Notes under the pieces: model-generated | Seen by the model: the letters and a program-made list of their open reading frames with translations, nothing else | What the model was told of the DNA's origin: nothing | The model's database searches: none | Made by a program: the position numbers and the translations under genes | Virus record (IMG/VR): IMGVR_UViG_3300012664_000092 | Location: 1 to 34,654 of that record | Length of the DNA: 34,654 nucleotides | Origin: a virus | Direction: 5' to 3' (one strand) | Shown here: positions 1 through 34,654 of the stretch, piece by piece | Numbering within the stretch: the stretch's first letter is position 1 | Layout: each line of letters begins with the position of its first letter

Positions 1-55
1 ATGGCATCTTCCTTCTTATAGGTTCTAGTCATGTGTTTCATTACATATCCTTCAT
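1..55. repeat. Terminal direct repeat, copy A (identical to 34600..34654). Probably the assembler overlap of a circular contig.
   Basis: Read directly: nt 1-55 match nt 34600-34654 base for base. Reverse-strand genes continue across the junction. Confidence 0.9.
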
Positions 56-211
56 TTTTTCAGTAATGACTTCTTTTCTTGTTTTAGCTGCTTCTTTGAA
101 ATCTGCAGCAGTTGGAGCACCTTTAGCTCCAGCTTTCTTCATCTTTTCGCCTGAGCCTTCAGCAATTCTTTTGCGTTTGGCATGGATATTGGCGTATAGA
201 CCGGGCTTCAT
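41..211 (-). CDS. Small Lys-rich protein, 56 aa (not in the ORF track)
   Basis: Hand translation: MKPGLYANIHAKRKRIAEGSGEKMKKAGAKGAPTAADFKEAAKTRKEVITEKMKDM. Its ATG at 211 overlaps the upstream stop (ATGA). Its TAA at 41-43 overlaps the next ATG (TAATG). Confidence 0.6.
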   Translation of the reverse strand: MKPGLYANIHAKRKRIAEGSGEKMKKAGAKGAPTAADFKEAAKTRKEVITEKMKDM

Positions 212-396
212 TTGTCACGCTCACCCAAGAATCTGCCATAGGCTTCTTCCAACTTAGCTTTACGCTTGCCTTTGGCATTATCACGCTCAACATTGAGAGC
301 AATAGCTACTGCCTGTTTTTTAGGCTTTCCAGCTTTCATTTCCGCTTTGATGTTTTTGCCTACGGATTGGGCTGAGCCTGATTTGTCTAATGGCAT
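208..396 (-). CDS. Small basic conserved protein, 62 aa; first gene of the late leftward block
   Basis: ATG at 396 is preceded by AGGAGA. The Lys-rich string KNIKAEMKAGKPKKQAVAIAL resembles a widespread family of small basic proteins of unknown function (from memory). Confidence 0.65.
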   Translation of the reverse strand: MPLDKSGSAQSVGKNIKAEMKAGKPKKQAVAIALNVERDNAKGKRKAKLEEAYGRFLGERDK

Positions 397-444
397 AGGA
401 TTCTCCTAGTTTCTGATAGTATAAGTTTAATTCTAAAGGAAAAC
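397..444. promoter_or_regulatory. 48-bp AT-rich divergent intergenic region; candidate late-operon and methyltransferase promoters
   Basis: This is the only non-coding DNA between the divergent genes 208..396(-) and 445..1431(+). It contains TATAAG and TATACT-like hexamers, but I could not define a convincing -35 element. Confidence 0.3.
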
Positions 445-1431
445 ATGGACTTTAACGAGATTTTTAAAGAACTTTTTAGTCTTACAAAAGATGGTTCTGT
501 TCCCAATACTTCACCATTAGCTGAGAAGCTACGCAATCTTCCAGCGTTTGCCATCAATACCAAGTTATTCGGTCATGAGTTGGCTGAAAAATATTACGGC
601 TACAAGAGGTTGCCTGAGAAGCACGATGCTTTTACTCAAGGCTGGAAAGCTAGTGTCTATGATGACTTTCTACAGGAATGGTTTATTTCTACCTGTGAAG
701 AACTCAAGATTGCCCCTGTTTTGCACCGTAAAGTTTGGGAAGAAGCCTATGTAGTCAATACGCTACGGTCTAAGCTCAAACCCGGCATGAAAGGGATTGT
801 CTTTGGAGTTGGTGAGGAGCGTTTGCCTTCCTTGTTTGCATCTTATGGCTGTGAGATAGTGGCTACTGACTTGAACCCTAATGAAGAAGCATCTCAGGGT
901 TGGGCTGCAACTGCTCAACTAGGTTCTTTAGACAAGATTTATAAGGCTGACTTGGTTGATAGGGAATCCTTTGACCGCCTTGTGACCTTTGAATATGCTG
1001 ACATGAATAACATTGGTGAGCATCTGCATGGTCAGTTTGATTTCTGCTGGACTCTTTGTGCTTTTGAGCATTTAGGGTCTATCGAAAAGGGTCTGCAGTT
1101 TATTGAAAATACAGGCAAATTGCTAAAGCCCGGTGGCATCTCAGCTCATACAACTGAATTTAATTACAGCAAAGAAGAAGAAACCATTGATAACTGGGGT
1201 ACTGTTCTGTTCCGTAAGAAAGACTTTGAGAGTTTGTATAGCCGTCTATCTGACTACGAGTTACCGGCATTAGACTTTAATGTAGGGGAAAACCCTATAG
1301 ATTCATTTATTGATATGCCCCCATACGCTTGGCATGAAGGTCATAACGAGAAACTAAACCATTGTCATCTAAAGCTAATGGTAGACGGCTTTCCATCTAC
1401 CTGCTTTGGAGTGTCATTTCAAAAAGCGTAG
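445..1431 (+). CDS. Class I SAM-dependent methyltransferase, substrate unknown
   Basis: 328 aa. Rossmann motif I region IVFGVGEERLPSLFASYGCEIVATDL, followed by FEHL and LLKPGG motifs. AAGGA lies upstream of the ATG. Confidence 0.75.
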   Translation: MDFNEIFKELFSLTKDGSVPNTSPLAEKLRNLPAFAINTKLFGHELAEKYYGYKRLPEKHDAFTQGWKASVYDDFLQEWFISTCEELKIAPVLHRKVWEEAYVVNTLRSKLKPGMKGIVFGVGEERLPSLFASYGCEIVATDLNPNEEASQGWAATAQLGSLDKIYKADLVDRESFDRLVTFEYADMNNIGEHLHGQFDFCWTLCAFEHLGSIEKGLQFIENTGKLLKPGGISAHTTEFNYSKEEETIDNWGTVLFRKKDFESLYSRLSDYELPALDFNVGENPIDSFIDMPPYAWHEGHNEKLNHCHLKLMVDGFPSTCFGVSFQKA

Positions 1432-1773
1432 CTTGTAGCTGGTTGAATCTACTAGGTCAGCAATGGCATCTACCAAGTTGCACAGTTGCTCATCTTCAGG
1501 CAGGTCTTTACGAGCTTCTTTGATGAACTTTTGTAGGCTCTGCATATACTTTACCGGGTCTTTTGGCTGGTGATAGGTAGCTGGAAAAGACTTAATCTGC
1601 TCATAAGCACCCATGTAAGCCTCTACATAAGCATCTACCAACGGCACAATACCGTCATAGTATGACCGCAAAGCCTTGTGTTGTGAGTAGGAATTGGTAG
1701 ACCAATGAAAGAAATGGGTATTGGTTGCACTATGCAGCAAAGTGGCTGCAAACAAAGCTACATTTTCATTCAT
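1414..1773 (-). CDS. Short Dps/ferritin-like four-helix-bundle protein
   Basis: 119 aa. The FHW...QH...VDAYVE pattern has His23/His32/Asp47/Glu51 with Dps-like H..H-15-D-3-E spacing. It is shorter than canonical Dps. Confidence 0.6.
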   Translation of the reverse strand: MNENVALFAATLLHSATNTHFFHWSTNSYSQHKALRSYYDGIVPLVDAYVEAYMGAYEQIKSFPATYHQPKDPVKYMQSLQKFIKEARKDLPEDEQLCNLVDAIADLVDSTSYKLRFLK

Positions 1774-1785
1774 AAGATTTCCTTT

Positions 1786-1815
1786 GTGAAAAAGCCCCTT
1801 TTTAGGGGGGCTAAA
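1786..1815 (-). terminator. Rho-independent terminator at the end of the early leftward operon
   Basis: Reverse strand reads AGCCCC-CCTAAAAA-GGGGCT followed by TTTTT, directly after the RusA stop. Confidence 0.55.
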
Positions 1816-1827
1816 AGCCTCACGCTT

Positions 1828-2187
1828 TTACTTATTATCTTCCAATATATCAATCATGACAAGGCATCCACCACCTTTTTTAATTTCACCTCTGTGGACT
1901 ATCAAAATGTCTATTTGCTCGTCATTATCAAATACCCCAGCATCAGCTAACGCATCCCAAAGGGCCTTAATTCTGTTGTCAATGTCTTGTTTTCTACGGT
2001 CTTTAGGGTACAAAGTCACTTGAAACTCTAGTCTTGCAGTTCCTAGCTTGGGTACAGAATACTCAGCTACATAGTTTGAAACAGCCTCTTTGAAGGCTAC
2101 ACCAGCTTTAGAAACATATCGCCTGTGTCCATGAGTTCCCCAGTAATGGTTTATAGATGGGGGTAAAGGTAAGTTAAGAACTAACAT
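1828..2187 (-). CDS. rusA: RusA-family Holliday junction resolvase
   Basis: 119 aa. LPLPPSINHYW at the N-terminus, and DIDNRIKALWDALADAGVFDNDEQI matching the RusA catalytic Asp cluster. Confidence 0.85.
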   Translation of the reverse strand: MLVLNLPLPPSINHYWGTHGHRRYVSKAGVAFKEAVSNYVAEYSVPKLGTARLEFQVTLYPKDRRKQDIDNRIKALWDALADAGVFDNDEQIDILIVHRGEIKKGGGCLVMIDILEDNK

Positions 2188-2452
2188 TTAATAGTTTCTC
2201 GGTTTGTACCAAGAGTTCTTCTTCGGTGATAGGAGAATACTCCCTTTCAAAGCGTTTTCTACCCAAAAAGTGAATCCCACCGCCTCCTCTGTGATGATAG
2301 GTGCATAGTGGGATAACAGGGGCATTACTTCTTTTACCAGCTCGTCTAATGTGATGCAGTTCTGCTGGAGTTCCTTCGTTGCCTTGATACCTGCATAGTG
2401 AGCATCCCAGTTCAGCAACTTTTCTGTAGTGTTCTTTTTCATTTTTGGTCAT
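2174..2452 (-). CDS. Ref-like / HNH-type recombination-enhancement nuclease (DUF968-like)
   Basis: 92 aa. CSLC...ELHHIR...PLCTYHHRGG gives Cys/His-rich HNH-like spacing typical of phage Ref/NinG-type proteins. Confidence 0.65.
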   Translation of the reverse strand: MTKNEKEHYRKVAELGCSLCRYQGNEGTPAELHHIRRAGKRSNAPVIPLCTYHHRGGGGIHFLGRKRFEREYSPITEEELLVQTEKLLNVSS

Positions 2453-2897
2453 TTATTAAATCTTTTTGTGGGACAAACCATGCTTTTTCTCGCCCATTTC
2501 CTGCATCTGTAAAGTATTTATCTTGTTTTGCATCTTTAGCGTAGATATAACCCCGGACATGATAAGTACCATCTTTGCCTGTTAAAAGCCAATACCGCTT
2601 ATGGTCTTTGTCACCTTCCCTAATTATGAGCCTACCATTGTGCAATTCAGTAGTTCTAACTTCTTCTTTTCCAACATCATCACCGCCTACAACTCCAGTA
2701 CCCATCCAATGAATGTTTAGGTACTGGGCTAGGGCATATTCAGATAAAGCACCTTCAATCTTAATATTCCAGTTGTTATCTTCTTCTTTTAACCCATGCG
2801 TAGGCTTTCCATCTCTGTCGATATACTGAACTCTACGCAAAACCCCGGCAGTTGCAGCCATGATTATTTGAGAGTTGGTCAATTCAATTTTAGTCAT
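2439..2897 (-). CDS. Hypothetical protein, possible PD-(D/E)xK-type nuclease fold
   Basis: The track start at 2900 is GTG. ATG at 2897 is the likely start. EGALSEYA...GGDDVGKEEVRT is loosely nuclease-like, nothing more. Confidence 0.5.
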   Translation of the reverse strand: MTKIELTNSQIIMAATAGVLRRVQYIDRDGKPTHGLKEEDNNWNIKIEGALSEYALAQYLNIHWMGTGVVGGDDVGKEEVRTTELHNGRLIIREGDKDHKRYWLLTGKDGTYHVRGYIYAKDAKQDKYFTDAGNGREKAWFVPQKDLINDQK

Positions 2898-3042
2898 CAC
2901 TTAGGTCTTGTAGTTTAAGGGCCATTTCTATTAGGTCTGTAGAGATTTGGTAAGCCAATGCCCATTGTTTCTTTTGCATGGCTTCTTCGTAATCCCTAGA
3001 CAGTTTGCGTAGTGTTATTAGTGGTAATGCGTAATCTGTCAT
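2890..3042 (-). CDS. Small hypothetical protein, 50 aa (not in the ORF track)
   Basis: Hand translation: MTDYALPLITLRKLSRDYEEAMQKKQWALAYQISTDLIEMALKLQDLSDD. It has an ATGA overlap with the upstream stop, its own stop overlaps the next start, and it fills an otherwise empty gap. Confidence 0.55.
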   Translation of the reverse strand: MTDYALPLITLRKLSRDYEEAMQKKQWALAYQISTDLIEMALKLQDLSDD

Positions 3043-3287
3043 TTCTCTTGTGCCTTTCTTAGTATTGCTATAGCAAAATCCATTAAAGCCAAGTCATCTG
3101 CTGGATTGTCATCAAAGAAAAATCCAGTTTGCTCTTGGAATATTTGCTTTATTTCCTCATCTGTTAGTGTTTTTGCTGGATGGGTGTAGAGTGGTTCACA
3201 AGCCAATGCTTCAAATAAATGCTCAGGCTTACTCCACATAAACTCATGTCGGTCTTTGTATTGCACTAGCCACGCTACTGGTTTCAT
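3039..3287 (-). CDS. Hypothetical early protein, 82 aa
   Basis: ORF with an ATGA overlap to the upstream gene. I recognise no motif. Confidence 0.6.
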   Translation of the reverse strand: MKPVAWLVQYKDRHEFMWSKPEHLFEALACEPLYTHPAKTLTDEEIKQIFQEQTGFFFDDNPADDLALMDFAIAILRKAQEK

Positions 3288-3568
3288 TGCAGCACTCTTG
3301 GGCTAGGTGGTGAAGGTGGTGATGGTGGAACTGTATAGCTGGGAGTTCCAATAGCAGCTCCAAACTGGTTAGTAACCTGAGTAGGATAAACCGTTACGCT
3401 TTGCGTTACATACCCAGCGTTATTAACGACTTGGGCCTGATTGCCTCTGACCTGTACCGTTCCTTGACTATACCCTGCTGGGTTTTGTATTACATAGGTT
3501 TGAGCTTCTGCATTAGAAACCCATAAACCTACAGCTATACCGCCTAAAAATATTATCACTTCTTTCAT
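3284..3568 (-). CDS. Secreted/periplasmic protein with a Sec-type signal peptide and a PSPPSPPSP C-terminus
   Basis: Internal ATG at 3568 is preceded by TAAGGAGCAAGTG. N-terminus MKEVIIFLGGIAVGLWVSNAEA|Q. The longer track ORF (to 3649) would overlap the upstream gene. Confidence 0.65.
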   Translation of the reverse strand: MKEVIIFLGGIAVGLWVSNAEAQTYVIQNPAGYSQGTVQVRGNQAQVVNNAGYVTQSVTVYPTQVTNQFGAAIGTPSYTVPPSPPSPPSPRVLQ

Positions 3569-3578
3569 CACTTGCTCC

Positions 3579-3827
3579 TTAGAATGGGACATCATCTTTG
3601 AAATCTTTAGATACTTGCTGAGTTGGGATTGCTTTATCTTCCGGTACATTCAGATAAGCTAATAAACCGCCTTCTTTCATTGCATACAAAGGTAAAGTCT
3701 CAAGTTTAAGCATCAAACCATGCTTGGTTTCCATAACTACGCCAATAGACTGATAGCGTTTCTTAGTTGTACCGTCTTTGTCTTGGTACTCTGATACTGC
3801 TGCTTTTACAAAATGGGTAATAGCCAT
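3579..3827 (-). CDS. Miniature SSB-like protein with a canonical SSB C-terminal tip
   Basis: 82 aa ending ...KDFKDDVPF (compare E. coli SSB ...DFDDDIPF). It sits directly downstream of the exonuclease/annealase pair. Confidence 0.55.
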   Translation of the reverse strand: MAITHFVKAAVSEYQDKDGTTKKRYQSIGVVMETKHGLMLKLETLPLYAMKEGGLLAYLNVPEDKAIPTQQVSKDFKDDVPF

Positions 3828-4465
3828 TATTGATTCTCCATAAGTTTTACTTCGGTTTCTACTTCATCTAAAAACTGCTTAATTTCTGCTTCCATGTACA
3901 AGATAAACTCAGGGTCTCTTGGCACATTTACAATCAAAAGCTGACTACGCTCAGGCATTCTTGGGTCAAAGCTGACAAAATCACACCACTTTGCCCCAGT
4001 TACAGCCATCTGAGCCTGCATCTGAATAAAGTATTTTTTAGGTGGTTCTTTAGCTTTAAAGTATTCCCAATGAGTTGCTGAGTTAGGACATTTAATCTCT
4101 AGCAATCCATCTTTACCTACCAATCCATCCGGTGAGCAGCCAAAGCCTTTAATGATTGGATGGTCAATAAATGGCACTTGGTCTACAAAGTTATGGGTAT
4201 TGACTTCATAGGCTACTCTAGCTTGTGGCTCGGTTTGAGTTCCCCATTCCATAGCAGCATTGGTATATGATGGTTCTATGGTCTTGGTGGTTCTTTGCAA
4301 GGCAAGCTCAATCAGATAGTTTTGCCGACTAGCTGAAGGCCCTGTCTTTGTCTTTGCAAGTATGTCAGCTACCCTAGAAGCAGTTACTTTGCCTCTACGG
4401 AGTTCATGCCATTCAGGTGTTCCCTGCTGTACGGCAATTCTGTCCTCAGTTGTAAATGTAGTCAT
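3827..4465 (-). CDS. YqaJ / lambda-exonuclease-like recombination exonuclease
   Basis: 212 aa. GTPEWHELRRGKVTASRVADI at the N-terminus and LLEIKCP (ExK) in the core. ATGA overlap with the annealase stop. Confidence 0.85.
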   Translation of the reverse strand: MTTFTTEDRIAVQQGTPEWHELRRGKVTASRVADILAKTKTGPSASRQNYLIELALQRTTKTIEPSYTNAAMEWGTQTEPQARVAYEVNTHNFVDQVPFIDHPIIKGFGCSPDGLVGKDGLLEIKCPNSATHWEYFKAKEPPKKYFIQMQAQMAVTGAKWCDFVSFDPRMPERSQLLIVNVPRDPEFILYMEAEIKQFLDEVETEVKLMENQ

Positions 4466-4995
4466 GACAATTCCACTTTCTTTAGGTCTTTAGCGTTAGC
4501 AATCAACTGGACTGCATTTTTGTCTTTAGATACGGAAGCGTAGGCTTTGCCATAGACATCTTTAAGCTGGTCAATGGTTGTGCAGTTTTTAATGGAATCT
4601 ACCCATAACTGAGCATCTGCTGTTAAATCAGGTGTTGGTTCGTCAGGAATATCCTCACCAGCGTAGATATACAAGCCAATACCATGCAAGGCAATAGCTT
4701 TAGCTAGGCAGCGTTGCATAGCTGTATTGACTGCAAAAGCATCAGGGTTTGCAATAGCTTTGTTCTGAGCATTAAGCACCGGGAGTTGAGCTGTCATGGT
4801 TTTGCCAAAAGCTGATACTGAGCAAAAAACCATCAAAGTATCGCCAAAAGCCATAGGTGGCTGGTAATCCCAAGTAGCTATTGGGTCAGCTTGTAGTAGT
4901 TGGTCTACTGCCCATGCCCATGAAAGGTAGGTAAATTTACCCTTTTTTTCTGTATGTTCGTTTACATTGATTTTGCGTAGTTCTAAATATAACAT
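4462..4995 (-). CDS. Rad52-like single-strand annealing protein (Sak/DUF1071 type)
   Basis: YLSWAWAVDQL and HGIGLYIYAGEDIP motifs. The track start at 5043 is TTG. ATG at 4995 with TAAGGAGAAAGTG upstream is the likely start. Confidence 0.8.
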   Translation of the reverse strand: MLYLELRKINVNEHTEKKGKFTYLSWAWAVDQLLQADPIATWDYQPPMAFGDTLMVFCSVSAFGKTMTAQLPVLNAQNKAIANPDAFAVNTAMQRCLAKAIALHGIGLYIYAGEDIPDEPTPDLTADAQLWVDSIKNCTTIDQLKDVYGKAYASVSKDKNAVQLIANAKDLKKVELS

Positions 4996-5005
4996 CACTT
5001 TCTCC

Positions 5006-5299
5006 TTAGTCGTTAATTTCTGATTCTGCTGTGTCTTTGGCAAAATGCTCGTAATAATCCAAAGCCATCATCATAAGTTTTCTACCGATTTGCTCGTAAT
5101 CGCCTGTATCAATAACGGTTTGTAGAGCTTTGTCATCGTCTACACCCATTTCACTTAGGGCTTCAGATATAGCTTGAGATTTTCTGTAATCCCATTGAGC
5201 ACCGGGTTTCATAAGTTGCCATGTACGCTCCTCAATTTCATCAGAACGGTCATCATAGTCATCCGGCTCGTAGTAGGCATCGTGTCTAGACATTCCCAT
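5006..5299 (-). CDS. Acidic hypothetical early protein
   Basis: The track start at 5317 is TTG; ATG at 5299 is likely. D/E-rich (YYEPDDYDDRSDEIEE). Confidence 0.55.
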   Translation of the reverse strand: MGMSRHDAYYEPDDYDDRSDEIEERTWQLMKPGAQWDYRKSQAISEALSEMGVDDDKALQTVIDTGDYEQIGRKLMMMALDYYEHFAKDTAESEIND

Positions 5300-5300
5300 G

Positions 5301-5381
5301 TTAAACACCCAACGCAAACATCACGCCCAATGTAATACCTAAGAGAATTACGCCTACCCATTCAATTATTGCTGTTTTCAT
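5301..5381 (-). CDS. 26-aa single-pass membrane peptide (not in the ORF track)
   Basis: Hand translation: MKTAIIEWVGVILLGITLGVMFALGV. GGGAGTAAGTG lies upstream of the ATG, and the stop is 1 nt before the next ATG. Confidence 0.45.
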   Translation of the reverse strand: MKTAIIEWVGVILLGITLGVMFALGV

Positions 5382-5403
5382 CACTTACTCCCTTTAATTA
5401 AAA

Positions 5404-5709
5404 TTACTTCTTTACCCAAACTGTTTTGTAAGTATTAGGCAAGTTAGTAGAACCTACGCTAATACGAACTGGTTTTTTTGTTTCTGCTCTTTTTGCGTAA
5501 AAATCTTCACGAGCTTGTAAAACTGCATTGTTTATTTCGCCACGAGTTACAGTTTTGCCATCCAAAACAAATACAAATTGGTCAGCAGTTGCAGGATGCA
5601 CAGATAACCAACGCTCAACATCATCTAAATCGCTTTCAACATCTAGCCATTGATTAGCTTTGTAGCCTTTTACTACGCCTGATTCTTTGTATGTAATTTG
5701 GTATTTCAT
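5404..5709 (-). CDS. Hypothetical early protein, 101 aa
   Basis: ATG at 5709 with AAGGAGTAAGTG upstream (the track start at 5712 is GTG). Confidence 0.6.
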   Translation of the reverse strand: MKYQITYKESGVVKGYKANQWLDVESDLDDVERWLSVHPATADQFVFVLDGKTVTRGEINNAVLQAREDFYAKRAETKKPVRISVGSTNLPNTYKTVWVKK

Positions 5710-5719
5710 CACTTACTCC

Positions 5720-5905
5720 TTAAACAATAAAATCAGGTTGATTTACAAGATTGTTTTCTTGTGCAAATTGCAATAAAGCGTTTTTGCTTTTATTAGACAT
5801 TGCACTTCTAATCATTCCTGATACTGACCTTGCAGCAGTATCAATCATTCCATTGGCTAAATATGCTTGAACCATTTGGATTTGTTTTAATTGCTGTTTA
5901 TTCAT
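5720..5905 (-). CDS. First gene of the leftward early operon, hypothetical, 61 aa
   Basis: The track start at 5983 is TTG. The internal ATG at 5905 (MNKQQLKQ...) is more plausible. No motif recognised. Confidence 0.45.
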   Translation of the reverse strand: MNKQQLKQIQMVQAYLANGMIDTAARSVSGMIRSAMSNKSKNALLQFAQENNLVNQPDFIV

Positions 5906-5983
5906 TTTTACTTTCCCTTCATCACTTGTTGAACTAGACTCCACTTTATTCCTGTAAAAACCATCCGTCAAGCACTTTTTCAA

Positions 5984-6071
5984 GTATTTTTCAATTATTT
6001 TTATAGGTGGATTCCCTAATGCGTGTATTTTCTCATAGTTTTGGTATATGATAGCGAAAAAGGAGAATTAC
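5984..6071. promoter_or_regulatory. Divergent early control region between the leftward and rightward early operons
   Basis: AT-rich non-coding DNA between divergent operons. It has a TGGTATATGAT extended -10-like string at 6042-6052. I could not define operators. Confidence 0.4.
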
Positions 6072-6269
6072 ATGAACCCAACTGATTTATTAAAGATTGA
6101 GTTTGGCAGCTTGATAAACCTTGCTGAAAAGCTCGGAATTAAGCCTCAAACCATTTATTTATGGAACTCCGGGAAGATTCCATTTAAGTATTTACGACAA
6201 ATTGAGGAGCTTTCTGAGCTTCGTTTGACTAGAGAACAGTTAAGACCTGACCTTTTTAAAAAGGACTGA
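6072..6269 (+). CDS. Cro/YdaS-like helix-turn-helix regulator
   Basis: AAAAGGAGAATTAC precedes ATG 6072. LAEKLGIKPQTIYLWNSGKIP is a typical HTH. Confidence 0.7.
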   Translation: MNPTDLLKIEFGSLINLAEKLGIKPQTIYLWNSGKIPFKYLRQIEELSELRLTREQLRPDLFKKD

Positions 6270-6270
6270 G

Positions 6271-6906
6271 ATGAACTTTTACCCTTTTCACATAGGGGAT
6301 TACATCAGCCATACAAGTCATTTGACCGATGAGGAAGATTTGGCTTACCGGAGGATGATTGACCTTTATTACATGACTGAAGCACCATTTCCTAATGATG
6401 CAGCATGGATAGCTCGTAGAGTGAGGACTAATCCAGCTATTGTTTTGACATTGCTAAATGAGTTTTTTGAGCTTGAAAATGACAATTTATGGCACAGCAG
6501 TAGGGCAGATAAAGAGATTGGAAAGTACCAGTATTTACAAGAATCAGGCAAAAAAGGTGCTGAAAAACGATGGGGTAATAGGGATGTAAAGCCTACCAAT
6601 AGCATACCTAATAGCCCCCCTATTGCCACCCCAATAGCAACCAAGACCATTACCAAGAACCAAGACCATATAAATACACCTGACGGTGTAACTGAGTCTG
6701 TATGGAATGACTATTTAAAAATTAGGAAAGCAGCTAAGAAACCAATAACCGATACAGCACTCAAAGGTTTGGTAAGGGAAGCTGGTAAAGCTGGTAAGAG
6801 TTTGAATGAAGCATTGGTAATATGTTGTGAAAGAAGTTGGTTAGGATTTAAAGCTGAATGGCTAAAAGGTGATGTTCAACAAGTGGAGAAAGTGAGATTT
6901 TTATGA
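6271..6906 (+). CDS. DUF1376 (YdaU-like) replication initiation/organiser protein
   Basis: N-terminal FYPFHIGDYISHTSHLTDEEDLAYRRMIDLYY is the DUF1376 signature. Positioned ahead of the helicase. Confidence 0.75.
   Translation: MNFYPFHIGDYISHTSHLTDEEDLAYRRMIDLYYMTEAPFPNDAAWIARRVRTNPAIVLTLLNEFFELENDNLWHSSRADKEIGKYQYLQESGKKGAEKRWGNRDVKPTNSIPNSPPIATPIATKTITKNQDHINTPDGVTESVWNDYLKIRKAAKKPITDTALKGLVREAGKAGKSLNEALVICCERSWLGFKAEWLKGDVQQVEKVRFL
6596..6669. repeat. Iteron-like short direct repeats inside the initiator-gene linker
   Basis: AACCAAGACCAT is exact at 6639-6650 and 6658-6669. ACCAAGA occurs three times (6640, 6652, 6659). CCAATAGCA occurs at 6596 and 6631, with CCTAATAGC at 6607. Confidence 0.45.
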
Positions 6907-7190
6907 TTGGTCAAAACGCAATAACTAAAGCAACTCAGGATGTAATCGTAGTGGTGGGCCTTAATCCATCATGGTTTGATGGTAAAGACCAAGGCGATAT
7001 TCCTATGGTCTATACCCAAAAGTCACGACCTAAACCTAATGACCTTGCAATCCTTAAAGGCAAAAGAGTTCAGTTGATTCATGGCAAAGCTACGGATGAA
7101 GTGTTTGCAAGATGGTATGCAGAGATTGTGAATACAATGCCTAGCCAACTTGTAGCTATGGATTCTGAAGGAGAAATATTTTGCTCATAA
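6903..7190 (+). CDS. Hypothetical replication-module protein
   Basis: 95-aa ORF with an ATGA overlap to the upstream gene. No motif recognised. Confidence 0.55.
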   Translation: MIGQNAITKATQDVIVVVGLNPSWFDGKDQGDIPMVYTQKSRPKPNDLAILKGKRVQLIHGKATDEVFARWYAEIVNTMPSQLVAMDSEGEIFCS

Positions 7191-8092
7191 CTGAGGATAT
7201 TGACTTTGATGCTTACCGGGAAGCGGAGAATATTCGTAACCGAGTTAGGGAAAAGTCAGAGTTTACCGATGAAATAAACCATTACTTTGCCACTAGGATG
7301 TACGGCATAGATGGGGATAAATTGCCTTGGCGTAAGTGTGACCAACTCATAGGATTTAGAAAAGCTGAGGTCAGTATTTGGGCTGGTGAGAATGGCTCAG
7401 GTAAGTCTTTAATGCTTGGTCAGCTCAAGCTAGGATTGTTGGCTCAGAATAAAAAGGTGCTTACTGCCAGCTTAGAAATGCAGCCTTACAAAACACTTGC
7501 TCGAATGGCTAGACAAGCAACTGGTCAGCCAATACCCTCTAAAAACGATATAGAGGCGTTTTCAGCGTGGAAAATGGATAGGGGATACCTGTATGACCAT
7601 GTGGGTCGTTTAGAGCCTTGGCAAGCCGTTGCTCTGTGCCGTTACGCTTCCAAAGAATTAGGCATCCAGCACCTGATTATTGACTCCATGATGAAGTGTG
7701 TGCGAGGTGAGGATGACTATAACGGTCAGAAAGACTTTGTAGATGCTCTTTGTGATGTAGCCAAAGAAACGCAACTTCATATTCATTTGGTTCATCACCT
7801 TAGAAAGTCCGGTGAAGGGGACAAGATTGCTGAAAAAAAGGACATTAAAGGCTCAGGGATTATTACCGACCTTGTAGACAATGTTTTTTTGGTGGCTAGA
7901 AACCGCAAAAAAGAGAAGGAAACAGAAGTAAACATGATTCCTGATAACACTAAGCCTGATACCTTTTTGGTTTGTGCAAAGCAGCGTAATGGTGAGTGGG
8001 AAGGTACTTTAGGGTTTTGGTACGAGAAAAGAAGCCTGCAATTTACAGAAGAATTTGGCTTGCCAATGACTAATTTTTTGGAGATTAAATGA
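7181..8092 (+). CDS. DnaB-family (RecA-fold) replicative helicase, C-terminal ATPase domain only
   Basis: TTG start with GAAGGAGA 7 nt upstream. Walker A GENGSGKS, Walker B LIIDS, and HIHLVHHLRKSGEGD typical of DnaB/Twinkle-like helicases. Confidence 0.8.
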   Translation: MLITEDIDFDAYREAENIRNRVREKSEFTDEINHYFATRMYGIDGDKLPWRKCDQLIGFRKAEVSIWAGENGSGKSLMLGQLKLGLLAQNKKVLTASLEMQPYKTLARMARQATGQPIPSKNDIEAFSAWKMDRGYLYDHVGRLEPWQAVALCRYASKELGIQHLIIDSMMKCVRGEDDYNGQKDFVDALCDVAKETQLHIHLVHHLRKSGEGDKIAEKKDIKGSGIITDLVDNVFLVARNRKKEKETEVNMIPDNTKPDTFLVCAKQRNGEWEGTLGFWYEKRSLQFTEEFGLPMTNFLEIK

Positions 8093-8931
8093 ATGAGTTG
8101 GCTCTTTTCGCAGGTGCTGGTGGAGGAATACTTGGGGGCAAATTGCTTGGATGGAGAACCGTCTGTGCAGTCGAATGGGAAGCCTATCCAGCTTGTGTAC
8201 TTGCAGCAAGACAAAATGACAAAATTCTCCCGCCTTTCCCGATTTGGGATGATGTTCAAACCTTTGACGGAAAGCCTTGGCGAGGAATTGTTGATGTCAT
8301 ATCGGGAGGATTTCCTTGTCAAGACATTAGTGCAGCCGGGAAAGGTGGAGGAATTGAAGCCGAAAGAAGTGGAATGTGGCGAGAGATGGCAAGGATTATT
8401 GGCGAGATTAGACCAAGTTACGCTTTTGTGGAAAATTCCCCAATGCTCACTATTAGAGGACTCGGAACAGTCCTTAGAGATTTGGCCACGCTTGGGTACG
8501 ATGCGGAATGGTGTGTGCTGGGAGCAGCCGATGTTGGAGCAAATCACCAAAGAGACAAAATTTGGATTGTTGCCCAACGGAATGACATTTTTTCATACTC
8601 CGAACACGACCGGGCTAGATGGAGGCAGCAACTCTCGGAAAGCTCTAAAGAAAAGAATGGAATCATTCCCAACTCCAAACACCGGGATGTATCGCAATCT
8701 GAATTACGACAAGGAACTGTGCATAAAGCGAGCAGAGAAACATCAAACCGATTTGGCGATGGTATCGGTAATGCAATTTGGTGGAAGTCTGAACCCGGAG
8801 TGGGTAGAGTGGCTGATGGGATGGCCGACAAAGTGGACAGAATTAAAGCCCTTGGAAACGGACAAGTGCCTCTCTGTGCAGCAACAGCTTGGAATATCTT
8901 AATTGAAAGGTTAGAAAATGGAAGAAATTAA
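8089..8931 (+). CDS. DNA (cytosine-5)-methyltransferase, compact phage type
   Basis: Ordered motifs: I LFAGAGGG, IV GGFPCQDIS (catalytic Cys at 8317-8319), VI FVENSP, VIII HQRDKIWIVA, X DRIKALGNGQVP. Confidence 0.9.
   Translation: MNELALFAGAGGGILGGKLLGWRTVCAVEWEAYPACVLAARQNDKILPPFPIWDDVQTFDGKPWRGIVDVISGGFPCQDISAAGKGGGIEAERSGMWREMARIIGEIRPSYAFVENSPMLTIRGLGTVLRDLATLGYDAEWCVLGAADVGANHQRDKIWIVAQRNDIFSYSEHDRARWRQQLSESSKEKNGIIPNSKHRDVSQSELRQGTVHKASRETSNRFGDGIGNAIWWKSEPGVGRVADGMADKVDRIKALGNGQVPLCAATAWNILIERLENGRN
8093..8902 (+). CDS. Fully overlapping +1-frame ORF inside the C5-methyltransferase gene (269 aa); candidate overprinted gene
   Basis: ATG at 8093 lies 4 nt after the methyltransferase ATG and shares its GGAG. 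It is open for 269 codons with protein-like composition. Motifs: MSWLFSQ, WPRLGTMRNG, FHTPNT/FPTPNT, LNPEWVEWLMGWPTKWT. Confidence 0.45.
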   Translation: MSWLFSQVLVEEYLGANCLDGEPSVQSNGKPIQLVYLQQDKMTKFSRLSRFGMMFKPLTESLGEELLMSYREDFLVKTLVQPGKVEELKPKEVECGERWQGLLARLDQVTLLWKIPQCSLLEDSEQSLEIWPRLGTMRNGVCWEQPMLEQITKETKFGLLPNGMTFFHTPNTTGLDGGSNSRKALKKRMESFPTPNTGMYRNLNYDKELCIKRAEKHQTDLAMVSVMQFGGSLNPEWVEWLMGWPTKWTELKPLETDKCLSVQQQLGIS

Positions 8932-9256
8932 TCCGAACGCAGCAGTAGACTTTTTGCTTAAAAACGCTGGATTGTTTGCTAAAGCTAAAGCAGATAGAAT
9001 TTATTTAGACGAATTTCGCAAGTCAAAACGAGCTTTACTCATGCAAGAAGCTTTTTTTGCAGGAGTGGACACCATAGCTGGTCAGGAAAGAGACAGTCTT
9101 GCTCATTCAGAATATCGAGCATTACTAGATGGTCTTAAAGTGGCAGTAGAAACTGAAGAAAAACTTAAATGGCAAATGACAGCAGCCCAACTCCGTGTAG
9201 AAATTTGGAGAACTTTACAGGCAAATAATCGACTTATAGACAAGGCTACTCAATGA
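8918..9256 (+). CDS. Conserved hypothetical phage protein, 112 aa, helical
   Basis: ORF with an ATG. AKAKADRIYLDEFRKSKRALLM resembles a recurrent phage family of unknown function (from memory). Confidence 0.6.
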   Translation: MEEINPNAAVDFLLKNAGLFAKAKADRIYLDEFRKSKRALLMQEAFFAGVDTIAGQERDSLAHSEYRALLDGLKVAVETEEKLKWQMTAAQLRVEIWRTLQANNRLIDKATQ

Positions 9257-9747
9257 ACCAAAATCTAGTAAAAGACTTGTTTGAATACAAAAATGGCAGT
9301 TTGTATTGGAAAGTATCTTTAAATCAAAAAATAGCTATTGGGTCAAAAGCTGGAAGTATTGATAAACATGGGTATGTAAACATACAAATAAACAAACAAA
9401 AACATAAGGTTCATAGATTGGTGTTTTTATATCATCATGGTTATTTGCCAAAAGAAATTGACCATATTGACAATGACAAAACTAACAACAATATTGAAAA
9501 TTTACGCCCAGCATCTCGTTCAGAAAACATGAAAAACATGGGATTTCATAGCAAAAACAAATCAGGAGTTAAAGGTGTAAGTTGGCACAAAGCAAGTAAT
9601 AGGTGGACTGTGCAGCTTATGGTTAATAACAAAAAAACATACTTTGGAATTTACAAAGACATAGAACTAGCTGAATTGGTAGCACAAGAAGCTAGAAACA
9701 AATATCACAAGGAGTTTGCAAATCATGGCAATTTTTACATTATCTGA
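9253..9747 (+). CDS. HNH homing endonuclease with an AP2 DNA-binding domain
   Basis: HRLVFLYHHGYLPKEIDHIDNDKTNNNIENLR (HNH_3), then SGVKGVSWHKASNRWTVQL...YFGIY (AP2). Confidence 0.85.
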   Translation: MNQNLVKDLFEYKNGSLYWKVSLNQKIAIGSKAGSIDKHGYVNIQINKQKHKVHRLVFLYHHGYLPKEIDHIDNDKTNNNIENLRPASRSENMKNMGFHSKNKSGVKGVSWHKASNRWTVQLMVNNKKTYFGIYKDIELAELVAQEARNKYHKEFANHGNFYII

Positions 9748-9988
9748 ATTAGAGCACCCAATTCCTTTTTATGGCATTTACCAAGAAAAGGATGGTTCAT
9801 TTACTATCAATGTGGAGGAAGTTATGGAAAACGAAAAACTAGCCGTTGCTAAGAACAGCCAGTTTAAGTATTCATCTGGTGCAGATGTAGCAAAGCTATG
9901 GAAAGCTTATGGATGGGTAGCCCCTACTACTTATCGTAATGACTACCTATTCAAAGCCAATAGGATAGCTTCAGGACTGTCTAAGTAG
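9725..9988 (+). CDS. Hypothetical protein, last gene of the rightward block
   Basis: AAGGAG lies 10 nt upstream of ATG 9725. The track start at 9716 is less likely. Confidence 0.5.
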   Translation: MAIFTLSELEHPIPFYGIYQEKDGSFTINVEEVMENEKLAVAKNSQFKYSSGADVAKLWKAYGWVAPTTYRNDYLFKANRIASGLSK

Positions 9989-10589
9989 CTCTAAGGATTG
10001 CTAGGACTTTCTGAGTTCTAGCTTTTCTATCTTCTAATCCTATAGTGCCACCGTTGATTTTCTTGGTAATGCCTTCAATATCCATTGGGTTTTTATCGGC
10101 AAGCTCATTCAGGTTACGCTTATTCCAATACCAGCCAGCACTTAAACTCGCATATTCAGGAGTAGTAAGCAAATCAGGATTACTAAGAACATCCACACCA
10201 GCATTAAGTCCGAAATTAGCATAGTTCTCTCTGCCTGTGAGTTGGATTAGTCCACGACCATGATACTTCCAGCCGTCACCTTCTTCAATGTTGCCCATAC
10301 GACCTGCATAGACCTTGTTAGCTATCTTTTCAGGATTGTGCTCATACTTCTCAGCTACATCAAGGTCAGGGAATCGGCTGGGCCATGTACGCATTAAGCC
10401 TTGAGCTGAGTAGTTAAGGTTCTCAGATAGGTTTTTAAATGAGTTGCTTTCGTGCATCACCTGAGCTAAGAAGCAAGCCTGTCTTTCAGGGGTATTAATC
10501 GAATATTTATCAAAGCAGTCATTAAGACCGTCTAGCCACTTTTCATCTAAACCTAGTGAATTTAGTTTTTCAATCGTTATCTGTGCCAT
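9981..10589 (-). CDS. Endolysin, glycoside hydrolase family 19 (chitinase-like lysozyme)
   Basis: FLAQVMHESNSF...ENLNYS...YHGRGLIQLTGRENY...GGTIGLEDR is the classic GH19 phage endolysin signature. Confidence 0.9.
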   Translation of the reverse strand: MAQITIEKLNSLGLDEKWLDGLNDCFDKYSINTPERQACFLAQVMHESNSFKNLSENLNYSAQGLMRTWPSRFPDLDVAEKYEHNPEKIANKVYAGRMGNIEEGDGWKYHGRGLIQLTGRENYANFGLNAGVDVLSNPDLLTTPEYASLSAGWYWNKRNLNELADKNPMDIEGITKKINGGTIGLEDRKARTQKVLAILRAT

Positions 10590-10791
10590 CGTTCTGACCT
10601 ATCTTGATACCTGTAATTAATCCTATAAAACCACCAACAATCGTCTGAAACGCTGGAGATAGCATTTCAAAAACTTTATCGTTATTTACGCTGCTATGGA
10701 ATAAACCAATCAACATAACCATAACCATAGCCATTAGGATTGTTGCCAGCGATACTGTGGCAATCATTGTCATCTTTTCTGAATGTTTCAT
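10570..10791 (-). CDS. Two-TM small membrane protein (holin/antiholin candidate)
   Basis: 73 aa with two hydrophobic segments and an acidic C-terminus. It lies between the spanins and the endolysin. Confidence 0.5.
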   Translation of the reverse strand: MKHSEKMTMIATVSLATILMAMVMVMLIGLFHSSVNNDKVFEMLSPAFQTIVGGFIGLITGIKIGQNDGTDND

Positions 10792-11171
10792 TTAATCGCC
10801 TCATATTGCTTGTAACAGGCTTCTAGCCCTACTCTTATTTCGTCTGCTCTGGCAGCTTCCCTAACAAGAAACTCCGAATCCTCGGCAAAAAGGCTGGTTC
10901 CGTTGCAACCTTTTCCATTGCTGGTTTCTGTGGTACGACCGGTACGCTTACGCAGCTCACTAACAGCATCGACAAGCTGATTATTAATATCTTTGAGTTG
11001 AGCATCTTTGTCTTTCCTTATTAAATCAGCATCCGATTGGTATTGATGTTCCTTGTCTCTAATGGTCTTTTCAGCCTTAGTTTGCTGGTGTTGGCATCCA
11101 GTTACAAAGCCACCGCAAAACAAAGTTACGGCTACCAATGCGTAGATTGCATAAATATTTAAACCAAACAT
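10788..11171 (-). CDS. Rz-like i-spanin
   Basis: 127 aa with an N-terminal TM, a coiled-coil body, and C-terminal FLVREAARADEIRVGLEACYKQY typical of Rz. It contains an embedded Rz1 ORF. Confidence 0.8.
   Translation of the reverse strand: MFGLNIYAIYALVAVTLFCGGFVTGCQHQQTKAEKTIRDKEHQYQSDADLIRKDKDAQLKDINNQLVDAVSELRKRTGRTTETSNGKGCNGTSLFAEDSEFLVREAARADEIRVGLEACYKQYEAIK
10835..11005 (-). CDS. Rz1-like o-spanin lipoprotein embedded in the +1 frame of Rz (not in the ORF track)
   Basis: Hand translation: MLNSKILIISLSMLLVSCVSVPVVPQKPAMEKVATEPAFLPRIRSFLLGKLPEQTK. It has a lipobox LLVS|C and a Pro-rich mature part. Confidence 0.75.
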   Translation of the reverse strand: MLNSKILIISLSMLLVSCVSVPVVPQKPAMEKVATEPAFLPRIRSFLLGKLPEQTK

Positions 11172-11722
11172 TACCGAAATCCACTTATTCTCGGACTAAA
11201 AACGAAAGTAGCTTGCCATGTATCCGGTTTAGGCTGGACATTATCATCCACCAAGCCCATGATATTCCAGCCAAGATTGACCAAAATACAGCGATTAGTA
11301 TTAGCAATACGCTTAATAAAACGAAACTGAAACAAGCCATTAGCTCGAACAAAACACCAACCAGCTTTTGCGTTATCGTTGTCTTTAATGGTTTTATCGC
11401 CATATACAGTCGTTTCGTAAGGATTGGTAAGGTATCTAAGAGCAAAAGAATAGCAAGGGTTACGCCATAACCATTTAACCTTAGCCCAATAGCTAATACC
11501 GTTTATCTTTTGGAAAGTAGCATCACCGTCAAGGGTGTTGTCCGGGGTCATGAACCAGTTAAGCCATGATGGAAGAACAGGGCCTACAGCTCTGAAGCTA
11601 TGGTTATCACACCACCACTCTTTCATAACCTTAAATAAAGGCATGATAGGAGCTGTTATAAGGGCTAACAGCGTTAAAACGAGACTAATTGGTACTAGGA
11701 CTAGGTAAATTAGATAAATCAT
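11171..11722 (-). CDS. Membrane-anchored protein of unknown function within the lysis cassette
   Basis: 183 aa with an N-terminal TM. Trp-rich conserved-looking strings (WLNWFMTPDNTLDGD, WRNPCYSFALRY). Confidence 0.55.
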   Translation of the reverse strand: MIYLIYLVLVPISLVLTLLALITAPIMPLFKVMKEWWCDNHSFRAVGPVLPSWLNWFMTPDNTLDGDATFQKINGISYWAKVKWLWRNPCYSFALRYLTNPYETTVYGDKTIKDNDNAKAGWCFVRANGLFQFRFIKRIANTNRCILVNLGWNIMGLVDDNVQPKPDTWQATFVFSPRISGFR

Positions 11723-11901
11723 TGTATAGGCTCTTTTGTGATGTATCTGAGGATGGCAGTAGTAACCCCTACTAAGGCAAAAATGATGCCATAGTATTTA
11801 GGTTCAATTAGGGTTTGAATGTAAGGAAGGTAGTCTAGCAAAGCACCAAAGACAACTAGGGCTACTGAGAACCACATTGTCTTGGACTTATAGCACTTCA
11901 T
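11719..11901 (-). CDS. Holin candidate (two TM, 60 aa)
   Basis: Two hydrophobic helices and a charged C-terminus. ATGA overlaps on both sides, at the head of the lysis cassette. Confidence 0.55.
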   Translation of the reverse strand: MKCYKSKTMWFSVALVVFGALLDYLPYIQTLIEPKYYGIIFALVGVTTAILRYITKEPIQ

Positions 11902-12137
11902 TTTTTAAAGAAATAATCAGCAATGGAGGCAAGCAAAGACCCGGCAACGCCAGCAACACCCATCAAAGCCCATAAAGAGCCTTTTGAGCGTTCTGCCATA
12001 AGAACTAATTTCTTCACATCGGCTTCCATGCTATCCATCTTTTTCTCCATAGCATCAAACTTTTGCTCGTAGTTCTCTACTTTTTGCCAAAGTACGCCAT
12101 AACGCACAAGGTCTATCTTGCCGTCATCCATAAACAT
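11898..12137 (-). CDS. Coiled-coil protein with a C-terminal TM anchor
   Basis: 79 aa ending GSLWALMGVAGVAGSLLASIADYFFKK. Function unknown (possibly holin-associated). Confidence 0.5.
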   Translation of the reverse strand: MFMDDGKIDLVRYGVLWQKVENYEQKFDAMEKKMDSMEADVKKLVLMAERSKGSLWALMGVAGVAGSLLASIADYFFKK

Positions 12138-12140
12138 TCC

Positions 12141-12374
12141 TTATTGCACTACTTCAACTTCAGCTTTTTCGACTACTTCTGTCAAGGAGCGTTTTAACAT
12201 ATCAATAAATGCCTGTTTTCCAACTTGCAACTGGTCTAAATTAAACTGAGTAGAACCAATTTTTCGGTCTAAATCAGCAATATGATTGACCATTGCTTGC
12301 TGCTCTGGTGTCATATCTTCAAACGCATACTCTACATCGTCAATCGTGACTTGGTTTTTTTTAATGTTTTCCAT
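12141..12374 (-). CDS. Small acidic hypothetical protein
   Basis: 77-aa ORF downstream of the fibre gene. No motif recognised. Confidence 0.5.
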   Translation of the reverse strand: MENIKKNQVTIDDVEYAFEDMTPEQQAMVNHIADLDRKIGSTQFNLDQLQVGKQAFIDMLKRSLTEVVEKAEVEVVQ

Positions 12375-12399
12375 GTCATTTCCTTTCGTGGTTAAAAAA

Positions 12400-12612
12400 T
12401 TATTTTACAGCTTCTTCAAATGGCGTTAAATCGTAACCAGCATAGTAGTCACCTTTAGCAATTTGAATCTCTAAATGCTCTTTATTGCGCTTTACTGTAT
12501 CAGCCCAATCTTCATCAGACATATTCTCAGGCTGTCCAGCGTTGAGTAGGTTTACAGAATCCATAGCTGCTTTGTAAGACTGTTCTACTTGTTCTGCGGT
12601 AATTTCAGTCAT
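12400..12612 (-). CDS. Small acidic hypothetical protein
   Basis: 70-aa ORF with a TAATG overlap to the fibre gene stop. Confidence 0.5.
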   Translation of the reverse strand: MTEITAEQVEQSYKAAMDSVNLLNAGQPENMSDEDWADTVKRNKEHLEIQIAKGDYYAGYDLTPFEEAVK

Positions 12613-14216
12613 TATTTAACTCCTTTAAGTTGGTCAATTTCTGCTTTAAGTTCTTGAATTGCGTTTACTAAATACCATGTAATATTGCTTGCATCAACAG
12701 ACATTACACCAGTCGATTCAGTTTTTACGCAATCAGGAAGAATAGCTTGAAGTTCTTGAGCAATAGCACCTAATTGAACACCTTTAATGTCAATAGCGTT
12801 TTGTGGGTCTAATTCAGTGACTTCGTCTGCTGTGCGGTATTCAAAGTTTCGAATTTGAATTTGTGTAATTTTATCAAGACCAGTTTTATTATCAACAATG
12901 TTCTTTTTAAGGCGTTGGTCAGAAGTAATAGACCAAAGTGTAGAGTTATTACCTTGATATACACCACCACTATTGGGTGAAATAAAGCCTGTATTAGCAC
13001 CTTTACCAACAGCACCACTTCCCGATATAACTAATTCGTTTGAAACTGAACCACTAGAAGAATCGCAATAACCAACATAAACACCTTGTGTTCCTGTTGT
13101 TAAACTTGTTCCAGCTGTATAACCTAAAAAAGTATTACCACCACCAGTTGAAGAATAACCAGCCTGATAGCCAACTGCGGTGTTATTAGAAGCTGTGGTG
13201 TTTGCTTGAAGTGCTTCTTTACCAATTGCCACATTGTTTGCACCAGTAGTATTAAAGCGTAAAGCAATAGAACCTAATGCGGTATTAGCTGAACCAGTAG
13301 TGTTGGCTAAAAGTGTTGCATAACCTATAGCAGTTGTATCGTTTGCTGTGTTGTTATACCCAGCTTGATAACCAAACAAAGCTAAATTTGTTGCAGTTGT
13401 GCCTGTATAACCAGCCTGATAACCTACTGCAGTGTTATTAGAAGCGGTGGTGTTAGAAACTAAAGCACCTGTTCCAAATGCTGAATTGCTATTTCCTGTA
13501 GTGTTATTGAGTAATGCCGTATTACCCATTGCTGTGTTGTCTGAGCCAGTAGTGTTGTAATACATAGCTTGACGACCAAAAACAGTAATATTGCCAGTAG
13601 TGTTGCTGTAACCAGCTTGATAACCTACAGCGGTGTTGTTAGAGGCTGTGGTGTTTGACCTTAAAGCAGAAGTTCCAATTGCTACATTATAAAGTCCAGT
13701 TGTATTTGAATATAAAGACTGAAAACCAAGTGCTGAGTTAAATCCAGCAGAACTTTGTGAAGAATATAGAGCTTGATAACCAACAGCCGTTTCAGAGCCT
13801 CCACCACCTACATAAAGGGCTTGATAACCAACAGCTGTAGTAGCTGAATACCCTGTTCCATTTATTGCACCACTACCGATTGCAGTATTAGTAGAAACAG
13901 CACCACCACCCTTACCAACAGTAAGACCTGATATAGAAGCATCATTAGCTACTGTAAGGGTTGTGCCATTAAATGTTAGGTTAGCAGAGCCTACGACTAA
14001 GCCACTAGAGTTATAGAGGACTTGAGTAGTAGTAGATGACCCTACACCACCTTTAGTGCCAATAACTTGGACTACGCCAGCAGAGTCTTTGTAGTAGAGA
14101 CGACCATCCGCTGTGTTTATCGCTAGCTCTCCAGCCACCAAATTGCCTGCAGTCGGAACGGCAGATGCTGTGCTGCTATAGTAAATGCTTATGGGCGTAA
14201 AGCCAGTTTGGGCCAT
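12612..14216 (-). CDS. Tail fibre with repetitive NTT/NTA-type head repeats and a C-terminal S74 intramolecular chaperone domain
   Basis: N-terminal GELAINTADGRLYYKDSAGVVQ. About a dozen N(T)TxxxNTAxGxxAL-type units. SDQRLKKNI...IAQELQAILPDCV matches the endosialidase-chaperone auto-cleavage module. Confidence 0.85.
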   Translation of the reverse strand: MAQTGFTPISIYYSSTASAVPTAGNLVAGELAINTADGRLYYKDSAGVVQVIGTKGGVGSSTTTQVLYNSSGLVVGSANLTFNGTTLTVANDASISGLTVGKGGGAVSTNTAIGSGAINGTGYSATTAVGYQALYVGGGGSETAVGYQALYSSQSSAGFNSALGFQSLYSNTTGLYNVAIGTSALRSNTTASNNTAVGYQAGYSNTTGNITVFGRQAMYYNTTGSDNTAMGNTALLNNTTGNSNSAFGTGALVSNTTASNNTAVGYQAGYTGTTATNLALFGYQAGYNNTANDTTAIGYATLLANTTGSANTALGSIALRFNTTGANNVAIGKEALQANTTASNNTAVGYQAGYSSTGGGNTFLGYTAGTSLTTGTQGVYVGYCDSSSGSVSNELVISGSGAVGKGANTGFISPNSGGVYQGNNSTLWSITSDQRLKKNIVDNKTGLDKITQIQIRNFEYRTADEVTELDPQNAIDIKGVQLGAIAQELQAILPDCVKTESTGVMSVDASNITWYLVNAIQELKAEIDQLKGVK

Positions 14217-14218
14217 GA

Positions 14219-14779
14219 TTAAACCTTTCTTTCGTTTTTTCTAGCTGCAATAGTAGCTAATCTTGCTTCAATTCGTTTTTTAATTTGTTCAGGGCTTTGC
14301 TTTTTACCTTTATGGGTAGCAGACATAATAGCTCTGTGTGTAGCCGACATTTTTCTGCCTATTGCTTTTTGTCGAATTTTGTCTTTTGCTTCTTCGCTTA
14401 ATCTTTTGCGCTTACCAGCAGCAGAAATTTTGGCTTTTTGTTCATTCGTAAGCACCCTTTCAAGGTTAATCTTACGCAAATAATCTTTAGTTTTTTGTGT
14501 ATGTTTAGTTCCAGCAGCACCTTCGCCACCATCACTTAAATTAGCTAATTTGTAGCCCATATCCCTAAAACAAGAAATAAGTAGCTTTTCATGGTCATAT
14601 GCTTCTTCAGCAGTTTTCCAATAAGCAAGAATTTCTACTGTTGGATTACCATGTTTATTTACAATACGCTTCCAATACTCGCTTCTGTTGCCATAAGTAT
14701 AGGCACGATTTTTCTGTCCTTTACCTATATAAAAGAGGCTTCCATCAGGTCGAGAATGAGCATAGGTGTAATGTTGCAT
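14219..14779 (-). CDS. GIY-YIG homing endonuclease with NUMOD3-like repeats
   Basis: YTYAHSRPDGSLFYIGKGQKNRAY...N (GIY-YIG core), with a repeated basic SxxxKxK DNA-binding tail. Free-standing between two fibre genes. Confidence 0.85.
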   Translation of the reverse strand: MQHYTYAHSRPDGSLFYIGKGQKNRAYTYGNRSEYWKRIVNKHGNPTVEILAYWKTAEEAYDHEKLLISCFRDMGYKLANLSDGGEGAAGTKHTQKTKDYLRKINLERVLTNEQKAKISAAGKRKRLSEEAKDKIRQKAIGRKMSATHRAIMSATHKGKKQSPEQIKKRIEARLATIAARKNERKV

Positions 14780-14790
14780 AGCTTATTTTA

Positions 14791-15030
14791 CTAGAATGTA
14801 CCGCCAAAAATGCCAGTTAATGCTGTAAGTGTACCAACATTGTTTATGTTATTTGTTGCCATATTGAGGTTTCCACTCATCGGAGTTTGACCATCAGAAG
14901 CTACTGATTGAGTAAGGGCATCAGCTATGTTTTGCATTGTTGTATTAGCCCAGCTAGAGGTAATGGTTGTACCTGTTACTACAGGGTTACCTGCTGGGAG
15001 GTTATAGACTCCGCTACCGTTTCTACTCAT
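14791..15030 (-). CDS. Stand-alone tail-fibre N-terminal (anchor) domain protein
   Basis: ATG at 15030 with AAGGAG 6 nt upstream (the track TTG is at 15036). GVYNLPAGNPVVTGTTITSSWANTTMQNIADALTQSVASDGQTPMSGNLNM is a typical fibre N-terminal domain. Confidence 0.7.
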   Translation of the reverse strand: MSRNGSGVYNLPAGNPVVTGTTITSSWANTTMQNIADALTQSVASDGQTPMSGNLNMATNNINNVGTLTALTGIFGGTF

Positions 15031-16684
15031 TGCCAACTCCTTTAATTAATGCGTTTGTTGCTGGAATACCGCCTTGCAACATCAATAGTTTAGCCAAATT
15101 AGCTTGCTCAGGAGTTACTTTTCCTTGCACAAGACGATTCTGTACAGGGCCTGACAATGCTGCAGCTCTAGCTCCCGGTCTTACACCTAAACTTGCCAAT
15201 GCAGCAGGGTTTGTAAGAGAAGCCATGACACCAGCAGCTCCAATGTCTAAAGGACTTGTTTGTGGCAAGCTACCCATAGACTCAACTGTTTGAGCAGCTT
15301 TAGGAAACTGTGTAGCAAACTCAGCAGCAGCTTTGAGTTCTGCACTTAAAGGCTTACCTTTTTTCAATTCTGCAGCCAAAGCCTTACCGCTAATGTTGCC
15401 TGATACCGGATTCATTGCCTTTTCAACTGTGTAAGTCTTAGCAATTAATTGACGAGCATCTCTAAACTCATCAAGCATTTCTTTTTGACCAGTTGTCTTT
15501 AAATGGCGTTCAATTTCATTTTCAAGCAACTCAGCAGCCTTTTTGTTGGCATTGCCCAATAGCTTTTGATTTGAAGCATAAGCTGTGTTGGCAGCATCAC
15601 GAAGGTCAATAATCTTAGCTACAGCAGCAGAGCCATCAAAAGCCTCAGATTTCAACGATTCAGCTAAATCAATGATAGGGCTAGGCTTAGCGTTAGGAAA
15701 GCCAGCTTGAGCCTTTAATGGCTTACTAGCTATCTGATTTAAGCCTTCTGTGTATTCTTTGCTAGGCTTGATTGTGCCGATGTTTTCAATATTCTCGTAT
15801 GCCTTGCCAGCAACGGTTCTAATATTTTTTAAACTTTCAGGCGTTAAAATTTCTTCTTCAGGCAATCCTAAAGACTTAGCTGCCATCTTATTAAAGACTT
15901 CTTGGTTTTTAGCACTAGCGTTCTGTGCTGTAGAAATTTTGCCAGCAGTACCTTCTAAAGCACGATTGACCAAAGAGCCTTTGGCTTGAGTTGGAGGTAT
16001 TACAAAGCCAGCTTCTCTAGCTTTTTCTACAGCTCCAGCCATCTGTGGAGTTTGTTCAGGGCCACGCAATACACCTATTAGCTTTTGTAATGGAGTTAAA
16101 GCAGCACCTAAAGAGCCACCAATAAGTCCTTGTTTTGCTTGTTCTTTGTATAGTTCTTGACCTGTTTTACCTGTTTCTTCAGGGGTCATAGCACCTAAAG
16201 CTGTACCCATGCCTATATTTTGTGCAAGTGGAGCAGCTTTAGCAAAAGATGGAATCTGACCAATGACATTAGCAGCACCCATAGCCGGGGCTACTGCACC
16301 AGCAACACGACCTGTACCATAAGCAATAGGATTAGCTTCTTGGTATTCGCCAGCTTGTTGCCCTAATTTCTGAGCTAATTGACTTGTGCCTAAATTACCA
16401 CCAGTAGCTAACTGTGCAGCTCCTACTGGTACATCCACCATAGACTTGGTAAAGCCAGCCATCGCTGACTCTAAAGGTCTAGGAGTTGCTTGTACATTTA
16501 ATTGACCACGATTAATAGGTCTGCCAGTTGCAGCACCACCGCCTGTTTGTCCAAAAGACATAGGAGAAGCAGAGGTAGCAACTTGTTCTGCAATCATCGC
16601 TTGTGCCTGTTCAGGCGTAGTGCCTTCTGCTACTTCAAATCTAGCAATACGACCATCAGGCATTTCAAATCGTGCTATTGGCAT
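15023..16684 (-). CDS. Internal virion / ejection protein candidate (553 aa)
   Basis: Position between the tail and fibre genes. The MPIARFEMPDGRIARFEVAEGTTPEQAQAMI N-terminus recurs in podophage internal proteins (from memory). A/G-rich. Confidence 0.55.
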   Translation of the reverse strand: MPIARFEMPDGRIARFEVAEGTTPEQAQAMIAEQVATSASPMSFGQTGGGAATGRPINRGQLNVQATPRPLESAMAGFTKSMVDVPVGAAQLATGGNLGTSQLAQKLGQQAGEYQEANPIAYGTGRVAGAVAPAMGAANVIGQIPSFAKAAPLAQNIGMGTALGAMTPEETGKTGQELYKEQAKQGLIGGSLGAALTPLQKLIGVLRGPEQTPQMAGAVEKAREAGFVIPPTQAKGSLVNRALEGTAGKISTAQNASAKNQEVFNKMAAKSLGLPEEEILTPESLKNIRTVAGKAYENIENIGTIKPSKEYTEGLNQIASKPLKAQAGFPNAKPSPIIDLAESLKSEAFDGSAAVAKIIDLRDAANTAYASNQKLLGNANKKAAELLENEIERHLKTTGQKEMLDEFRDARQLIAKTYTVEKAMNPVSGNISGKALAAELKKGKPLSAELKAAAEFATQFPKAAQTVESMGSLPQTSPLDIGAAGVMASLTNPAALASLGVRPGARAAALSGPVQNRLVQGKVTPEQANLAKLLMLQGGIPATNALIKGVGNE

Positions 16685-17790
16685 TATCTTTGTCCTGTAG
16701 GTGCTGGTTCAAATCCTAAAAACTTAGGTGCTTGTGGAGCAGCAGGGATATTGAGCTGCTGGTTTACATTAGGTTGTGCAGAAGGAGGCGTATATGGAGC
16801 AGAGACTCTTGCTGGAGTTGCCCTACCTGAAGCAATATAAGCACCTTCTAGCAATGTCTCTAAACGCTGTTTCTTGGCGTTTACTGCTTTTGGTTTGTCA
16901 CCTAACACAGGGAAATAGGTATCACGCATAGCGTTCAACTGCTCTCTTGTGTAAGCAGCACCAGTACGCAATGTTAAAGCAGCATCAAGGACATCTAATT
17001 GAGAATCCTCAATAATTTGTCTTTGTTCAGGCTTCATTGTTCTAGACAATAAATTAGGGCCTGCAATAGCTTCTACAACGCTTGCTGGTACATTAGGCTT
17101 AACTGCACTAGGGTCTACCCCTAAAGCTGTCTGCATTTGCAAAATATTTCTATCTAAAATATTAGCCATGAAACCAGCTTTTCTTTCACCTTCTGAAGGC
17201 ATAGTAAGAGAAGAAGCACCAGCTTTTGCTTTAGATTCAATTAAGTTTTTAGCATAAGCCCTTTGTTGCTCATTCCATGTTGCTGGGTTAGCAGGTAAAC
17301 CACCTACGCTAATTGCATATTGGATGACATCCGGAAGGTCAGGAGTGCCTTCTAATTTAGTTGTGCCACCACCTAATGATGTACGAGTAAATATATCGCC
17401 TTTGCCTAATTTAATGCCTTTTAGTTCTTCTTTAGCAATGTCACGCAATACTGGATTATCGGTAGATAAGGCATAACGCAATGCAGCAGGCTTATCTTTG
17501 GCTTCTAATTCACCAAATTTCTCAATTTCCATAGCTTGTTTGCCACGCAACGCTTCAGCCATCTTTACTTGTTGTGTGTCAGCTCTTTCACCAACTGCTT
17601 GACCAGCCACAATATTAGCCAATGGGTTTAATTGTTGAGACCAGCTAGGAGCTACATAGTAACCACTAATCATCTGACCTTGTGGTTGCTGCATACCTTG
17701 AGCCATTAGCAATTCAGCTAGTTTTCTTTGACGGCTTAAATCAGCTACATCAGGTGTACCTAAAATTTGTTGTTCAGTAGTATCTGCCAT
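16684..17790 (-). CDS. Internal virion protein candidate (368 aa)
   Basis: TAATG-coupled within the run of large structural ORFs. No enzymatic motif seen. Confidence 0.5.
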   Translation of the reverse strand: MADTTEQQILGTPDVADLSRQRKLAELLMAQGMQQPQGQMISGYYVAPSWSQQLNPLANIVAGQAVGERADTQQVKMAEALRGKQAMEIEKFGELEAKDKPAALRYALSTDNPVLRDIAKEELKGIKLGKGDIFTRTSLGGGTTKLEGTPDLPDVIQYAISVGGLPANPATWNEQQRAYAKNLIESKAKAGASSLTMPSEGERKAGFMANILDRNILQMQTALGVDPSAVKPNVPASVVEAIAGPNLLSRTMKPEQRQIIEDSQLDVLDAALTLRTGAAYTREQLNAMRDTYFPVLGDKPKAVNAKKQRLETLLEGAYIASGRATPARVSAPYTPPSAQPNVNQQLNIPAAPQAPKFLGFEPAPTGQR

Positions 17791-17792
17791 GA

Positions 17793-18974
17793 TTAAGACC
17801 TCAATAAACTAGAGTAAATTTTGTTTTGCTGGTCGGTATTTAATGCTTGACCTTGTGTTCCTGATACATCGTAAATACCGGGTTGCTTACTACCACCAGC
17901 CAAAGCATTGGCTAATGGGTTTTGGAATGTAAATGGGTTCTTGTTCATCTGATACAAGCCACCAAATTGCTCTTGTGGAGCTGTAATAAAGTTCTGAGCA
18001 GCTTTAGTTTGCCATTGCTGAGGAGTAGGCAGTTTGCTTGCTTTTACAGCACTACCAGCACTACCTAAAAGGTTGGCAAGTTGTTTAGCACGACTTACAT
18101 TCTTTAATACATCTTTAGCGTTTATGCCAGCAGCAGAGTCAGCAGCTACTGATTCAATACCTGTGCCAGCCAACTCAGAAGCGTTGTAAGAATAACCTAA
18201 TACTTGGTCAATAGTGGCAGCATCGTAACCTTGGGCAGCCAAATTAGCAGCATCAGCAGCTAACATTGGGTCTGTACCGTAGTTAATCAGCATAATATCT
18301 TCTAACTGTGCTGCACTTAAATCAGGGTAAGACTGCATTAATTGGGCTAAATCTTGACCAGCAGTAAACCCTTCTGCAGTTGCAGGCCCACCAATATATT
18401 GTGTGGCTGCAGCAAATTCTTCAGGGGTCATGCCTGCAATAGCATTGATTGTGCCAATAGGGTCAGCAGAAGCATTAGCAAATTGAATCATCTCAGGTGT
18501 TAAAGCAGCACCTTCTAATCCTGCAGCAGCAGCAGTTTCAAGAATCATTGCAGTTTGCACCGCTTCAGCACTAGAAGCACCAGCAGCTAAAGCCTCAAAG
18601 AAAGCAGCTTGGCCAGCTTCGGTAGCAATACTTCCAGCACCAGCAGCAGCAGCTTCGGCTGCAGCAGCTTCAGAAGCAAATAATGTAGGGTCAATGTAAC
18701 CAGTAGCGTATGCAGCAGCTAAAGCAGCAGGCAACACCCAGCCACTCGGGACTTCTCTATTAACAAATTGGTCTACTTCAGCCAAACCTTGACCGATAGC
18801 AGGGCCGGGGTCAATATCAGCTAAACCACCTAAAATACCGCCACCGCCACCATCAGTACCTAGAGCACTAGAAATAGGGTCTGTAATAGCAGATATAGGA
18901 TTCCAGCCACCGCCACCCCCAAAAGGAGTACGCTTTAGTTCCCATGTCCAGCCTGAATGTTTGCTTTTAAACAT
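17793..18974 (-). CDS. Internal virion protein candidate, Ala/Gly-rich with poly-Gly tracts (393 aa)
   Basis: FGGGGGW and DGGGGGILGG tracts, plus AAAAEAAAAGAG runs. Confidence 0.5.
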   Translation of the reverse strand: MFKSKHSGWTWELKRTPFGGGGGWNPISAITDPISSALGTDGGGGGILGGLADIDPGPAIGQGLAEVDQFVNREVPSGWVLPAALAAAYATGYIDPTLFASEAAAAEAAAAGAGSIATEAGQAAFFEALAAGASSAEAVQTAMILETAAAAGLEGAALTPEMIQFANASADPIGTINAIAGMTPEEFAAATQYIGGPATAEGFTAGQDLAQLMQSYPDLSAAQLEDIMLINYGTDPMLAADAANLAAQGYDAATIDQVLGYSYNASELAGTGIESVAADSAAGINAKDVLKNVSRAKQLANLLGSAGSAVKASKLPTPQQWQTKAAQNFITAPQEQFGGLYQMNKNPFTFQNPLANALAGGSKQPGIYDVSGTQGQALNTDQQNKIYSSLLRS

Positions 18975-20119
18975 TAGAATATTCCAAGGTTACCGTACAG
19001 TTCTTCTAAGTAATCGCTACTTGACAAAGATTGGTCAAACATACCGCTACTGGTAGCTCCAATATTGTTTAGGTAATCTGCACTACTTACGAATGGGCTA
19101 TCTAAACCACTATTAGTTAAACCTAGCAAACCACCTAGAGTAGTAGCACCACCAAGAACGGAAGCACCTAAATTGCCAAGTCCACCAGCTCCTAGAACTG
19201 CACTTTGACCTAAGCCAAACAAACCACTTTGCAAGTTGGCAGTTTTAGCAGCTTGGGCATTTTGTTGGGCAATATCAGCAGCACGACTTGTAGTGTAAGC
19301 ACCAAGATAATCAGGGCCTGCAACGGCAGCTTGAGTGTACGGATTAATGTAACCCGGCTGTGTAGCTTGTTGGAAAGCACCTAGCTGAGACAATGGCAAG
19401 TTTCTTTGCTGTAATGCTTGCTGATAATTCTGTTGCAATGCAGCGTTATTAGCTTGTTGCTGTGCAAGGCTTTGACCTTGTAACTGATTTTGAACTTGTG
19501 AACCAGCTAATTGAGCTTGATTCATTAAGTCATTAGTCTTTTGAGCTTGCAAATTCATAGCTCGGTTATAAGCCTCAGTACCCGGAGCAATACCTTGATT
19601 AGCTAATTGAGCTTGTAAACGCTCTTGGCTTTGTTCAATCTGTGGCTGTAAGCGTTGATTGATAAGTTGAGTAGCTCTATCCCAGCCTTCCATCCCTGTA
19701 TAACCTTGACCTGTTTGAGCTTGATATTGGCTCACATCAAAAGGGGTTGCAGTAGATTGGGCTAATTGACCTTGAATATTACCTAAAGCTGATTGCAAAG
19801 GGGCAGCTAATTGTTGGTTAGCAGTCCATACTGGATTGCCGTTAGCATCAAGACTTTGCGTGTAGTTTAGGTTTGCATAAGGCGTATTTTGATTGATACG
19901 GTTAGCTTGGGTAGCAGCTCTAGCACCATACAAGTTACCCATAGTGGTAGCTTGTGCAGCTTGAATGTAAGGGTTTGAACTGCCAGCATAAGGGCTAGAT
20001 GTTTGACCTGTACCTAAAGTAGCCGTATTAGGGTCACTCATAGTAGTAGCAGCCATTGGCGTAGCAGCTACTTGCCCACTCATTGTTGCTGCTGGTTGTA
20101 TTCCTGCACCTGCTCCCAT
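18974..20119 (-). CDS. Internal virion protein candidate, Gln/Asn/Ala-rich (381 aa)
   Basis: Strong AAGGAGAAGG SD. Q/N-rich low-complexity body, Gly-rich C-terminal third. Confidence 0.5.
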   Translation of the reverse strand: MGAGAGIQPAATMSGQVAATPMAATTMSDPNTATLGTGQTSSPYAGSSNPYIQAAQATTMGNLYGARAATQANRINQNTPYANLNYTQSLDANGNPVWTANQQLAAPLQSALGNIQGQLAQSTATPFDVSQYQAQTGQGYTGMEGWDRATQLINQRLQPQIEQSQERLQAQLANQGIAPGTEAYNRAMNLQAQKTNDLMNQAQLAGSQVQNQLQGQSLAQQQANNAALQQNYQQALQQRNLPLSQLGAFQQATQPGYINPYTQAAVAGPDYLGAYTTSRAADIAQQNAQAAKTANLQSGLFGLGQSAVLGAGGLGNLGASVLGGATTLGGLLGLTNSGLDSPFVSSADYLNNIGATSSGMFDQSLSSSDYLEELYGNLGIF

Positions 20120-20129
20120 AACCTTCTCC

Positions 20130-20564
20130 TTATAACCATCTACAGAAAGATGGTCTCATTTCTAGTATCACCAAATCCCCGTCATCATGTGCATCAGGGA
20201 TAAAAGCAACATCTTTGAAACCAAGGTGTCGGTCTAGTTTTAGGGCTTTTTCATTACTCCCTGCAACTGTACCGATTATAACCTTGAGTTTCAGTTTATT
20301 AAACGGATAATCGAATACTGCTCTTAAAAAACTTTTTGTAGCCCAATGGTCACCTTCTGAACCTACATGAATCATGCAAGATTTACCATAAAAGCCACAA
20401 TACACTACGACTGCTCTAATTTCATCGTTGGTAACTTGACCTAAGTAATGAGCATCTGCAGGGGTTGGCATCTTATGTTTTATTGCCCAATCCTTTAGAC
20501 TTTGCTGATTAAGAAGAATCAAATTACCCCACCTCGCTCCATAATATAGTCTGTAGAAGCCCAA
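20130..20564 (-). CDS. GNAT-family N-acetyltransferase
   Basis: The ...AVFDYPFNKLKLKVIIGTVAGSNEKALKLDRHLGFKDVAFIP...GDLVILEM pattern is typical of GNAT. The true start may be TTG at 20522, overlapping the upstream TGA. Confidence 0.65.
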   Translation of the reverse strand: MGFYRLYYGARWGNLILLNQQSLKDWAIKHKMPTPADAHYLGQVTNDEIRAVVVYCGFYGKSCMIHVGSEGDHWATKSFLRAVFDYPFNKLKLKVIIGTVAGSNEKALKLDRHLGFKDVAFIPDAHDDGDLVILEMRPSFCRWL

Positions 20565-22525
20565 TGTAATTCAATATTACGAGCTGCCACATTCAAGTTA
20601 ATAGAGCCAGTAAAGCCAATTCCTGTTACGCCTTGCCATATTTTAGTCGTTGTAAGACCACCTACCCAAGTAGCGTTATCCCATTTACTAGCATCCCATA
20701 TTCCATCGCTTTGAGTGCTAGGGTTAAACGAAACCTGTCCAAGATTGATTTGAGTATCAAAGTCGGTGCTTAAACCACAATAAACATTAGGTACACCGCC
20801 TGAAGATTGGAGGATTGGTCGTACCATTGTGAAGCGTTTTAACTGTCCGGGGCTATCAAAATAGGAATAAGCCTGTTGAGCTGCAGCAGTAATGTTGTTT
20901 CCATCATCTGCATTGGAGTCGTAAAAGTCACCAATAATGCCGTTTCCACCAAAGTGAATGTCAGCATCGCCTGATACTTCCCAGCAATGGGCTTCAATAC
21001 CTGTAAAACGACCCCAAGATTTAGTAATGGTGTGCATTACATATTGCTCAGTTCCGTTGGTAATAGGAATGTTCAAAATCAGCATATTTTCACTAGCAAA
21101 ATAATTGATTTGCCAGCCAAAATTAGCAAAATACAGGGTTGCAGCTTGACTTACGGCAAAGTAAATCTTGTCTGTGAGGTTTACTCTAGGGTCTAAACGA
21201 CTAGACTGAAGTGCTGAAGAAAGAGGCACTAAACCATCTTGAGTTAGCAAAAGAAGGTCACCTGACCACTTAAAGAAACACCTACGGCTAAAGGTTTGAC
21301 CTAATTGCCAAACACCTTTTAATGCCCATGTGTCAGCGTTATCAGGGTCAGTACCGTTGTAAACGATAATTTCACCCATGCTAGTAACGAATACGGCATA
21401 GTCATCAGCACCTTGTCCAGCATCTAATGTCCAAGTACCCATTGCTTGCAAATAGCCACCATTACGAGCTATTCCACCAAAATATAAGGGTGATGCAGGC
21501 CCAGCAATAGCATCTACATCTAAATACCAACAAGTTAAGGTATCTTTTTGAGTGAAATAAAGACGATTTTTAAACAAATTTACATTAATAAAAGTGCTTG
21601 AATCTGCCCCTGTAATGCCAATAACTGTATAACTGCCTACTACAGTAGCGTTAGCTGCTGGAGCTGTAGCCATTGTGTAAGTAAAGGTTGAAGCCCCTGT
21701 TACATCAATGACATAAGTGCCGTTATAGTTTGATTCTGTAGCACCTGAAATAGTCACTCGGTTTTTATCTACCAAACCATGAGGAGCAGCAGTAGTTACT
21801 GTAGCTGTCAAATTGCCTGTACCGCCTCTAGTAATTGTGCTAATTGTTTGAGCAGTTGAAGTGGTAGCTACATAAAACCATGCAGAACCATCGTAAATCA
21901 TTACTGGGTCTACACCATTACAAGCAATTAGATAGTGACCTGAAGTATTAGTTAGGTTAATAAACTCTAATTTATCGCTAGTAATACCTGTAAATACAGG
22001 TAAAGCAGGGTTTTGCTTGGATTCATAAATAGTGTCCCCGGCAGCAGCAAATAGCTTGTAAGACACAACTTCTGAATAATTCATCAAAGTGTTTACAGGG
22101 GTATATGCTTGATTCTTGTAAGTGCCTACTACCGTTGCATTGCCTGAAGGTACTGTAACCATTGTGTAAGTAAAAACTGTGGTGCTCATTACAGTAATCT
22201 TAAATACACCGCTATAGTCTGCAGGAGTTGTACCGCTAATATATACATAAGCACCGGTAGTTAAACCATGAGCTGTAGCAGTTGTAAGAGTGGCAGTTGT
22301 GTCTACATAAGTAATGCTAGAAATGGTCTTTACACCATCAGTAGTAGTCAAAATAGACCCTGCTGTATATCCTCTACGCATTGTCACATCAGTAGGAGTT
22401 GGATACCAGTTTACTAACTGAACCGCATCCGTAGGGGACATATTGGCTAGAGAATCCCTAGCATTCCATCCACCAATAGGAGCAGGTACAGAAGTAGTCG
22501 TAGCTGTATTCTGTTTTGCTCTCAT
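20519..22525 (-). CDS. Large tail (nozzle / tubular-B-like) protein with an internally duplicated domain
   Basis: 668 aa, positioned after a 301-aa tail gene as in T7-like layouts. Two ~65-aa homologous inserts. Confidence 0.55.
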   Translation of the reverse strand: MRAKQNTATTTSVPAPIGGWNARDSLANMSPTDAVQLVNWYPTPTDVTMRRGYTAGSILTTTDGVKTISSITYVDTTATLTTATAHGLTTGAYVYISGTTPADYSGVFKITVMSTTVFTYTMVTVPSGNATVVGTYKNQAYTPVNTLMNYSEVVSYKLFAAAGDTIYESKQNPALPVFTGITSDKLEFINLTNTSGHYLIACNGVDPVMIYDGSAWFYVATTSTAQTISTITRGGTGNLTATVTTAAPHGLVDKNRVTISGATESNYNGTYVIDVTGASTFTYTMATAPAANATVVGSYTVIGITGADSSTFINVNLFKNRLYFTQKDTLTCWYLDVDAIAGPASPLYFGGIARNGGYLQAMGTWTLDAGQGADDYAVFVTSMGEIIVYNGTDPDNADTWALKGVWQLGQTFSRRCFFKWSGDLLLLTQDGLVPLSSALQSSRLDPRVNLTDKIYFAVSQAATLYFANFGWQINYFASENMLILNIPITNGTEQYVMHTITKSWGRFTGIEAHCWEVSGDADIHFGGNGIIGDFYDSNADDGNNITAAAQQAYSYFDSPGQLKRFTMVRPILQSSGGVPNVYCGLSTDFDTQINLGQVSFNPSTQSDGIWDASKWDNATWVGGLTTTKIWQGVTGIGFTGSINLNVAARNIELHWASTDYIMERGGVI

Positions 22526-23430
22526 TATGAACCGTAGCCAGTATCAGGGATGTTAGCGTAACCAATAAGGACTTTAGATGGGTAAGGAGCAAAGCTAAGA
22601 TTAGGAGCACCTTTGTCTGCAGCCTTCGCAACTGACAAATAACGCTGATATTCTTGCATCAATGCAGTTGTATCAAAGCCTTTAATTGCCCAATATTTCA
22701 GCTTAGTACCCAAAACAACAATACGGTCATCAAGGATAGTAGTATCGGAATCAGCAGTAAAGCTAGTCTTAACAGCCCCATCATAGCCACGCACCCATCC
22801 TTTAGATTTGTATTCCCAGCCTAGATACTCTTGGGTATTCATTGGAGGCCATACTTGGAATTGGTTGTCCAAGATACGCCAGCGAATACGAGGGCCTGTA
22901 GAGATATATCCCGACTTTAGCCATTGCCATTGCTGAGCATCTTCAGGGCCTAGAGCTTCCCAATGCTTTGTTTTATCCCATTGGGTACGGTCTGTAATGG
23001 ACTCAAAGTCAAAAGGTAGGTCATAGGCTGTTTGAGCTAATACGATAGCTCCGTTGCCTGAACCTGAAGCCATCTGAGACATAATGATGTTTTGACCGCT
23101 TACTGTAGATACATAAGTGTCTTGATTGATGTTGTAACCAGTAATCTGCCATTGGCTGTCTACGGCTGTAATGTCTACACCGGGGTCTACAACTAATAAG
23201 GTAGAGTCAGCTATTGCTGTTGCATTGCAATTAATTGCTTGAGTGTAGAAACGATATTGAACCTGTAATGCTTGCCAATCAAACTCTTTAATGAGGTCAT
23301 AGCCCTGTCCGTTCATTAGAGCCAGCACTTGCTGGACATCTTGGGATGGGTTACCTGCTACTGAGGATGGTACTGCTAAGTTAAGTTCGGCTGTAACTTG
23401 CTGAACTAATTGGAGCATCGTAGATGACAT
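22525..23430 (-). CDS. Tail adaptor / tubular-A-like protein candidate
   Basis: 301 aa, assigned by gene order only. Confidence 0.45.
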   Translation of the reverse strand: MSSTMLQLVQQVTAELNLAVPSSVAGNPSQDVQQVLALMNGQGYDLIKEFDWQALQVQYRFYTQAINCNATAIADSTLLVVDPGVDITAVDSQWQITGYNINQDTYVSTVSGQNIIMSQMASGSGNGAIVLAQTAYDLPFDFESITDRTQWDKTKHWEALGPEDAQQWQWLKSGYISTGPRIRWRILDNQFQVWPPMNTQEYLGWEYKSKGWVRGYDGAVKTSFTADSDTTILDDRIVVLGTKLKYWAIKGFDTTALMQEYQRYLSVAKAADKGAPNLSFAPYPSKVLIGYANIPDTGYGS

Positions 23431-23487
23431 ATATATCCTTTACTTGGTTTTCCCCAAGTAGTTGGGTATTTGTTTCGATTATATACA

Positions 23488-23510
23488 AAAAAGGGAGATT
23501 TCTCCCCCTT
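23488..23510 (-). terminator. Weak rho-independent terminator
   Basis: Reverse strand reads GGGAG-AAAT-CTCCC followed by TTTTTT, immediately after the stop at 23512. TATAAT (23478-23483, reverse strand) follows. Confidence 0.5.
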
Positions 23511-23511
23511 T

Positions 23512-24168
23512 TTATTCAGCAAATTTTACTTCTATTTTTCGTTCTTCAACTACTTCTTCTTTAACTTTTTTGCCTCTAGGCTTTTTCTCAGCCATCATAG
23601 CCATTAAAGAATCAATCTGAGCTTGTTGTTTAGCTAATTGAGCTTCCGATGCAGCTTTGATTGCAGCGTTTTCTTGGCGTAGCTTTTCTAGCTCTGCCTC
23701 ACGCTGGTTAGTTTCACCAACTTGATTAGCCAAATTAAGGAATGCTTTAGCCTTGTCTCGGAAAGTATAAGGATTCATGCCTGCAGCCATGCCAATCTTT
23801 TGGATTTGTAGGTCAGAAGCACCAGCAATAGCCTCTACTGTAGGGAATTTCAAGCCTTTGAGTTCTTCAGCTTGGGAACGAGTAATCTGTGTCCATTGTT
23901 CCAATGGTGTGCCAACAATATTCTCATTGTTGCCAACTTGGTTCTGATAATGAGCCCATTGGCGAGGAAAACGAGCTTTATGTTCTTCCCTTGCATAGGT
24001 GTCAATCTCATTTAATGTGTCACCGGGGACATTAATACGAACAAAATCAAACTCTTTGTAGATTGGTCTGCCTGCTTCAATAGAAGCATCTTCTTGCTTC
24101 ATAGACCGTTTATAGAAGGTAACAGATAGTAAGGAATCTGCTCCCATAGTGTCGGATGGTAATGCCAT
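23512..24168 (-). CDS. Conserved structural-module protein (218 aa), function unknown
   Basis: GRPIYKEFDFVRINVPGD...HKARFPRQWAHY...GTPLEQW resembles a recurrent podophage family (from memory). Coiled-coil C-terminus. Confidence 0.55.
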   Translation of the reverse strand: MALPSDTMGADSLLSVTFYKRSMKQEDASIEAGRPIYKEFDFVRINVPGDTLNEIDTYAREEHKARFPRQWAHYQNQVGNNENIVGTPLEQWTQITRSQAEELKGLKFPTVEAIAGASDLQIQKIGMAAGMNPYTFRDKAKAFLNLANQVGETNQREAELEKLRQENAAIKAASEAQLAKQQAQIDSLMAMMAEKKPRGKKVKEEVVEERKIEVKFAE

Positions 24169-24197
24169 CTTTAATTCTCCTAAGTGGTTAGGGTTAT

Positions 24198-24233
24198 AAA
24201 AAGAAAAAGGGACACCCTTTTTGGGGGTATCCC
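24198..24233 (-). terminator. Strong rho-independent terminator after the capsid/decoration genes
   Basis: Reverse strand reads GGGATACCC-CCAAAAA-GGGTGTCCC (9 bp including one G.U pair), followed by TTTTTCTTTTT. Confidence 0.7.
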
Positions 24234-24254
24234 TATGGTACTACAAGTTACTGA

Positions 24255-24551
24255 TTAAACAGATGCTTTACCGAACCAACCGTAGTCACCTGAAACCATT
24301 GAAACTGCTGGGGAGATATAAGCTCCACCAGTAGCTGCAACTGTAAAGGCTGTTGTGTCGATAGCACATACTGTAGTGCTAGGAGCGATAGTAGCTGCTG
24401 CCTTAGCCCATACATAACGCAAACCATCAGAAGCGAAAGTTTGTGTACCGAGTGGGCCAAAGTTTACTGGTTCGCCTTCTACAACAATTTCTGCTGCAGT
24501 TTGTACTGTTTCTAAGTCGATACCAGCGATGGGTAGTGTTGAATATGCCAT
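24255..24551 (-). CDS. Head decoration / cement protein candidate
   Basis: 98 aa, immediately downstream of the major capsid gene and bracketed by hairpins. Assigned by position only. Confidence 0.5.
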   Translation of the reverse strand: MAYSTLPIAGIDLETVQTAAEIVVEGEPVNFGPLGTQTFASDGLRYVWAKAAATIAPSTTVCAIDTTAFTVAATGGAYISPAVSMVSGDYGWFGKASV

Positions 24552-24588
24552 GATTATTTCCTTAAATTAATTGAGTAGACAAGATTAA

Positions 24589-24606
24589 ATAGGGGTTTCC
24601 CCCTAT
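24589..24606 (-). terminator. Hairpin directly after the major capsid stop (attenuator or mRNA-stabilising stem)
   Basis: Plus strand reads ATAGGGG-TTTC-CCCCTAT. The reverse-strand tail TTTAATCTT is only weakly U-rich. Confidence 0.4.
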
Positions 24607-24609
24607 CTA

Positions 24610-25596
24610 TTAGGTTGTCAATAAACCTTGCAAGAAACGGTTGCTTGTTGTGAGGTTACCGGCCCAGCCGTATAACTTAACAATAGCATCTTGGTTAATT
24701 GCTTGGCGTTCACCACCGATAGGTACAAAGTTACGCTCTTTGTGTGGGCGGAAGAAGATGTAGTTAGTGTTCAACATATACATATATGTAGCTGTTTCTT
24801 GTGAACCATAACCACCACCCAATACCACATCAGCAGAAGTACCACCACCGTAGAACTTCAATGAAGCAAAGCCGGAAGCACCGGATTCTTCAGAAGCGAT
24901 ACGCTGGATAGCTTGCAAGCTGTTTACATAGAGTTGATACATTGTGTTACCAGCAACAATCAAGTCAGCCTTGTCAGTACCACGAATCTGCTTGATAGCA
25001 GCTTCAGTCATCTTAGCAAGAATGTTAGTTGTTGAAGGAGTTGTAGTTACACCAGTAGTGATTTGGTTACGCCAAAAGTCCCAGTTAGCAGCGTTGATAC
25101 CGCCGTAAGTACCAGTAGTAGGGGTAGCAGAAACAGCAGCTCCCAAACCATCCAAGTTCTTACCACCGTTACCTGTACCGTCACCATAAAGGTCACTAGA
25201 GATACGGTTGAGCAAACGAGCTTCAGAAACTTGCATACGACCATCCAAGAGGTCGATGATTGCTTCTTTAGAGCTGTTTTGCAACATTTCCAAACCACTC
25301 ATTGTTACGCTATCAGCGTACTGAGCAATCTTGTACTGAGCAGCAGAAATTGGGCTGTCAGGAGAAATGTTCAACACTTCGTAACCGCTATAAGAATTAG
25401 CGTTGTTAGTGTTAGGGTCGTTGTACATGATTTCTTCAAGAATCACATTACCGCCTGAGAATGGGCGTACATTGCCCTTGGCGTTTAAGCGTTGAAGAAT
25501 CGCATTGTTTTCTGTTAAGTTGTCTGCCAATTCACCGCTACGACTTTGAATAGTGGTAGCGATAATATCGGTAATTGCTGAGTTAGCGAATGCCAT
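24610..25596 (-). CDS. Major capsid protein
   Basis: 328 aa, directly after the scaffold gene, with a strong SD and followed by hairpin/terminator structures typical of highly expressed coat genes. Confidence 0.75.
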   Translation of the reverse strand: MAFANSAITDIIATTIQSRSGELADNLTENNAILQRLNAKGNVRPFSGGNVILEEIMYNDPNTNNANSYSGYEVLNISPDSPISAAQYKIAQYADSVTMSGLEMLQNSSKEAIIDLLDGRMQVSEARLLNRISSDLYGDGTGNGGKNLDGLGAAVSATPTTGTYGGINAANWDFWRNQITTGVTTTPSTTNILAKMTEAAIKQIRGTDKADLIVAGNTMYQLYVNSLQAIQRIASEESGASGFASLKFYGGGTSADVVLGGGYGSQETATYMYMLNTNYIFFRPHKERNFVPIGGERQAINQDAIVKLYGWAGNLTTSNRFLQGLLTT

Positions 25597-25634
25597 GATA
25601 TATCCTTAGTTAAAAAATTGCCAAAATTGGCTAG

Positions 25635-26696
25635 TTAAACCCTACGGCTCATTGCCTCGCCTAATTGCTCGGACAATAAAGACCGTCTATCCTTTTTATC
25701 TCCTGTGTCAGCCACTTTTCCGCTAGGTGTAACGGAACGAGGACTTACTGCAGCAGCCTTCGCTTTCTGTACTTGTTGTGCTTTGATTGCTGATTGTTTG
25801 GCATCTTTCAAGAGTCTGTCTTGTTCTAATGCCCATACATCATCATTCATACGCACAGCTTTCTTGTAAGCTGTTTCTAGGTCTTGGGCTTTCCCTAACT
25901 CAAGTAGTTGAGCCATTTCTTCCCTTACCACATCAAAGTGAGGGTATTTCTCCACATCACTTCTTACTCTTTCAATTTCACCCATTAAGCGTTGGTTTTC
26001 CTCTTGGGCAAACCTACCTTTGATAGATGAAACTTCCTGATTTACCTGATTTAACTGGTTCATCAGTTGTTGCGTATAAGGGTCAAGCTGTGTTGCCTGA
26101 CCTTCATTGTTTAATTGTATTCCATAATCTGCTGCTAGTTGTTGAAATATTTGCAATTTTTGTTGATAAGGTGCATGAGTCAGAATTTGCTCAGCTCTTA
26201 CCAAGTTCTGCACATACTGAACTGGGTTGATTCCACGACTATGCAAGCTCTTTTCAATAGGGGCAATAATGTCCACTAATGGTCTAGCCCGGTCAGCTTC
26301 AGCCTTATAGGTAGACACTCCACGCTTAAACTCTGTTTCACGCTGGATACCAGCATACTCAGCCAGCTTGATGCCTTCTTCCTTAGTAAGTTGCTCACCA
26401 TTGGTCAGCTTATCCCAAATAGGTAAATACTCTTTTTTCCATGTTGTAGGTCTTTGCAGAGCAGGCTTTTCTTCTTCCTGCACTTCTTCAGGGGCTTCTT
26501 CTGCCTCAGCTTCCATGTGAGGAGCTTCTTCTTCCTCTTTGACAAACTGTCCCTTTTCATTGCGAGCTTGCTCAGCAATATCATCGGTAGCTTCTACTTC
26601 TAAAGGCTTTTCTTCAGGGGTTTCTAAAGTGCCTTCTTCTGCAGCTTCCATAGCCTGCATCAACATTTCTCTACGGTCTAATTGTTCTTCTGACAT
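25635..26696 (-). CDS. Scaffolding protein
   Basis: 353 aa with a very acidic N-terminal third, helical and coiled-coil rich. Positioned before the capsid gene. Confidence 0.7.
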   Translation of the reverse strand: MSEEQLDRREMLMQAMEAAEEGTLETPEEKPLEVEATDDIAEQARNEKGQFVKEEEEAPHMEAEAEEAPEEVQEEEKPALQRPTTWKKEYLPIWDKLTNGEQLTKEEGIKLAEYAGIQRETEFKRGVSTYKAEADRARPLVDIIAPIEKSLHSRGINPVQYVQNLVRAEQILTHAPYQQKLQIFQQLAADYGIQLNNEGQATQLDPYTQQLMNQLNQVNQEVSSIKGRFAQEENQRLMGEIERVRSDVEKYPHFDVVREEMAQLLELGKAQDLETAYKKAVRMNDDVWALEQDRLLKDAKQSAIKAQQVQKAKAAAVSPRSVTPSGKVADTGDKKDRRSLLSEQLGEAMSRRV

Positions 26697-26721
26697 GGTT
26701 TTCTCCTAAGTTATCAGGGGG

Positions 26722-27111
26722 TTATCGTAATTTTGCATGGGCTAATTCAGCTATTTGGCGTTTCCTAGCTTCCATAGACTGTTTGCTTAGTTTTGCTTCA
26801 GGGTGCTTCATGATTGGGTCATTGCCTAACTCAATCATTCGGTGCTCTTTTAAGTGGCTACGGTGATGGCTACGGCTTTTAATCCAAGTGCCGTCTACCT
26901 GTGATACATAGCCTTCAATATCTGACATGACCATAGGTGCTTCCCTAGCAGTCATTTCTTGCTTCTCTTTCCATGCCTGTTCAGCTTCAGGGCTTCCCAG
27001 CTCATAATTCCAAAAGGTCAAGTAATACTCCTTATCGGACATCTTTGACCTATCCGGTGCTTCATATTCGCTATTACAAAGTTTGCAGGTGTGTTTGACA
27101 TTGATAATCAT
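26722..27111 (-). CDS. Hypothetical head-module protein (129 aa)
   Basis: ORF with an ATGA overlap to the glycosyltransferase stop. No assignable motif. Confidence 0.5.
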   Translation of the reverse strand: MIINVKHTCKLCNSEYEAPDRSKMSDKEYYLTFWNYELGSPEAEQAWKEKQEMTAREAPMVMSDIEGYVSQVDGTWIKSRSHHRSHLKEHRMIELGNDPIMKHPEAKLSKQSMEARKRQIAELAHAKLR

Positions 27112-28001
27112 AGGGCCTCCAAAAGTTTAGGTAATGTATGCCATTCTTCTTTGCGTAATAGTACAACTGAGTCATACCATGTAGCATTTTTCCAACGCCA
27201 GCAGATATAGTCATGGTCAGGCAGCAAAAGGAAGCATTTAACCCCCAATGCCCCAGCTAAATGAGCAGTTGCAGTATCCGGGGCTACTACCGCTTTCATG
27301 GCTTTCATGTGGCAAGCTGTTTTGTAGAAGTTACCCTTCCAGCCATCGTTAGGTAATGGGTCAAAGATGTCATCTAGCTCAATATGCAGGGAATAAACAT
27401 CATCACCCACCAACTCACGCATGGTTTCTAGTGGAATTGACTTGGTGTAGTGGAGTGGGCCATTAGATGCTGACCAATTTACCCCTACTTTGCGTTCAAT
27501 ATTGGATGGTCTAGCCTCAAAGTAGCCTTCTGAGCCTACTATCTTGTTTGTCGTAATTGGAAAGGATTGTTTTACAAAAGGTGGGGCATAAGTAGCAAAA
27601 TGAGGTAGGGACATAGACCCAATCCAGTAGTCAGCTTCCATCTGAGGGCCGTCAGTCTTGTTGCAAGACAAGTAATCTATGCAATCCATCGTACCCAAGA
27701 GCTGCATCATGGATTCATGGCACATTACGCTAAGCGTTTTTGCTCCCCATGCCTTGAGCATCGGTAGGAATCTAGCAAACTGGATAATATCTCCATAGCC
27801 TTGCTCCATCTGCACGACTATGTGCTTACCGATTAAGCGTTCACCATCCCATTTAGGGGCTTTTACCCATTTTTTCCATTGTTCGCCAGTAGCTTCCATC
27901 ACTTTAGGATGCCAACGAAACTCAAATAGTCTAAATCCAGCTTGGAAATGACCCATGTGTAGTAGGTCTACACCTTTTTTGTATTGTCTGTAAGCTGTCA
28001 T
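27108..28001 (-). CDS. GT9-like (heptosyltransferase-fold) glycosyltransferase
   Basis: EQGYGDIIQFARFLPML near the N-terminus and DTATAHLAGALGVKCFLLLP near the C-terminus match the GT9 / TPR-associated glycosyltransferase pattern. Confidence 0.65.
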   Translation of the reverse strand: MTAYRQYKKGVDLLHMGHFQAGFRLFEFRWHPKVMEATGEQWKKWVKAPKWDGERLIGKHIVVQMEQGYGDIIQFARFLPMLKAWGAKTLSVMCHESMMQLLGTMDCIDYLSCNKTDGPQMEADYWIGSMSLPHFATYAPPFVKQSFPITTNKIVGSEGYFEARPSNIERKVGVNWSASNGPLHYTKSIPLETMRELVGDDVYSLHIELDDIFDPLPNDGWKGNFYKTACHMKAMKAVVAPDTATAHLAGALGVKCFLLLPDHDYICWRWKNATWYDSVVLLRKEEWHTLPKLLEAL

Positions 28002-28042
28002 GCTTGTACTACCAGTTCTGCGTAAGTAATCACGCTTTCTCC

Positions 28043-28516
28043 TTATAAAAACAACGCTAAAATACTTTCCTCATCATCTAGTTCAGCCAATCTCTTAGCT
28101 TCAAGTATTGCAATTTCTTGTTCTAAACGCTCTTTTGCTTGGCGAATCAATACCGCATTATATAAATCTTGGGACTGTCTTTGCAGGTTAGCTATTAAAG
28201 CATCATAGTTAGTGATTTCTTTTTGCTTAGCTTCTACAACTTGCTCAGGTGATTCTACATCAGGTAAGGATTCACTAACTTGTGGGTCAATCTGTCCACG
28301 AATGAATGCTCTACGAGCTTCTTGGTCAGCCTTGAGAGCTGCCATCCGAGCTTCTTCAGCTTTCTTGAGCTTCTTCTGTAATGCTTTGTAGCGTTTTCTT
28401 TCTTCTGCAGTCCATGAGGCATCATCACCACCTTTTTTTGTAGGCTCTACCGGGGTAATGACAATCTGAAACGCATCGTTTTGGAATGCGTTTACTTGGA
28501 AAGCAGTTTGAAACAT
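28043..28516 (-). CDS. Coiled-coil protein with an N-terminal AFQ repeat (157 aa)
   Basis: MFQTAFQVNAFQNDAFQ..., then a basic/acidic coiled coil. TAATG overlap with the fibre-like gene. Confidence 0.5.
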   Translation of the reverse strand: MFQTAFQVNAFQNDAFQIVITPVEPTKKGGDDASWTAEERKRYKALQKKLKKAEEARMAALKADQEARRAFIRGQIDPQVSESLPDVESPEQVVEAKQKEITNYDALIANLQRQSQDLYNAVLIRQAKERLEQEIAILEAKRLAELDDEESILALFL

Positions 28517-30231
28517 TAGAATGTACCGCCTGATACGCCTACATAGCTGGTTGCTGTAATAACGCCAGCAGAAAAGTTTCCGCTTGCATCTCTAGCTACT
28601 AGCTTGCTTGCAGTATTGGCAGAAGTGGCATCAGCAGCAATAGTGACTGCAGTAGAACCGTTATAACTTGTGCCTGTCAGGTATGAACCAATGGTCAAAG
28701 CGTTAGTAGCTGTAGCCGTTACGGTAGTTGAGCCACCTAAACTGACTGAACTTCCATTGATAGTAATAGCTGAGTTTACAAGGGCAGAATTAGGAATAGA
28801 GGTAAGGCTTGCACCTGAACCGCTAAAGGTTGTAGCAGTAATGGTTGTACCAGTAATGGCTAAAGGTGTTGTGCCACCAATAACCATGTTATTCATTGTC
28901 CCTGCACTTGTAGGTGCAATTTCTACAGCACCTGTGCCTGTAGGCTTAATATGTACATGACCAGTACCTGTAGGGCTAATGTCTATTTGTGCATTAGTGC
29001 CGTTTAAGTTGGCTGATACATCAATGGATACATTGTTACCGCCACCAGCTCCCCATTGGATTTGGGAAGTACCACCGGAGTTTTGTAACGCACCGCCAGC
29101 AGAGCTTGTGGCTTTTACGATTGGTGTACTTACAGAAGTAGAAGCTGAAAGGGTAGTAAAGCCTGTAGCTGCCCCTGTATCACCGATTGTGACTACAGAG
29201 TTTTGAATCAATTTACCTGTAGTTGTATCAAATCTAGCTACGGCATTGTCAGTAGCAGAGCTTGGCCCTACTACATCGCCACCCAAAGATGGGCTAGTGT
29301 TGGTAATAGTAAAGTTAGGGTATGTACCGCTAGTGCTAATTCCTGTACCAGCCGTCAAGACTACAGTTTGGTCAGGTGCAGCGTTGGTAATTACGCCTGT
29401 AGAAGAAGAATAGCTAATACCTGTGCCAGCACTTACTGAAGCCCTAGCTCTAGCATCGGTGTAGTAAAGGTTTGTACCTTCAGCAATGTTGGTAGTCGTA
29501 AGAACTACAGTACCGGTGAATCCGTTTACGCTGGTAACTGCATCGGTGTTATCGACCTTTTGCCATACTGAACCATTGAAGATTGCCCAATCACCAACTT
29601 GCCAATCTGTGATGCCGTTAAGGTTGGTTGTTCCTGCAACATCCACGACATAGTAGTAACCCTTAGTACCAACTGAGCTTGTAAGGGTAGGTGTGTTTGT
29701 TGTTGCATTCCAAGTGCCTTGATAATTTAAGTCACCCTGTAAAGGGATTTGTGAAGCTGGTACTTTACCGCCAGCATCTAGTGTTGCTACGCCAAGTGCA
29801 GCTCCAGCATCTTTAGTTGCAGCAGTTCCTAAACCTGTAACCTGCGTGTAAGCAATCTCAATAGGCTGGTCAAAGATGTTAGTAAGTCTGCCTTGTTGGT
29901 CTACTGTCTGAGTAATGGTTCTTGCTGCAGTTCCATAAGTACCAGTAGTAACGGCTGTATTGGCTAAGGCAAAAGTACGGTTAGCAGATAAATCACCACC
30001 ACCTGTAAGCCCTGTACCAGCAGTCAAAGTACGAGTTGTAGGCACATATCCTGAAACGCTTACGCCTGAGATTGTTCCCCCGGTAATGGCTACGGCATTA
30101 GCATCTTGCTCTGCCATAGTTCCTAGACCAGCTAGAACATGGTCATCATTCCAATCACTTGGTCGGATTAATGACGAGTCATCTCCGTCAGGTATTGTTG
30201 AAACCTTACTGTGGGTGACTGTAATAGCCAT
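28516..30231 (-). CDS. Fibre-like structural protein (571 aa)
   Basis: IRPSDWNDDHVL at the N-terminus. Repeated TAGTGL/ISxxG units, T/G/S-rich beta-type composition. Encoded directly after the portal. Confidence 0.7.
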   Translation of the reverse strand: MAITVTHSKVSTIPDGDDSSLIRPSDWNDDHVLAGLGTMAEQDANAVAITGGTISGVSVSGYVPTTRTLTAGTGLTGGGDLSANRTFALANTAVTTGTYGTAARTITQTVDQQGRLTNIFDQPIEIAYTQVTGLGTAATKDAGAALGVATLDAGGKVPASQIPLQGDLNYQGTWNATTNTPTLTSSVGTKGYYYVVDVAGTTNLNGITDWQVGDWAIFNGSVWQKVDNTDAVTSVNGFTGTVVLTTTNIAEGTNLYYTDARARASVSAGTGISYSSSTGVITNAAPDQTVVLTAGTGISTSGTYPNFTITNTSPSLGGDVVGPSSATDNAVARFDTTTGKLIQNSVVTIGDTGAATGFTTLSASTSVSTPIVKATSSAGGALQNSGGTSQIQWGAGGGNNVSIDVSANLNGTNAQIDISPTGTGHVHIKPTGTGAVEIAPTSAGTMNNMVIGGTTPLAITGTTITATTFSGSGASLTSIPNSALVNSAITINGSSVSLGGSTTVTATATNALTIGSYLTGTSYNGSTAVTIAADATSANTASKLVARDASGNFSAGVITATSYVGVSGGTF

Positions 30232-32528
30232 TATTGAACTCCGATGATTTTGCCGTCAGCTCCACGAACTACAGTCTTAGGGCGATTATGCTGTTCATTA
30301 ATTGTGTTTACTAATTGGCTGATTGCCTGAGCCATCTGCATATTACCTTGTCCAATGGCATCAGCAATAGGTTGCATTGGGGATTCCATAGACTTAGCCA
30401 TATCCTGCTCAGTCATGTAAGCCATAGTTCCGTCAGATTCATCAGAATTAATACGAGCTACTTCAATCTTCGCACCGTTATTAATATGGGCTAGGAGCAC
30501 TTGGGTATTTCGCTCAGTCATCATCTTCATCTGAGCTACCTTCATTTCCATCTCTCTGTCCATCATATTACGCTGTTCTTCCAACTGGAATTTGAGCTGA
30601 TTTTCTTGAGCTTGGTACTCTTGTTTAGCCTTTTCCAACTGCATTTGCATAGCCATCTTCTGCTGTTCCATCTGCATTTGGGCTTGCATCTTCTGTTGGT
30701 CAGCCTGCATCTTGGCTTGCTCAATCTGCATTTGCATCTGCATTTTCTGTGCTTCAGCAGATGGTGGGCGTGGTTTACCTTTAGCTTGCTCAGCTTGGTT
30801 ACGCAACTCATCAGCAGTTTGGTCAATAATGCCTTCGAGCTGTTTACCAGCTTTAAATGCAGTCACTCCGAACTTGAGCATTTCCAAAGCCATAGGAGCT
30901 AACTCAGGGGCATTTTGTACCATCGGTACAGCTTGAGCCATAAAACCACCAACTGCTTGCAAGAATGCCATACGGTCTTGCTTCTCTTGTTGCTCATCCT
31001 GATAAATCATTGAGTCAGAGGTGACCTCAATACGGAAGTTCTTGGCTGCTTCATTTCTTAACAGGGCAATAGCCTGTGGAATCATTGCTTGGTCTTGAGG
31101 GCTCAACTGCATAGCACCGGAGATTTGTAGCAATGTCTCATCGGTGAAATGGTTGCAGATAATCTGAGCCTTGATGCTTAGCAATGTAGTAGCAAAGTCC
31201 ACTACTGCGTGTTGCATAGTCTTTAAACGACCAGCAGCATTGTTTGACTTGATAATCTGAGCACCCAAAGTTTCGGATGGGTCAGTCTGTCCACGCTGGA
31301 TGTCAGCAATACCCATCAACTCATAGATTTGTCCTTTGACTTGCTCCATAGCTTGATAGCATTGGGCCAAAGCCTGTGCAAAAGGGGCAATATCTACAAG
31401 GTCAATAGCACCTTTCATGCCTTGCTTCTCAGCAAAAGCAGCCCAGTTCTTAACTGGAATCAGGGTATTGTTCTCGCCTTCAGAGAATAAACGCTGCAGC
31501 TCTTGGTTTGAGGCATCGTAAACACCACGCACTTTAAGGGCGTTGATGAGTCCGTCAATACGGTCACATAATGTGTCCAGCTCTCTAGCTTGGTCTTGGT
31601 AGATTACAAAGTCAGGGATTGGCTCTAAGCTATCTGTAGTCAGAGTTGCATAGAGTGGCTTAGGACAAGGGAAGAAACACTCTAAACCGAGTGGGTCATC
31701 TCGTTCTTCAAGGATTTTGCCTAATGACTTGCTAATCCATAGCACTTTGCCAGTTTCTTTATCCCAAACTTCATAGATGCAGGCTTCATATTGACCGTCT
31801 GCTGGGCGATAAGATTGTTTTAAATCTTCAGGCTTGGTATCTAATGGGATTTCATAGCCCATATCTTCACCGAAACGCTCTACCAATGCAGGGCGATTCA
31901 TGTAAACCTTACGCCATACGGCAGTTACTTCTTCCCAAGTCCTACCAATCGTGTGACCAAAGTCTTTCCAATGGACATAATCAACTGGGCAGCACTCATA
32001 CTCGATACGCTCTTGAGATTCAATTTCTTGACCTTCAGGTGTCTCTGCTTCATCTGAATCTTCGGTAATTTGGTAGCCATCATCCGGTGCTCCATCAGCT
32101 TCGTCAGCCATTTCGCCAACAATATGAGGTTCATAACGAACCCATGCCACTCCACGACCACCCAAAAGACGGTCAAGGACTGAGTTATTCATTGCAGATT
32201 TGTAGTCACCGTAATGCTCAATCTCAAATTCTAATGCTCTTTCAAGCATCATTGAGGCTACACGACCTATAGGGTCATTGTCCCGAAACCTACGAGATAC
32301 ATCAGGTCTTGGAAGTCGAGCAAATATAGCAGGTTGGATTGTTTGTACATTACTCCATAGAATATTGAAGCGAGCATTAGGGTTTCGGTCATAGCGTGAA
32401 TCATCCTTGTATTTCTTAACGATTCTGTCTACCCGGGCTTCCCAACGCTTATAGGCTCTCTCGTAGCCCACAATAGTGTTGTACCAATCTTCATAAGTGT
32501 GATTGACTTCTGCTTTATCGTATGCCAT
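30231..32528 (-). CDS. Portal protein with a Met/Gln-rich C-terminal region
   Basis: 765 aa, next gene after TerL. The RFNILWSNVQTIQPAIFARLPRPDVSRRF N-terminal signature is seen in podophage portals (from memory). Confidence 0.85.
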   Translation of the reverse strand: MAYDKAEVNHTYEDWYNTIVGYERAYKRWEARVDRIVKKYKDDSRYDRNPNARFNILWSNVQTIQPAIFARLPRPDVSRRFRDNDPIGRVASMMLERALEFEIEHYGDYKSAMNNSVLDRLLGGRGVAWVRYEPHIVGEMADEADGAPDDGYQITEDSDEAETPEGQEIESQERIEYECCPVDYVHWKDFGHTIGRTWEEVTAVWRKVYMNRPALVERFGEDMGYEIPLDTKPEDLKQSYRPADGQYEACIYEVWDKETGKVLWISKSLGKILEERDDPLGLECFFPCPKPLYATLTTDSLEPIPDFVIYQDQARELDTLCDRIDGLINALKVRGVYDASNQELQRLFSEGENNTLIPVKNWAAFAEKQGMKGAIDLVDIAPFAQALAQCYQAMEQVKGQIYELMGIADIQRGQTDPSETLGAQIIKSNNAAGRLKTMQHAVVDFATTLLSIKAQIICNHFTDETLLQISGAMQLSPQDQAMIPQAIALLRNEAAKNFRIEVTSDSMIYQDEQQEKQDRMAFLQAVGGFMAQAVPMVQNAPELAPMALEMLKFGVTAFKAGKQLEGIIDQTADELRNQAEQAKGKPRPPSAEAQKMQMQMQIEQAKMQADQQKMQAQMQMEQQKMAMQMQLEKAKQEYQAQENQLKFQLEEQRNMMDREMEMKVAQMKMMTERNTQVLLAHINNGAKIEVARINSDESDGTMAYMTEQDMAKSMESPMQPIADAIGQGNMQMAQAISQLVNTINEQHNRPKTVVRGADGKIIGVQ

Positions 32529-32588
32529 AGAGTTGCCCTAAATGTTGAATATTTTGGCGAAATGTTAAGTTATTTTACTCTTAATTGC

Positions 32589-34004
32589 TTAAATTCTACC
32601 AATGTTTTGTTTAGGAGTAGCTTTCCATAGCTCGTTCAATGACACATCAGTTTGACCAACAAACACGCCTTTTGCTTCTTCAGGTTTAGGTGGAGGAGGT
32701 GCTACCAACTGCATAATCTGACATCCATAGGAGTAGCCGTCACCGTCATGAGATGCCCAATCATGCAAAGGACTTGAACCGAATGTCTTGGTGACATCGT
32801 TATAGGCATAGCTCCATGCTCTGAGACCATCCAATCCCTGCTTACAGTTGGTCTTGTTGAACTTGACTCTAGGCGTTACCACCCTTGCAGCATTGATACG
32901 GTCAGCAATAGAAGTCATAGGCGTAATGTCTACCTTTTCCTGACCAAAGTATTTCAGAAATATCTCAATCGCTGATTCTTTAGCTGAGAATGTCTTGGTT
33001 CTAGCATCATGGGGTAGCCATATCTTGCCCAATGGATTGCGTTTACCGGATAACTCGTACTTGCATAGGCGTTTATGCAGTCTGTGAGCCCATTCTTCAG
33101 CATCAATGCCAAAGCCTGAGTCGTAATCAACAACATGGTAACCACCGATTTGAGGCTGCCAAAACCACCAAGTAGCTGTATCTCTACGGCCCAAGTCAGC
33201 AGTAATGATGATTGGCTGACCATCAGGGTCAAACTGGACATCATCGCTAATCTTGCCTTCACGCTCTGAATTGGTCAGAGTTCTCGCCAGTATAGCCCCC
33301 AAATTGGCAGCATCGAATGAGCAAAGGTACTCTTGCTCGAACTTAGACCTACCGTAATCCTCACCAAAGTCAGCTATGTAATTGTCTAGTTCAGCCTCTA
33401 GCTGTGCCGGGGTAAAGATTCCTGTCTGAGTTGCATCTAAAACTTGGGCAAAAGAATCAGGATTGTCCTGAGCTGCCTTGAGAGTTGTATAGGCATGATT
33501 TCTGCCCCTTGGCGTAGTGTTAAATATCTGCCAGCCGTTGTTCTCCATCAGAATCGGTCTGAGATACGCTCTTGTGGCTGGGTTAGACAATGCCCACTCT
33601 GAGTACACAATCCCTGCTGGTGGTGAACCAACTAGCTTTGAAGGGTCATCTGAGCCTACTACCTGAAACATTGAGCCATTCTTCAGGGTAATCTTCATCT
33701 CATCGTTACGGACATTACTACGCAACTCATGAGGAAATGCCTCATCTATACGCTTTTTGCCTGTATGAGGATTGATAGCATCCCAAATAGCTTTACGAGC
33801 TTGGGAGTATTCAGGGAGCATATACCAATATTGAGCTACCCTTTCAAAGGAAGCAACTGCAGTACGGTGGAGTGAAAGCTCATCCTTACCCGACCTACGA
33901 TGCCACACCAGCTCAGCGTGTTTGCCCCCTGCTTGGAGATATCGCCATGCTTCTAACTGGTAATCCCTTGGAATCCAGTTATTAGGAAGTCTAATGGTGC
34001 TCAA
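32589..34004 (-). CDS. terL: Terminase large subunit
   Basis: 471 aa. WHRRSGKD is Walker-A-like, with a nuclease-domain-sized C-terminus. The start appears to be TTG overlapping the TerS stop (TTGA). The first internal Met is at residue 62. Confidence 0.9.
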   Translation of the reverse strand: MSTIRLPNNWIPRDYQLEAWRYLQAGGKHAELVWHRRSGKDELSLHRTAVASFERVAQYWYMLPEYSQARKAIWDAINPHTGKKRIDEAFPHELRSNVRNDEMKITLKNGSMFQVVGSDDPSKLVGSPPAGIVYSEWALSNPATRAYLRPILMENNGWQIFNTTPRGRNHAYTTLKAAQDNPDSFAQVLDATQTGIFTPAQLEAELDNYIADFGEDYGRSKFEQEYLCSFDAANLGAILARTLTNSEREGKISDDVQFDPDGQPIIITADLGRRDTATWWFWQPQIGGYHVVDYDSGFGIDAEEWAHRLHKRLCKYELSGKRNPLGKIWLPHDARTKTFSAKESAIEIFLKYFGQEKVDITPMTSIADRINAARVVTPRVKFNKTNCKQGLDGLRAWSYAYNDVTKTFGSSPLHDWASHDGDGYSYGCQIMQLVAPPPPKPEEAKGVFVGQTDVSLNELWKATPKQNIGRI

Positions 34005-34375
34005 AACTGTACGAGTTGTACGGTGAGTGGATTCTCTTTGTCACCTACTAACTCTGTTCTAGCCAGTTTAGGAACATGAAACTCAGATACCTGCATAAAG
34101 CAGTTAAAGGCTTGGTTTGGGTTAGGTGGCACTAAATACTGAGGAAAACCACTCTTGTCATAAACTTGGTTTCCATCTTTGTCTACCAATGGAATGCCTT
34201 TAGCAATGGTTTCTAGCCATTCTTGCATTGATTCAGAGTTACCATCCACGAACCTAGCAAAAGCCTCTCTAGCAAGGGCTGTGGACTTATTAGGAGCACC
34301 TTTTGGTCTGCCTTTACCAGCATTTCCAATATTTTTGCCTATTTTAGGCTCAGTCTCTTTTGTCATATCCGTCAA
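34001..34375 (-). CDS. terS: Terminase small subunit
   Basis: N-terminus GRPKGAPNKSTALAREAF is HTH-like. Located immediately upstream of TerL. The track start is TTG; ATG at 34366 is likely. Confidence 0.7.
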   Translation of the reverse strand: MTDMTKETEPKIGKNIGNAGKGRPKGAPNKSTALAREAFARFVDGNSESMQEWLETIAKGIPLVDKDGNQVYDKSGFPQYLVPPNPNQAFNCFMQVSEFHVPKLARTELVGDKENPLTVQLVQF

Positions 34376-34412
34376 GTGTTTGATTTCAATGAAATTAATT
34401 GTAGCCTAAAAA

Positions 34413-34640
34413 TTAAGCAATGTCAGGGTCATGAATCTTGTTCATCGCCATTAGCAAAGCAGCCTTACGCTTCATACGCTCATTGTTCTTCTTATTGAGA
34501 ATATCGCCTTTACCGCCTACTGCTAGTTCTGTAGGCATAGGTTTACTTTGGCGTTTAGCTTGTTGCTTCTCTAAAGTAGACTCATGCTCAGGGCGTAGCA
34601 TGGCATCTTCCTTCTTATAGGTTCTAGTCATGTGTTTCAT
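34413..34640 (-). CDS. Small basic hypothetical protein (75 aa)
   Basis: Its ATG lies inside the terminal repeat (equals nt 41-39 of copy A) and overlaps the stop of the 41..211 gene. Confidence 0.55.
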   Translation of the reverse strand: MKHMTRTYKKEDAMLRPEHESTLEKQQAKRQSKPMPTELAVGGKGDILNKKNNERMKRKAALLMAMNKIHDPDIA

Positions 34641-34654
34641 TACATATCCTTCAT
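34600..34654. repeat. Terminal direct repeat, copy B (identical to 1..55)
   Basis: Read directly. Confidence 0.9.

Follow-up and report, generated by a model that had tools for sequence, protein, structure and literature searches.

A probable two-subunit C5-cytosine DNA methyltransferase encoded by two fully overlapping reading frames in a phage genome

The window analyzed here, a viral stretch of 34,654 nucleotides (IMG/VR record IMGVR_UViG_3300012664_000092), contains at positions 8089-8931 two fully overlapping reading frames that probably encode a two-subunit C5-cytosine DNA methyltransferase. Judged from sequence comparisons, the two open reading frames, ORF A and ORF B, appear to encode two complementary pieces of a single enzyme and not unrelated proteins: both are conserved and open, their synonymous sites are reciprocally constrained, and the canonical methyltransferase motifs are divided between the frames. 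The product of ORF A (alpha) would be the catalytic large domain, consisting of motifs I-VIII, a disordered linker for which freedom from stop codons would be the only requirement, and motif X. The C-terminal half of the product of ORF B (beta) would provide what alpha is missing, namely motif IX and a variable region for target recognition, the two making up the small DNA-recognition domain.

Results

Locus geometry and start region

ORF A occupies 8089..8931 and encodes 280 aa; ORF B occupies 8093..8902 and encodes 269 aa, read in the +1 frame with respect to A. Both lie on the plus strand, as do all parts of the locus assigned below. The two have 810 nt in common and B is wholly within A. 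A Shine-Dalgarno-like GGAG (8080..8083) is positioned 5 nt upstream of the A ATG and 9 nt upstream of the B ATG, such that the start context reads GGAG(8080-8083)ATTAAATGAATGAG, and this single GGAG appears to serve both start codons. The tandem starts, ATGAATG (8089..8095), combine the A ATG at 8089 and the B ATG at 8093 with an embedded TGA (8090-8092), which is the stop codon of an upstream ORF (7181..8092) encoding a DnaB-like helicase (PF03796, E 1.4e-11). The coordinates of the two ORFs, the 4 nt between their ATGs, the helicase TGA and the GGAG spacing had all been reported in an earlier sequence-only reading of the window and were verified. It should be noted that the gene is located in a phage replication module and that no neighboring restriction enzyme was seen.

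The start region was compared across a set of 184 double-start loci, chosen for an A start codon located 4 nt upstream of the B ATG. The A start codon in this set is ATG in 62%, GTG in 21% and TTG in 17% of loci (38% non-ATG), and at the tandem position ORF B starts with ATG in ~230 of 246 loci and with GTG in ~8. The embedded TGA is kept in 182 of the 184 loci and terminates an upstream ORF in 80 of them. A G-rich stretch occurs at -9..-5 from the A start (G 0.48-0.73, 184 loci), and the G-rich Shine-Dalgarno sequence of related loci is typically found 3-5 nt ahead of the A start and 7-9 nt ahead of the B ATG.

The proposed alpha subunit

ORF A is assigned to the large domain of the C5-cytosine methyltransferases through matches to PF00145 (E 4.6e-31 and 108.9 bits, with a gathering cut-off of 22) and phrog_363 (E 4e-67). 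At least 8000 homologues were recovered, and PF00145 is present in all those listed. The PF00145 match spans only profile positions 4-219 of 324, and the alignment of the ORF A family profile with M.HhaI (residues 16-174, E 1e-15) stops right after motif VIII. A single chain carries, in order, FAGAGGG (motif I), GFPCQ (IV), ENS (VI), QRDKIW (VIII) and GNGQVP (X). The sequence-only reading had described this motif set as complete and, while all five motifs are present, that description was wrong in one respect: a target-recognition domain and motif IX are absent between motifs VIII and X of ORF A, with the Pfam and PDB alignments ending after VIII.

Alpha residues 1-162 (8089..8574) contain motifs I-VIII (FAGAGGG 8107-8127, GFPCQ 8308-8322, ENS 8431-8439, QRDKIW 8548-8565) and have a mean pairwise identity of 0.65-0.98 across the 184 loci. 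They are followed by a polar, unconserved linker (residues 163-230, 8575..8778), gap-rich and abundant in S, R, G, Q, E, N and K, with a pairwise identity of 0.10-0.25. This linker is the out-of-frame reading of the putative beta recognition region, and its length co-varies with that of the beta variable region among relatives. Conservation returns in residues 231-275 (8779..8913, identity 0.58-0.90), which comprise a pre-X segment (WWKSEPGVGRVADGMADKVDRIKALGNGQVP...) and motif X (GNGQVP 8854-8871). The AlphaFold2 model of ORF A (73 sequences) is of low confidence (pLDDT 46, pTM 0.49), with the linker, at pLDDT ~26-34, not modelled; the top Foldseek matches of this low-confidence model were M.HhaI and M.HaeIII.

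The proposed beta subunit and the assignment of motif IX

ORF B has 6972 database homologues at E<=1e-3, aligned over the full length and 44-76% identical among the 120 listed, and it matches phrog_1008 (E 1.3e-21) and phrog_26627 (E 1.6e-12). The remark in the sequence-only reading that strings from this frame recur in other proteins is borne out by these homologues. Searches of Pfam and NCBIfam with ORF B returned no match, a PDB search with the ORF B sequence alone returned nothing, and an 83-sequence B profile gave only a chance match in the PDB (E 0.3). Nor did AlphaFold2 (83 sequences) produce a confident fold for ORF B (pLDDT 42.8, pTM 0.17).

Beta residues 1-159 (8093..8569), which include MSWLFSQ..., RFGMMFKPLTE, QCSLLED and WPRLGTMRNG, are overprinted on alpha motifs I-VIII; this part is under constraint and may contribute to alpha binding. 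The C-terminal half contains xPTPxx repeats, DGG and LNPEWVEWLMGWPxxWT (LNPxWVEWLMGWPxxWT in relatives). Within it, residues 160-228 (8570..8776; FFHTPNTTGLDGGSNSRKALKKR, FPTPNT) form a variable region resembling a recognition domain, with a length of 31 to 181 codons among relatives and with conserved anchors (F167 and H168 invariant; T169, P170 and D176-R182 at >=90%). In pairs of loci where the alpha N-half is 95-98% identical, the variable region of beta is only 48% identical. The putative recognition region is swapped among genes that are otherwise near-identical, which suggests that specificity is switched with the catalytic subunit left as it is. Beta residues 233-258 (8789..8866; LNPEWVEWLMGWPTKWTELKPLETDK) hold the candidate motif IX in a dual-coding hot spot, where the same nucleotides are read as EPGVGRVADGMADKVDRIKALGN in alpha.

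The string LNPEWVEWLMGWPTKWT in ORF B agrees with the motif IX shape L.P......LMG[FWY]P..[FWY], and the LNP motif of beta is here assigned to motif IX on the basis of this pattern, of analogy and of where it stands with respect to motif X in collinear relatives. Profile comparison did not add to the assignment, as hhalign gave a probability of 0.1% for the B profile against an M.HhaI sequence whose N-terminal part agreed with the profile alignment. When Pfam was run on a chimera of A(1-162)+B(160-249)+A(250-280), the match ended by profile position 220, and for the Paraburkholderia beta and IX-X fragments it likewise ended at or before that position. Because no match extends past profile position 220, Pfam is blind to motifs IX and X in this clade, in any frame.

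The LNP motif also occurs in relatives with other layouts. In the Paraburkholderia loci L070 and L078 and in proteins P0241 and P0248, the LNP motif is followed in one frame by PRVxxGxxxRxxRLKAIGNGQVP, which is the canonical order of IX then X. Loci L070 and L078 are split in the manner of M.AquI, with motifs I-VIII in alpha and the recognition region, IX and X in beta, and P0315 joins the LNP motif to motifs I-VIII and the recognition region in a single chain. A shorter +1-frame ORF (191 or 201 aa), nested in the alpha gene and ending with the LNP motif, is present in phage C72C1 and in Lacticaseibacillus phage R9.1. Against the window, the alpha frames of these short-nested relatives align at E 1e-39 and the beta frames at 9e-11; for Lacticaseibacillus phage R9.1 the beta alignment covers residues 70-250 of the window's beta.

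Both frames are kept open

Both frames are uninterrupted in 190 of the 196 related loci that are complete. The loci span many phyla, coming from phages and also from prophages carried by Pseudomonas, Acinetobacter, Burkholderiales, Planctomycetota, Verrucomicrobiota and Saccharibacteria; the frames persist at ORF B identities as low as 30% and through large insertions and deletions. Across the 184 unique loci the +1 frame is the sole additional open frame, with the +2 frame averaging 18 stops per gene and the three antisense frames 5-9. Synonymous shuffling predicts 2.67 stops per sequence in the +1 frame of the beta N-half (0.38 in the part under A residues 2-52 and 2.29 in the part under A residues 53-160), compared to 0 observed in 184 sequences. 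The alpha linker also has 0 stops in 184 sequences, compared to an expectation of 2.99 per sequence. The antisense frames of the window itself are rather stop-poor (3-12 stops), and the sequence-only reading had suspected a compositional artefact from antisense ORFs at 7795..8577 and 8544..8831. Both were discarded as features because neither is conserved in related loci.

The frames constrain each other

In phage pairs with flanking genes saturated at 0.27, identity at the 4-fold sites of the A N-half is 0.69. Overall, 4-fold identity in the A N-half is 0.46-0.82, compared to 0.29 for codon-shuffled sequences and 0.27-0.41 for flanking genes, and at matched amino-acid identity (0.75-0.85) it is 0.56-0.65 in A and 0.35-0.41 in its neighbors. 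The flanking genes were taken as the control because the recognition region is mosaic; the B 4-fold sites of that region were discarded as a neutral clock, and A residues 261-275 could not serve as a stretch free of overlap, since the B tail covers most of them. The synonymous suppression could in principle also owe something to horizontal transfer, if the methylase gene was acquired more recently than its neighbors.

Constraint runs in both directions in the motif IX/X region, where 4-fold identity is 0.77-0.93 for A sites and 0.45-0.69 for B sites. Over the shared nucleotides 8789..8866 protein identity is 0.69-0.88 in B and 0.58-0.90 in A, and the DNA identity of 74-81% reaches even a Lacticaseibacillus phage and phage C72C1. 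Over the alpha linker, by comparison, B 4-fold sites are 0.296 identical against a random expectation of 0.291, and no constraint from the linker is detectable. Several checks proposed in the sequence-only reading came out in its favor: the separate database searches (PF00145 for frame A; 6972 homologues for frame B), the depletion of +1 stops against codon-shuffled controls, and the suppressed synonymous change in frame 1.

Alternative explanations

That ORF B is non-coding, and arises merely from base composition or because the nucleotides of a methyltransferase gene are strongly conserved, is the most improbable of the alternatives, and the comparative data already contradict it. The stop-poor antisense frames of the window would fit such an artefact, and the conserved residues of alpha do force much of the conservation at the B N-terminus. 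However, only the +1 frame stays open across the 184 unique loci, through indels and at 30% B identity, B is better conserved than A at residues 160-250, and the identity of ORF B (0.416) exceeds its codon-shuffle expectation (0.294 +/- 0.004). It is less far-fetched, though unlikely, that ORF B encodes an independent overprinted protein with a role outside methylation, such as a regulator or an anti-defence factor, with alpha alone acting as the methyltransferase. Orphan products are typical of classical viral overprinting, and the N-half of beta is indeed constrained without a Pfam, NCBIfam or PDB match or a confident fold. An alpha subunit acting alone would, however, be without a conserved DNA-recognising segment between VIII and X, and it is the C-terminal half of B in which the variable-region anchors and the LNP motif sit. 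Relatives in which one chain joins the LNP motif to motif X, or to motifs I-VIII, and an A linker whose length follows that of the B variable region, argue further against independence.

The sequence-only reading had proposed either a genuine overprinted pair or a frameshift-linked system of isoforms, and of these the pair is upheld by the open frames, the homologues and the synonymous suppression, while the frameshift is not. A programmed double frameshift, with a +1 shift past motif VIII and a -1 shift in the IX-X interval, would yield one canonical chain and render the full-length ORFs incidental. The splice A(1-162) + B(160-249) + A(250-280) does restore the canonical motif order, and a T6 run (8589-8594) occurs just past motif VIII in the window. 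A homopolymer of >=6 follows motif VIII in 34 of 121 loci but is missing from the remaining 72%, slippery heptamers of the -1 type occur in the IX-X interval of only 3 of 165 loci, and a conserved slippery site was not found at either frame junction (165 loci for IX-X; 121 loci after VIII). A frameshift would have no need for an open B 5' half, an open A linker or a B ATG at +4 nt, and all three are conserved. Further, one chain cannot hold motif IX and the pre-X segment in full because both use the same nucleotides, and M.EcoHK31I functions as two chains (PMC2836561). With these observations a double frameshift is very unlikely.

Discussion

For the two-subunit methyltransferase favored here, expression would begin with ribosomes that reach the single GGAG, or that terminate on the helicase TGA within ATGAATG, and then initiate at either ATG. 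One message would give rise to both chains, and the alpha and beta chains would assemble into the active enzyme, by analogy with the chains of M.EcoHK31I. A more ambitious set of proposals is put forward only tentatively. The locus might be among the longest conserved same-strand dual-coding genes in phages and bacteria (~810 nt, and up to ~1.1 kb in relatives); the N-terminal ~160 residues of beta might be a new segment overprinted on the catalytic core and selected for a job of its own (clamping onto alpha, subunit ratio or a non-methylation activity); and the tandem ATGnATG might be a dedicated co-initiation device for two frames from one ribosome-binding site.

Current annotation captures only part of this locus. 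The JGI calls are A for this contig and, for related contigs, B together with a stub of 29 aa. In the four GenBank phage records and the one RefSeq E. coli record that were inspected, the locus appears only as alpha or as one unnamed CDS. Because gene callers keep one frame per locus, beta is routinely missing or 'hypothetical' in annotation. If the two-subunit assignment is true, one subunit goes unannotated in thousands of phage and prophage genomes, and a recoded or codon-optimised version of the annotated gene would lose beta and probably its activity, while cloned native DNA would retain both. Naturally split methyltransferases serve as scaffolds for targeted methylation (PMC2836561). The family also supplies ~10^4 natural sequences for the study of mutual constraint between two frames, which is unequal along the gene and would fall into three regimes of overlap: a catalytic core over a new peptide, a recognition domain over a junk linker, and ~80 nt encoding two conserved motifs. 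The collinear and short-nested relatives may show how the overlap arose.

A description of this widespread phage arrangement was not found within the limited collection of literature searched, and the locus combines features of several known systems. As in classical viral overprinted pairs (PMC8227390), there is a long same-strand overlap, synonymous suppression and an overprinted half with no known fold. Classical overprinting pairs an old protein with a de novo accessory, whereas the products in the window are probably parts of one ancestral enzyme, of which only the beta N-half and the alpha linker look overprinted. The catalytic core is that of the monomeric enzymes M.HhaI and M.HaeIII, and their order of motifs I-VIII, recognition domain, IX and X is obtained if the two frames are read alternately; unlike in these single chains, the putative small domain of the window is encoded in the +1 frame. 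M.AquI (Synechococcus sp. PCC 7002, CYCGRG) is an alpha/beta C5 methyltransferase that is split in the variable region and for which assembly is obligatory, with motif X in beta; co-extensive genes are not described in the same source (PMC3404938). The layout of the window differs from the M.AquI type, as its motif X is in the alpha frame and its ORFs are co-extensive.

The comparison with M.EcoHK31I (E. coli HK31, YGGCCR; Lee, Kam and Shaw 1995) draws on its published description, as given in PMC2836561 and PMC3404938. There, M.EcoHK31I is a heterodimeric C5 methyltransferase that requires an alpha chain (with motifs I-VIII plus X) and a beta chain (motif IX), with the beta gene wholly inside the alpha gene on the same strand in another frame. 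Part of the beta N-terminus is dispensable in vitro, a deeper deletion loosens the association with alpha, and the predicted recognition domain is assigned to alpha (PMC2836561, PMC3404938). The window resembles this published arrangement in that the beta ORF is inside the alpha gene in another frame and alpha holds I-VIII and X. It differs in that beta, at 269 aa, comes close to the 280 aa of alpha and spans the whole alpha gene, beginning 4 nt past the alpha start with the same Shine-Dalgarno sequence, unlike the internal beta start of M.EcoHK31I. It also differs in the placement of the recognition-like region, which is in beta in the window, and the alpha reading of those nucleotides is unconstrained. 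In C72C1 and Lacticaseibacillus phage R9.1, where the nested beta is short (191-201 aa), the layout looks nearer to that of M.EcoHK31I. The two proteins of the window most likely form one cytosine methylase. Such an overlapping-frame, two-chain layout is known by experiment from one E. coli enzyme, and what would be new is its extent over the whole gene and its occurrence in thousands of phages.

Overlapping frames in the window

Two ORFs occupy the same strand at 8089..8931 (ORF A, 280 aa) and 8093..8902 (ORF B, 269 aa, in the +1 frame relative to A), reproducing exactly the coordinates of an earlier sequence-only reading. Judged from comparative sequence data, A and B are a real, strongly conserved and fully overlapping gene pair, best read as the putative alpha and beta subunits of one C5-cytosine methyltransferase. 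The upstream DnaB-like helicase ORF (7181..8092, + strand; PF03796, E 1.4e-11) ends, as that reading had proposed, in the TGA at 8090-8092, and an SD-like GGAG (8080-8083, + strand) is followed by ATTAAATGAATGAG in the start region. Among 184 unique loci chosen for having this double start, a G-rich SD lies at -9..-5 from the A start, 3-5 nt upstream of that start and 7-9 nt upstream of the B ATG. The A start codon is ATG in 62%, GTG in 21% and TTG in 17%, while the embedded TGA is present in 182 and serves as the end of the upstream gene in 80. Across all 246 loci, B begins at the double-start position with ATG (~230) or GTG (~8). Both frames are probably fed by one ribosome-binding site or by termination-reinitiation.

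Downstream is a 112-aa ORF (8918-9256, + strand) without a Pfam match, its start lying 14 nt upstream of the alpha stop; in ~49 related loci a homologue comes after the methylase. The next ORF (9253-9747, + strand) begins in overlap with the preceding stop and is likely a homing-endonuclease-type gene; it encodes an HNH_3 domain (E 1.7e-16) as well as an AP2 domain (E 5.4e-06). Gene callers treat the overlap inconsistently. JGI chose frame A on the window's own contig (protein P0121) and, at two related loci (L001 10001-10839 and L002 1528-2591), frame B together with a tail ORF of 29 aa corresponding to the motif X end of alpha. Some B-type proteins carry the JGI name 'DNA (cytosine-5)-methyltransferase 1' although they have no Pfam domain.

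Proposed division of a methyltransferase between the frames

ORF A matches PF00145 (E 4.6e-31) and phrog_363 (E 4e-67). The individual motifs listed for it are present (I, IV with PCQ, VI, VIII and X), but similarity to canonical enzymes does not extend past motif VIII: the Pfam match spans only profile positions 4-219 of 324, the A family profile aligns with M.HhaI over residues 16-174 only, and in both alignments the likeness ends directly after that motif. Residues 163-230 form an unconserved stretch (pairwise identity 0.10-0.25) of variable length with a high content of S/R/G/Q/E/N/K. A thus resembles a large domain in which a spacer takes the place of the small domain.

ORF B has no match in Pfam, NCBIfam or PDB, and its PHROG matches are phrog_1008 (E 1.3e-21) and phrog_26627 (E 1.6e-12). 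A separate search with its translation, a check proposed in the sequence-only reading, returned 6972 full-length database homologues; among the 120 listed, identity was 44-76% and most were unnamed. Over the nucleotides of the A linker, conserved anchors FFHTPNTTGLDGGSNSRKALKKR and at least one xPTPxx unit flank a segment of variable length, after which comes a strongly conserved LNPEWVEWLMGWPxxWT (the LNP motif). The C-terminal half of B thus resembles the small domain missing from A. For the LNP motif as a putative motif IX, sequence and profile searches gave no significant match, and AlphaFold2 returned low-confidence models for A alone and B alone.

Conservation and selection

The comparison covered 245 related loci. 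Bacterial genomes, viral contigs and metagenomes contributed 80 each and annotated phages a few; the hosts are as varied as Pseudomonas, Acinetobacter, Burkholderiales, Planctomycetota, Verrucomicrobiota and Saccharibacteria, among others. Both frames are open, with ends no more than 120 nt apart, in 190 of the 196 complete loci with an [A/G/T]TGnATG double start. B identity falls as low as 30%, and the variable region tolerates insertions of up to ~150 codons with both frames still open. Synonymous codon shuffling predicts 2.67 stops per sequence in the N-terminal half of B and 2.99 in the A linker; none was observed in either. The +2 frame averages 18 stops per gene over 184 unique genes.

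Rare loci have one frame broken, with B truncated at 143 codons in L150 (1501-1932) or A at 40-165 codons in L048, L034, L080 and L068; possible explanations are decay of the copy, sequencing error or a variant that makes a single product. In an E. coli PCP07014 prophage (L248 1000-1780), a single site (~1365-1373) breaks both frames, as would be expected if the two products are lost jointly; PGAP annotates this gene as a pseudogene carrying an internal stop.

Selection differs along the gene. Over A residues 1-160, pairwise identity is 0.65-0.98 in A and 0.35-0.85 in B. In phage pairs with saturated flanking genes, 4-fold identity is 0.69 in the A N-terminal half and 0.27 in the flanks, which bears out the suppressed synonymous change anticipated for a genuine same-strand overprinted pair. 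At amino-acid identities of 0.75-0.85, the corresponding values are 0.56-0.65 for A and 0.35-0.41 for its neighbours. Against within-sequence codon shuffles, A 4-fold identity is 0.467 versus 0.293 +/- 0.006 and B amino-acid identity 0.416 versus 0.294 +/- 0.004. Since these values exceed both flanks and shuffle, the N-terminal half of B is constrained beyond openness; gene transfer possibly contributes some of the synonymous-site conservation in A.

Over A residues 161-230, A falls to an identity of 0.10-0.25, below that of B at its anchor positions. B 4-fold sites over the A linker (0.296, versus 0.291 expected at random) indicate that the linker puts no constraint on B and is selected for stop-freedom only. 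The B variable region (window 8570-8776 versus L001-L245) is mosaic and 31 to 181 codons long; pairs with a 95-98% identical alpha N-terminal half share 48% amino-acid identity there, which suggests that the recognition module is often swapped between otherwise near-identical genes. Over A residues 231-260, both frames are again high (A 0.58-0.90, B 0.69-0.88). The true dual-coding stretch is ~80 nt (8789-8866, + strand; LNPEW...KPLE in B, EPGVGRVA...RIKALGN in A), with 4-fold identities of 0.77-0.93 in A and 0.45-0.69 in B. Because it encodes two conserved motifs, its DNA is 74-81% identical even in a Lacticaseibacillus phage.

Relatives with other layouts

The distant phages C72C1 (L246 826-1653) and Lacticaseibacillus phage R9.1 (L247 800-1651) have alpha genes of 275 and 283 aa with nested +1-frame ORFs of 191 and 201 aa, which start near motif IV and finish in LNPxWVEWLMGYPxGWT. 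GenBank lists one CDS per locus, the alpha frame (a DNA methyltransferase in C72C1, a hypothetical protein in R9.1), and omits the nested ORF. Both window frames align with those of R9.1 (A, E 1e-39; B, E 9e-11), so the two-frame design is older than their divergence.

Two chromosomal copies in Paraburkholderia caffeinilytica (L070, 2851-4086, and L078) have an alpha of 209 codons that terminates after motif VIII and a +1 ORF of 411 codons that joins, in one frame, a B-like N-terminal half, a recognition region, the LNP motif and motif X (PRMAQMKVPHRAKRIEALGNGQVP). In the related proteins P0241 and P0248, too, motif X follows the LNP motif collinearly, and P0315 is a single chain of motifs I-VIII, recognition region and LNP motif. 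By sequence order, these variants put the LNP motif at the place of motif IX and tie the C-terminal half of B to the methyltransferase. With residues 226-269 of B as query, 4299 clusters (50% identity) were retrieved; among the 150 listed (proteins of 49-442 aa), the LNP motif is mostly at or near the C-terminus, as expected for beta-type products. In P0248 (442 aa, metagenomic, beta-type) an LNP...GWT / W..DPALDGSTPRVT module is tandemly duplicated before motif X, which may reflect either misassembly or a variant with two specificities.

Alternative explanations

A compositional origin for B had been raised because the antisense strand is also stop-poor, with ORFs of 260 aa (7795-8577) and 95 aa (8544-8831) on the - strand at the helicase/methylase junction. 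These are not conserved, relatives averaging 5-9 stops per gene in the three antisense frames, and are thus chance products of composition; the comparative data exclude the same origin for B. The frameshift-linked isoforms also put forward in the sequence-only reading would need a double programmed frameshift to yield the canonical single chain, and they fare poorly. Conserved slippery sites are predicted, but a -1 heptamer between motifs IX and X occurs in only 3 of 165 loci, 72% of loci lack a homopolymer after motif VIII, and frameshifting gives no cause for the open 5' half of B or the open A linker. This explanation is very improbable.

An unrelated second protein would accord with the lack of Pfam, NCBIfam and PDB matches for the N-terminal half of B, but it is unlikely for the C-terminal half, whose LNP motif is collinear with motif X or with motifs I-VIII in the variants. 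An added, unrelated role for the constrained N-terminal half (residues 1-159) is possible alongside the two-subunit reading.

Comparison with known two-chain methyltransferases

Within the literature covered, no account of this arrangement as a widespread phage family was found. In M.AquI, alpha holds motifs I-VIII and beta the rest of the variable region, IX and X (PMC3404938); the Paraburkholderia copies share this division, but their beta overlaps all of alpha. In M.EcoHK31I, alpha holds motifs I-VIII and X with the predicted recognition domain, and beta holds motif IX (PMC2836561; PMC3404938). By layout, the window gene is best read as a novel arrangement of the M.EcoHK31I kind of enzyme, similar in outline and different in three respects: its beta is co-extensive with alpha, its start codons stand in tandem behind one SD, and its recognition-domain-like region lies in beta and not, as predicted for M.EcoHK31I, in alpha.
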